A stretch of DNA of 64,000 nt from Chiloscyllium plagiosum. Its lineage: Eukaryota. The notes beneath the pieces are model-generated. The model had not been told where the DNA came from and searched no databases. It saw only the letters and a list, made by a program, of their open reading frames with translations. The DNA lies in contig NC_057719.1 of assembly GCF_004010195.1 (NCBI RefSeq), positions 46,918,470 to 46,982,469 of the forward strand, written 5' to 3'. Shown here one piece after another: positions 1-64,000 of this stretch; the stretch's first letter is position 1; each line of letters begins with the position of its first letter. Both the position numbers and the translations under genes were made by a program.

Positions 1-2320
1 CTGGCCCCAAAGTGCTCCCCCACTGACACCTCAGTCACCTGCCCTGCCTTATTTCCCAAGAGTACGTCAAGTTTTGTACCTTCTCTAGTAGGTACATCCA
101 CATACTGAATCAGAAAATTGTCTTGTACACACTTAAGAAATTCCTCTCCATCTAAACCTTTAACACTATGGCAATCCCAGTCAATGTTTGGAAAGTTAAA
201 ATCCACTACCATAACCACCCTATTATTCTTACAGATAACTGAGATCTCCTTACAAGTTTGTTTCTCAATTTCCCTCGGACTATTGGGGGATCTATAATAC
301 AATCCCAATAAGGTGATCATCCCTTTCTTATTACTCAGTTCCACCCAAATAACTTCCCTGGAAGTATTTCCAGGAATATCCTCCCTAAGTACAGCTGTAA
401 TGCTATCTCTTATCAAATATGCCACTCCCCCTCCTCTTTTGCCTCCCTTTCTATCCTTCCTGTAACATTTGTATCCTGGAAAATTAAGGTGCCAGTCCTG
501 CCCATCACTGAGCCATGTTTCCGTAATTGCTATGATATCCCAGTTCCATGTTCCAAACCATGCCCTGAGTTAATCTGTCTTCCCTGTTAGGCCCCTTGCA
601 TTGAAATAACTGCAGTTTAATTTATTAATCCTACCTTGTCTCTGCCTGCACTGACAGTTTGACTCACTTCTGTTCTCAGCTGTACCCGTCTCAGATCGAT
701 CTCTTTCTTCACTATCTCCCTGGGTCCCACCCCTCCCCACCTTGCTAGTTTAAATCCTCCCAGCAGTTCTAGCAAATTTCCCTACCAGTATAGTAGTCCC
801 CTTCCAATTTAGGTGCAATCCGTCCTTCTTGTACAGGTCACTTCTACCCCAAAAGTGATTCCTTTGATCCAAAAATGTGAAACCTTCTCCCATACACTAG
901 CTCCTCAGCCATGCATTCATCTGATCTATCTTCCTATTCCTGCCCTCACTAGCATGTAGCACTGGGAGTAATCCAGATATTACTACCCTTGAGGACCTCC
1001 TTTTTAAATTTCTGCCTAACTCTCTGTAATCTCCCTTCAGAGTCTCAACCTTTTCTTTTCCAATGTCGTTGGTTCCAATTTAGACAATGACATCCTGCTG
1101 GCCCCTCTCCCCCGTGAGAACATTCTGCACCCTCTCTGAGACATCCTTGATCCTGGCACCAGGGAAACAACACACCATTCTGCTTTTTCTCTGCTGGCCA
1201 CAGAAACATCTGTCTGTACCTCTGACTACAGAACCCCCTAACACAATTGATCTCTTGGAAGCCGACATACCCCCCGTTGCATTAGATCCAGTCTCAATAC
1301 CAGAAACTTGGCATACCCCCCGTTGCATTAGATCCAGTCTCAATACCAGAAACTTGGCTGTGCGTGCCAAGTTCCCCTGAGAATCCATCACCCCCTACAT
1401 TTTCCAAAACAGCATACCTGTTTGAAATGGGTATAGCCACAAAAGACTCCTGCTCTAGCTGCCTACCTCTCTTACCCTTCCTGGAGTTAACCCATCTATG
1501 TGACTGTATCTGAGACTTTCCCCCCTTCCTATAACCGCCATCCATCACAAATTATTGCTGTTGCAAATTCATCATCACTCCTATCTGTCTCTCCAACTGA
1601 TCCACTCGATCTGATAAGATTCACAGCCAACGGCATTTATGGCAGATATAATCCGCAGTAACCCTTAAACTCTCTTTAAACTCCCACATCTGACAAGCAG
1701 TACATATCACTATAAAGGCCATTTTTGCTCCTTCACAATCTACAGACCCAGAAAATAACACCATCTTATTCCTCTACAAAACACTGCACCAGGTTAAATT
1801 AATAGCTATGGCTAATATTTTAAGTTTAATCAAGAGACCTATCTCCAAAAACATAAAATCAAGAAAGAATCCACTATACTCACTACTGCAGCCTTTCTCT
1901 TGGACAGACTTAAAACAACAATTAACTTATCTGATTCTGTGATGTGAATTTCGCCCAACAGTTCCTCCAAGATTAGTTGAGAATTTCACTGTTGGTTAAT
2001 TTTCCCAGATGCACCCCGATGTCCAGCGATACACGAATTCAAACAGAAAGGCGGTAACTGTGCAGGTTTTCTTTCTCTCTCTCTCTCTCCTGCACTGTCC
2101 TCACCATGTGCTTCCTTTGTCTGCTCTTCTCCCTTTTAAACTGCTGTTGTCTTGACTTTTTTTTCCTAAGTTCCAAAACAGTGCAACAGTATATAAAAAC
2201 AGTAATTGCTGCTCCTGGAATTCGAGGAAATCACCTCCAACACCTAAAATATCTCCAAAACAGGAGCAGCTCTTATAGCCAGAAATTTTTCCCGTCCTCC
2301 ATCTTGGATTACCCAGAATG
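1..2320 (-). mobile_element. CR1-clade LINE, 5' part: 5'UTR, decayed ORF1 (Zn-finger + SGNH esterase-like) and start of ORF2 endonuclease; continues off the left edge
   Basis: Minus-strand translation SIVLGGSVVRGTDRCFCG...SRMVCCFPGARIKDVSERV matches the esterase-type CR1 ORF1. Bases 1-340 closely resemble the endonuclease region of the CR1 copies at ~39935-40265 and ~51530-51855. Confidence 0.85.
1266..1357. repeat. Perfect 46-bp tandem duplication inside CR1 ORF1 (frameshifting)
   Basis: cataccccccgttgcattagatccagtctcaataccagaaacttgg occurs at 1266-1311 and 1312-1357. Confidence 0.95.
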
Positions 2321-2334
2321 CAGTCTCGATACCA

Positions 2335-2960
2335 TACACTTGGTTGTTCATGCTACATTCCCTGAGAGTCCATCACCCCCTACATTTTCCAAACAGCACA
2401 CTTATTTGAAATAGGGATAGCCAAAGAAGACTCCTGCACTACCTGCCTACCTCTATAGTAACTTTTCTGGAGTTAGCCCATCTACCTGACTGTATCTGTG
2501 GCTTTTCTTCATTCCTATACCTGCCACCTATCGCATCCCCTTAGTTCATATAAATTCCTCATTGCCTCTAACTGCCCTTCCAACCGATCCATGTGATATG
2601 ATAGGATTCACAACCAAAGAAACTTCCTGCAGACATATTCATCAGTAACATGGAAACTCCCCCTATACTCCCATATCTAACAGGAAGAGTACAGCACTCT
2701 GGTAAAGACTATCTACACTCCTTCACAATCTACAGACCCAGAAAATAGCATCATCTTATTGCTCTAAAAGAAAGTGCTCCAGGCTAAGTTAGTACTCGTG
2801 GTTTATATTTTTAAAATCTAACTAAAACATATAATCAAGAAAGAACCTACTCTACTCACTACTGTAGACTTACAGCAGGGTTACATGTTAAAAGCTATGC
2901 ATTTATCTGTTCCTCTGCTGTGAGCTCTCCCACACACGTTCCTCCAAGGTGAATTTCGCA
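2335..2960 (-). mobile_element. Second, more diverged CR1 5'/ORF1 fragment
   Basis: Collinear similarity to ~1370-1990 (e.g. ccatcaccccctacattttccaaa; cttcacaatctacagacccagaaaata). Confidence 0.75.
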
Positions 2961-3854
2961 GAAGTAGGCCATTCAGCCCATCCACAGGCTGTACCGTGGA
3001 AGTAATTGATGGAAGTAATTTGCACTGGCTGGCTGACAGCCCTGGCAAAGTGGCAGGGAGATTCAAGACTACAAATTAATGCTCCATGGAGCCCTATCAC
3101 CTTTCCCCTCACATATTCCAGTAACCTATTGGTGTCCAGTGAACTAGATAATCACACATTTTAGAAACTATATAACAAAGAGCGTTACAAATGAATAATC
3201 TTGTTTTTATTGAAGGCTGAGATGAAACAATGTTACAGAATGGGAAGACGTAAACTTTACATGACAGAATCTCAAGTCTTTGTCAAGCAAGTTTCAAACA
3301 TTTTGTTTTATGTGCAGCCAAAAAAGCAGTATTTATGTTTGTCATGAATTTGTTTGGTGATTGTCCTGTTAAAATTTAGTTGAAATATAATGGAATTTAA
3401 AAGCAGCTACAGGCAGACCAATTAATCATGCCTCATCAAGTCCTGATCCATACAGTTGTTGTAGAACAAACTTGCTTCATAATTTTAGCATAAAACCCAC
3501 AGATGCTGGGGATGTTGAGTATTTCCAAACTTGCCTCTTATAATTTCAAATTTCCACCATCTTCAGGATCTTGCTGGGAAAGAAAACTTATTTGGTACAT
3601 CATGGTGGGAACATGAGATTACCTCAAAGACATAGAGATCAATGGATCCAAAGTGATATAAGATGACATAAGAATTGTGATTTTTTTTCTCATTATTTAA
3701 CTTTGTTTCATTGACTATTCAGATGTCTTTAAATTGTCTAAGCTTTCCTTTACATCTTAGTTGTTTCTGATAATAAGATCTCAAACGACTTGGAAATGGG
3801 AGAGATGCTGTTTTAAACTCCATTTGTTTAGCATACAAAATCTAACGTAATGTG

Positions 3855-4680
3855 ATACATTTCCAAGTTAGGATGGCGAGTGGCTTGGAGGGGAACTTGC
3901 ACGTGATTGTGTTCCCACATATCTGCTACCCTTATCCTTCTAGATGGCAGCAGTTTTGAATTTGGAAGGTGCTGCCTAAGGATTTTTAGTGAATTGCTGC
4001 AGTGCATCTTTGTAGACAGTAGAAGCAGTGTGTAAAGAGTATCAGTGGGAGCAGGACTGGTTGTTTTGGATGTGGTGACAATCAAGTGGGCTGCTTTGGC
4101 CTGGATGGTGTCAAGCTTTTTGAGTATTGGTTAAGCTGCCCCTACGCATGCAAGCACAGAATATTCCATCACATTTCTGGTTAGTGTAGATGATGCCCAG
4201 GCTTTGGGGAGTCAAGAGGTGAAGTATTCATTGCAGAAACCTGCTCTTGTAGCCATTGTGTTTATGTGGCAAATCCAGTTGAATTTCTGGTCAGGATTAA
4301 CACCAAGAATGTTGATAGTGGGGAATTCAGTGATGGTAACACCATTGAATGTTAAGGGGCCATAGTTAGATTATCTCTTATTGGGGTGGGTCATTGCCTG
4401 CAATAGGTGTGGCACAAATGTTACTTCCAATTTATCATCCCAAGCCTGGATATTTTCCACATCTTGTTGCATTTGAACATGGACTGCTTCAATATCTGAG
4501 GAATCACGAATGGTGCTGAACATTGCACAATCAGCATTGAACATCTTCACTTCTGACCTTACGATAGAGGGAAGGTCACTGACGAAGCAGTTGGGCCTAG
4601 AACACTACCCTGAGGAATTTCTGCAGTGATGCCCTGGGGTTGAGATGTTGGACCTCCAACAACCATAAATCATCTTCCTC
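3855..4680 (-). mobile_element. Decayed L2/CR1-group LINE RT fragment (same family as 25125-28260)
   Basis: Minus strand near 4570-4630 reads IPQGSVLGP (RT motif). The sequence is shared with ~25130-25310. Confidence 0.7.
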
Positions 4681-7600
4681 TAAAGATGTGTCTGCCTACC
4701 ACACATGGATTGCAGCAACTCAGGAAGGCAGCATGCCACCACTTTCTCAAGGTCAGCTATGATCAGGCAATGCCCACATCCCACAAGTGAATTAGAAAAA
4801 CAAAACGGAAACTGACGGTTGTAGTGCAATAGTATGTTCGTTGAAATTAACATACTCAGCAGACACTTGTGATCTAAGTAGGACACTCTAGGCTGACTGA
4901 CTGTGCAGATCGATTGTTCCCATTCCTGATGCCCTGATGTTTCTTGATAATATTTTTTCAACCACTTTTAGTTATTTGGTAAATAATAATTCCCTTGACA
5001 TGAGACTGCCCTCTTAAAAAGGAACACTGCTATTTTTAAACTTGACTTTCATGTCAGAGACAATTTTGTAAAAAAGAATATTCAAATAAATTTACAGCTG
5101 GATAATTTCAATGGAACTGAATATAATGCTGAAATATCCTTAAGAATGGCAACACTTGATTATGAACATCATTATGTACCAGTAAAGAAATACACTAGCA
5201 GTCAGTCCACATAAACAGTTTCACTGAGTCATAGCAAGGTAGTGATCTAACCATTCAGTTCAATTAAAATTGAGTTGTTACCTAAGTGGGACCCACTGTG
5301 AGCACCTTATGATTGCAGAATGGAATCTGGTGCAAGTTAAAGGATGGCAGCCAAAGATCTGATGACCTCAGGTTTATGGAGGGTAGGATCTGGGCAGCCA
5401 GGAGTGCATCAGAAGAGGCAGGTTTGGAGGTAACAGACAGAACAAACTTTTTTCCAGTAACTTTTTCCTTTTACAATATCAAGTAGTTATAATGAACAGT
5501 CTTTTTTTTTGGCATCACAGTTCATCATTCTCCAATATTAATTATTTTCATTGCCATGATGGAAGAATAGCCATTTTCATCAAAGAAAATTGGAGAAAAG
5601 TATTTACTTTCATTTCAACAAAGTATCAGATTATCCAAGGATGTATTACAAATGGAGGGTTTGGTTTCCTGGCTGACAGTATAAATCTATGAAGAACTAT
5701 GTTCATGTCTGAAATTTACTGCCAGCCATCCACTATTTCTACATAATGTTTTAAGAGGAAAGAAGTGTCAAAAGACAAACGGCGCTTATTTTTTTTAAAT
5801 GGCTCATTTATTTACTGACTCATAAATATGCATGTCATCAATTCACACACATACTTTCTGAATCCATTTTTTACCAAAACAAATAATTGCAGGCATTTAT
5901 AATCAATCATGTGGATTTGGATTTACCAAATTAGAACTTTTTAAATAGCGACTACAAAAGTAAACATTTGATAGGTAATGGTAATAATTTTTTCTGTCGA
6001 TAAAGTATGTATCATTGGTGGTGCTCCATGAGAAATCACTGGAAATTACCTTCTCTTAAGATTTTGTAAGTTATCTCAAAAGCAAAGTGCTAACAAATTA
6101 ATTCAGGTAGAGAATTTTGTGAAAACATAGCAGAGGGGATCTTTACACTGAAGGCTAATGAAAACCAATCTCAATGTACCTCTGTGCAGACAGCTGCTTC
6201 CAGATAATGAGAATATGTTCATGAATAATTGTGGTCACACATACATCTTGTACTACCATTTCATTGCAACTGTCAATCTCTTAACTTGTATCAGCAGTAT
6301 GATATCACATTACTAAAACTTAAATATTCAGCACAGGAGAAATCTGGGGCATGCGTTTATAAGAAAATGCAATGCTCCACTTGAATAGTTAAAATTTCAA
6401 ACAGAGCAGCAAGATTGAGGAGTCAGGATCAACTGATTATTTAAATTTATTGTAGGTAGTTTTGAAATGTGCCCCAATACTCCAAGGTACCTTCAAGCCA
6501 GTTTTACTGCCGATGTGAGGTTTAACTCCTAACTTGAAAGTTACTGGCTCACCACAATTAAAGTACATTGCTAACCTTTGAAATAAAATTGTAAGACCTG
6601 ATGTTAAATGGGAAAAAAAGGACTAATTTATAGTAGGAATATGATACTTTCCATCAAAAGGAAGAATTAAATGAAATTGTTGATATTTGAATGCATTCAT
6701 TACCCAGATTTCTCAACTTTAAAATCTGCAAAGTCTCACATGGAGTCCGATAAAATACATCTCTCATTTTTGTATGCCAATACACTTTCACCTTCACTAC
6801 CATTATCCTTTGAACTAAATTCAAAACCAAACCATACTTTTGTGTACAAAACAGGAGCTTATTATTTCATGGTATTGAAACTCAATCAAGAATACGGCAA
6901 ATTAAAGCATTTGATTGATTTTTCTTTAGAGTTTGATGGCAGCACAGAAGGGAATCCAAGTGGGTTCCGAGTTTCTCTGCTTCAATGCAGCTCATGAATT
7001 CTTTATTGGAAATGTAGCAGTTTTACAAGGCTGCTCTTGTTTGTGTTTGAATGAAGTCCCAATTTTAGAATGACTTCCACATTGTACAATGCGAAACTGA
7101 TTTGTTGTTTATCATTTATTAATTATGCAAAGTAACTTATACCTGATAACTGTCACACATCAAAAGTAAGTTTAGTCTCAATGTGCCCTTGCAAGACAAA
7201 ACTGAGCATCTACCGTTTAGTAAAACAAATATTTTCCCGCAAAAGCCTACTGTGACAGTTCATGGTAAGTTTGAGATAAACCAGCTTTCTACATGTTGGA
7301 GCCTGTTGAGTGGAATAGATTGGAACAAAGGAGCGATTTTGAAACTGAAGTGATTTAACAAAATAATGATTCGATTTGGGTGTACATACTTCTGTAAGTA
7401 AGACTTAAAGAATACGAGATATATTTTAACCAAGATTAAAGTTGAAATACAGAAGTGTAATGTTACAATCAGTTACATAGCTTCAAACGTTTGCTTATGG
7501 CGCTAAGAAGTCTAGAGAGGTATGCACATATGCAGGAAGGCTGTCGCTTCATTTCCTGAAGCGTTTTAATAAATGTGTACTTGATTTCCATGTAGCTGGA

Positions 7601-10057
7601 AGAATTGAGTGTTGGAGTAATGAACTAGCAGACAATTACCGTTCCAGATTTGGTAATGGCAGGGCGATGTTATCTGAATGAAGCCTATCAGTTGAAATGT
7701 CTGTAATTGCGCTGTCAAACAGCTGAAGAGCACTCCCCTTTCAGCTTATGGCCACTTCAAAATGAAATTCTTTCTTCGGCTTGGTTCTGCCCGATATGCA
7801 AGCGTCAAAGAGAAGGCAAGCAGATCGCCGCCTCGGGCCAATCGCCTTTCTAAGAGATAGTCCAGGTACAGCCATTGTTGGGAAGAAGGGAGAACTGATT
7901 TCCTTTGCGGTCAGTTTGGAAGCTCCGAACAAAAAGGCACGGCCACTGGGAGACGGTGAGTTTGAGTGAGAGGTTTTCTTGTGTTGGAACTATCACAGGA
8001 GGCTGAGATCTGGGGAGGCGTTGCTAACTCGGCAGCAGTGTGGCAGACTGGGTGTTCCTGCTGCTCTCATTCAGTGAAGCGGCACCTTCTGGATGCTTTC
8101 TGATTGTTTTGGACAAGATGATGGATATAATTGGATCAATATGGAGCCGGGGCACCAAGGAAATGGGGGCAAGTTTCAAGGATACCATTACATGAGAATC
8201 AAAGCGCTTCTATAAAATACAACGGAATTTTCCCTCAATCATTCCTTTTCTGAATCTAGTGAGAATAATTTCGCTCCTTTTCAAAAAAAAAACAAAATTC
8301 TGGACAGAAACATAAGGAAACAAAATGGATATATGCAACAGTAGCAGTTCTGCGGAATGACTTCAATCACGGGTTTGAATCCAAATGTAACATTTACTAT
8401 CCAGCCATCAGAAGGATTGTCTTTACAGATATTCCAGAGGGGTTCAACTCCAAATAGAAATGATTCGTCTATTAACTAAATATTTATAATTCACAGATAA
8501 AACGCACAGGCAAACGCTGAAGATAAAAATCAGGATGAATTCGAAATAGGAGCAGGCGCCTTGCCTTCCTCATATGGAGTTTTGGTGTAAACTCAGTCTC
8601 AGCCTGCGAGCGTGTACCTGACCAAACCAACTCGGCATTTACATCGTCTCCTGCCTCCATTTTTGTTCAACAAAGGCTAACATTTGAATTCCTCTTAAAC
8701 ACAACAGTAGCATGTATAATAACTTCAAATGCGAATATTACATTTTTTTAAAAGAAAATGTCGACGCGTAATTCCGATGCCACGTGACAAAAGCAGTGTA
8801 AAGGAATAAACTTGACATACAATTCGATACTGTTTGTAGTCATTTAAAAAAAAGGACAAAGTCACTTGTGTGGAGCGACCCAAGGCAGACCAGACCACTT
8901 AAGGGCTGGAATACATTCCTAAATATTTCAGACATGAAAGTCGCTTTCCCCCCCGCCCCCCCTCCCCCACCATGGTATACAGTTTAGGAGATATGATGTG
9001 GAACGAAAACAAATGTTTCCTGAGGGAATGCAATCATCAGATCCTTTTTAAAGATTTATCCAAGTTGGCCACAGTTGAAAACTAACAGGGCCGTGAGTAA
9101 ATTGCGGAGCACGGCTGAGTTTTGCCTGAGGGCCTGATCCGCTTTCTCCACCTGCACACTCCAGGGAGCACAGGCTGAGGCAACTCTTGCAGCTTTCCTC
9201 TGGAGTTTGCAAGCCAGCTAGACCCTTTTTGGGCCTAAGCAGTCTGCATTTCAACATCTCCAAAAAATTAAGGCTGCATGCAGCCTTGATTAACATCTGC
9301 TAACCCTCCCGCTACCTTCCTCCCATTCGTTTGACAATGATTTGCTGGAAGGCAAACCCTTTTTTTTATTTGGAGGGGGATGGGCTGGGGAAGAGGAGGG
9401 CACAGATGAAAGGAGAAACACTGTAATACAGTAACCCCTGGTGACAACTATATTCTCACTAAAAAGAGATTTCAGCAAATTAAAGTTTAATCACGAGAGA
9501 AATTTGACAAGTGTTAGTTTAAGGTACACTGTTAATTGGAATCTGACTTCTGGTTTGGCGCAAGGAGCTGTTTGATCTGCGTCAAGGTGTTCCTGCCACA
9601 GGGTCTGAAATGCCAGGGACATGAAAGACAAAACAGGTCTGAAAACAGTAAAGGAGATCCAGCCTTTTTACTGCATCTTTTGCAAGACCACCCTGTCCTT
9701 CCCAGCTATTCACTGTCCAATAATTACCCAGCGAACCAAAGAGACCCATATACAGCCATTAGCATAAGGACCGGGTTTGTTGACATTTTTCATGTATGCT
9801 AGTCTCCGTTCACACCTTTTTTAAAAAAATAACAATCAGCTTCCCAATAAAGGCACGACAATACTTAAAGCGTTTCCTCTGAGAGAACTCAGTTTTAGAT
9901 AGGTAATTCTGCAAACACTTCCACACTGTGAACTGAACTGCAAAAAGGTGAAAAATAATAAATAGTACACTTCATGAACATTTATGAACATTTTTTCTAT
10001 ATTCCAATTTAAACATATACATTCTAATATACAGTTAACAAAGACGTTGTACAGAAA

Positions 10058-10245
10058 TTTATTTTACGTTTAAAATATGACTCATTTTTATTTTCCTTTT
10101 ATATGTAGTTATAAATATATTTTGTCAAAATATATGATCATATGGTCAACATTTGCACATAAGTCATAAATAATGTAATGGTGAACGCTGTTATGAATAG
10201 TGTCCAGACAATTTTTTTAAAAAAATGATCAATTCTTATTATTTC
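10058..10245 (-). other. BMP4: BMP4 3'UTR with tandem AATAAA polyadenylation signals (10087-10092 and 10058-10063)
   Basis: Follows the TGA stop. Two AATAAA hexamers on the minus strand are followed by U/GU-rich sequence. The AU-rich block ttatttatgac...gtgcaaatgttgaccatatgatcatatattttgacaaaatatatttataactac...aaaataaaaatgagtcat resembles the mammalian BMP4 3'UTR as I recall it. Confidence 0.85.
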
Positions 10246-11075
10246 TCAGCGGCACCCACATCCCTCTACAACCATTTCCTGATAGTTTTTCAGAACAACT
10301 TTATCGTATTCGTCCAAGTAGAGCATTGAGATGGGACTGAGTTCCGTCGGGACACAGCAAGCTTTAGGGATGTTGGCATTGACAGAATTGACCAGGGTCT
10401 GCACGATGGCGTGGTTGGTAGAGTTTAGATGGTCCGCCAGTGGGAACGGGCAGTCCCCGTGACAGTAAAAAGCTTGGTAACCAGGGGGTGCCACTATCCA
10501 GTCGTTCCAGCCCACATCGCTGAAATCCACATAGAGAGAGTGCCTCCTGCAGTGCGATTTGTTTTTCTTACGCCTCTGGCCCTTGCTGCTCCGTTTCACC
10601 CTCCGGGTTAGAGCGTGTCCCTTGCCATCGTGGCTGAACGTTACAAGCAAGGGCCTGAGCTGCGACCAGTCGCCATGCCTCTGCTGCAGTGACCGGCGCA
10701 TCCGGACGTGTTGACTCTTTGACCCGTTCAAGTGGGTGACCTCCACGGCCAGCCCGTGGTTGGGCTGCTTTTGCATGGTCCATCTGAGTACCGCCGGACT
10801 CACATCGAAGCTCTCCCACCGTGTCCTGTTCTGGTGGACCAGCCTGGTGTCTAAGAGCCTGGTGATCAGCTCGCCCTTCTCGCTCGGGGCTCTCATGATC
10901 TCGTACACGTTGATACGGTGGAGTCCGTCGGCCCGGTCCCACACGCTGTCGATTCGCTCCCGGAAAAGCCGCAGCTCTGCGGAAGACAGCACCTCGTTCT
11001 CAGGCACCACGCTGATATTAAACACGAAGCGGAGCTGCGAGTCTTCTCTCTGCCCTGGCATCAGCTCCAAGTGTT
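10246..11075 (-). CDS. BMP4: BMP4 last coding exon (C-terminal prodomain and mature TGF-beta domain)
   Basis: Acceptor aacag at 11080-11076, phase 1. Encodes (E)HLELMPGQ...RVKR/SSK...[57 protein letters not shown]...KACCVPTEL...[12 protein letters not shown]. Has the 7-Cys knot, and YQEMVV/GDCPFPL fit BMP4 rather than BMP2. Confidence 0.98.
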
Positions 11076-11722
11076 CTGTTACGCAACAGAAAGGAAAGAC
11101 AACCCTTAAAAATCTCGATTCGCCCACGGAAAATTAAAATGGCTCGGGACCAAAATAAGATACCCGTAATTTAATCAAAATATACAGCCTGAGAGCAGAC
11201 CGACTAAGAGACTTTTACAAAACATGCGCTCGACCTAAACAACAAAAGCTGCTGGGGAGAGGGAAATTAATGCTACCGACTGTCTCCCTGCTAAACACTA
11301 ACTGCGAATGACGGCTGTCTTCAGAAAACATTCCTGTTACCTGCCAGAAATCCCCTTTCCAACAACCCCCACCCCCCCCCCCCCCCCCCAATAATTACCG
11401 GGCCATGAATTCTAACCGGTGTCGCCTAAAACTCCATATAGATACTGCAGCCATCAATTGATGTCAAATAAGCTTTTAATTTAAACATTATAATATACAT
11501 AATCCACGTTTTAAAATTACATACATGGTGTCCTAAAAAAAACACAGGAACAAACAGTGGCTCCCGTCGCTCTAACAGAAACTCAACGCAAGGCGATAAA
11601 TTGCTTATGCATACAGCTTAATCTCCCGCCACGGTCTGTTAGTATTGATCCAGCTATCATTACTGCCTCTAATCAATACAATCAGCTTCATGTTTCTGGG
11701 ACAGTGATTGCAAGTCCAGTAC

Positions 11723-12074
11723 CTTCATGGTGAAAGCTCCTCACGGTGTTGGCCCGGCTTGTGGATCTCTCAGGATATTCGAAACTAATGTCGTGAGTGA
11801 CCTCGTCCCCGGACTGCAGCCTGTACAGATCCAGCATGTACTGGGGGACGACAGCGGACTTACTGGGCTGTGGGCGCCGTTGCAGTCCGAACATGTTGAG
11901 TAAAGTGGCCTCAAATTCCCGTAGCAGTTCATGGTTTTGCGGAGAGCGACGTCCACCCGCCTGGCTTTGCTCAGCAAACTTTTTCCTCCCTTCCTCTGGT
12001 ATCAGACTAGCATTACCTCCCAGTAAGACCTGGCATAATAAAATTACCATCAGCATTCGGTTACCAGGAATCAT
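11723..12074 (-). CDS. BMP4: BMP4 first coding exon (signal peptide and N-terminal prodomain)
   Basis: ATG at 12074 in context gacacc[23 protein letters not shown] is the diagnostic BMP4 N-terminus, and the exon ends [11 protein letters not shown]. Acceptor ccacag lies just before 12081 (7 nt of UTR); donor G|gtact at 11722. 352+830 nt = 394 codons, giving 393 aa in a continuous frame. Confidence 0.98.
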
Positions 12075-12744
12075 GGTGTCTCTGTGGAGCAAAACAAGCA
12101 ACAACAAAAAAAACCGAATGAGAATTACGAGTAATCTTCAATCAACGCCCCAGAGAGAGAACGCACGACACAGAGAAAGAGAGTGAGAGAAGAGGTATAA
12201 TTACTTGGTCTCAACTCGGTTACAGTTAAATAGCCCATAATCAGGCAGATAGCACCATCCTGTTACTCTTTTGTGTTTTCACTATCTTAGTAATTATCTT
12301 AGACTGGTTTCTTTGGAGGCAACACGTTCAAAATGTTGCACTGGGCATTTCACCAAACGCCTCATGATTTTTGAGAAATGGAGAGAAAAAGGCACATAAT
12401 TCGTGCGAAGAGTTTTTTTTTTAATTTAAAATGTGTTCACATTTCTAGATTGACTGCTTTTGATTGCTATGGGTCTGTCGATGCAACATTTCCTTAATTG
12501 TTTTCGTGATAAGCAAGGTACAAGTGCACCCCCTCAACCGAAACGAATTCTCACCCAACAAGAGAGCTGTAATAGTGTAGGGAAGGACCGCAAGTACATG
12601 TTTAAGAGAGGAATCAAATAAATGGATAAAAACACATAGATATCGCTACAGTATGAAACCGGGAAGTATGAATCCTTATTTATTAGAATAGTATAAAATA
12701 GGTCTACTCACTGACAGAAAACAAGGCAGATGAAAACAGTCCAT
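12061..12744 (-). CDS. Putative spliced overlapping uORF, join(12744..12712,12081..12061), 17 aa [17 protein letters not shown]
   Basis: The only ATG in the 5'UTR exon, in context agaatcATGg (A-3, G+4). Reads across the splice junction and ends at TAA 12063-12061, overlapping the main ATG out of frame. Confidence 0.6.
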
Positions 12745-12832
12745 GATTCTTGACAGCCGATCTTGGACAAGTTCTTGAAAAGCTCAGGGACTCTGGAGCT
12801 TGGCTGCTCGGCTACGTATTATCGAATCCCTC
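12712..12832 (-). other. BMP4: BMP4 non-coding 5'UTR exon (orthologue of mammalian exon 2)
   Basis: Donor ctgtca|gtgagt at 12711 and probable acceptor ttccag|gag at 12833. The spliced product ...ggctgtcaagaatcatggactgtt...tgccttgttttctgtca|agacaccATG matches the human BMP4 5'UTR as I recall it. The 5' boundary is less certain than the donor. Confidence 0.85.
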
Positions 12833-12859
12833 CTGGAACAGTATTTGAATATAATGAGC

Positions 12860-13440
12860 AGGCTCTCCGTTTCCTCTCGGCGACGTCAGACAGCCCCTCC
12901 CCAGCTGCCAATCAAGCCACAATCCCCGCCTCCCCGGCTGGCGCTCCGCCCCACACCGCCGGCCCCGCCCCCTAAAGTGAGCACACCGCCGGCCACGCCC
13001 ACTACTGTCCGCGCCCCGCCGGTCACGCCCCAAACGGCGAGGCCGTCGTCAGCCCCGCCCTCTGTATTTATGCGCACCACGCCCCATCTGTCAATCAACT
13101 GCCAGCCCCACCCCCCCCGCAGCTCGACACGGCGGCGACGTCCCCCTCAGGGGCCGCCCTACCGCCCCGCCCCCATCAAAACCCTCCCAGCCGACCCTGA
13201 CCCCTTCAGGCTGCACCCCGCCGGCGCAACCGCATCTGCTAATCAACATCAAGCCCCACCCCCTAAATGTTTAGCCACCTACGTCCCGCCTGTCCCTGTG
13301 TTGGCCAAGGGCGGGCACTGCGATACACAGTGCTGTCAATCAACACACCCACCCCGCCCAAGACACCGCCCACCCATCTCCCCGCCTACTGTCCAATCCA
13401 AATCACCAGCCGCGCCCCAACCACCAATCAAAGGCATGAC
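12860..13440 (-). promoter_or_regulatory. GC/CpG-rich promoter-like region immediately upstream of the 5'UTR exon
   Basis: Many Sp/KLF boxes (ccccgccc, ccacgccc, ctccgccc), CRE-like cgacgtca at 12881-12888, CCAAT boxes (~13393, ~13424) and TGATTGACAG at 13088 and 13333. Confidence 0.7.
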
Positions 13441-13581
13441 CTGCCCACTACTGAAGCCAAGCGGCTCACCCGCTCTCTATGGGGAGCCCCGATTGCTGGC
13501 CATGCACCGTAACCTGACTGGCCTTCACAGACACGAACCCTCATGGCCCTGCCTCCTCCAAAGTCAGGGTTATCCCCCAAC

Positions 13582-14578
13582 CTCAATGTCAGTCACTTTA
13601 TAGACTGGCTCCTTCACTGTCCATCACCCCGCAGACCCGCTCCTTCACTGTCCATCACCCCGCAGACCCGCTCCTTCACTGTCCATCACCCCCGCAGACC
13701 CGCTGTCAATCATCCCATAGTTAAAAATCACACAACACCAGGTCAGAGTCCAACAGGTTTATTTGGGAGCACGAGCTTTCGGAGCGCTGCTCTTTCATCA
13801 GGTAGCTGTGGGAGTGGATCATACAACACAGAATTTATAACTAGGGCCATCCCCCGACCTCAATGTCAGTCAGTATATACACCCGCTTCTTCACTGTCAA
13901 TCACCTTATAGACCCGCTCCTTCTCTGTCACTCACCCTATAGACCCGCTCCATCACTGTCAATCATCCTATAGACCCGCTCCAACACTGTCAATAACCCT
14001 AATGACCCGCTCCTTCTCTGTCACGCACCCTATAGACCCGCTCCTTCTCTGTCAATCACCCTATAGACCCGCTCCATCACTGTCAATCATCCTACAGACC
14101 CGCTCCTCCACTGTCAATCACCTTATAGACCCGCTCCTTCTCTGTCACTCACCCTATAGACCCGCTCCATCACTGTCAATCACCCTACAGACCCGCTCCT
14201 TTTCTGTCGTTCACCCTACAGACCCGCTCCTCGCTGTCAATCATCCTCCAGACCTGCTACTCCACTGTCAATCACCATAGAGGTCTGCTCCTTCACTGTC
14301 AATCACCATAGAGATCTGCTCCTTCACTGTCAATCAACCCATAGACCCACATCTTCACAGTCAATCACCCTATAGGCCCGCTCCATCACTGTCAATAACT
14401 CTATAGACCCACTTCTCCACTGTCAATCAACTTACATACTCTCACTGTCAATCATCCTAGAGGCCCGCGCTAACACTGTCAATGATCCTATAGACCCACT
14501 CTTCCACTGTCAATCATCCTGACCTCTTCCTTCGATGTCAATCACCCTATAGATCTCCTTATTCAGTGGCAATCACCA
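13582..14578. repeat. 31-bp minisatellite, left block (consensus ~gacccgctccttcactgtcaatcaccctata)
   Basis: gacccgctcc recurs at 13911, 13942, 13973 and onward (period 31). Interrupted by a PLE-type terminus at ~13720-13840. Confidence 0.95.
13720..13840 (-). mobile_element. Short PLE-associated terminal repeat containing a minimal hammerhead motif (13770-13804)
   Basis: Minus strand reads tac-CTGATGA-aa-GAGC-agc-GCTC-c-GAAAGCTC-gtg, inserted within the minisatellite. Confidence 0.7.
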
Positions 14579-15675
14579 AATTGATGGTATAGTGGAAGGT
14601 TAGCTAAGACTACAAAGAGATATCGATCAATTGGGTCAATTGCTGATGAGTGGCAGATGGGAGCTAATTTCGGAAAAATGCAAGGTATTGGTAAAACAAA
14701 TCAGGATGAGACTTATACAATTAATGGGAAGGCCCTGGGGAGTGTGGTAAAACAGAAAGGCCTAGGGGTTCGGGGACATAATTCTTTGAAATGTGTGTCA
14801 CAGGTAGACAGGATAGTGAAGAAGATGTTTAGTATGCTTGCAATCATTACACAGACCTTTGAGTCTAGGAGTTGGGATGTCATGTTGAGGTTATATAGGC
14901 CATCGATGAGACCTCTTCTGGAGTACTCTGTACAGTTCTGGTCATCCTGCTATAGGAAGGATATTATTAGGTTTGTGTGCGTTCAGAAAGGATTTACTAG
15001 GATGGAGGTTTTGAATTATAAAAACAGGGTGGATAGGTTGGGACATTTTTCACTGGAGCATAGGTTGAGGGTACCTTGTATAGGTATATAAAATGATGAG
15101 GGCATAGATAAGATGAATAGCAAGGGTCTTTTCACTTAAGGTGGGGGAGTTCAAACCTAGGGAGTATGTTTTTAAAGTGAGAGGGGAAAGTTTTTTTCAT
15201 AAGTGTTTTAGGGTCAACTTTTTACAGAGTGGTTCAGGTGTGGAATGAACTACCAGACGAAGTAGTGGATGCAGGTGCAACATTTAAAGACATTTGTATA
15301 AGTACATGAATAGGAAAGGTTTGAAGGGATATAGGCTAAATGCAGACAAGTTTAGTTTGGGAACATGGTCAGTGTGGACGATAGGGGAGTCCAAAACTAG
15401 AGGGCATAGATTTAAGCTGAGAGTGGAAAGTTATAAAAGGGACCTAAGGGCCAACGTTTTTCATGCAGAGGGTGGTGTGTGTATGGTATGAGCTGCCAGA
15501 GGAAGTGGTGGTGGCTGGTACATTTATAACATTTAAAATGTATCTGGACGGGATACATGAATAGGACAGGTCAAATGCTGGCAAATAGAACTAGATTAAT
15601 TTAGGATAGCTGGTTGGTATGGCTGAGTTGGACTGAAGGGTCTGTTTCCATGCTGTATGTTTCTATGATTCTATG
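14579..15675 (+). mobile_element. 5'-truncated CR1 3' fragment(s) inserted into the minisatellite
   Basis: ORF 14657-15091 (KGLGVRGHNSLK...LYRPSMRPLLEYSVQFWSS) is the CR1 ORF2 C-terminus. The 3' region is duplicated (second copy from ~15381) and ends in a ctatgatt-type tail. Confidence 0.9.
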
Positions 15676-15689
15676 AATCCATGACCTGT

Positions 15690-16210
15690 TAGACCCGCTA
15701 CTTCACTGTCAGTCATTCTATAGGTCTACTCTTTCGGTGTCAATCACCATATAGCCTGGTTCATTCCTGATGAAGGGCTTTTGCCCAAAATGTTTATTTT
15801 TCTGATCATGGGATGCTGCCAGACTTGCTGTGCTTTTCCAGCACCACTCTAATCTTGAACCTGTTCCTTCAGTGTCAATCACCCTATAAACCTGCTCTTT
15901 CAATGTCAATCACCCTACAGACCTCCTCCTTCATTGTCAAACAATCTACAGAGCCACACTTTCACTGTCAATCACCCCACAGACCCACTCCTTCACTGTC
16001 AATCACCCTATAGGCCCGCTCCTTCTGTGTCAGTTACCCCATAGGCCTCCTCTTCAGTGTCAGTCACTCTATAGGCCCACTCCTTCACTCTCAAAACTCT
16101 ATACGCTCACCGTTGCATGCCAATTACCCTAAAGGCCCACCGTTGCACTGTCAATCACCATACTGGCCACACCTCCATCACAGTCGTCACCCAGCTCCTT
16201 CTTCATCGTC
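15690..16210. repeat. 31-bp minisatellite, right block (more degenerate)
   Basis: The same unit (cactgtcaatcaccctataggcccgctccttc) resumes after the CR1 insertion. Confidence 0.9.
15760..15858 (+). mobile_element. Short PLE 3' terminus with degenerate hammerhead (GAAA mutated to AAAA)
   Basis: ttcctgatgaagggcttttgcccaaaatg...gatgctgcc...ttccagcaccactctaatct; same family as 41785-41900. Confidence 0.8.
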
Positions 16211-16229
16211 AGTCACCTCGGGCCACGCC

Positions 16230-16510
16230 TGACTGCCAATCATCCGGAGCCCCGACAGAGCTCACGGCCCACCTGTCAATCACCGGACAAGACAACACCC
16301 TCCCAACCCGCCCCCAGAACAAGCGACGTCCCAGTGCATGGGCGCCAATCAGAGCGCTAGGCTAGGAGGCTGATCACCTGTCAATCATTGCGGGGTTCGG
16401 AACCTCAGGCTGCAGTCGCCGCTGCTGAAACACCATGAGCATTGCGGCCAATGTGAAGAGAGCCTGGAGACACATGGCCCTGCGGTGCTGCAGCCGGGCG
16501 TGCGATTTTC
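16230..16510. promoter_or_regulatory. CpG-rich unique segment with TGATTGACAG (16273, 16378), CCAAT and GGCGCC motifs
   Basis: Motifs read directly from the sequence. Regulatory function is inferred. Confidence 0.4.
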
Positions 16511-17724
16511 ACATTTCGCCAGAATGAACTCACGGGAATGCTATAATAAAAACAGAAAATGCTGGAAACACTCACCTGAAAGTAGCATCGTTACAGAAAC
16601 ACTGCCCATTACATAGGGCAACATTCAGTGAAAGTTTATGTGCATTTTCACTCGCTATAACCAAAGGCTAATCGATGCTACAGAATTTATATCAATACGG
16701 TTGCATTTTTATCAATTGTAACACCCATGAAATGGGCAACACCGTTTTTTAATGACTGTGTTTCACAAACTGCACCGAAATATTTTGTTTATTTCATGTA
16801 GTGCCTCTCGCTGACAAGTTCGTGTACAAATTCTGTCGACTACCTCCCATATGGAAACGGTTGTAAGTTATTTAATGACATATTTAAAGTAGGAACTCTG
16901 GTATCATAGGGACAAGATCCCATAATAATGCATAGCATTAAATCGCACATTTTCACAGGTTCACAGCAAAACACAGAAGCTCTTAAGTAAGTATTAAACG
17001 ACCCCATCACCCATTTTCACTAAAAGCGTTATCAAAGTGCTCCTAAAATGCATTCACCATGCAATGCAAATTACACAAACATTTCACAAATAGATCACGC
17101 AACGTCGGGTATTTTTATCTTCCAGTTGGACTATGAAAATGATTCATTGGTTTACCAAGGTTTACAGTAAAAAACAGGCATCTGACCTCACAGAAAAATA
17201 CAATCGATCCGAAATGCATGCATTATATACTCGTTAGCCTTCAATCACTCGATAGACTGATCTAATCAAAATCTAAGCAACGCTTTTAATATGTCGCCGC
17301 ATTAAAACACGTAAGTTGGGAGTGTTTAAATCAAGATTTTAATACAAGTTGTCTATCTCCAAAACTATTAATTCAATATTAGCATCTGCAGGATCACTTA
17401 ACTCGGTTCTGGCAATGAACTTTCAAGAAATGAAACCAGCTAAATATTTATATACAGGAAAATCAGTCAATTAATGCTCAAATCACCGCCAGTTTCAATA
17501 AATACATCCTGAGGAAATGTTCGTTATAAAGTGAGTTCTGAAACTCCAAGCTGACATTGTGGCCCTCGCGTTTTGTTAAGTGGAGCACGTGTGATTACAC
17601 TAATAAGAAGCCAATGTGTAGGTAAAATAATTATTGCCAATTTATATCGACTAATTCTCCCGTTTTCACGATACAACCATCTCAGTTTTGCCACATGTAT
17701 CAACAATAGTTAAAGATGACTCAC

Positions 17725-18500
17725 CCTGCAAGTCGCGTACTCATATACTCCACAATAATTGCATCTGCTCGACTATCTGTAGGTAGAGAATTTTTGAACC
17801 AATCAAAATTCAATTTATCTGAAACGGACTGGATTAAGGCGCCAGGGATAGACGCGCTCGAACAAACCCTCATATTCGATCCATTTTAAGAAACCAAACT
17901 GGAACTATCAGTTAATCCCACTAATAAAGTGGCCGCCCAGTTTCTGCAATTTGTTGGAAAGTACGTACGTCATTGTGGTATTTTAGCGGAGTTCATAAAG
18001 CCTCACTTATGCGATCTCTATAATATTCCACTTCCTTCCTGCAGAAGTGGGTAATAGCTGTATATCCAAGGCGATACAGCGTGTGAATACCGTATACTGT
18101 ACACATAACAAGTAGCACATTCCTCTATCACAAGTTTTCTTTAAACTAGCCCCACGGCGTTTATATTAACTTTGCTGTGAACAGCATATTAACTCGTCGC
18201 TTAGGAAGGATTGCATTTTATTCAGAAACCCGCATATCTGTGATCGAGTTCTTCCGGAGCGACAGAAATTCCTGTGAGCAAGAGAAAACAGATTTGAAGA
18301 TAAAGAAAACGCAGAAATTGCAATTACAAAGTCAGTTCGTTGTGTTGGGTGGGGTATACAACCACAGTATGACGAAGATATGTAAAAGTCGGTTTTGGTC
18401 GGTACCAGCAAGTAGCGAATAACTACACGTGGAAAAAAGGCTTGAGATCAGACGAAAGTCAACGCTTTTAAGTGCCCTGAATAATAGCACGCGGTAAAGG
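17725..18500 (-). promoter_or_regulatory. Candidate BMP4 first exon / distal promoter
   Basis: Strong minus-strand donor cagg|gtgagt (GT at 17724-17723) at the edge of a CpG-dense, repeat-free stretch. The 5'UTR exon has an acceptor that needs an upstream partner. No transcript evidence is available. Confidence 0.35.
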
Positions 18501-21500
18501 TTACAGTGGAAGGATTGCACCTACTAATATGCAGAATATACACATTAGTTTAGTTTAAATTGTGATTAAAAATAACTAGAAAGCAGAAACAAATAGGTGT
18601 CAATTTTCCACCAACATCTTCACTCTTAAATCTTGGTCACGTTCAGTCATTCATAAGGGAGACGGTGTTGAGTCAGTCCTCCCCACCAAAAAAAGAGAAA
18701 TGAGTGTAAGGGTTGGAGGGGAAACCAAGACTAGAAGATAAAGTAGCATTTTGAGGAGCACAATAGTTGTGCTACACCTTATTGCTTAGTAAATGGACTG
18801 CACATTTGTCGGGTCACAATCTAAAGCAGTGGTGGCTAATGTTCTGTAAACTATTTTATGTCATTATTCAAACGCTGGGAATAAATGCAATTTTTGACAC
18901 AACGTCCAAAATAACGATACCTTTACACTGCAGCCTGGAGAGGGTTCATTAGAGAGCAGCTGGTTGGAAACCAGAACCTAGACCTCCAAGAGAGTAATAT
19001 TTTCTCAAATTATTTGGACACTTAGAAATGAGTTTGTTTGGATTGGAGAAAAATGAAATTAATAGCATCTTCTTAAAAATGGCCAGAGGAGTATGTACCA
19101 GGAAGCTAATTCGAATTAGGTTGCTAGTAGCAAATTTGAAACAGCAGAATTTGCATGTAAAACTGAAGATTAGAAGTAGATTAGGAAAGCAAATTCAATG
19201 CTATAACAATTGTTGCTATGTTGACACTTATTTCAGCAAAATAGTGTAAGTATGGGGTTAGTGGTTGAATTAACACAAGCATTTATCAATAGCTATGATA
19301 AAATATTTTCTTCAGATACTGAAATGATGGAATTGAAATCAACTAATCAATGATAAACAATCTCAGTATGGAGTTGGATTTGCCTTATGCTTTGTATGTG
19401 AGAACAGTGACAGCATTTACCGAATCTTTCATTAAGAAGTAAGTTCTGTATTATCCAAGTGAGTTGAATATACAATATCATTTTATTCAGTGTAACAACT
19501 TATACTTAGATGGTGGCTTTAAAATAGTTGGGCAGGACAATCAATGCTGAGTGAGAAGGCTGTCAGGTAAGGTAACAAAGGGCATGTCGACCAGCTAGGC
19601 TTCTAACTCTGAGGAGAAAGTTAAATATTGGAGGGATTTAGTAAGAGAATTTCAGGAGGGTAGAGCCATGAGGGTGAATTAACAGGACAATGGATACACA
19701 GAGTTCCAGACTCAGAAGAACAAAAGGATGTTGCAGAAGTAGCACAGAGAAAGACCGTGGATAGATTCTATAAATTATTTATGCCTTGTATTCTCATGGT
19801 ACAAGCCATTCCTCAGCTATGAGAGTGGGGAAGTAAACTCCTCCTAGTGCTGTCCCACTATTATACTGTCTGAAAGTCCTTCCTCATGAGGCCATCTAGA
19901 TGCCTCAACACAAGAACAAACTAATTAGGGCAAGAGTTGGATAAGTAGCTCCTTAAACCTGCTCACTCTTCAGTAATATCCTGGGGGACTTTTTACCTCA
20001 ACTCAACTTTTCCATTTCTGATCTTACATTTTCCTCTTAAATAAATTCAGGCCTTTCCATACAAAGAATAATGGATTATATATTGTATGTATATTTTTCA
20101 TTTGTACATGTCACAGTCCTTGTCCTACCATTCCAGTAATTCATCAGATTTGTAAACAGTGACATAGAAAAGCTGTATTTGCTGCCTTGGTAAATATAAT
20201 CATGTCACTGAATACAGCTTCCTCTCCAAACTGATTTTCAACTATAATTCACAATCGAAACTGCAGAGCAGTGCAGTGGTACAGCAAGTTGGTGAGTCAA
20301 CATATTATACTACCTTTCACCCTTTACATCAACAATTCCTGCACAATGAAATTAAGTTTCTCGCCTTATTTTCAAGGTAAATTGCCAATTGTTGATATCA
20401 ATTATTCACTAGTAGTGCAAACTCTTAAGGCAACAAATGTTGAAAAACAGGGATTATCCAAATGAAAATGTAGGCTAGCCTATTAGCCAATACTATTAAA
20501 CACATAGTCTTTCCTTCCACCAAAATATTAACATTAGTAATTGTGAAAGTGCAGCACAAAGTTGACCTATCTCATCAATATGATCTTCAAATGTGCACTA
20601 AGTAACATTTCAAATATGCAGTTTCTAAACTTGACAAGAAGTGATTATAGAGACCCATCCAGTATGACGATGTCAGTGTTATAACTGAGACAGTTGCGAA
20701 GAAAGTCAAGAGAAGCATCAATGTTATCACTAATAGCAGGCTTTAAGAATAGATGAACATTTAAGTGAATTCAGGAGTGAGGTGAGATTGCTTTTCCCAG
20801 AGTAGTAAATGGCAAAGGAGAGGTAATAGATTTGGTTTTGAGACATTGTGAAGGAGCCAGAGAAATGTGCAATAGTCCTAGGTGAAATTTCACAACACAT
20901 TTAAACATGGGACATAATGAAATGTGAACCAAGAGAGTTTTTCTCAAGTGAAAGGAAAAACTCAACAGCAGCGTGCCAGATTTCAGTCAAGCCCAGAATG
21001 TTAGTTTACTCCTCCAGGATAAGGATATGAACAGGGAGTCTTGTTCACAAATGAGCAAATATTTTGCAGGCTGTTGTAAAGTGGAAGCATGTTTAGACAT
21101 TCAATTGACGAGTGGAGGATAAAGACAAAGGCAGAGTCACTGGGAAGTGAAATAGCTCATATTGTGAATAGGCTACACAAGGGAGGAAGCTTCAGATTAT
21201 TGCCAGAGGAATTAAATGAGTTCAGGAGGTGTTAGGAGAGAGGAGTGAGATAAATAAATAAAATGATGTGCAGCTTAAAATTTACATAACTATCAACCTC
21301 TCATCCAAGATTTGTGGTATGTTAAATAAGTCTGCTTTTCTCTCAATTTCAATTAATTAATATTAAGCAAAATTGCTTATGCAAGCACAAATATATTACA
21401 AGGTAAAAAGACATTTAATTTCAATTTCACTCACTTTAGAATTCTGTTTTAGTCTGACTTCCTAGATCATATATTTCAAAGGACAACATCTGAACATTTA

Positions 21501-21624
21501 CAGTTAAACCACCTAAATGAACTTGCACGAATATCAGCTTACGATCAGTGAAGGGGCAAAGATTAGCTGCAGGAAAAGTACTTATAATGAAAACTAGAGG
21601 CCATTGAAGACTAAATGTTAGGCT

Positions 21625-22020
21625 AGTTTAGCCAAATGGTAGTGCCCTTATCTGAAGGAGAAGTTCACAGGCTCAATTCCCAATGCATGAATTTAAACAA
21701 ATTAACTGAGCAGGCACTTCAGCATAATACTGAAGGAGGGCAGCATTGTCAGAGCTTTTCATCTTTCAGATATTTACCTTTTCAGATGAATACAAAAGTA
21801 ATGCACTATTTAAACTATAACCAAAGCGTTCACCAGATGTCCTGACCAACATTTATGCCTTAACCAACACCACCACAATAGATGAATTGCTCTTTTTTCA
21901 TTGTTGTTTTGTATAAATTGACTACTGTGTTTGCCGACATAACTATGAACACGATCAAAGCAATTCATTGGATGTGAAGTACTTTCAGACATCCTGTATA
22001 TGAGTGGTACTTTATGCATT
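21625..22020 (+). mobile_element. Old, degraded DeuSINE (SacSINE1-like)
   Basis: tRNA-like head, then cacttcagcataatactgaaggagggcagcattgtcaga...gtcctgaccaacatttatgccttaaccaacacc...ttcattggatgtgaagtacttt. This resembles the Deu-domain SINE consensus as I recall it. Confidence 0.55.
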
Positions 22021-22039
22021 TTTTTAGAAAATTAACCTA

Positions 22040-22150
22040 TTTTTCTATTCAACCTGTTGGGAGGTGTTTTTACACTTCTCTGGAGCAGGTGTGACCTGAA
22101 CCAGGGCTTCCTGGTCTAAGGATAGGGACACTATGACTGCGCCACAAGAG
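22040..22150 (-). mobile_element. Short tRNA-derived SINE (same family as the host element at 42755-43170)
   Basis: Reverse complement reads ctcttgtggcgcagtcatagtgtccct...ggttcaggtcacacctgctccagag...caggttga and matches 42755-42840. Confidence 0.65.
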
Positions 22151-22759
22151 GTTGATGCATGTTATGTGGCATCAGAAACATAATTTAGACTTCAGATACA
22201 AAATGTGAAAATTGCTACATGTAGATAAGATGGTAAGTGCAAATCAATATCAATGTGTGAAGTGATATATTTTGTTTTAAAATTAGCATTGACTATATCA
22301 AGTAGGCTCAGTGTTCTGAAAGAAATGAAGTATTTGGGGAGTAAGCTTACAATTTATTAAAGGTAATAAACAAGGTTAATAAGGAATTAAAACCTAAGAG
22401 AATTCTATATTTGATCATGTGGTATGAAATTAAAACACTATGTGGTAATGCAGAGTTATATAAAACATTCGCAAAATTCAGAGGATTGTGTGTAGCATTG
22501 CGCTGCACACTATATAAACAACCTTAAAGCTTTAGGGGATGAAACCCAGACTCCCTTAGGGTTATTTCTGGTTTGAATGAATACAACTGCATCATTTACA
22601 TTAGAGTATCATTGATTATAAGATGGTATTGAAGTGTTTAAAATTGTGAAAGAATTGAACCAGGTCTTGAGAATAGGCTCTTTTCATTTCCTATGGCTGT
22701 GGAGTTTGCCATGATTCTTGATGTGCAAATTCTTGATCTTTAAATCTTTACATTCAACT

Positions 22760-23085
22760 TTGACCATGGAGTTTGAGAATTTAAGTTTTATATTAAGAGG
22801 TCTGGAAATAAAGAGCTGGTACCAAAAGTGACCATGAAACTGTCAAATAGTTGTAAAAAAACCAAGCTAATGTCCATTTGGAATGGATTATTGCCTCCCC
22901 TATCCAGACTGATTTATGTGACTCTAATCATGCACCAACATGCTTAACTATACTCTTAAGTCAAGTCAAGATCAGCAATTCACACAGTTGTATAAGACAA
23001 GTGCAAAGAATCAGATAGTATTTTGAATAGCTAGTCAAACGCCATTTTCTTAGGGCAATAAGTGCTGGCATTGCTGTGACGCGTA
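22760..23085 (+). mobile_element. Degraded tRNA-SINE (same family as 45375-45715)
   Basis: Shares gaccatgaaac...ttgtaaaaa...ctaatgtcc...atgtgactc...gggcaataagtgctggc with the reverse complement of 45375-45715. Confidence 0.5.
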
Positions 23086-26000
23086 GAGACGAGCATCTTT
23101 TCTAAAGAAGGTGGAAGGTCTATAGATACAAAAGCCCATGCAATTGGTTTTAAATAGAGCATAAGAGAAACCTTTTCACACATCGAGTTGCGAGGCTATG
23201 GAATTCACTTAGTGACTAAAGCAAAAACTATGTCAACATTCAAGATTGAGTTGAATAGATGAATGAACAAAAAGGGTATAAAGGAGATTTTAAAGTATTC
23301 TACTATTACAAACACCATAAAAACTGATAACTTTTTTAAAAGAAAGGAATCCCCAGGAAGTCAATAGAAAGGAAACCAATGGATAAGATTTCACTTTTTA
23401 TAACGTTAATGTAACAAACCAACCATATCAAACATAATTCAAGCAAAAGGTAACTGTTGAAGGATATTTTTAATATAAAGGTAAATCTTGCTTTAAATGA
23501 TTAGTATTGCAAACAATATTTCTTGGACAATTGTTGTACCAGGTGCAATCATGCAAACTTTCCAACTTGGCCTCCTCTTTGGAAGATCCCATTCCATTTC
23601 CCATTGAATTGTTTGGGTCCATGAGACATATCCACTACATACTCCATCTGAGGTGTCTGGACAGATTCAGAGCTGACGTGGTAGTTGTCTGTGATCTCGC
23701 TCTCACAAACTCACAATGTTCTGATGGTAATGCAAAGGAGTCCTTAGGGATTCTGTACAATTTGAAATGATTTGGTGAGCTTTGGCAACATAACAACTGA
23801 AACAGCAACAAGACATAATCCCTTGCCTTTCCTGTCTTTAGCTTTCTGGTCTTTCTATTGGATAACACACATGAAAATGGTAAAATTGCCATTGTTTTAC
23901 CAGACTACAGGGCTGCTATCTCATTATGGAAATGACTGGTGCTGGTCTAACCACATCTCAGGCAAGAGGAGGGGTTGAGAAGAAGAGTCCTTCATGGTAA
24001 CCTCAGTCAATGCAGCATTTGAAATCATGTTGTTAGTAATACTCTGCATTACAAACCAGTTGTTAGTAAATTGAAATACTTGACCCATCAGAAATGTGCT
24101 GTTTGCTCTATTCTCAGACACCTGCTTCATTAGTTGGATGTGTTCAAAGAATGCTATTAGAAAACTGTTCCATTTTGAAAGGTACTTGCTTGTTTCCTCT
24201 TTACATGAACTCTTACTGTATTCTGAACAGCCGAACAGAAAATACAGACTGACCTAACCCACTGCAATTAACTTTTTATTTGCCCTTTGCTTCTTAGCTG
24301 TTTGTCCCTATGGTAACCTCAGATCACATGGGCATTTCTTGGAACAAAACTATGCCATTATCAGTGAACCAATTAATTCCATTTCAGAGAGCTCCCTAGC
24401 CCACTTTGACAACTGAACATGATTTCACACAAAAAAAAAATTAGGCCTTCCTCTAGCACATAGATCACCATACTTTTATTGATTTATTGAATCAAAAGCC
24501 AATGTTTGTAATCAGAAGATAAGCTTCAATTAGGAAAGCAATTTTTCAGAAAACTACTTGAAGTATGTAAGCTTTTCAAGGCGTGATGCCAAAAGGAGTT
24601 GACCTTGAGTTATATTAGCTCCCTCTTCGGCATCACCTTGCTCATAATTTCATGATCTGCGTGATGCAATTGATGCTATGCAACAGCTTTCTACATTAGC
24701 CTGGGAAAGATCTGATTCTTCCATATGATGCAAAGACTGCTGTTATATGCATAGTACAATTACACATTTTATCCTTGTAGTATCTGGATTTATGCGATTT
24801 AGCCAAATTGTGGAATTTCTATTTTGGCAGTCCTTATTGGGGTTAACCTTAAAATCAGAAGGCTTATGTATAAGTCAAGTGAAATTAGAAATTTGTAACA
24901 TCAAATAGAAACATAAATTATAAACAGTTTCTTAAATCTCCTAATAGATTTCATGCTGATCAAAACTTTTGCTGTTGGATAAGTTACACTTAACCTTTCA
25001 CAAAATAGCTCACAAAACAGAACTGCCATGAGAATTCCTCACATGAAAACCAGGCAAATGCAAGAAGTTGAGAGAGAAGATTTAGAGAAGAAAATATGAC
25101 GCCAAAAGGAGAATGTGAAAATATTAACCTCCTGAACATTGTGCAAATATTAGTGAAAATCCCCACTTCTGACCTTATGAAGGAAGGAAGGAAGGTTATT
25201 GATGACATAGCTGAAGATGGTTGGACTTACGATACTATCCTGAGGAACTCCTGCAGAGGTGTCCTGGAGTTGAGAGATTTGACCTCAAACAACCATGATC
25301 ATCTTCCTATGTGTCAGATATGACTAAGCAGCACAGAGTTTGCCTTGATACCCATGAATTCCAGTTTTGCTAGGGCTCCTTGATGCCACACTCTGTAAAA
25401 TGCAGCCTTGATGTTGAGGTCTGTCACTCTCACCTCACCTTTGGAATTCAGCTCTTTTGTCCATATTTGAACCAAGGCTGTCAGGAGCTCAGTGGCAGAA
25501 CCCAAACTTGGTGCCAGTGAGCAAGCGATTGCTGAGCAGAGTGCTGATGATAGCATTGTTGATGTCATATTCCATCACTTTACTGTTGAACAAGAGTAGA
25601 TTGATGGGGCGGTAATTGGCCAGGTTGCATTTATCCTGCTTTTTATGTACAGGACATACCTCGGCAATTTTCCACATTGTCGGGTAAATTTCAGTGTTGT
25701 AACCAATGGAAGAGCTTGGCAAGGGGAGCTGCAAGTTTTGGAGCACAAGTCTTCAGTACTATTGCCTTAATGTTGTCAGGGTCTTTAGCCTTTGCAGTAT
25801 CCAATGTTTCTTGAAGTCACATGGAGTGAGTTGAATTGGCTGAAGACTGGTATTTGCGATGCTGGGGACCACAAGAGGAGACCAAGATGGATCATCCACT
25901 TGGCACTTCTGGTAGACAATTTCTGTGGATGCTTCAGCCTTATCTTTTGCACTGATGGGCTGGGCTCGTCCATCATTGAGGATAGGAATTCTACTCCTTC

Positions 26001-26553
26001 AGTGAGTTGTTTAACCATCTAGCACCATTCCTGACTTGGATGTGGCAAGACTGCAGAGCTCAGATCTGAACCTTTGACTGCTGGATTATTTAGCTCTATT
26101 TATCATTTGCTGTTTGTGCTGCTTGGTATGCAAGTCATCTTGTTTGGTAGCTTCACCAGGTTGACATCTCACAAGCCCCCAGAAGTTACTAAGGAGGACT
26201 TTGTACAGTCTACAGGGCTGTTTCTGCCAATGTCTTTTCCGGTGCCTAGATTGATGCTAGATACTCCATCTGGTTTGAGTTTTTTATTGATACATCATTT
26301 GACTTTTGCCTTCATTTTACTTGCCTTCAGATATGGCTCATGTTGCTCCTGACATGCCCTCCTGCATTCTCCATTGAACCAGGGTTGATCCCCTGGCTTG
26401 ATGGTAATGGTTTAGTGGGGGGATATGTTGGGCTATGAGGTTACAGATTGTGCTGATGGCTCACAGTGCCTCATGGATGCCCAGTCTGTTCAAAGTCTGT
26501 GCCATTTCGCATGGTTGTAGTTGTGAAAGCTGGACTTCATCTCCTCAAGGACT

Positions 26554-27570
26554 TGTACCCATAATGGTAAGGTGCTGCGGAGTACTGCTGAACAAAGAGT
26601 TTTATAGTTTGTTGAAAGTGGAGTCTCAGGTATTTAGGATAGTGACGAAGGCATCTAGTAAGCTTTCCTTTATTTGTCAGAGCATTAAGTATAAGAGTTG
26701 GGAAGTCATGTTGCGGCTGTACAGGACATTGGTTAGGCCACTTTTGGAATATTGCATGTAATTCTGGTCTCTTTCCTATCGGAAGGATGTTGTGAAGCTT
26801 GAACAAGTTCACAAAAGGTTTACAAGGATGTTGCAGGGTTGGAGGGTTTCAGCTACTGGGAGAGGCTGAATAGGCTGGGGCTGTTTTCCCTGGAGCATCG
26901 GAGGCTGAGAGATGACATTATAGAGGTTTATAAGATTATGAGGGGCATGGATAGGGTAAATAGACAAGGTCCTTTCCTTGGGGTGAGTCCAAAACTGAAG
27001 GGCACAGGTTTAGGGTGAGGGGAGAAGATTTGAAAGAGGCCTAAGGGGCAACTTTTTCACGCAGAGGGTGGTGAGTGTATGGAATGGGCTGCTAGAGAAA
27101 GTGGTGGAGGCTGGTACAATTGCAACATTTAAAAGATACCTGGATGGGTATATGAATAGGAAGGGTTGAGAGGAATATGGGCCAAGTGCTGGCAAATAGG
27201 ACTAGATTAGGTTAGGATATCTGATCAGCATTTGGATTAGATTAGATTCCCTACAGTGTGAAAACAGGCCCTTCGGCCCGACAAGACCCCACCAACCCTC
27301 CGAAGAATAACCCCCTCTGACTAATGTACCTAACAACTATGGACAATTTAGCATGGCCAATTCACCTAATCTGCACATCTTTGGACTGTGGGAGGAAACC
27401 GGAGCACCCAGAGGAAATCCACGCAGACACGGGGAGAATGTGCAAACTCTACACAGATAGTTGCCCAAGGCTGGAATCGAACCTGGGATCCTGGCACTGT
27501 GAGACAGCAATGCAAACCACTGATATAGGGTCTGTTTCCATGCTGTACATCTCTATGACTCTATGACTGT
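26554..27570 (+). mobile_element. 5'-truncated CR1 inserted into the L2-like LINE, with 7-bp TSD aaggact
   Basis: YKSWEVMLRLYRTLVRPLLEYC; tail (ctatgact)n; aaggact at 26547-26553 and 27571-27577. Confidence 0.9.
27234..27522 (-). mobile_element. HE1-type V-SINE inserted in the CR1 3' tail
   Basis: Reverse complement of the element at 42841-43156 (V-domain tctccccgtgtctgcgtgg...tgctccggtttcctcccacagtccaaaga; (taatc)n tail). Confidence 0.9.
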
Positions 27571-28329
27571 AAGGACTGTGCGGTGATCACTCTTACAGAT
27601 ACTGTCATGGACAGAGAAATCTGCAGCATCCAGATTGGTAAGGATGTAGGCGAGTATATTTTTCCCTCTTGCTGGTTCCCTCATCACTTGCTGCAGACCC
27701 GGTCTTGCAGCTATGTCCTTTAGGACATGACCAACTTGATCAATAGTGTTGCTGATGAGCTATACTTGGTGGTGAACATTGAAATCCCCCACCCAGAGTA
27801 CATATTATACCATTGCCACCCTCAATGTGCCTCCAAGTCTTGTTCAACATGAAGGAGTACTGATTCATCAGCCGAGGGAGGATGGTATATGGTACTCAGC
27901 TGGAGGTTTCCTTGCCCATGTTTAACCTGGTCATGAGACTTCATGGGGTCGGAGTCAATGTTAAGGGCTTTCAGGTCAACTCCCTCCCACTGTATACCAC
28001 TGTGCTGCCACTTCTGCTGGGTCTGTCCTGCCAGTGGGACAGGACATTTCCAGGGATAGTGATGGTGGTGTCTGTAAGGTATCATTCTGTGAGTGTGACT
28101 GTGTCAGGCTGCTGCCTGTCTGGTCTGTGAGACAGCTCTACCAATTTTGGCACAAGCCCCCAGAAGTTACTAAGGAGGACTTTGTAGAGTCTAAAGGGCT
28201 GTTTCTGCCAATGTCTTTTCTGGTGCCTAGATTGATGCTAGATACTCCATCTGGTTTGAGTTTTTTCTTGATACATCATTTGACTTTTGCCTTCATTTTA
28301 CTTGCCTTCTCATTTTAGTTTTGATCTCT

Positions 28330-28830
28330 TTACTTCCTATTACCAAATTTACTTCCTTCCAATTTGAGTTATCGCTCAGGCTTCCAATCGACGGAAAAGA
28401 TAGGTTAAACCTTCCCCAAGTGCACAAGCAAATCTCCCTATTATGGTATCAGTCCCAGGGCTGTTACAGTGTAACTCAACCAGTACATGTTCTACTAGCT
28501 GCAGAACTGGTCCAAATGCCTAAGAACTATGATGCCCTCCTTCTTACACCAAATCTTTAGCCATGTGTCCAATTGCTCATTTCTTCCATTCTTTTACTCA
28601 CTAATATGTGACACTGTAATCTGAGGTTACTGCTTTTGAGATTTTCCTTTCTAAGTTCCTTCCCAAGTGCCTAAAATTGGCTTTCAGGACCTCATCCCTC
28701 TTCCTATCTATGACATTAATGCCAATGCAGACCATAACGTCTAATGGTTCCCCCTAGAAGGATGTCTCGTGTCTACTCCATGAAATCCTTGAATCAGATA
28801 TTAGATAGGCAACACACCACTCTGCAGCCA
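28330..28830 (-). mobile_element. Highly decayed CR1 ORF1-region remnant
   Basis: Residual similarity to ~720-1200 and to 41915-42500. Confidence 0.5.
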
Positions 28831-29789
28831 CATTTACAGAAATTTATAATGTTCTATTTTTCAACAAAAAAATGATAATGAGCTTTGATAATGATAATGA
28901 TGAAATATCTTGTTAAAGTGAACAATCAGAACTTGCGGTGTCTACTTCAAAACTTGTTTCTCTTTACATTATATTTCTCCTTCAAGGAATTTAATTGATA
29001 CTGATGATGAGCCAAACTATCTGAGGTTAGATACTTGATTTAGCAAATTCTATTTTGAGAGTTTAATAGCTGCTTTGACCAGTTGTGTAAGGAGACAGAA
29101 GTGAAACTATCGTTTTCCAAATACTTAAAAGCAGGTACATCACCATTACACCCTTTGGTACTTTTGGTATTATTGTTGAAGGAGTGTTTTCTATAAATTC
29201 ATGAAATTGTACTCATTCTCCTTATTTGTCATGGATACAAGGTTCCTATTCAACCCTTTTTGTAACATCGCCTTCATAAAACCACAATTAGCATTTACTG
29301 AAATACCTATTATCACACAAAGAATACTAAGTTCAGAAGTGGTTTAGTGGCAAAAGTACCACATAAGCTGTGCCCAGGAAGATGTTATAGGTTTGAATTT
29401 GACTGTGCTGAATTATTGTACTTGGTAAGGAAGGAGAAGACCAGCCATGGTTCCACTCCTTGCAAGGCAGTGACCCCTGATAGAAAGAACATTTCTAGAT
29501 CAAGAGTGTGAACCAGCATGATATTACCATGTGATTGTTCAGCTGAAATTAACAGACAAATTTGACATTTTATGGATATTCATATAAATGTATAATACTT
29601 CATCGTTTTTAGTTATTTAAACATATTCGTTGTGTACATATTAGTTGTGAATGTCTTTGGTGTTCTGTTATGCATATTCTTTGTGTTCTTTTGACTTAAT
29701 CATTGAAAGCTTTAATATTGAAAAGTAAAGAGGGAGTGAATTACTTAGCTGCTGATTTATTGGGACATGTGGAATTACAAACCAGTCAA

Positions 29790-30320
29790 TGAAATAAAAT
29801 GGGCAGGTGCAGCAAGCAATTAGGAAGGCAAATGGTATATTAGTTTCATTACAAGGGGATTTGAGTTCAGAAGCAGAGATGTCTTAGTACTGTTGTACAA
29901 GGCCTTGGTAAAACAGTACCTGGAGTAGGGAGTGCATCTTTGGTCTCCCTACCTAAGAGAAGATATACTTTCATAGAGGGAGCACAGCAAGGGGTCGCCA
30001 GGTTGATACTAGAGATAACAGGGTCCTTGCATGAGGAGAGATTGGTTCATTTGGGCCTGAATTCACTAGAGTTCAGAGAATGAGATGGGACCTAATTGAA
30101 ATGTGATTCTAACTGGGCTCGAGAGACTAGATGCAGCAAGTATGTTTTCCTTGGTTGGGGAGTCTAAAACCTGAGGTTATGATCTCAGGATACAGGGTAC
30201 ATTTAAAACTGAGAGGAGGAGACATTTTTTCAGTCAGGGCTGGTCAACATGTGCACTTTGCAAACATAAAAGGCTGCAGCAGCAGGGTCACCAAGCATTT
30301 TCAAGGGGGCTGAGACATAA
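29790..30320 (+). mobile_element. Decayed CR1 ORF2 3' fragment
   Basis: aggaaggcaaatggtatatt...ttgtacaaggccttggt...cctggagta...tggtctccctacctaag is the LY.ALV...LEY...WSPYL region. Confidence 0.75.
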
Positions 30321-30535
30321 ATGGGAGGGAGATGGGGCTGGGGGGAAGGTAGCTGGGAATGCGACAGGTAGATGAAGGTGATGGAAGGTGATGAACATAG
30401 ATCAGAGAGGAAGGTGAGCGGTAGGTGGGAAGGAAGATGGACAGGTAGGGCAGTTCAAGAGGGTGGTGCGAGTTGTAAGTTTAGATCTGGGATAAGGTGG
30501 GGGGAGGGAAAATAAGAAAACTGGTGAAATCACCC
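30320..30535 (-). mobile_element. PLE 3' region remnant
   Basis: Purine-rich segment ending ggggggagggaaaataagaaaactggtgaaatc, similar to 58680-58860. Confidence 0.55.
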
Positions 30536-31259
30536 CCTCCGCGACTCTCTTGGTAGGTCCATGCCTCTCCCCCCTCTCCCGCCAACCCAACACTTACTGC
30601 CTCACTTTCTCCTATATCATTCCTCTGTCTGACACCAGACTGGGAAACAAACTGGCTTATTCAGAACTTAGTTGTGGCTCAACACTCCATGGGGGACAGC
30701 GAAACTGCTGTAGTTACATTCTCAAAGTATCTGTGAATGGTTTCAACAAAGAGACTGCCTCATGGGAGGTTGTGATTGTGACCAACCTAAACAGAGAAGC
30801 TTTATCCGGGAAGGCACGATTACATCCAGAGACTTTGTCAGAAGCATGCTCGTGAAGATGTGTCAGAGACAGTTGACACATGTCCAAACAACTCATTTAC
30901 CTGACTCCTCAGGCTTACCCACCCAACATGTGTCAGAGGCTGCCAATCGTGCATTGGACTTACCAACCATTTCATAACCCATTAAACTGGATTGCATGAA
31001 ATTCATCCACGATCCCGAGGGACTGCCCAAGAAAAAGGGATTTGTGTGCGAAAATATATCTACTTAGGGCAGTCGATCAGGCTTTAAACAAATGGGGCTA
31101 GTGGGAGTCAGGTATGCTTGTTCACAGGGAGGGAAGTTTAGAAATCCAAAGAACAAAGTTGATATAATAGAGGAGTCTAGTGATGTGGTTAAAGTTAAGC
31201 AGAGTGGGACATAAACAAAAATTGCAACAGGGAATAAGGTCCATATGAAGAACCATAGT

Positions 31260-31910
31260 AAGAAAGTACAATTAATAGCTCTTTATCTGAATGTGAAAAG
31301 CAGCCAAAATAAGATATGAACAAATTGTGCAAATAGATTAGATGTAATCTGAAATTTTTTCGGCTTTGGGGAGTCAGGGTGACTTATTCCTCACAGAATG
31401 GGAATTTTATAAGGTGTCCAAGGTTAGAAAATAAGTAATTCCAAAGTACACACCATTTCAAAAAGATAGACAGTAAGGATAAGGAGGAAGAGTAGCCCAG
31501 ATAGTAAATTATGATGTAGGCAAATTAGTAAAAACGATCTTGACTCAGAAGATCAGAAATTGGAAGCTGAATCCATTCAGGTCAGGAATAGTAAAGTTCA
31601 GAAAGTACTAGTAAGAATTGTTCACAGGTACACTAACAGTAGTCAGACCATTTAACAGAGTATTGGCAAGAAGTTATCAGAGTTTGTAACAAAGGCAAAG
31701 TAACAGTTGTGGCTGAATTTAATCACCAAATAGCCTGGACCATCCTATTGGTAAAGATGGTCTGAAGTTTGAGTTTTCATGAGTTTCGCAGAACAAGACT
31801 TTGTGAAACTACCTAGAGATAAAGCTATTGTGGATCTAGTATTTTGCAAAGAGGCACTGTTAACTAGTAATTTCATTGCAAAAGATTCTCTGAAAAATAG
31901 TGAACTATAC
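31260..31910 (+). mobile_element. Old CR1 endonuclease remnant
   Basis: ctttatctgaatg...aaaagatagac...ggaggaagagtagcc...gctattgtggatctagtattttgc resemble APE motifs (LYLN, KDR..GGGVA, AILDLV). Confidence 0.5.
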
Positions 31911-31974
31911 ACTCACAAAAATCTTCACAAACAAGTATTTTATACTTAGGCCAACACCTCAGGTGATTTGATAA

Positions 31975-33380
31975 GGGTCAAGTAATTTTTGTGCTACACA
32001 ACAATTTCCCCTTGATATTAAATGGCATTAACATAATTGAATCCCCTACTATCAATATTGTGGGGTTACCATTGACCAGAAGCTGAACTATTCTAGCCAT
32101 ATAAACACTGTGGCTACAATAGCAGTTCATTGGCTGTACATTCTGTGAATAGGAAATCAACCCAACTCCCCAAGTCAAAAGAACTGCAGATGCGGGAAAT
32201 CTGAAAGAAAAACAGAAATTACTAGAAAAACTCAGCAGGTCTGGCAGCATCTATGGAGAGAAGCCAGAGTTAACATTTTGGATCCAATGACCCTTCTTCA
32301 GAACTGTAAATCCTATCCACCATCTACAAGTTACAAGTCACGAGGGTGATGGATTTGCCCTGGATGAGGACAACACCAACAATATAAGATCATAAGACCT
32401 AGGAGCAGAAAATAGGCCATTCAGCCCGTCAAGTCTGCTCCGCCATTCAATCACGACTGATAGGTTTTTCAATCTAATTTTCCTGCTTTCTCCCCGTAAC
32501 CTTTGATGCCCTTGGCAAGCAAGAACTTATCTACCTCTGTTTTAAATATACTCAATATCCTGGCCTCCACAGCCTTCAGTGGCAATGAATTCCACAGACT
32601 CACCACTGTCTGGCTAAAGAAGCTCCTCCTTATCTCTGTTCTAAAGGGTCTCCCCTTTACTCTTAGGCTGTGCCCTCAGGTCCTTGTCTCAATATGCAAG
32701 AAATTCAGTGCTATCTAGAACACAGCAGTCTGCTGATGTCACGTCAAACAATAAACTAAAACATTCCCTTTCTTCACCGTCAGTCCCCAATGGCAGAGTG
32801 TCCACTACTTACATAATGCACTCCAATAACTCACCAAAGCTCCTTCGACAGCACCATGCATTGGAGGCAGTACACCAAACCTTCCCAGGATGAGAAATTG
32901 TGCTAGTATAAGAGACTGAATAAATTTGGCTAATATTTATGGGAGTTTAATGAAATGAGAGGAAATCTCATTGAAACATACAAGGTTCTGAAGGCATCAA
33001 GGTATTTCCCCGAGCTGAGAAATGCTGAATGTGGAGTCATTGCCTTAGAATAAAAGGCCTATCATTTAGAACTGAGATGTGAACAGGTTTCCTCATGCCT
33101 AGGGATGTGAATGTTTGGAATTCTGTACCCTGGAGTGCTGCACACGCTCTGCTGTTGAATGTATATAACATTGAGATCGATGTTTGATTGTCATGGAAAC
33201 AAAAGATACATGTATTGCAAAGTGGAATCACAGTCAAAAATTGACCATGATCATATTGAATGGTGCAGCAAGGTATGACAATAAAGCAGGAGATACTCGA
33301 TAAAGATACTCATTTAGGGAATTGATGCATTGACAATGGGCTGAATGGTTTCTGTCTATGCCATATCAATCTGTGATTCT
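31975..33380. mobile_element. Cluster of nested fragments: L2-like (+), PLE-type terminus 32177-32306 (-), CR1 3' end 32385-32690 (-), CR1 3' end 32950-33380 (+)
   Basis: Each piece matches families found elsewhere in the window. Confidence 0.65.
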
Positions 33381-34529
33381 CCACTTGGGGATTAATCAGT
33401 AAAGTTAACTACTTTGGTTTATGATTTCCCCTCAGCGATGAAAACATTGGGAAACAGAGAGTGGATGCTTAATCACATAGGAAAGCTGGCTGGTGCTTTT
33501 GTCATAACACCTATGTAGTTGGCAATGATACTGAGTTGCCTGACATATTCACCATTAAAGTTATTCTGAATGCAGCTCTGTATCTCACAATAGGAGTTTG
33601 TGCTAGGGAGGTCTTGTGGGGATGTGGTTGGTGATTGCAGAGATAGATAATTGTTTAAAGTATTTATTTTGAAGATTTTTGATGAACTTTCACATCACAG
33701 AATCAATAATCAATTTTGCTACAGTATCAGTGAATGGTTTTTATGATATTGAACACAGTGATTCAAATATCACTTCAAGACATGTTTATGTTGAAAGCAG
33801 ATGAAGAATGGAAGTGTGATTGTGGTATCAATGCTGTAAGAATATCTTTGTCATGATGGCAGTAGTGATCATTCTGAAAGTCAATTATACAAAAGTCTGT
33901 GCTGGTTTCTTTTGCATGGGCTGAAAGCAAAATAATGAATGTTAGATTGTAGCAGATTAGTTAATGAGAAATAGTCATCAAATGTTGGGTCAACTTAAAT
34001 ATAAAAACAGAAGTCAACTGCATATAAATTGCAGGTTTGTAAATTAAATATGTTTGTGCACATGAATCTTACCAGATTGTTGATGGATAACGAGTGTCAT
34101 TGACATCAACAGATATGATGAATAATCTCTGCTCAGGTAAAAAGACATCTATCCTGGACATAGACATCTAATTCACATTTGTTAGTGATCACATCATATC
34201 ACCATTGTCTTTTTTCAGAGATTGACACCAGAATTAGTAAATGAGCACGTGTGAGGTAACCCTGTCTTTTTCATTATGGGCATACTACAAGACTTGGAAA
34301 CATATCTGAACACTATAGGCTCTACCGCCAATCAACCTGACACTTGTGCAAACATATTTCATGTTCAATTCAAGAAATCTGACATATTTGATCATTTCTC
34401 AGTTAAATAACTTTTAAAAATTTATGCCTGCTACAGGTTGTGAAAAAAAAAGAGGGGTCCCTATTCTTTTGCTGTTGATCCTTTAGGGAAAAGACAAACC
34501 ACAATCACCTTGAACCACAGAAAGCGCCA

Positions 34530-37370
34530 TAGAAATATTATGGTACAGAAAGAGGCCATTCGTCCAATCATGTCTGCACCAAACAAAAATAAATTAGGCC
34601 CTCATCCAAACCTCACTTTCAGGCACCTGATCCTTAGATGGTGGATTACAGCACTTCAGGTTCGTTTTAAATGAACTAAGGGTTTCTGTCTCCACCACCA
34701 TGCAGTGCAGTGAATTCCAGACACTCACCATCCTCTGTTTGAAAAGATTTCCTCCTCATGTTCCCTCTAATTCTGTTACCAGTGATCAAACATCTGTGCT
34801 CCTGCTAAATGCCTCTTCATGAAGTGAAACCGCTCTTCCCTGTTCACTCTATTCAAGCCTCTAAGAAGTTTGTACCCCTTAGTTATGTGACCCCACATTC
34901 TCTTGTGTTCTAACAAAACCAGCCCTAACCTGTCCAGTTTTTTTCTCATAGGTGCAATTTTCAAACTCTGGCATCTTTCTTATAAATCTCCTCTGTATTT
35001 TCTCTTAGTTACATTCCATCTGTTATATGGTGATCAAATCTGTACACAGAATTCCAGCTACAGTGCATTCAGTGTGCTGTACAGTTCCAACATAACATTG
35101 CTGCTTTTGTATTCTGTCCTTGTCCAATAAAAGAAGACATTCTATCTCTTCTCTTTACCACCTTATCTACGAGTGCTGCCACCTTCAAGTTCCTGTGGAC
35201 ATGCTTTCTAAGGTCTGCCCTCCTCAATACCCCCCCCCCCCATTCACTATGTATTCTCTAGCTTTGTTTTGGCTCACAAATGCACCACCTCACACATCTT
35301 TGGATTGATTTTCATTTCTCAAGTCTCTCTCTGCTCAAATAAATCATTAATATAATTCTGGAGTCAACAACTATCCTCTTCATTACCAATTACACAACCA
35401 TTTTTTGTGTGCCATCAGCAAATTTATCAATTACGTCTCAAACAATTAAATTTAAATCAATTATTATGACAACAAATTGTAACAAATACTATAACAAATT
35501 GCAAGAAATACTACAACAAATTGTAACACTGAGCCCTAAGGATTGCCATGGAAACTGCTTTCCATTTGCAAAATAACACTGTGATTATTATCCTTGGCTT
35601 CCTGTCACTGAGTCAAGATTTTAATCCATTATGTCACTTTCTCCTGTATCCCATGGACTTTTACATTTCTGACCAGTCTGATAAAGGGGCCTTGTCAAAT
35701 GCCTTACTAAAATCTATATAAATGACATCCACTGCATTATACTCATCAGTCCTTCTTGTAAATATGTCAAAAATTCTATTAATTAAGTAAGACATAACAT
35801 TATGTTAACAAAACCATGCTGACTGTCCCCAATTAATACGTGGCTTCTTAAATGATAGTTTATTCTTTCTCTCAGAATTAATTGCAATAATTTGCTCACT
35901 ATTAAACTCAGACTGACTAGCCTTAATTATTTGGCCTACCCCTCACACTGTTTCTTAATGATAGTGTGATATTTGTAGACCTCTAATCCTCTGGTATCTT
36001 GCTTATATGTTGTGAAGATTACAAAATGATTCTCAGACCATTCATGTTTTCCTCAGCTTTCTTTAACAGCCTGGGATACAATCCATCTGGCCCTGGTGAC
36101 TTATCCTTTATTCAATGATGTCAGTGCCTCTCACATTATGCCTATTGTATATAATATTCCACATGTCTCCTCTTTAAGTGCACCACCTGCATCCTTCCTG
36201 TCCTTTTTCAAGACAGAAACAAAATACTTAAGAACCCTGCCCATATCTTTTGTATCTACTCATAAGTTATCTTATACACCTCTGACAGGCCCAACCATTT
36301 CTTTAATTATTTACGTGAACTTAATGCACTGATAATACATCTTTGGATTTGCACTTGACTTCACCACCAATATTTTTGCATATCTTCAATTACTTTCCTA
36401 ATATACATTTTTACTTCACCCTGTAATCCTCTATTCCCCTCTTAGCTTTTTAGAGTATTAACTTTTTAGTGCATGTCATAATATTTGTTTTTCTATTTTA
36501 TCGCATCCTATGTGTTTCTGGATAATCAGAGGACTGGAGATTTGACAGTGTTGCTCTTTTTCTCCATCACACCCAGAGAATCTCACTTTTGAATGCCTCC
36601 TACTGATCTGTCACTGAATTTCCTTCAAGTAGCTGTATCCAATGAACTTTTGCCAGATCATCTCTCAGCTTAATAAAATTATTGACCTCCAACTTAGAAC
36701 TTTTACTTTTGTTCTTTCTTTGTCCTTTCCTATGATGACACCAATACTAATTATAATATTGTCACTATCTCCAAAATAATCACCCACTGCTACTTCATCC
36801 ATTTTCCCTAAGACTAAAGCTAGAATTGTGTCCTCTTTGCTGGGCTTGATGTGTGCTGGCTAAAAAAAAAATTCTTGAATATAGTTCAAGAATTTTGTGC
36901 TTCTGAGCCTTTCACACTGTTTACCTGCCAGGTTTTACTTGGATGGTTGAAGTCCACAGTTATTGTTGTCCTATTGTTTTTTTGCACTCGCAAAGTTACC
37001 TGCTTATTTGTTCTTCCCTCTCCCTCCCACTATTCAAAGGTATTTGATGCACTCCTTGAAGTATAGCTGCCCCTTTCTTGTTTCTGAACTCATCCCATAT
37101 GGTTTCATTACATGCTTGGTTTAGTATGTTGTCCCCCCTCAGAGCTGCAGTTGATTCTTTAACCAATGATGCTACAGCCACATCTTCTTTTATCCCCCTC
37201 TCTATCCTGTTTAAAAACTCTATGTCCAGGGATGTTGACTGCCACTATTGCTTTTCTTTGCACAACATTTCTACTATAGAAGTGACATCATGCTACCAGG
37301 TGTCTATCTGTGCCGTCAGCTCATTGGCTTTATTCACTATTCCCCTTGCATTTTCATTTGCTCATGTGCT
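34530..37370 (-). mobile_element. Old CR1 ORF2 (EN+RT), heavily decayed
   Basis: Minus-strand KLDRLGLVLLEHKRMWG (3' end); gatgtcatttatatagattttagtaaggcatttgac (DVIYIDFSKAFD) near 35690-35730; endonuclease remnant at 36996-37181. Confidence 0.8.
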
Positions 37371-37399
37371 GTACGTTTGTTAACCTCACTTCCTAAAAC

Positions 37400-37745
37400 A
37401 ATAAGATCACAATATGTTGGCGCAGAAGTAAGCCATTCAGCCCGCTGAGTCTGCTCCACCATTCAATGATATCGTATCTGATCTGGTAACTCTCAACTCT
37501 ACTTTCCTGTCTTTTCCTGATAACTTTAGATCTCCTCACTAATGAAAAATCTGTCTATCTCAGCCTTGAATGTACTTAATGACCCAGCCTTACTAAGGGT
37601 CATTAATTTCTGCAGTAAATAATTCCATAGATTCACTACCCTCTGAGAGTGAACTACTCCTCATCTCTGTCTTAAGTGTATGACGCCTTTCTCTAAGATT
37701 ATGCCTCTGGTTCTAAACTCTGTCAGAAGGGGAAAAACCTCTGTG
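37400..37745 (-). mobile_element. CR1 3' end fragment
   Basis: gccattcagcccgctgagtctgctccaccattcaatg tail, as at 32400, 52460 and 62400. Confidence 0.75.
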
Positions 37746-37761
37746 CAGCTACGCTGTAATG

Positions 37762-40268
37762 GAGTCACAGAGTCATACAGCACGGAAGCAGACACATTGG
37801 TCGAACTTGTACGTGCTGACCAGACATCTCAACCTGACCTAGTCCCATTTGCCAGCATTTGGCTCCTATTCCTGTAAACCCTTCTCATTCATGTATCTAT
37901 CCAAATGCCTTTTAAATGTTATAATTGTACCCACCTCCACCACTTCCTCTGGAGCAGCTCATTCCAGACATGCACCACCCTCTGTGTGCCAATTTACCCC
38001 TCAGGTCCTTCTTAAATCTTTCCCTCTCACCTTAAACCTATGTTGTCCAGTTTTGGACTCTCCCACTGTAGGAAAAAGACCTTGGCTACTCACCCTGTCT
38101 CATGATTTGATAAATCTCTATTACGTCACCCCCTCAATTTCCAGTACTCTAGGGAAAAATGCCCTAGCCTATTCAATCTCTCCCTATAACACAAACCCTC
38201 CAGTCCCGGCAACATCCTTGTAAATCTTTTCTGCACCCTCTCAAGTTTATCAACATCTTTCCTATCGAAGGGTGACCAGAATTGTACGCAGCAATCTAAA
38301 TGTGGCCTAACCAATGTACTGTACATGTATAACATGACATCCTAACACTTGCACTTAATGTTCTGACCAAAGAAGGCAAGCAGCCAAACGCCTTCTTCAC
38401 TACCCAGTCTACCTCTGATGCCACTTTCAAGGAACTATGCACCTGCATCCCTAGGTGTCTTTGTTTGGCAACAGTCCCCAGTGCCCTCCCATAAATTTTA
38501 TAATTCTTATCAAATGCAACACCTTTACATTTATCTAAACTAAACAATATCAGCCACTTCTTGGCCCATTGGGCTCATCTGACCAATGTTCCATTGTACT
38601 TTGAGATAACCTTCTTCACTGTCCATTACACCACCTATTTTTGTGTCATCTGCAAACTTAGTAATCATGTGCCTATATTACCAAGCCTTGCAGCTCATCG
38701 CTGGTCACAGACCTCCAGTCCAAAATGCAACCCTGCACCACCACCCTCTATCTCCTTACTTTAAGCTCATTTTTTATCCAATTGGCTATCATGCCCTGGA
38801 TCCCATGTGATCTAATCTTACTAACCTTGTTGAACGCTTTTCTGAAGTCCATTTAGGCAATGTCTACCACTCTGACGTTATCAATCCTCTTTGTCCCCTC
38901 TTAAAAAACTCAGTCAAGTAGTCAGACAGGATTTCCCACGCACAAAACCATTGTGACTATCTCTAATCAGTCCTTGCCTTTCCAAGTGCATGTAAATCCT
39001 GTTTCTCAGAATCCCATTCCACTGCTTACCCACCACTGATGTAAGGCTCACCAGTCTATAGTTCCCTGGCTTTTCCTTACAGCCTTTCTTAAATAGTGAC
39101 ACCACATTAAGCAATCTCCAGTCTTCCGGCACCTCACCTGTGTCTGTCAATTATACAAATATCTCAGCAAGGGACCCAGCAATCTCTTCACTAGCTTCCC
39201 ACAAAGTTCTGGGAAACACCTGTTTAGATCATGGGGATTTATTTATCTTTATCCATCTTAAGACCTCTAGCACCTCTTTCTCTTTAATATGAACTTTAAT
39301 AATTCACAACATCACTGTTTATCACCAAAGTTCCCGAGCTTCCATGTCCTTCTTCACAGCAAATACTAATAGGAAATATTCATTTATTATTTCACTCATT
39401 GCCTGGGGTTTCACACATAGACAGCCACATTGATCTTTAAAGGGTCCTATTCTTTGTCTAGTTACTCTTTTGTCCTTAATGTACTTATAGAATCTCTTTG
39501 GATTCTCCTTAACTCTATTTGACGAACCTATCTCATGCCCCGTTTTAGCCCTCCTGATTTCCCTCTTAAGTATATTTCTACTGTCCCTAAACTCCTCTTG
39601 GGATTCACTTGATCCCAGTTGTCTATCCCTGATGTATGTCTTCTTTTTCTTGACCGGAGCCTCACTTTTTCTAGTCACCCTGCATTCCCTACACCTACAA
39701 ACTTTGCTCTTCATACTAACAGAATCACACTGTCACTAAACTCTCATTTTCTTTTTTTAAAGGTTTCCCTCTTCCAAAATGCTCCTTTACCTGTGAATAA
39801 CCTTCCTCAATCCACTTTTCAAAGTTCCTGTCTGATACCATCAAAATTGACCTTACTCCAATTTAGAACTTTAATTATTTTATCAGTATGATCCTTTTCC
39901 ATAACTATTTTAAAACAAATAGAATTATGATCTCTTGCCCAAATGTGCTCCCCCACTGAGACCTCAGTCACTTGCCCTGCTTTATTTCCCAAGAGAAGGT
40001 CAAGTATTGCTCCTTCCCTAGTAGGTATATCGACATATTGAATAGGAAAGCTTTCGTGTCCAGACTTAACAAATTCCTCCCCATCCAAGCCCTTAAAACT
40101 ATGGCAGTCCCAGTCTATGTTTGGAAAGTTAAAATCCCCTATTATTACAACCTTATTATTCTTACAGATGTCTGCGGTCTCCTTACAAATTTGTTTCTCA
40201 ATTTCCCATTAACTATTGGGGGGGGGGGAAGGTATATAATACAATCCCAACAAGGAGATTATCCCTCA
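37762..40268 (-). mobile_element. CR1 ORF2, ~2.5 kb, 5'-truncated or interrupted
   Basis: Minus ORFs PTREGAILDLLLGN, GEVPEDWRLLNVVSLFKKG..PGNYRLVSLTSVVGK and LVRPHLDCCVQFWSP. Confidence 0.92.
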
Positions 40269-40269
40269 C

Positions 40270-40863
40270 TTGCCATCCCCTGCTCGACACTGTCCTATCC
40301 CCCCTAGTCCAGGAACTCCCCACATACGTTCGAGACACCACCCACGCCCTCCACCTCCTCCAAGACTTCCGTTTCCCCGGCCCCCAACGCCTCATCTTCA
40401 CCATGGATATCCAATCCCTCTACACCTCCATCTGCCATGACCAGGGCCTCTAAGCCCTCTGTTTTGTCCTCTCCCAACGTCTCCAACAGTACCCTGCCAC
40501 CGACACTCTCATTCGTTTGGCCGAACCGGTCCTCACCCTTAACAATTTCTCCTTTGAATCCTCCCACTTCCTCCAGACAAAAGGGGTAGCCATGGGCACA
40601 CGTATGGGCCCCAGCTATGCCTGTCTCTTTGTTGGCTACGTAGAACAGTCCATCTTCCGTAATTACACCGGCACCACTCCCCACCTCTTCCTCCGCTACA
40701 TCGATGACTGCATTGGCGCCACCTCGTGCTCCCGCGAGGAGGTTGAGCAATTCATCAACTTCACCAACACATTCCACCCCGACCTTAAATTTACCTGGAC
40801 CATCTCCGACACCTGGCTCCCCTTCCTGGACCTCTCCATCTCCATTAATGACAACCGACTTGA
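40270..40863 (+). mobile_element. Penelope-like element reverse transcriptase core (runs into the gap)
   Basis: FTMDIQSLYTSI...LTLNNFSF...QTKGVAMGTRMGPSYACLFVGYVE...FLRYIDD...FTWTIS..LPFLD are PLE RT motifs. Confidence 0.9.
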
Positions 40864-41329
40864 NNNNNNNNNNNNNNNNNNNNNNNNNNNNNNNNNNNNN
40901 NNNNNNNNNNNNNNNNNNNNNNNNNNNNNNNNNNNNNNNNNNNNNNNNNNNNNNNNNNNNNNNNNNNNNNNNNNNNNNNNNNNNNNNNNNNNNNNNNNNN
41001 NNNNNNNNNNNNNNNNNNNNNNNNNNNNNNNNNNNNNNNNNNNNNNNNNNNNNNNNNNNNNNNNNNNNNNNNNNNNNNNNNNNNNNNNNNNNNNNNNNNN
41101 NNNNNNNNNNNNNNNNNNNNNNNNNNNNNNNNNNNNNNNNNNNNNNNNNNNNNNNNNNNNNNNNNNNNNNNNNNNNNNNNNNNNNNNNNNNNNNNNNNNN
41201 NNNNNNNNNNNNNNNNNNNNNNNNNNNNNNNNNNNNNNNNNNNNNNNNNNNNNNNNNNNNNNNNNNNNNNNNNNNNNNNNNNNNNNNNNNNNNNNNNNNN
41301 NNNNNNNNNNNNNNNNNNNNNNNNNNNNN
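40864..41329. other. Assembly gap (466 N)
   Basis: Run of N. Confidence 1.
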
Positions 41330-41915
41330 GGACAAGTCATGGGGACAGTGCTGAGCTGGAAGTTTGGAATTAGGTTGAGGTGGGGGAAGGGGAAATGAGG
41401 AAACTGTTGAAATCCACATTGATGCCCTGGGGTTGGGCCTCCTCCACCGCTGCTCCCTCACCACCAGATGCCTGGAGGAAGAACGCCTCATCTTCCGCCT
41501 CGGAACACTTCAACCCCAGGGCATCAATGTGGATTTTAACAGTTTCCTCATTTCCCCTTCCCCCACCTCATCCTAGTTTCAAACTTGCAGCTCCGCACTG
41601 TCCCCTTGACCTGTCCGGACTTGTCCGACCTGCCCCGCTCCTTTTCCACCTATCCACTCCACCCTCTCCTCCCTGACCTATCACCTTCATCTCCTTCCCC
41701 ACTGACCTATTGTACTCTATGCCACTCTCTCCCCACCCCCACCCTCCTCTAGCTTATCTCTCCACGCTTCAGGCTCTCTGCCTTTATTCCTGATGAAGGG
41801 CTTTTGCCCGAAACGTCGATTTTGCCTGTCTTCGGATGCTGCCTGAATTGCTGTGCTCTTCCAGCACCACTGATCCAGAATCTGGTTTCCAGCATCTGCA
41901 GTCATTGTTTTTATC
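41330..41915 (+). mobile_element. PLE 3' end (41436-41915, +) preceded by an inverted partial copy (41330-41435, -)
   Basis: LEEERLIFRLGTLQPQGINVDF is the PLE C-terminus. 41330-41435 is the reverse complement of ~41508-41610. Confidence 0.85.
41788..41819 (+). ncRNA. Minimal type I hammerhead ribozyme motif in PLE terminus
   Basis: tc-CTGATGA-a-GGGC-tttt-GCCC-GAAAC-GTC-ga: intact catalytic core, 4-bp stem II and palindromic ACGT stem III. Confidence 0.7.
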
Positions 41916-42750
41916 CCCTGCCCTGAATCTAACCTCTGCTTCCCATTGCCATGCTAATCTAGTTTAAACCTTCCCTACCATCACTAGCAAATCTCAATGA
42001 AAGGATATTCGGCCCAGCCCTGATCAGGTGTAGTCCATCCAGCTTGCACAGGTCTCACCTTCCCCAGGCAAAATGGACTGCAGATGCTGGAAATTAGAGT
42101 CTAGATTAGAGTGGTACTGGAAAAGCACAGCAGGTCAGGCAGCATCCAAGGAGCAGGAAAGGACTGGTCCCAAAGCCTCAGATACTGTTTCCCTCCCTCC
42201 TTCACTAGCATTCCTGCCATGTGTTCAGTTGCTCAATTCTCTTATTTCCATACTCACCAGCATGTGAGACTGGGAATAATCCTGCGATTACAGTTTAGAG
42301 CTTCTACTTTTTAATCTCCTTCCTAGCTCCTTAAAATTTGCTTCCAGGATCTCAACTCCTTTCCTACCTAAGTCATTACCTATTGCTATTCACTATCCCC
42401 AGAAGAATGTCCTGCAGCTGCTTGGTGTCCTCTTTGACTATGGCACCAGGGAAGCAACATGCTATCCTGGAGTCAGGACTATGGCCAGAGAAATATCTGC
42501 CTGTTACTCTGACTGCCCATCCTTTCTTCTTCCTCCATTCCTATACAGCTGAGCCACAAATGTAGCTCTGACTGCACTACCCTGAGGAACAAACACCCTT
42601 ATCAGTATCCAAAAAAAGAAAATCGATTATTGAGTGGGACCCCTGCCCCACCTACCAGGTTCCCTTCGACTGCTTGTTGGTTGCCCATTCCTTTTCTGCT
42701 TTCATTCTCCCAACCTGCAGTGTGACCACCTCTCTGAATGTACTATGTTG
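41915..42750 (-). mobile_element. Decayed CR1 ORF1 remnant, interrupted by a PLE terminal fragment (42073-42160)
   Basis: ggcaccagggaagcaacat...ggccagagaaatatctg resembles 1155-1215. Confidence 0.6.
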
Positions 42751-42840
42751 AGCACTCTTGTGTCGCAGTGGCAGTCCCTAATACTGGACCGGGAGGCCTG
42801 GAGTCAAGTCCCACCTGCTCCAGAGGCATATTGTAACATA

Positions 42841-43156
42841 GGTGGCACAGTGGTTAGCACTGCTGCCTCGCAGCTCCAGAGACCCGGGTTCAATTCCCGC
42901 CTCTAGCGACTCTCTGTGTGGAGTTTGCACATTCTCCCTGTGTCTGCGTGGGTTTCCTCCGGGTGCTCCGGTTTCCTCCCACAGTCCAAAAATGTGCAGG
43001 TCAGGTGAATTGGCCATGATAAATTGCCTGTAGTGTTAGGTGAAGGGGTAAATGTAGGGGAATGAGTCTGGGTGGGTTGCTCTTCAGAGGGTTGGTGTGG
43101 ACTTGTTGGGCCGAAGGGCCTGTTTCCACACTGTAAGTAATCTAATCTAATCTAAT
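42841..43156 (+). mobile_element. HE1-type V-SINE, near full length, nested in a short tRNA-SINE (42755-43170)
   Basis: A box tggcacagtgg, B box ggttcaattcc, V-domain, CR1-derived tail gggccgaagggcctgtttccacactgta and (taatc)n. Flanking ataggt at 42838-42843 and 43155-43160 is a probable TSD. Confidence 0.92.
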
Positions 43157-43679
43157 AGGTTGATTGGAAAGAAAAATAGCCACCAGGTTCATGTATGCAC
43201 CATTGTGATTCTAACCACTGGGCAAGCTCCAAAACGTAAAGGCCAAATTTTTGTAGATGGTGACACCTCCTGCACGATTGTCTGGCCGACTGGTAATATC
43301 CATATATTATAGGACATGTATTCCACATCACCTGAGCTGCTCTGCCATGTCTTAACTGTACCTCACTTATTTTAACTTTATTTTATTTGGTTTACTTGTA
43401 TTATTTTGTTTTACTTGAGCTTGACTTTACTTCACTGTTGATTATATTTTTTACTTGAATTGAAATAGCTACTTTCTTAAAAATAAAGTCGTATTCTTCA
43501 TATGACTATTTAAAGGCACTCCCTAACAGCATTTTCTCATCTTTCAATGAACTTATGGTTTTGTGGCGATGTCACATTTTCTATTTTTAGTTGAACTCTG
43601 CCAGCTTCCAAGTAGAGATACCTCCTACAGGTTCAGTTCTCTTGGCTAACCTGATGATTATGTTGCAGTTGTATTTAGG

Positions 43680-43845
43680 ACATAGAACATAGAACAATAC
43701 AATGCAGAACAGGCCCTTCGGCCCTCGATGTTGCGCCGACCTGTGAACTATTCTCAGCTCGTCCCCCTATACTATCCCATAATCATCCATGTGCTTATCT
43801 AAGGATTGTTTAAATCTTCCTAATGTGGCTGAATTGACTACATTG
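43680..43845 (-). mobile_element. CR1 3' tail fragment
   Basis: (catagaa)n followed by caggcccttcggccctcgatgttgcgccgacc; compare 57326-57400. Confidence 0.75.
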
Positions 43846-44964
43846 AGGTGTTTCATAGGAAACAAAGGAAAGCAATGATCTATGTGCTGCATAGCTATTG
43901 TGGGAAACCAATTTCAATTTTGTATTGTTGATGGGTAATTCTTTGTATGCAACCCATGTAGATTCCTTATCAGAAAAAATAGTTACACTCTAATCCAAAG
44001 AGGTAGATGATCAAAATATAAGGATGATAATGTTTTTGTTCCTTTTAATCAACTCTGTCATATCTGCAAGTAAGTTTTTCAAGTTTCATAATAATACCAG
44101 AGGAACTCTCAGAGAATGTTGTAGAGATCAATGAGATTAGCTATGATCTTATTGTTGTTAAAACACAAATGAAATGCTGGTAAGTTACCTATGCATGACA
44201 AACATCCCAGAGTGACATGCTTTGCTATCTACCACATCTGCAAAATAATTACTCAAGTAATCAATTTAGAACATGTACTCACTGTAAACATTTTATGTTT
44301 TGACATGGTGGTTTCAGAGGAAGACTGTTGGTCTTTCAGCACTTTGTGCCCAGAACCAGGACTTACCAAAACATCATGTTGAGGCTGATTCAAAGTCCTG
44401 GTATCCATGTCAGAGAGACCATGATGATATGTTGTATGTTTCACAAACTGTGCATCAAAGAGTTCAAGGCACTAGCGTCAAGTCACATTTCAGGTACTAC
44501 AGGTTTGAACAATTGCTTCTGGTTAACGTCATTCAATTTGGCAGCTTCAAGCAGGCAGTTTCAGAAATGAGTTTGCAGAATAAATAGGATGCTTGCCTTA
44601 GAGGGGGTGGAGAAATACACAGTAGTTAGGGTGGAATCTGCTATGGTTCTTCTGCTTTGTAAACCTGTTGAACCACCTAGGTTATGGATTGATTAGAAAG
44701 TTAACCTATTCGAGGAATTGCTATTTGAAGTTCAATGGCTTGGAAACAATTCTGTTCTGCTATTGCCACTTTAAAATAAAAAATGAAGCTCCTCTGGACG
44801 TTAAAATCCATCTTGAAAGTCAAGTGTAGAAATTCTCTGATTTTCTTGAGATAGCTGATAGGAATAAGCATACAGAAGATTTTTTTCGTTGGCTATGTCC
44901 TTTTAATGAAGAACCGTTATGCACCAAAATGTAAATGATGTTTATAATAACAGGAATGATCATT

Positions 44965-47350
44965 TAAGAACATAAGAAATAAGAAGTGTAGTAGGCTACT
45001 CAACCTATCAAACATGCTTCAACATTCAATAAGATCACGACTGACTTTCTATCTCAGCCCATCTTCCCACATTAACCCCTTAATCCTGCAGTGACAAAAA
45101 AAATCTAATTGATTTCTGCCTTAAACATACTCAATTACTAAGTATCTCCAACTCTCTGGGCTAAGAAATTAAAAGATTCACCATCCACCGAATGAAATAA
45201 TTTCTCCTTATTTAAGTCCAGGATAACCATGTGTTCTGAGATTGGCCTAGCCTGGTGTCACTGTCCTTTCATCAGGGTCATTGATGTAAACTGTAAATTT
45301 TTGATGTTCCAACACATCATTCCTTACATCCTGACAACCTAAAAAAGACCCATCTATAAAAACTCTCTGCTTCCTTTTATTTATTCATGGGATGAGGGTG
45401 TCACTGGCTAGGCCAGCATTTATTGTCCATTCCTAATTACAGAGTCAACCACGTTGCTGTGGATCTGGGGTCAGTGGAGCCAGACCAAGTAAGGATGACA
45501 GATTTCCTTCCATTAAGATCATTAGTGAACCGGATGGGATTTTTCCAACAATCAACCATGGTTTCATGATCATTGTTAGACTCTTAATTCCTGATTTTTA
45601 GTTGATTTCAAATCCCACCATCTGCCGTAGCAGGATTTGATCCCAGGTCCACAGAATATTACTTGGGTCTCTGGTTTAATAGTCCAGTCATAAAACAACT
45701 AGGCCATTGCTTCCCCTAGCCTAGCTTCTATCCCTGGCAATATACTAATCACTATACCATGTACTTTTATTTTCTGTACAGTGACACTATCAAATGTGTT
45801 CTGAAAATCTAAATAGAGTATATCCACCAGTTTCTGTTTATTCTTGGTACATTTTACTTCTTCAAAGAAGCCCAAGAAATAATTAAACATGAATTCCCTT
45901 TCACAATGTCATGTTGACTCTGCCTGATTACCTGAAACTCATCAAAGGTTCCTGCTATAACTACTTTAATAACAGCTTTTAACATTTTTCCAGTCTCAGA
46001 TGTTAAGCTAGCTGACTGGTAGTTTCTTGCTTTCTGACTCTCTTTGCAATATAGGAATTACATTTGCTATCTTCAAGTCTAATAAGACCTTCCCTGAATC
46101 ACAGGAAGTTTGGAAAATTAAAACCAATGCACTAACTATCTCACTAGCCAATTCCTTTAAGACCCTAGGATGAAGTCGATCAGGACCCAAGCATTTGTCA
46201 GCTCAGTACCATGACTCTGGTGATTGTAACTTTCCTGAGTACCTCCCTCCTTTCCAGTTCCTGATTTATCACTGCTGCTGGGATATACCTTGGACATTCT
46301 TTGGTGAAGACTAATGCCAAATATCTTTTAAATTCATCTCCTCTTTATTTTCCATTATTCTCCAGATACATCATCTGTAGGATCAAACCTCGCTTTCTTA
46401 ACCTTTCTTTCTCAATATTTATAGAAACCCTTATCATTTTATTCTATTTTTCTGGTGAGCCTTTTTTTGTATTCAAATTTTGCCTCATTTTTTGAAATTC
46501 ATTTAATATTCTACGTAATCTCCTGATGTGCCACCTGCCTTTGTACAATATGCTTTTCTTTTAGTTTGTTACAATCATTAGGCTTTCTAGTTAGCCAAGG
46601 ATGGTGGGTCTATCCCTTAGAATGTATCTTACTTGTCAGAACGTTGTACTGTGAAAGATTCCCCTTAAATGTTTGCCACTATGTCTCTATTGGCCTAACC
46701 TTTAACCTATATACCAATTTGTATTTATGCCCTCAGAACTGCCCTTATATAAGTTTAAAAAGATAGTCTAAGATCTACTCCTCTTCTTGAAAATGAATGT
46801 AAAGTTCAGTCATTTAACGGTCACTGCTGCTGTGAGACTATTGTTCAATCCTATCTCATAGCACAATACCAGAAATCATACCTTCTAGTAGTGTCCAGAA
46901 CATGCTGTTCTAAGAATCTATCTCAAAAACTCGTCTGGGCTACTGTTACCCATCTGATGTTTCCAGTTTATGTAAAAATTGAAGTCTTCCATAATTATCA
47001 TTGGGCCTTCCAAATGAGCTCCCATTATTTCCTACCTTATGCTCCACCTTATTGAATGGTTAATGTTAGAAGGCCTGTACACTACTCCCACAAGTGACTT
47101 CTTGCCTTCATCATGTCTCATCTCAACACAAACTGTTTCAACATCCTGGTTTCACACATGTAGAATATCCCACTAATACCATCATTAACCAACAGTGTCA
47201 CCCGTTCACCTTTTTCAAGCTTCCTGTCCTTTCTAAACATCCTGTGCCCTTCAATATTCAGGCCCCAATCCATGACATCCTGCACCGATAGCATAGCAAA
47301 GGCTAACAGATTGATTTCTATTTGCGCTTGCAGTACATCTCTATATGCAT
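44965..47350 (-). mobile_element. Old CR1 ORF2 remnant, interrupted by a SINE
   Basis: Minus ORFs GPDRLHPRVLKELASEIVSALVLIFQTS and VDILYLDFQNTFDSV. Confidence 0.8.
45375..45715 (-). mobile_element. tRNA-derived SINE with L2-like tail
   Basis: Reverse complement begins gcaatggcctagt...gggatcaaatcc (A/B-box-like) and ends aataaatgctggcctagccagtgacaccctcatcccatgaataaataaaa. Confidence 0.7.
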
Positions 47351-48394
47351 TCAGAGGGCTGGATTGTACTCTTTTTTTTGGCTGCCAGTTTTGTTGAGTT
47401 TCACGAAGAGTTTTTCTCTCTCCATGAAGTTGAGTGAGATTCTGGACATCTTATCAAACTTGCCTCATTAACGACCTTCCATGCCCCTGTGGCACCCCTG
47501 TCATTCATCCCCCCACCCCAGTATTGCCATTCCTGGAACAGCGGAGGTCATGCCCAGCGGCCCTGGATGTTCAGTCAGGAGGGACGGTTAGCAGTGCCAC
47601 AAGAAAATGAAGCCTCTCTGCCTTATAAGGTAAATACTGCACTCCTCTCTCGGCCACCTCACCCACCAAGGCCAATGCTGACCACTGTCACTATTGCATG
47701 CAACTTCTTTCATTCTTGCTTAGTGATCAGCAGTATCAGGGAGCTAATACATTCAAGCGGCCGGGGATTTGGAATATGCCAGGCCTGTGCCCTGTACAGT
47801 GCATGCGTCTGAGTGGAGCGGTTATGTCTCTAAAGGGCCTCACATCAGTGGGTGTTGCCTGCCCATCCCCCGCAGGTCGAGACACTTATCCGCCCACTCC
47901 AGGTATGGTTGCAGTCAATTTTGCACTCATTGTATATTTTGATTCTACAGCTTGGTGAAAGGTGACAGCATGCTTATTTCTGGCAGTGGTTCCCAGCTTC
48001 TGGTCCCATGTGTCAGCGAGGCTCCAAAAACCTAGATCCCCTTCCTAATACCCGTGTCCAGGCAGTGCGGCTGCCCAGGTCCCCACTCACCCGTCTACAT
48101 CTCCATACACCCCATTGCTAACTGTGATCACCCTTCCCTTCAGCCTGCAGCCCCAAATCCCTACGAGAAGGTTCTTGAAACTTCTTTGCGAGGCAGCAGT
48201 TCCCCTTGTCCTCTCCACCTCCCTTTCCCATTAGCTTCACTGGACAGATGTGATGGACTGACTCTGGCCCATGCACTTGAAAGACCTGACCATACAGCCC
48301 CAGATGTAAAGTGTCCAGAACTCTGACTGATGCTGCATTAGACCTACCTCTCAGACTGGCCAGTGTGGAGCCACAGGGCTTAGCATGACCTGTA

Positions 48395-49002
48395 AATACA
48401 GCAAACAATTAAGAAAGCTGATAGACTATTAGCTTTTATTACAGGAGGGTTTGATTGTAGGCGTAGCAAAGGTTTGGTTCAGTTGTGCAGGAACTTAGTT
48501 AGCTACATCTGCAGTACTGTGTGCAGTTTTTCTTCATCTCAGGTCAGATATTATTACCATAGAGTGAGTGCAATGAAAATTCACCAGACTTGTTCCTAGG
48601 ATGTCCTTTGAAGACAGATTGAGCAAACTGGGCCTGTACTCTCTAGAGTTTTTAAGAATAAGAGATGATCTCATTGAAACCTGCAAAATACTGAAATGAA
48701 TAGACATTGGGGAGTCTACAACCAGGAACACTGTTACAAATCAAGGAATATCATTTCAGATCAACATGAAGAGAACTTTGTTTTATTCAGAGGGTGGTAA
48801 ATCTTGGGAATTCTCTTTCACATGACTGTGGAAGCTCAGTCTTTGAGCATGTCTGAAGTAGTGGTTGATATTTGTGATTATCAGTGGTGTAATGGGTAAT
48901 GAGGATAGTGTGGGGAAAAGGAATCCATGTGTTCAAATAGCCATGATTGTATTAAATGATACAGCAGGCTTGATGTGCTGAATGGCCTATTCGAGTTCCT
49001 AT
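48395..49002 (+). mobile_element. Decayed CR1 3' fragment
   Basis: ctgcagtactgtgtgcagttt (LQYCVQF) ... ctgaatggcctattcgagttcctatg tail. Confidence 0.75.
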
Positions 49003-49326
49003 GTGACCCACTCCATGGACTGCAGAGGCACAGACCTACTGTCCGGAGTCCTGACATGGCCAATCCCCTGCACTGGTATTAGAGGTTGCCCCTCACTTAC
49101 TGTGCTGGGACCCACTGACTGATGGGTGCCTTCATCAACTTCAATGAGGCCTACTCCCCTCAACCTGCAGGGCATGGTTGGCTGTTTGCTGCACAGCCTC
49201 CTAGTACAAGGAACCCAGGTAACTGTCCCCAACCTGATTCACTGCAGTTCCTGTATTTTTTAATGCACAAACTGATAAACTCTGAGTAAAGCTGTTTGGA
49301 TTTCAAACACTTACTGCAGGCTGTGT

Positions 49327-51855
49327 GTCATAGAGTCATAGAGATGTACCGCATGGAAACAGATCCTTCAGTCCAACTCGTCCATGCCGACCAGATATCC
49401 CAACACAATCTAGTCCCAACTGCCAGCACCCGGCCCATATCCCTCCAAACCCTTCCTATTCATGTACCCATCCAGATGCCTTTTAAATGTTGCAATTGTA
49501 CCAGCCTCCACCACTTCCTCTGGCAGCTCATTCCATACACGTACCACCCTCTGCGTGAAAAAGTTGCCCCTTAGGTCTTTTTTATATCTTTCCCCTCTCA
49601 GCCTAAATCTATACCCTCTAGTTCTGGACTCCCCCACTCCAGGGAAGAGACTTTGTCTATTTATCCTATCCATGCCCCTCATGGGTTTATAAACCTCTAT
49701 AAGTAACCTCTCAGCCTCCGACACTCCAAGGAAAACAGCTCCAGCCTATTCAACCTCTCCCTGTAGCTCAATTCCTTCAACCCTGGCAACATACTTGTAA
49801 ATCTTTTCTGAACCCTTTCAAGTTTCACAGCATCTTTCCTATAGGATGGAGACCAGAATTGCACGCAATATTCCAACAGTGGCCTAACCAATGTCCTGTA
49901 CAACCGCAATGTGACCTCCCAACCCCTGTACTCCATACTCTGACCAATAAAGGAAAGCATACCAAACACCGCCTTCACTATCCTATCTACCTGCAAGTCC
50001 ACTTTCAAAGAGCTGTGAACCTGCACTCCAAGGTCTCTTTGTTCAGCAACACTCTCTAGGACCTTACCATTAAGTGTATAAGTCCTGCTAAGATTTGCTT
50101 TCCCAAAATGCAGTACCTCACATTTACCTGAATTAAACTCCATCTGCCACTTCTCAGCCCATTGGCCCATCTGATGCATCTTCGCTGGCCACTACACCTC
50201 CAATTTTGGGGTCATCTGTAAACTTACTAACTGTACCTCTTATGCTCACATCCAAATCATTTATATAAATGGTGAAAAGTAGTGGCCCCAGCACCGAGCC
50301 TTGTGGTACTCCACTGATCACAGACCTCCAGTCTGAAAAACAACCCTCCACCACCACCCTCTGTCTTCTACCTTTGAGCCAGTTCTGTATCCAAATGGCT
50401 AGTTCTCCCTGTATTCCATGAGATCTAACCTTGCTAATCAGTATCCCATGAGGAATCTTGTTGAACGCCTTACTGAAGTCCATATAGATCACATCTACCT
50501 CTCTGCCCTCATTAATCTTCTTTGTTACTTCTTCAAAAAACTCAATCAAGAGACATGATTTCCCACATGTAAAGCCATGTTGACTATCCCTAATCAGTCC
50601 TTGCCTTTCCAAATACATGTACATCCTGTCCCTCAAGATTCCCTCCAACAACTTGCCCACCACCGATGTCAGGCTCACTGGTCTATAGTTCCCTGGCTTG
50701 TCCTTACCACATTTCTTAAACAGTGGCACCAGGTTAGCCAACCTCCAGTCTTCCGGCACCTCACCTGTGACTATCGATGATACAAATATCTCAGCAAGAG
50801 GCCCAGCAATCACTTCTCTAGCTTCCCACAGAGTTCTAGGGTACACCTCATCAGGTCCTGAGGATTTATCCACTTTTATGTGTTTCAAGACATCCAGCAC
50901 TTCCTCCTCTGTAATAGGGACATTTTTCAAGATGTCACCATCTATTTCCCTACATTCTATATCTTCTATGCCCTTTTCCACAGTAAACACTGATACAAAC
51001 TACTCATTTAGTATTTCCTCCATCTCCTGTGGCTCCACACAAAGGCTGCATTGCTGATCTTTGAGGGGTCTATTCTCTCCCTTTTGTCCTTAGTGTATTT
51101 GTAAAACACCTTTGGATCCTGCTTAACTCTATTTGCCAAAGCTATCTCATATCCCCTTTTTGCCCTTCTGATTTCTCTCTTAGGTCTACTCCTACTGCCT
51201 TTATACTCTTCTAAGGATTCACTCGATCTATCCTGTCTATACTTGACATATTCTTCCTTTTATTTTGACCGAACTTTCAATATCTCTCGTCATCCAGCAT
51301 TCCCTATACCTACCAGCCTTTCCTTTCACCCTAAGAGGAATATACTTTCTCTGGATTCTCTTTATCTCATTTTTGAAGGCTTCCCATTTTCCAGCCTTTA
51401 CCTGTGAACATCTGCTCCCAATCAGCTTTTGAAAGTTCTTGGCCTTTCTCAAATTTAGAACTTCAACTTTTAGATCTGGTCTATCCTTTTCCATCACTAT
51501 TTTAATACTAATAGAATTATGGTCGCTGGCCCCAATATGCTCCCCCACTGACACCTCAGTCACCTGCCCTGCCTTATTTACCACATTTTGCACCTTCTCT
51601 AGTAGGTACAGCCCTATATTGAATCAGAAAATCTTCTTGTATACACTTAACAAATTCCTCTCCATCTAAACCCTTAACACCATGGCAGTCCCAGTCTATG
51701 TTTGGGAAGTTAAAATCCCCTACCATAACCACTCAATTATTCTTACAAATAACTGAGATGTCCTTCCAAGTTTGTTTCTCAATTTCCTTCTGACTATTGG
51801 GGGATCTATAATACAATCCCAGTAAGGTGATCATCCCTTTCTTATTTCTCAGTTG
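49327..51855 (-). mobile_element. Relatively young CR1 ORF2 (~2.5 kb, 5'-truncated)
   Basis: 278-aa and 160-aa minus ORFs with PGNYRPVSLTSVVGKLLE, DVIYMDFSKAFNK, SGVPQGSVLGPLLFTIYINDL, KFTDD and LVRPLLEYCVQFWSP; (atgactct)-type tail at 49327-49345. Confidence 0.95.
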
Positions 51856-52190
51856 CTTGCCATGAATCACACTGGCATCCAGAAGGTGTTCTGGAGTGGT
51901 TCGCAGTCTGAGTCCTCATGTAAGGGAAGTTGCCAGAGTCTGCTATTCGAGTCTAGCTGGTGAAGATTGTACTGTACAAGTTCGACTAGACTATCATCGA
52001 TAGACACTACTGGATTATTCTCACTTTACAGTGCCTTGTTGAAATGTGTTAAATTGACACAGATTCTAATGGGTCCATTCAGTTTTAGGACTGGCATAAT
52101 AGCAAACAGTCATCTCGTCAACTGAATGACTATCAAAATAAAATTCTGCAGGTGAATGGACTCATTCTGAGCTTGAAACTTGTTTATAAG

Positions 52191-52760
52191 TGGGATCTTC
52201 CTGAGTTTGAACAAGCAGAGTGGGATCTTCCTGAGTTTGAACAAGCAGAGGCTTTGCACATTAGCCCTTAATGGGCAGTGTTCACTTTCCCCAGGTCTTT
52301 CAAAAGATTCAGGAATTGGTGTTTCATCTCATTTGCTGGTTCCTGGCTGACAACTGAGTCTGCACAAAGAATGAGGTTGCTGCACATATATTCTTGCTGA
52401 GTGAACATGATTTTTGGTGGATTACCTGCAGTGTTTCAACAACTTACATCAGAACATAAGACCTAAGAGTAGGAATAGGCAATTCAGCCCTTCCAGCATG
52501 CTCCGCCGTTGGATATGATCATGGCTCAACCTCAACGCCATTTTCCTACCTTCTCTCCATGACCGTCCAACCCATTACTAATTAAAAATCTGTCTATCTC
52601 TTCCTTAAATTTACTCAATGCAACCACCACACTCTGGGGGAATGAATTCCATAGACCCTTTGAGAGAAGTAATTTTGCCTCTTCTGAATCTTTTGAAAGA
52701 CCTGGGGAAACTGAACACTGCCCAATAAGGGCTAATGTGCAAAGCCTCTGCTTGTTCAAA
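52191..52760. repeat. Local rearrangement: 30-bp tandem duplication plus 77-bp inverted repeat enclosing a CR1 3' tail (52450-52683)
   Basis: 52191-52220 equals 52221-52250. 52236-52312 is the reverse complement of 52684-52760 with 2 mismatches. Confidence 0.9.
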
Positions 52761-52853
52761 GATGGCTGTCCTTGAGTTCAAAGATGGTTGACCTTGCGTT
52801 CTATGAGTTGGCATTCCAAGTTGCTTTTTCACCAGCTGCTGACTTTCCAGGTT

Positions 52854-52878
52854 GAGAGAGAGAGAGAGAGAGAGAGAG
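52854..52878. repeat. (GA)n microsatellite
   Basis: About 12 GA units. Confidence 0.95.
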
Positions 52879-53859
52879 GCAGCCAGAAAGAATTCTTCTT
52901 ACTTAGAAATGCATTTTTCCTCATTCCTGTTCTGCTGTCCGGGTGCAGTTGTTGACAAGGCTTCGATTGTATATGCTTGAGTCTGTTCATTGCTTTCTTG
53001 AGCTGAGTACTCTAGAACCTTCTATCTCAACATGTAATTTCCACTTTCACACAGAAAACCTTAGTATTGGCTCTCCTTCATTTTTGATCTGGTGAACATT
53101 TTTTATTGAAAGTGTAATAGCTACTTGCTACAAAAGAAATTCTTTCAAAAATTGTTGCAATTGAACAAGAGGTGGTTGGAAAGAGAGGAAGAAGAGGCCA
53201 TAGTTTTCGGATAAGGGGGTAGAGATTTAAAACAGAGATGGGAATCAACTTGTTGATCTGAATTCTTCTGTCTGTTCAGAATAATGTCAATTTTAGATTT
53301 GTTTACTAATGTATCATGAGCTTATCTCAATGTTGGTCAAATGACCATAACTGCCATTTTAGGCTAATATGTATCCTTTATACCATTCTTAGTCAGTGAA
53401 GGTCTCAGACATAAAAATTAGATGATGGAAGTTGACTTTGATCATCAATGTTTATTTTGATCAATAATAACCCATGAAAAACAGAAGAAGTGTAGAGGAG
53501 GATGGTGCTGCCAACCATGTCAAAGGCAGTAGAGAGTTTAAGGAGAAAATGTCACAGAAAATTTGCTCTATTTTAGTGCTGTCTTGTGGGGAAATCTGAT
53601 TGTGACAATTCAAAAGTGGAGCTTTGCAAAAATGAGCATGTATTTAAAAGGCAACAACATGCTCGGTGATTTTTGGATAGGAAAAAGAAGTTAGAATGAA
53701 TGTTAGCTTAAAAAGCATCAAGAATTGAGTATAGTTCATTTCTGAGTAGGTGTGTGATTGCATCAGTTTTAAAATGGAGACAAGCGGAACCAGTAACATT
53801 TTCTGGACCTATCATAACCATGGGCAGGAAGGACAGGACCTACCATCAGAAATATGTGC

Positions 53860-54470
53860 TGAAAATGTGTTGCTGGAAAAGCGCAGCAGGTCAGGCAGCA
53901 TCCAAGGAACAGGAGAATCGACGTTTCGGACATACGCCCTTCTTCAGGAATGAGGAAAGTGTGTCCAGCAGGCTAAGATAAAAGGTAGGGAGGAGGGACT
54001 TGAGGGAGGGGCGTTGGAAATGCGATAGGTGGAGGGAGGTCAAGGTGAGGGTGATAGGCCGGAGTGGGGTGGGGGCGGAGAGGTCAGGAAGAAGATTGCA
54101 GGTTAGGAAGGCGGTGCTGAGTTCGAGGGATTTGACTGAGACAAGGTGGGGGGAGAGGAAATGAGGAAACTGGAGAAATCTGAGTTCATCCCTTGTGGTT
54201 GGAGGGTTCCTAGGCGGAAGATGAGGCGCTCTTCCTCCAACCGTCGTGTTGCCATGGGCTGGCGATGGAGGAGTCCAAGGACCTGCACGTCCTTGGTGGA
54301 GTAGGAGGGGGAGTTAAAGTGTTGGGCTACGGGGTGGTTGGGTTGGTTGGTCCGGGTGTCCCAGAGGTGTTCTCTGAAATGTTCCGCAAGTAGGCGGCCT
54401 GTCTCCCCAATATCGAGGAGGCCACATTGGGTGCAGCAGATGCAATAGATGATGTGTGTGGAGGTGCAGG
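53860..54470 (-). mobile_element. 5'-truncated PLE (GIY-YIG endonuclease C-terminus, 3' terminus, hammerhead motif at 53918-53949), 8-bp TSD aatatgtg
   Basis: Minus strand reads CTSTHIIYCICCTQCGLLDIGETGRLLAEHFREHLW...RRLEEERLIFRLGTLQPQGMN. TSD at 53852-53859 and 54471-54478. Confidence 0.9.
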
Positions 54471-56439
54471 AATATGTGGCACTGTTTGTGAATAGACAAT
54501 CCTATAATTGTAAATAAGTTAATATATTAGAAACAAAATGGGGCGGTGATGTAAAACAGGCACTAGTGAATTTGCTGTCATAGATATGTCGGTGTCATTG
54601 TGGGAGCCCTTTCTTCCAACTGGACTTCCCTATAAAATCATGAATTCATTAATGAAATAGCTGTGTGTAGAGCAGCTGTTCTTGAAACGTCTTTGGATTA
54701 AAACAAACTGTGAATGTTTTTTAAATGATAATCTCATTTTAGAAACCCCTCCAATTATTCATTGTTTAAATTATTATAAAGGCAGCTGTGAAAGTTCTGA
54801 AGCCTAGTGGATCTCTCACAGTCTGAAGAACAGGTGAATGGAGAGCAAGATGGAGCCCTTTAACTCAGCATTCAATTGCAGAATTTGTGAAAAAAAAAAG
54901 CATTAGGTTGGGAAAGATTGTGAAGTAAATACATTGAACTTAATGTAGGAGGTATTGTCTTATGAGCATAATGGATGGACTTTTCTAGCCAGTTGTATCT
55001 GATATTTCAAAACAAAACTGAATTATCTGGCCTTCATCCAGAAAAACTGTTTGTCACTGTGTGATAAAGGAAGTGATCATACCCTTGTGGCTGAATGGGT
55101 GTTTGAGGAATTGAGGCATGTCGACAGAAATTTTAGCTTGCCCATAATTTTCTTCTTCAAAGTAGGTGTGGTGATAAGGGATTCTTTGTTTGGCTCTTAT
55201 CATCACTTTGCTGAGTTAAGGAAAAACAAAATAGATACTGTTCTCAGATACTTAGCCATAACCACACTACAAAGTGGAAAATCTTTATAATTAATTTGGT
55301 CTGTTTTCAAAAGCAGCCTGGTACTTCACTTTGGGAGAGGTATATGTTTTAATTTGCACGCTGTGATCTTTTTTTTACATTGATAATGAGCCATCAATGT
55401 TAGAGTACTGTACTTCAACTGCAGATATCAAGTCCAGAATATTAAGCAGACAAATACATTCACTTCAGATCAAAATGTTCATGGATACTAAGATTCTTTT
55501 TATTTATTCATGGGCGTTGCTAGCAAGGCGAGCATATACTCCCTTTGTTACAAATATCTAATTTATAATTCACATGTTAGATTATAACTTCTAACTTTGC
55601 AATTTTAACTGTAGAAAATAGAGGCATTTTGTCAAAAAACTGGTAGACAACCTTGAAGTTAATGCAATTTAAGTAAGTTTTGAGTTCCTTAGTCTTAAAA
55701 ATTTGGAGACATGTTAATTAGGAGATATTTCCCAAACTATTTATGGAATGACAAAGTTAACAACACACAAATTAAGAAAATTCTCCAGAAACAGGCTCAA
55801 AACAAATTGATTGAAAACATTATGAATAAAGCTTGTTCATTGGAATTCAAAGTGCCAGCTTCATTACAGGAAAGCTAATTACATCTTTAGTATTTTGATA
55901 GGTTGAATGAGAAATGCAAGTTTTATTGAGCGATCAATGAGTTCTATCAATTTTAATTGTTAAAAAAAGAAGATAAAGAAGAAGAACACAAATGTAATTA
56001 CAGTGTTGGATTTAGCACAAAAATACCTCAGATGTGGAAAAAATGTCATGTGAATGATGTCGTGGCAGCCATCTTTGATACTGTTGAAAAACTGTTGAAC
56101 TTTATTGAGCAAACTTCCACCCACAGATGCATTAGACTTTATTCACCCACCTTGGAAAAGGAATATCTTCATTAATCTTTATCAAGATGCTATATTGAAA
56201 TTTTACATTGAAAACAGCATTTATAACAGCAAAAACTTTAACAGCTTTCAGTTTTAGTACAGAACAATTTTTAACAACAAAAATTCAGCAACATTAATCA
56301 ACTAAGTATTCAGTAAGGCAATAAAATGAATGCAATGCCAAGAGATTAAAATCCTAACAATGATCATCTAGATCAAGAAAATATTCTCAATACCTTCAAG
56401 TGGCTATCAACAATCAGATAATGCAACAAAATTCAATGT

Positions 56440-56920
56440 ACCAATCTTTCCTGCAAAAAATTCAATTCAGTCTGTTTGATGGATCAGCAAATTGGCAAAA
56501 ATGGAAAGCACAATTCCTAAGATTTCAAACAGTTTCAAAATTGGACACCACATCAAATGTGGAATAGGCCAGCAGATTTCTCAATTATATGTAAAGAACA
56601 TTCAATCATGTATTGAATAGACAACAGATTGAAGAGAAAAAAATTGCATCTGACTGCCATCTAACAGCTTTTGATATTTTAGTTTTAAATATTTCAAAAT
56701 TTCACTTCATGATCACCAGAGAGATCATACTTCAATAGCAGCCATCAACTCCCAGGAGATTCTGCACTCAGCTTCCTTTAACGACCTGTATATCTGAGTC
56801 AAATAACAATGGAAGCTGAGAAGAGCTCATTTGCTACAAAATCATCAATGGTCTCTTGGAAAAATTAGTTAATGAACTTGCTCAATCAAGAGGAGATTAG
56901 ACTCTAGAATGAACAGCCCA
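56440..56920 (+). mobile_element. Decayed Gypsy/Ty3 gag remnant
   Basis: Manual translation with stops: LFDGSANWQKWKAQFLRFQTVSKLD...*ASRFLNYM...ERSYFNSSHQLPGDSALSFLNDLY...EELICYKIINGL. This fits the Gypsy gag pattern W..W...F.RF...S.L / ER..FN.R.Q.PGES...F..DL / EELIRD.I..G. Confidence 0.6.
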
Positions 56921-57325
56921 AATAGCAGTGCATTCATGGGATGGAATTTTATAGGGGCCTATGAGCAACTTGGACCATGGGGAAAATGTGCCAGCAAAAG
57001 GTGAGAAGTGCAATGAGACCTATCTCAACACCAGGAGCAACTTGAAGCATATGTTAACGACATTTCCGGCTTAGAGGTGAAGTAGCGGCAAGTTGCTTAT
57101 GAAAGGGAAATGACTACTTATTAATGGTTTTATTAACTGAACATCTCACCTCATTAATATGCAGGTTCCTATCTTACTACTAGCTGCAAGCAAAACAGAT
57201 GCCCAGAATTCCTGGGATAGAGACCAAACAGAGTAGGCAACTTCATCTTGACAAAAAGAACTGTGGATGCTAGAAATCTGACACAAAAACAGAACAAAAT
57301 CTGCAGGAGAAACTCAACAATTCTA

Positions 57326-57992
57326 GAACATAGACCATAGAACAGTACAGCATAGTACAGACCCTTCAGCCCTTGATGTTGTGCCGACCTTTTATCCTAC
57401 TCTAAGATCAAGCTAACCTATATACCCTTTATTGTAGTATCTTCAATGTGCCTATCCAAGACTCACTTGAATAACTCAAATGTATCTGACTCTACTACCA
57501 CTGTTGGCAGTGCATTCCACACACCCACCACTCTCTGTGTAAAGAACCTACCTCTGACATGTCCCCTCTATCTTCCTCCAATCACCTTAAAATTAAGTCC
57601 CCTCATGATAGCCATTTCCATCCTGGGAAAAATTCTCTGGCTATCCACTCTATCTGTGCCTCTCATTATCTTGTACACCTCTATCAAGTCACCTCTTATC
57701 CTTCTCTGCTCCAGTGAGAAAAGCCCTAGCTCCTTCAACCTTACTTCACAGAACATGCCCTCCAGTACAGGCAGCATCCTGGTAAATCTCCTCTGCATCC
57801 TCTCTAAAGCTTCCACCTCTTTCCCATAATGAGGCGACCAGAACTGAACACAATATTTCAAGTGTGATCTAACCAGGGATCTATAGAGCTGCAGCATAAC
57901 CTAGCAGTTCTTAAACTCAATCCCCCCGCTAATGAAAGCCAACACAGCATACACCTTATTAACAACTCTATCAACTTGGGTGGCAACTTTGT
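57326..57992 (-). mobile_element. 5'-truncated CR1 3' end, flanked by PLE-type terminal fragments (57250-57325, 58015-58100)
   Basis: ORF MLQLYRSLVRSHLKYCVQFWSPHYGKEVEALERMQRRFTRMLP...RGDLIEVYKIMRG. Confidence 0.92.
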
Positions 57993-58522
57993 CCAGTACC
58001 TTTCTTTAAAACTCTGAAGTTCTGAAGAAGATTCTCTCGACCCGAAACGTCCCCACCTATGCAGCCAGACCTGGGGAGTTTCTCCAGCAATTTCTATTAA
58101 TATCAGCTTGCCCCTAGGACCTCCATGTTGGGCACCAGACGTCATGCTATATGGCACTGGCCAGATCCACCCCATGCCCATGAACATTGGCATCTCACAT
58201 GTGCCAGCCTCAAAGGGGATCTCTGATCCACTTATAGGATACTTGTGCACTTTAATGCTGCACCTCAGGGTGGAATAACAACTATCATTGTAATTCTGCA
58301 GCAAGGATACAAGGATTCATGGACTGGACCAGGCTTCATCTCTGGGCTCTTTGGGTGTTTTCTTAAGGTTCAGTCCCTTTGATCTACTTGGATGCTCACA
58401 GCATCCTTGTCTTAACTTGCCTTTCTTCACTCCAGTCCTCACCCAGAGATACCAAGCTTATAATAACGCAGCCTTGCCGTGCCAGTTAACACAGACACGT
58501 AAACAGGAGGCTTGTTATAACT

Positions 58523-59903
58523 AGGTAAAAACAAGGACTGCAGATGCTGGAAACCAGACTTTAGATTAGAGTGGTGCTGGAAAAGCACAGCAGGTCAGGC
58601 AGCATCCGAGGAGCAGGAAAATCAACGTTTCGGGCAAAAGAATAGAGTGAGGGTGCCTGCAGAGTGGAGAGATAAATGAGAGGGGGGTGGGAGTGGGGAG
58701 AAGATAGCATAAAGTATAATAGGTGAGAGAGGAGGGTGGAGTGGATAGGTGGAAAGGAAGATAGGCAGGTAGCACTGGTCATGGGGATGGTGCTCAGCTG
58801 GAAGTTTGGAGCTGGGGTGAGGTGGGAGAAGGGGAAATGAGGAAACTGGTGAAATCCACATCGATGCCATGGGGTTGAAGTGTTCTGAGGTGGAAGATAA
58901 GGCGTTCTTCCTCCAGGCGTCAGGAGTTGAGGGAATGGTGGTGGAAGAGGCCCAGGACCTGCATGTCCTCGGCAGAGTGGGAGGGGGAGTTGAAATATTG
59001 GGCCACAGGGCAGTGTGGTTGATTGGTGCGGGTGTTCCAGAGATGTTCCCTAAAGCGCTCTGCTAGGAGGCGTCAGTCTCCCCAAAGTAGAGGAGACGGC
59101 ATCGGGAGCAACGGATACAATAAATTATATTGGTGGATGTGCAGGTGAAACTTTGAGGGATGTGGAAGGCTCCTTTAGGCCATGGATGGAGGTGAGGGGG
59201 GAGGTGTGGGCGCAGGTTTTGCAGTGGCAGGGGAAGGTGCCAGGATGGGGGGGTGGGCTGTAGGGGGGCGTGGACCTGACCAGGTAGTCACGGAGGGAAC
59301 GGTCTTTGCGGAAGGTGGAAAGGGGTGGGTAGGGAAATATATCCCTGGTGGTGGGGTCTTTTTGGAGGAGGTGGAAAATGTCCTTGGATGATTTGATTTA
59401 TGCGAAGATTGGTTAGGGTGGAAGGTGTGCACCAGGGGAGTTCTGTCGTTGTTACGGTTGGAGGGGTGGGGTTTGAGGGCGGAGGGGCGAGATGTGGATG
59501 ACATGCGCTGGAGGGCATCTTTAACCATGTGGGGAGGGAAATTGCGGTCTCTAAAGTAGGAGGCCATCTGGTGTGTTCTGTGTTGGAACTAGTCCTCCTG
59601 GGAGCAGATACAGCAGAGGCGGAGGAATTGGGAATACGGGATGGCATTTTTGCAGGAGATGGGTGGGAAGAGGTGTAATTCAGGTAGCTGTGGGAGTCAG
59701 TGCGTTTGTAAAAAATGTCAGTGTCAAGTTGGTCGTCACTGATGGAGATGGAGAGGTCCAGGAAGGGGAGGGAGGTGTCAGAGATGGTCCAGGTAAATTT
59801 AAGGTCGGGGTGGAATGTATTGGTGAAGTTGATGAATTGCTCAACCTTCCTGCTCCTCGGATGCTGCCTGACCTGCTGAGCTTTTCCAGCACCACTCTCA
59901 TCT
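58523..59903 (-). mobile_element. PLE (RT C-terminus + GIY-YIG + 3' end) capped by an inverted copy of its own 3' terminus; TSD aggcttgttata
   Basis: 59710-59845 is the reverse complement of the PLE RT at 40740-40863. ORF MASYFRDRNFPPHMV...PLVHTFHP. 59846-59903 is the reverse complement of ~58562-58620. TSD at 58508-58519 and 59904-59915. Confidence 0.9.
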
Positions 59904-60329
59904 AGGCTTGTTATAGCTGTCAGTAGATCTCAGTTAAGTCAAGGAAGATAGCTTTTACTCAGAGAGCCCCTTCACAGGGCAGCCTCTAATTTCAGTCCAG
60001 GGACTTGTACGTGATCAGTGGGCCATGCAGGGTGGTCACGGTCAAGATTCTCTTCATATAAAGTGTCAGGAACCAAATATCAAACCACCTGTCTTGATTC
60101 TTTCTGTACTTATTTGGGTTCTTTTCCTGCTGGAATGTGTGAAAGTGTGTAATATGGGAGATGAAGGAGGGTGGCACAGCTATTAATTTTGGTGTCAAAT
60201 AGTTGGGGTGAGTGACAGTGAATGAGGGAAGATGTTGCAGGTAATTGTTAGAATGGTAGAGAATGAGCTGTGGTGGAAGGTGGGTACAATATCCAAGATA
60301 GAATGAGGGAAGGTGGTTATACTTATGCT

Positions 60330-60545
60330 GGTAGATTAGAGAAGGACATTGACCTTCTTCCTACATTGCTGGGCTTTCTTCTAGATGGCTGAAATGGTGC
60401 TGATTTTGGTGGCATCATCAGACCAGCATGATATGATCTGATGTTGTGGCTATTACTGCCAGTACTGGGGGACATGGACATCCTGCCTCTGCACCATCTT
60501 GTCCATGAGGAGGGTCAGGCTTCTGCCAGTAATTGCTCCCTATTT
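60330..60545 (-). mobile_element. Decayed Myb/SANT-like ORF, probably a PIF/Harbinger transposon remnant
   Basis: Manual translation SLTLLMDKMVQRQDV...CWSDDATKISTISAI*KKAQQCRKKVNVLL resembles the Harbinger/NAIF1-type Myb domain (L..L...V...W..IA..V......R...QCRKK.NDL). Contains several stops. Confidence 0.5.
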
Positions 60546-60574
60546 GCCATGTCTGGGACAAATATCAGAAGGAG

Positions 60575-61147
60575 AAAGTGAGGTCTGCAGATGCTGGAGA
60601 TCAGAGCTGAAAATGTGTTGCTGGAAAAGCGCAGCAGGTCAGGCAGCATCCAGGGAACAGGAGAATCGACGTTTCGGGCATAAGCCCTTCTTCAGGAATG
60701 AGGAAAGTTTGTCCAGCAGGCTAAGATAAAAGGTAGGGAGGAGGGACTTGGGGGAGGGGCGTCAGAAATGTGATAGGTGGAAAGAGGTCAAAGTGAGGGT
60801 GATAGGTCAGACTGGGGTGGGGGCAGAGAGGTCAGGAAGAAGATTGCAGGTTAGGAAGGCAGTGCTGAGTTCGATGGATTTGACTGAGACAAGGTGGGGG
60901 GAGGGAGAATGAGGAAACTGGTGAAATCCGAGTTCATCCCTGGTGGTTGGAGGGCTCCTAGGCGGAAGATAAGGCGTTCTTCCTCCAACCGTCGTTTCGC
61001 TGTGGTCTGACGATGGAGGAGTCCAAAAACCTGCATATCCTTGGTGGAGTGGGAGGAGAAGTTGAAGTGTTGAGCCACAGGGTGGTGGGGTTGGTTGGTC
61101 CGGGTGTCCCAGAGGTGTTCTCTGAAACGCTCCGCAAGTAGCCGGCA
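60575..61147 (-). mobile_element. 5'-truncated PLE with intact hammerhead motif at 60666-60697
   Basis: RLLAERFREHLWDTRTNQPHHPVAQHFN...RRLEEERLIFRLGALQPPGMN; minus strand tc-CTGAAGA-a-GGGC-ttat-GCCC-GAAAC-GTC-ga. Confidence 0.9.
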
Positions 61148-62384
61148 AGTAGTAGGTGTAATGAGAGGTTGACTACCTACACCTCTCCCTCTTAACAGGA
61201 AGCCACATACTGCAGTCATAATTCCAGGAATATAGGTTAACATACAGTGAATGTGGTAGTTCTTCAATTCATTAATGGCATAACCTACAAGTCATAACAC
61301 TACTGCAGTGCATACAAAGTCAATGAAAGAATAATCATGGAACACAACCTCAGAACTTAAACTCCTGCCATGAATTGGAGGAGAGTCACAGGAGCTCCAA
61401 TGATAGTCAGCAGGTGCTGACGTATTCACTTCATCATGTCACTCAAAATTGACTATTTTCTCGACTGTACTGATTGGGATAAAGGAGAAAGACTTTACTG
61501 GAACTCGTCATCTCACGCTGATCAATTTTTCAGCTTTATAAAGGCCACTAAATGCATTAGTGAGAACTGTAAATGAAACACCAGAGAAAATAAAGAAGGA
61601 ATCAAGAACAGAAACTACCGTCCCATTTACATCCTACTCAGTAACTTTCAGCATACATAATTAACATTGTGATCTATTGGAAACACTTGCCGCAAACTGA
61701 ACTGCAAGCATGTTTTAAAATGAAAATAGAGGGTGGGCAATGATACCACTCGAGTAGGGGAGGATTGTTTTGGGAGAGGGCTGGTCTGCATAGTGTATGT
61801 CAAAACTATGGCATTCTGCAAAGACTGTGTGTGGGGCTGTGACTGTGAGAGCAGTTCAATACATTTGGGCGTTCGGCTCTTGCAACTGCAGAAATGTAAA
61901 TCCCCCAGGAAGATGTTTGGTCTTCATATGTGCTAAATTAAAGATCAAAATTGCGTATCAAAGGCCATCTTGATAGCTGACAATTCAAGTCAGGGAAATA
62001 CCATCTCGAGTATGGAAAACAATAGCTCTGTAAAATCTGGGAAGGTAAATAACCCAGCTTTACCGCATACCAGATTCAACACTGAGTCAACAATTTCACA
62101 TCATAACCTCTGGTCCCCTAACATTTTTTTGTCAGTCTGTTTGTTTCAGTTCTCATTGGTAATGATTCTGCATTTCCCATTGACATCTCTCAGTACACCA
62201 TTATCTCTTTACTTGCTCCCATGACCATCCCCTTGCATTCTACCATCATCTCTATATTGTCTTCTGTCTTTTACCCAATCATAGACCTTCCCCATCCAAT
62301 TTCCATCATTTCTCAGCTAATGTACTTGCTTAAATCCTGTTGCATCTCTAATTTTCCCAGTGTTAAAGATCAACTGGAAACATG

Positions 62385-62870
62385 TTTGAAGACCATAAGT
62401 TGTAAGAGTAGAAGAAGACCATTCAGCCCATCCAGTCTGCTCTGCCTTTCAATAAGATCGTGGCTAATCTGACAATCCACAACTCCACTTCTCCCTGTAA
62501 TCTTTGATTCCCTTACTGATTAAATCTAATGACCCAGCCTCAATACTTCTATGGGATAAAGAACTCCACAGCTTCACTACCCTCTGAAAAAAGAAATTCC
62601 TCCTCAAATCTGTTTTAAATGTGTGACCCTTTTATTCTGAAATTATGCCCTCTGGTTCTGGACTCACCACCAGGGGAAACAACTTTTGCACATCTAACCC
62701 TGTCAAGTCCACTAAGAAACTTGTATGAGTCATGTATGGTCATCTTTCATTCTTCTAAATTCCTAAGAATACAAGTACAACGTACTCAACTTCTCCTTGT
62801 CAGTCAATCCATCTATACCTGGTATCAACTAAGTGAAACTTCTATGGACTGCATCCAATATCAGTACATC
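62385..62870 (-). mobile_element. Decayed CR1 3' fragment
   Basis: accattcagcccatccagtctgctctgcctttcaataagatc tail and downstream CR1-like sequence. Confidence 0.75.
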
Positions 62871-62877
62871 TTTAATA

Positions 62878-63105
62878 AAAGCCAAATGCTGTAAATCAGA
62901 AACAAAAACAGAAATTTCTGGAAAAGTTCAGCAGGTCTGGCAGCATTTGTGGAGAGAAATCTGAGTTAATGTTTTGGATCAAGGGACCTTTCCTCAGAAC
63001 TCTGAGGAAAGGTCACTTGACATGAAACATTAACTCTGATTTCTTTACACAGATGCTTCCAGAGCTACTGAGCTTTTCAAGAAATTCCTATTTTTGTTTC
63101 CAGTT
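62878..63105. repeat. Head-to-head inverted pair of short PLE-type termini (~105-bp arms, centre 62999-63000)
   Basis: gacctttcctcaga|ac|tctgaggaaaggtc. The arms continue as imperfect reverse complements out to aaacaaaaacagaaattt / aaattcctatttttgttt. Confidence 0.85.
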
Positions 63106-63234
63106 TATCTTTATTTAAATAAGGTGCCCAAAACTGTTGACAGTAATCCAGCTGTGGTCTCACAAGTGACTTATAATGATTTAGCAAAACTTCCCTCCTC
63201 TAATACTCTATTTCTTTTGAAATATAGGCCACCC

Positions 63235-63505
63235 TCCCACGCTGTGTGTGTGTGTCCCTCCCTCGCTGTGTGTGTGTGTGTCCCTCCCACCCCAGTCTGA
63301 CCTATCACCCTCACCTTGACCTCTTTCCACCTATCACATTTCCGACGCCCCTCCCCCAAGTCCCTCCTCCCTACCTTTTATCTTAGCCTGCTGGACAAAC
63401 TTTCCTCATTCCTGAAGAAGGGCTTATGCCCGAAATGTCGATTCTCCTGTTCCCTGGATGCTGCCTGACCTGCTGCGCTTTTCCAGCAACACATATTCAG
63501 CACAA
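63235..63505 (+). mobile_element. PLE 3' terminus with hammerhead motif at 63410-63441
   Basis: Reverse complement of ~60605-60825; CTGAAGA-a-GGGC-ttat-GCCC-GAAAT-GTC. Confidence 0.88.
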
Positions 63506-64000
63506 ATATCAGAAACCATACAGAGCAGCTCTGGACTAACAGTGTGTATCTGGGTGCACTAGCACATTTGAAATATGCATTCGATGGTTGGCATATGGCA
63601 TCACCTGGCAGTCGCAAGTTGTTATGGACATGGTCAACAATGGAATGTGGATAGAATTTGCCAAGTGCGGTGTAATAGGGATGTACTATGTAATTATGGG
63701 GTGTGTTTGATAAGGTACAGGAGATCTCACAAGACCTCATAGCAAAACAACCTCAGGGAAACTCAACAAAACTGATTAAGTTTATGCAGAGAGTCTAGAA
63801 AGTTGTTCCAGAAACATTGTACACTAAATGTTCTACTTAACACAGAATATTCTACAAGGATTGTTGACTACTTAAAGCGTGATAAACCACCTGACAAGAG
63901 GAGACAGACATCCCTTCACAACAAATACCATATGTGACAACATCAGTTCAAAATCCTAGGCAATCAAATGCAACAGTATCTTGTCCCAGCTGTGGTTTCA

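Follow-up and report, generated by a model that had tools for sequence, protein, structure and literature searches.

The minus strand of the window, the 64,000-nt stretch of Chiloscyllium plagiosum DNA analysed here, carries BMP4 (Table 1). The last 5′UTR exon of the gene contains an ATG that, after splicing to the first coding exon, opens an overlapping upstream ORF (uoORF). Positions 12744-12712 and 12081-12061 join into 54 nt, comprising 17 codons and a TAA (12063-12061) that occupies positions +12 to +14 of the BMP4 CDS in a frame other than that of BMP4. Both features of the uoORF class are present, namely a 5′UTR ATG out of the CDS frame (−40 nt, 40 mod 3 = 1) and a stop within the CDS. 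The BMP4 ATG at 12074 has A at −3 and A at +4, a weaker context than that of the upstream ATG (A−3, G+4). The initial annotation had described this ORF from the sequence: the 17 codons produced by 12712/12081 splicing, with a TAA 14 nt into the BMP4 CDS, match the sequence exactly, and the stronger Kozak context was correctly assigned to the upstream ATG. The statement that 12744 begins the sole ATG of the 5′UTR exon is true of exon 12832-12712 only. The 12712/12081 junction, predicted for the shark, has an identical form in the human catalogue entry described below and in 20 gene models.

Table 1. Features of the BMP4 locus in the window (positions in the window)
Feature	Position	Strand	Remarks
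BMP4 last 5′UTR exon	12712..12832 (121 nt)	−	Aligned by read-through gene models of relatives; donor after 12712 read in the sequence, 5′ edge placed from relatives' models
Upstream ATG of the uoORF	12742..12744	−	A−3, G+4; 40 nt before the BMP4 ATG in spliced mRNA
uoORF codons 1-11	12712..12744	−	33-nt piece, as in the human catalogue entry
Main 5′ splice site GT (upstream ATG out of frame once spliced)	12710..12711	−	Phase as in 20 read-through records and human coordinates
Second GT, 4 nt upstream of the main donor	12714..12715	−	Last exonic base 12716; predicted use places the upstream ATG in frame with BMP4 (gene models only)
Intron, 630 nt	12082..12711	−	Starts GTGAGT, ends 7 nt before the BMP4 ATG; −7 acceptor position also in BMP2 and BMP16 of the same genome
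uoORF codons 12-17 and stop	12061..12081	−	Covers the first 14 nt of the BMP4 CDS; stop at equal CDS position in BMP2 and BMP16
BMP4 coding part of first coding exon (signal peptide, start of prodomain)	11723..12074	−	117/117 residues identical to bamboo shark BMP4 records P0126, P0127 and P0133
BMP4 last coding exon (remaining prodomain, mature TGF-beta domain)	10246..11073	−	5′ edge approximate; top matches named BMP4, 90% identity

As a DNA query against its own genome, the UTR exon matched only itself, and tblastn did not locate the exon or exons upstream of it. At 12784-12832 on the minus strand, a frame is open from the exon start until a TGA some 40 nt short of the upstream ATG, at a site comparable to that where human c14riboseqorf38 ends; in this interval, the ray and chimaera records change frame. 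If an upstream exon supplies an ATG, this frame may form a second, longer upstream ORF in the shark. Directly upstream of the UTR exon lie 31-nt minisatellite arrays of up to 22 copies and a LINE-like fragment (12950-16160), and the GC-rich interval 12900-13400 looks partly like a degenerate minisatellite copy. Further upstream, 16500-18500 is AT-rich with a CpG observed/expected ratio near 1.0, compared to 0.1-0.3 on its flanks, and is likely an unmethylated promoter region that holds the upstream exon. Donor-like sites were found near 16574 and 17725.

Human orthologue and conservation across vertebrates

A human orthologue of the uoORF is listed as Ribo-seq ORF c14riboseqorf37 in supplementary file 2, row 2010, of a catalogue of 7,264 Ribo-seq ORFs (PMC10032668). 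This row assigns it to BMP4 and to the uoORF class, gives its 54 nt as pieces of 33 and 21 nt, and labels it 'conserved', with 0 MS studies. The shark and human peptides share 14 of 17 residues and differ only at residues 4, 5 and 6. A human ORF with the same length, frame and junction and three substitutions had been put forward in the initial annotation, and the table bears this out. Because the 33 + 21 nt exon pieces are shared and the differences are confined to these three residues, the similarity is beyond chance, and the catalogue entry supports translation of the BMP4 uoORF in human. Further uORFs of 24-180 nt are listed farther upstream in the human BMP4 leader.

BMP4 is never mentioned in the available main text of PMC10032668, and a literature search on the identifier c14riboseqorf37 found no paper. 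A search of mainly open papers found no functional study of the BMP4 uoORF. Among the four BMP4 rows in the available part of file 11 of PMC10908861, the uoORF does not appear, and neither does the BMP4 main ORF. The supplements of PMC11057154 have no BMP4 row, and in the searched files of PMC11473369 (three files lay outside the search) BMP4 occurs as expression rows alone. The human ORF is thus already known from the catalogue, which limits novelty; what appears to be new is how deep the conservation goes in jawed vertebrates, the evidence arguing against a role for the peptide, the traces in paralogues and the frame-switching donor.

Conservation was read from predicted proteins that extend BMP4 upstream rather than from DNA. 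From 376 proteins, 225 had the canonical BMP4 start, and 47 of these 225 carried an N-terminal extension of at least 10 residues. In twenty extensions, the BMP4 frame continues through the UTR exon and Trp occupies −13; a further 17 start at or run through the upstream ATG in frame with BMP4, and 10 are unlike the exon. Five placental records traverse the exon in the third frame (read by eye). Eighteen read-through records were analysed for substitutions: rays, a shark, chimaera, coelacanth, frog, turtle, two marsupials, eel and eight other teleosts. The substitution count leaves aside the two remaining read-through records, P0124 (from a species already represented by another isoform) and P0255 (two further changes, at codons 4 and 9-10), together with the 10 extensions unlike the exon and the five placental third-frame records.

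The Trp at −13 is invariant in the 20 read-through records, and therefore the TG and G+4 of the upstream start are fixed. Similarly, the residue supplying position −3 is Glu or Gln in 18/18 analysed records, which fixes a purine at −3. Direct proof of the A of the upstream ATG is limited to human and the 17 in-frame records. The ATG-to-ATG spacing of 40 nt is constant in all 37 records that cross the exon end into the BMP4 start (20 + 17). Frame-changing indels occur upstream of the upstream ATG in the chimaera, the coelacanth and placental records (read by eye), and never between the two ATGs. A check of ATG and frame across vertebrates had been proposed in the initial annotation; run on protein records, it showed that start context and spacing are kept from sharks to teleosts and marsupials. 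At the other end of the ORF, all 225 records carry N, S or K as the fifth BMP4 residue, each compatible with the uoORF stop, of which the T is not readable from proteins and is seen in the shark genome and human only. The uoORF is real and ancient. Conservation covers the entire UTR exon and extends to third codon positions and to the bases ahead of the ATG; therefore, part of the uoORF conservation may be a by-product of another nucleotide-level element.

Related arrangements in BMP16 and BMP2

In the same genome, the acceptor lies 7 nt before the ATG in both BMP2 (G000:C86127) and BMP16 (G000:C41). As in BMP4, CDS positions +12 to +14 of both genes make a stop when read in the uoORF frame, and the three genes form it with three different codon pairs; 2 of 24 synonymous codon pairs would form the stop in BMP2, and 2 of 24 in BMP16. 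Among 14 donor-like candidates in 14 kb searched for BMP16, one has the 9-nt donor of BMP4. The exon it defines provides a BMP16 uoORF whose ATG (A−3/G+4) lies 34 nt before the main ATG in the same frame as the BMP4 uoORF and which is open for 15 codons to the +12 to +14 stop. In BMP2, a same-frame ATG 52 nt upstream has T at −3, and its ORF ends after 6 codons, i.e., a truncated uORF. Gene models of Chiloscyllium punctatum, seen after the prediction, use both junctions: P0329 for BMP16, with 15 identical residues before the start, and P0341 for BMP2, with 35 residues. Among 20,000 dinucleotide shuffles per exon, 1.3% reproduced the BMP16 pattern and 0.8% the weaker one of BMP2, under criteria chosen after seeing the data. 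No alignment of the BMP4 exon with that of either paralogue reached significance when set against shuffled sequences (p 0.15-0.38).

The three genes are thought to derive from an early vertebrate genome duplication (PMC6395752, whose available text does not mention uORFs). Given the matching uoORF of BMP16 and the truncated same-frame uORF of BMP2, the arrangement may predate the BMP2/4/16 split. It is not kept everywhere in BMP2, since the nearest listed human BMP2 uORF starts 72 nt upstream in another frame.

Several further observations were made at these loci. BMP2 is split in the assembly, with its first coding exon on a 6-kb contig (G000:C86127) and its last exon at G000:C9:96149863. In BMP16, 12.2 kb separate the UTR exon (G000:C41:5949305, minus strand) from the coding exon that follows it, and a purine-rich leader and TATA-like bases stand ahead of the UTR exon. 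BMP16 has another short ORF in the same frame, of 2 codons, beginning at −106.

Proposed function of the upstream ORF and alternative readings

Out-of-frame overlapping uORFs typically repress the main ORF and are passed by leaky scanning, according to the available text of a review (PMC10275272). From this layout we infer repression with leaky scanning in BMP4 as well. Ribosomes that initiate at the stronger upstream ATG would finish beyond the BMP4 start, and BMP4 would be made mainly by ribosomes that scan past the upstream ATG. The uoORF is thus probably a cis-acting, peptide-independent translational attenuator bypassed by leaky scanning, and the diversion of most scanning ribosomes would be expected to give a low, fixed BMP4 yield per mRNA. 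Selection likely keeps the start, its context, frame, spacing and the underlying nucleotides, and not the peptide.

A switch at the second GT would add to this attenuator reading rather than displace it. Two GTs stand 4 nt apart, each in a donor-like context, and both donors have a poor exonic U1 match (7 vs. 6 matches in a crude count). Splicing at the 12715-12714 GT is predicted to shorten the mRNA by 4 nt and to bring the upstream ATG into the BMP4 frame, with a 12-residue extension ahead of the signal peptide; translation of the window by this route is identical to P0126 over 129/129 residues. The in-frame form occurs in 17 predicted models (five sharks, two chimaera records, five frogs, two lizards, two bird records and a marsupial), i.e., in 17 of the 47 extended records, from at least 16 named species in five groups. 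In several RefSeq sets, it is isoform X1 and the plain form is isoform X2; RefSeq isoform models draw on RNA-seq. We infer the use and the effect of this donor from the models: the weaker upstream donor would give a minor mRNA whose BMP4 begins at the upstream ATG, carries 12 additional residues and escapes the brake.

A regulated splice switch, in which donor choice sets BMP4 output, with the main donor repressing and the upstream donor releasing, would account for the spread of the in-frame form across the five groups, its listing alongside the plain form and the difference of a single U1 match between the donors. However, longer ORFs are favoured by gene predictors, no in-frame record was seen among the listed placental or ray-finned fish members (15 listed per cluster, e.g., 15/486), and the second GT is absent from BMP16. 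Moreover, four-base shifts are the commonest class of tandem-donor error and are often minor, and an upstream GY at −4 occurs in about 9% of constitutive exons, as stated in the available text of PMC2423196; noise is therefore a fair reading of the second donor, and a regulated switch seems unlikely. We hold in similarly low regard the broader model of a dose switch that would predate the BMP2/4/16 duplication, with one ATG either braking (main donor) or starting an extended, fully secretable BMP4 (upstream donor). The four-base splice choice would then tune output by tissue or stage, BMP16 would have kept the brake, and BMP2 would have shortened it to a reinitiation-permissive uORF.

Other splice forms were noted among the records. 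In the placental models P0015, P0174, P0175, P0178 and P0180, the UTR exon is spliced to an acceptor within the first coding exon and the BMP4 ATG is skipped, which would give the upstream ATG a third splicing outcome. Many 346-residue isoforms have a later start and lack the signal peptide.

It is also conceivable, although improbable, that conservation of the exon serves splicing, protein binding or a cryptic non-ATG in-frame BMP4 extension, and that the uoORF itself has little effect. The reach of conservation upstream of the ATG and into third positions is consistent with this, as is the BMP4-frame read-through, identical over 20 residues between shark and Dromiciops. However, indels disrupt the BMP4 frame upstream of the ATG in three lineages and never between the two ATGs, the upstream start context is invariant, and the human ORF is catalogued as translated. 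In addition, both paralogues have a same-frame ATG with GA after it, in exons that are otherwise unalignable with that of BMP4 (shuffle rates 0.013 and 0.008, post hoc criteria).

The position of the stop raises the question of coupled termination-reinitiation, in which a stop kept shortly after the BMP4 ATG would let ribosomes that complete the uoORF move back and initiate anew on BMP4. The uoORF would then be a metering relay instead of a simple brake. The recurrence of the +12 to +14 stop in BMP4, BMP2 and BMP16 through three codon pairs, although only 2 of 24 synonymous pairs give it in each of the two paralogues, is in line with such a role, and the available text of PMC10275272 describes limited retrograde movement for slightly overlapping ORFs, mainly viral. 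Viral cases, however, require a structured upstream element, and no stable RNA fold was found in the 121-nt UTR exon (z = 0.47). The shark BMP2 uORF ends earlier, so the +12 to +14 stop is unused there, and the same review treats translation of an overlapping uORF and of its main ORF as mutually exclusive; we consider this reading very unlikely.

The initial annotation had further suggested that control might depend on the peptide through 'two Cys and a His pair'. In such a conserved-peptide uORF, the 17 residues would stall the ribosome or act in trans. The identity of 14 of 17 residues between shark and human fits this idea, and the second positions of codons 1, 2, 3 and 10-13 are kept in 18/18 records. 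For the substitution pattern, dN/dS was approximated from records in different frames, with BMP4-frame residues reporting the second and third positions of uoORF codons. Second positions showed 6 distinct changes across the 18 records and third positions 7, of which 6 were synonymous transitions and 1 was non-synonymous. The excess of synonymous over amino-acid changes that marks conserved-peptide uORFs is thus not seen in this comparison based on protein records. The six synonymous changes favour peptide selection little, as transitions there are synonymous almost whatever the selection.

Koala and Dromiciops show 0 third-position changes from the shark across codons 2-13, yet another marsupial, the in-frame record P0027, has two amino-acid changes in the uoORF peptide. 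As a yardstick from the older paralogue split, third positions in the mature domain differ at 54 of 91 identical residues in BMP2 and 44 of 73 in BMP16. Conservation of codons 9-13 is accounted for by the splice sites and the BMP4 start context, and the frozen third positions of codons 3, 6 and 7 are not. The proposed residues vary: Cys8 is altered in the coelacanth and in 9/9 ray-finned fish records, and substitutions of His5 occur in frogs, birds, lizards, mammals and teleosts. The BMP16 uoORF peptide is dissimilar. For c14riboseqorf37, the supplementary table of PMC10032668 gives PhyloCSF values of 6.95 in primates and −16.30 in mammals for an ORF that is short and partly overlaps the CDS, and its count of MS studies, as given above, is zero. 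Judged from these substitutions, the peptide does not evolve like a selected one; the suggested Cys/His dependence was not supported, and a peptide-acting uORF is a highly improbable explanation. According to the available text of PMC13275300, many uORFs retain start, stop and frame without amino-acid constraint, and the BMP4 uoORF fits this general pattern, with start and frame kept and the peptide not.

A peptide-independent attenuator would bear on a dose-sensitive gene. BMP4 is dose-sensitive in people, and loss of one copy leads to eye, kidney and skeletal disease, as stated in the available text of PMC9222743. A conserved brake in the leader offers a direct and cheap test of whether translation sets BMP4 levels. 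The uoORF is also a place in which to interpret 5′UTR and splice variants of patients, and a possible target for raising the output of the remaining BMP4 allele.

Comparison with known systems

The human c14riboseqorf37 is orthologous to the shark uoORF, with a common junction of 33 + 21 nt, length, frame and stop in addition to the shared residues. Its catalogue entry carries a 'conserved' label based on mammals and no function, and does not address sharks, paralogues or the second donor. The inhibitory overlapping uORF of ATF4 is uORF2. Overlapping uORFs of the ATF4 type, as covered in the available text of PMC10275272, share with it an out-of-frame ATG and an ORF that ends in the CDS and is expected to exclude initiation at the main ORF. 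In contrast to ATF4, the two BMP4 starts are only 40 nt apart and the overlap is 14 nt; the likeness is one of layout.

Conserved peptide uORFs identified by ESUCA (PMC7530721), whose main text does not include BMP4, are likewise deeply conserved short leader ORFs, but the BMP4 uoORF lacks their peptide-type substitution pattern. ESUCA filters transcripts that fuse a uORF to the main ORF as spurious, whereas in BMP4 the fusion form may be part of the design. The A5E delta-4 tandem donors described in the available text of PMC2423196 also consist of two overlapping GT donors, the major one downstream and the weaker one upstream. About 94% of these lie in coding regions, where they mostly create premature stops. 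In BMP4, by contrast, the shift falls in the leader and is predicted to convert a repressive ORF into an in-frame extension.

Follow-up and report, generated by a model that had tools for sequence, protein, structure and literature searches.

The locus studied here raises the question of why a decamer bound by PBX-PREP proteins is massed in a tandem repeat at the 5′ end of BMP4 in a shark, and whether this array is kept for the sites that it carries or is only a passive by-product of the GC-rich sequence around it. The analysis was done on a window of 64 kb, which is the whole stretch of DNA considered. The decamer is identical with the published DECA motif (PMC6023610), which agrees with its assignment as a PBX-MEIS/PREP consensus in an earlier, sequence-only reading; the published PREP motif is tGAxtGaCag (PMC4395233), and the decamer word is bound by PBX-PREP proteins in zebrafish and mouse (PMC6023610, PMC4395233). 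The reading that we prefer, with a probability of about 0.5, is that an old 31-bp minisatellite arose from one TALE site of the BMP4 CpG island and may have been weakly preserved as a redundant, predicted PBX-PREP/MEIS cluster.

The decamer array and its position at BMP4

The features on which the argument depends are given below in window coordinates.

10246..11075, minus strand: last coding exon of BMP4 (end of the propeptide and mature domain), from the open reading frame, the Pfam domains TGF_beta and TGFb_propeptide and 90% identity to chondrichthyan BMP4
11723..12081, minus strand: main first coding exon of BMP4, from the open reading frame, the sequence and comparison with BMP4 models P0001 and P0002
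12712..12832, minus strand: upstream BMP4 exon (5′ UTR; some gene models treat it as coding), 5′ boundary approximate
12850..13569, no strand: proximal GC-rich CpG-island flank with decamers at 13088 and 13333 and CCAAT boxes at 12908, 13393 and 13424
13570..13712, plus strand: array segment A, 4 units and 1 truncated unit, from Tandem Repeats Finder (TRF) and the unit alignment
13713..13843, no strand: insert 1 of about 130 bp, with the left boundary of the array duplicated on both its sides
13848..14578, plus strand: array segment B, 24 units
14580..15685, plus strand: insert 2, a 1.1-kb LINE 3′ fragment, 67-80% identical to other copies in the window
15688..15749, plus strand: array segment C, 2 units
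15750..15858, no strand: insert 3, a dispersed repeat end of about 110 bp, 80-90% identical to 9 other places in the window
15855..16222, plus strand: array segment D, 12 units, with the highest divergence and CpG loss
16223..16500, no strand: distal GC-rich flank with decamers at 16273 and 16378 and CCAAT boxes at 16236, 16345 and 16448
16500..18750, no strand: AT-rich yet CpG-rich zone, CpG observed/expected 0.8-1.1

The gene was identified as BMP4 on the minus strand, as its last exon is 90% identical to its two best matches, which are shark and sawfish BMP4, and only 64-67% identical to matches named BMP2. The stretch from 12712 to about 12832 was assigned as an upstream BMP4 exon because its translation fits the extra N-terminal residues of two BMP4 models from chondrichthyans (P0001 and P0003), and the array starts about 740 bp upstream of it. 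In mammalian BMP4 a second promoter lies just before the counterpart of this upstream exon, and BMP4 is dosage-sensitive in the development of jaw, tooth and fin; a literature search found no paper on BMP4 promoter structure. Beyond the array, a splice-signal scan gave donor-like sites on the minus strand at 16575 and 17724 in the CpG-rich zone, which reaches to about 18750 and might hold one more BMP4 exon. A search upstream with the first 11 residues of P0003 gave no convincing match (best score 24), and the array may lie either in intron 1 or upstream of a promoter. The search for RNA families in 12800-19000 gave none at E up to 5.

Exact copies of CTGTCAATCA occur 21 times in 13088-16387, all on the plus strand, the first at 13088 and the last at 16378, and the word is absent from the rest of the 64-kb window; dinucleotide shuffles give a mean of 0.28 and a maximum of 2. 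The earlier count of about 21 copies in one orientation is thus reproduced. Period-31 arrays were located by TRF at 13608-13704, 13876-14553 and 15859-16159, and the repeat is a minisatellite of period 31 in which 28 of the 41 spacings are exactly 31. The 31-bp repeat of the sequence-only reading therefore stands, while its layout in two regions (about 13582-14578 and 15690-16210) is replaced by four segments, the array being broken by inserts at about 13713-13843, 14580-15685 and 15750-15858.

The units were aligned globally to the TRF consensus without anchoring on the decamer, which gave 46 rows; 4 mostly empty rows (more than 8 gap columns each) were dropped and 42 were kept. Among these 42 units, 16 have TGATTGACAG, two have TGAGTGACAG and one has TGACTGACAG, and the variant CTGTCCATCA is found in three units of segment A. 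One further exact decamer lies in the truncated unit (13703) and those outside the array are at 13088, 13333, 16273 and 16378. With the fourth position left free, TGAnTGACAG occurs 24 times in 13088-16387 against 2 times in the remainder of the window; it is present in 19 of the 42 units and in the truncated one, which makes a large homotypic cluster within a tandem repeat. Mean pairwise identity of the units is 73%, with three identical pairs.

Outward from the exon the order is GC-rich flank, segment A, insert, segment B, LINE fragment, segment C, repeat end, segment D and second flank. The two array boundaries around insert 1 align over 60 bp; this insert has a hammerhead-like core at 13801 on the minus strand and is presumably the end of a Penelope-like element. 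Insert 2, which we take to be CR1/L2-like, has an internal partial duplication, and its best-matching copy in the window adjoins an RVT_1 open reading frame; insert 3 is also assumed to be Penelope-like. The left half of segment B is young and homogeneous with a weak periodicity of 3, 4 and 7 units, and its right half is more diverged. Left-B diverges from the unit consensus by 11%, and C and D together by 21%. Of the 12 left-B units 11 retain the unit's CpG, against 3 of 12 in right-B and 2 of 14 in C and D. Where the CpG is lost it has mostly become TG or CA, a change that suggests methylation, and the distal part of the array was probably methylated. From the inserts, the divergence and the CpG loss it follows that the array is old and was interrupted after its growth. 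Its age, its interruptions and the CpG loss in its older units make a copy number that is still actively tuned less plausible, and to that extent they weaken the earlier idea of a copy-number-tunable array.

The suggestion that the sites lie on roughly one face of the helix failed. At 10.5 bp per turn, 31 bp makes 2.95 turns, so that neighbouring sites drift by about 17 degrees per unit, and the sites of segment B circle the whole helix (R=0.07); a common phase would require about 10.33 bp per turn (R=0.76). The off-period spacings of 25, 27, 28, 29 and 30 do not respect the phase, and of all periods between 10 and 60 as many as 16% come within 0.5 bp of some multiple of 10.5. A helically phased array was hence rejected, the phase being broken by drift and by indels.

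GC-rich flanks on both sides of the array

The presence of the decamer in the GC-rich flanks on both sides was confirmed at all four positions listed above, against a shuffle mean of 0.004. The flanks also contain CCAATCA 4 times (0.2 expected) and CC[CA]C[GA]CCC 8 times (1.8 expected), and decamers, CCAATCA and CC[CA]C[GA]CCC are all on one strand. The eight CC[CA]C[GA]CCC boxes are in the proximal flank, which also has GC boxes in a 30-bp repeat at 12952-13030, together with a loose module of older date that recurs at 148-185 bp. The proposed co-occurrence of DECA and CCAAT sites thus holds for the flanks, where both are found with GC boxes above chance. The proposed nearness of the decamers to CCAAT boxes holds in part: the nearest gaps for the four flank decamers are 175, 50, 32 and 28 bp, and the consensus 31-bp unit has no CCAAT box.

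In zebrafish, Prep-bound DECA peaks carry CCAAT and CC(C/A)C(G/A)CCC motifs (PMC6023610), and the published DECA site lies about 20 bp from CCAAT in a composite of about 27 bp (PMC6023610; 10.1101/720102). The shark locus resembles the zebrafish and mouse TALE elements of the DECA/NF-Y type in having the same decamer, CCAAT and Sp/Klf-type boxes near a developmental gene. It differs from them in that its gaps are at least 28 bp and most of its sites lie in a CCAAT-free tandem array. The spacing of about 20 bp was found at none of the four flank decamers, and assignment to the TALE/NF-Y composite class was rejected on this ground. In reporter assays one of seven DECA/NF-Y elements was active in HEK293 cells (PMC6023610) and five of eight in zebrafish (10.1101/720102), and activity therefore cannot be assumed for such an element.

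The flank decamers were also considered as worn units of the array. They share 3-7 of the 21 other positions with the unit, where the background is 6.3, and this origin got no support; as the likeness is only at background level, the site exists in the flanks independently of the array.

Possible preservation of the decamer within the unit

The sequence-only reading had asked whether mutations are fewer in the decamer than in the remainder of the unit. They are, by about half: mismatches to the consensus are 41 of 418 (9.8%) in the decamer and 167 of 859 (19.4%; 17.9% without CpG) at the other positions. The difference is found per position (P=0.008; 0.016 without CpG), by parsimony on the unit tree (2.9 steps per site in the decamer and 5.2 elsewhere, P=0.008) and in a base-stratified test (P=0.02), and it persists in the 32 units within the TRF spans (P=0.02). 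When scored on the published tGAxtGaCag, the nine fixed positions are mismatched in 30 of 376 cases (8.0%, P=0.003) and the four strong ones in 9 of 167 (5.4%), while the free position is changed in 11 of the 42 units (26%), that is, at the background rate. TGAnTGACAG is kept by the units nearly twice as often as the 10 expected from their own divergence, and its count is the top one among 31 windows. A lower intrinsic mutability of the decamer got no support from a trinucleotide control on repeats of the window (184 changes, ratio 1.02), which is rough and noisy and did not predict the rates outside the decamer (rho -0.05).

A neutral account is nearly as likely, if still on the doubtful side. 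According to it, the array was passively amplified from the CpG island, the work is done by the few flank decamers and the CCAAT and GC boxes beside them, and the decamer is better kept in the unit by chance and was singled out after the fact. The P values of 0.003-0.02 apply to a motif fixed beforehand, and if any 10-bp window is allowed (best of 31) P becomes 0.12, which fits this account. So do the variants seen once, among which no decamer deficit was found (9 in 10 positions and 17 in 21; P=0.69), the CpG erosion of the units, the three inserts that the array has tolerated, and the commonness of decamer arrays with unrelated units in metagenome contigs, described below. Against it, the literature supplied the motif, which is also present four times in the flanks, so that the 10-bp window was not freely chosen, and the variable position of the decamer is the published free position. 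Further, right-B and the C and D units, which lie on opposite sides of the LINE insert, have correlated mismatch profiles (rho 0.53, P=0.002), with shared descent and CpG contributing to the correlation. Taken by segment, right-B is significant (P=0.0025), and left-B (P=0.25) and C and D (P=0.20) are not significant alone. The array units are not independent of one another, and 12 of the 42 carry a change at the last G of TGACAG. On these data the constraint on the decamer has a slightly better than even chance of being real; if the signal is due to chance, the array would be an ordinary gene-edge minisatellite.

It may also be remarked that the decamer could have drawn the attention of the sequence-only reading as the best-kept part of the unit.

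Possible meaning of the array and known systems

In the preferred reading, of an old minisatellite with weakly preserved TALE sites, slippage or unequal exchange would have amplified one decamer-bearing module of the BMP4 CpG-island element. PBX-PREP or PBX-MEIS dimers may occupy some of the 24 TGAnTGACAG sites, and there would be mild selection against the loss of decamer sites. In this way the BMP4 element would be helped to stay accessible, as has been proposed for zebrafish DECA sites; the array would set no tissue pattern, and exact helical phasing would be without a role. Such a TALE-site cluster at the BMP4 5′ end would be a simple and mutable route to dosage change in sharks. It would also offer a natural test of the role of DECA sites, a point that is partly open in the zebrafish papers, and the 42 decaying copies of one unit form a built-in experiment on which bases resist change.

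When metagenome contigs were scanned for paired decamers, 120 loci were obtained, of which 86 are tandem arrays with unrelated units. The scan gave an estimate of about 1400 stretches; as the decamer was its only word, no enrichment is claimed. The sites are extended as TGATTGACAG-GTG/CTG in 37 of the 120 loci (3.3 expected from base composition) and in 30 of 101 clusters. In 26 of 34 arrays fewer mutations are seen in the decamer than outside it, and in 15 of 19 (rank test P=0.06) after 3 duplicates were removed and stricter criteria applied, so that its place as the better-kept part of these arrays is suggestive only. The metagenome arrays may cut both ways, making the decamer array nothing special to BMP4, yet pointing to a general process. 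A stronger version, in which TALE decamers repeatedly seed minisatellites and are then preserved, the array is a selected platform of about 24 sites tuning BMP4 dosage and the metagenome arrays are further cases, appears unlikely.

The array is a further example of a known sort of element. The nearest published case is IFNB1-MRE, a tandem repeat with 45 PU.1 sites that is a proven enhancer (Krumwiede et al. 2026, PMC13373173); the cluster is conserved across mammals and has 7 to 13 repeats among people (PMC13373173). Both loci have tens of homotypic factor motifs in a tandem repeat near a regulated gene. Unlike IFNB1-MRE, the shark array belongs to another factor class and is degenerate and split by its inserts. 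If it works at all, it would work like tandem-repeat motif clusters of the IFNB1 type, with another factor.

In a further account, the sites are bound but the dense array is kept closed, in the manner of MORC3 at mammalian motif-cluster repeats, or it soaks up TALE factors and would thereby dampen BMP4 or insulate its upstream elements. MORC3 limits the accessibility of tandem repeats that contain large clusters of motifs (PMC13373173), and the CpG loss in older units fits methylation. However, the clusters named in the excerpted part of PMC13373173 are SPI/ETS, AP-1 and SP/KLF, with TALE not among them, and about 24 sites would make a small sink beside the PREP sites of a genome, which number in the thousands (about 3,300 in mouse trunk, PMC4395233); we regard this account as improbable. 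Least probable of all is that the unit comes from a dispersed satellite or element-borne family of many loci that landed at BMP4, since a search of the rest of the 64-kb window gave no further copy of the unit, the 120 metagenome loci gave one marginal match (L015, E=8e-4), and the same-strand decamer is part of unique flanks on both sides. Among the 24 sequencing runs listed, 20 contain the stretch or a portion of it, and 8, all from organism A, contain at least half of its words (0.70-0.85); DNA runs of organism B reach about 0.41, no RNA run is among the listed holders, and no conclusion is drawn from these runs.

Neither a tandem array of TALE sites nor this BMP4 locus was reported in the results listed by a literature search. 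Human ABO reportedly has an upstream 43-bp minisatellite enhancer bound by CBF/NF-Y, with few, near-identical and polymorphic units carrying a CCAAT site. It is like the shark array in that each unit holds a promoter-type factor site upstream of the gene, and unlike it in that about 42 diverged units with a TALE site are present at shark BMP4.

Decamer arrays in metagenome loci

A set of 120 metagenome loci which hold a pair of the TALE (PBX-PREP/MEIS) decamer (L001–L120) was surveyed, and tandem arrays were found in 86 of them, with unrelated units and periods of the decamer-bearing arrays ranging from 11 to 299. The TGATTGACAG-GTG/CTG extension of the site occurs in 37 of these 120 loci against 3.3 expected from base composition, and also in 30 of their 101 sequence clusters. 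A coding-like appearance was seen in 9 of the 68 long loci. Judging from these arrays, minisatellites may often be seeded by TALE/E-box sites.

Hammerhead-like cores and the assembly gap

Two hammerhead-like cores (CTGATGA...GAAA) were located in the window, each within a short repeat end:

13801, minus strand, hammerhead-like core
41790, plus strand, hammerhead-like core

Penelope elements carry hammerhead-type ribozymes. The Rfam search over 12800–19000, a range which takes in the 13801 core, gave no match. A gap of 466 N lies at approximately 40860–41330, inside a reverse-transcriptase-like fragment, and shows that the assembly is gapped; therefore homogeneous parts of the 31-bp array may have been collapsed in it.

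Sequence words near the BMP4 5′ end

An E-box-like CANNTG overlaps the TGACAG end in three of the four flank decamers (13088, 16273 and 16378), and the consensus array unit is without such overlap at its decamer. The proximal CpG-island flank, which holds the decamers at 13088 and 13333, also contains a second small tandem repeat (12952–13030; 30 bp, 2.6 copies), built of GC boxes. Within the array, GTGAGT words that resemble splice donors arise from the TGAGTGACAG variant at 13935 and 14152 (minus), in the sense orientation of BMP4. The upstream BMP4 exon has a pair of GT donors at a distance of 5 bases (12711–12717, minus), the inner of which agrees with the N-terminal extension of the BMP4 gene model P0001.
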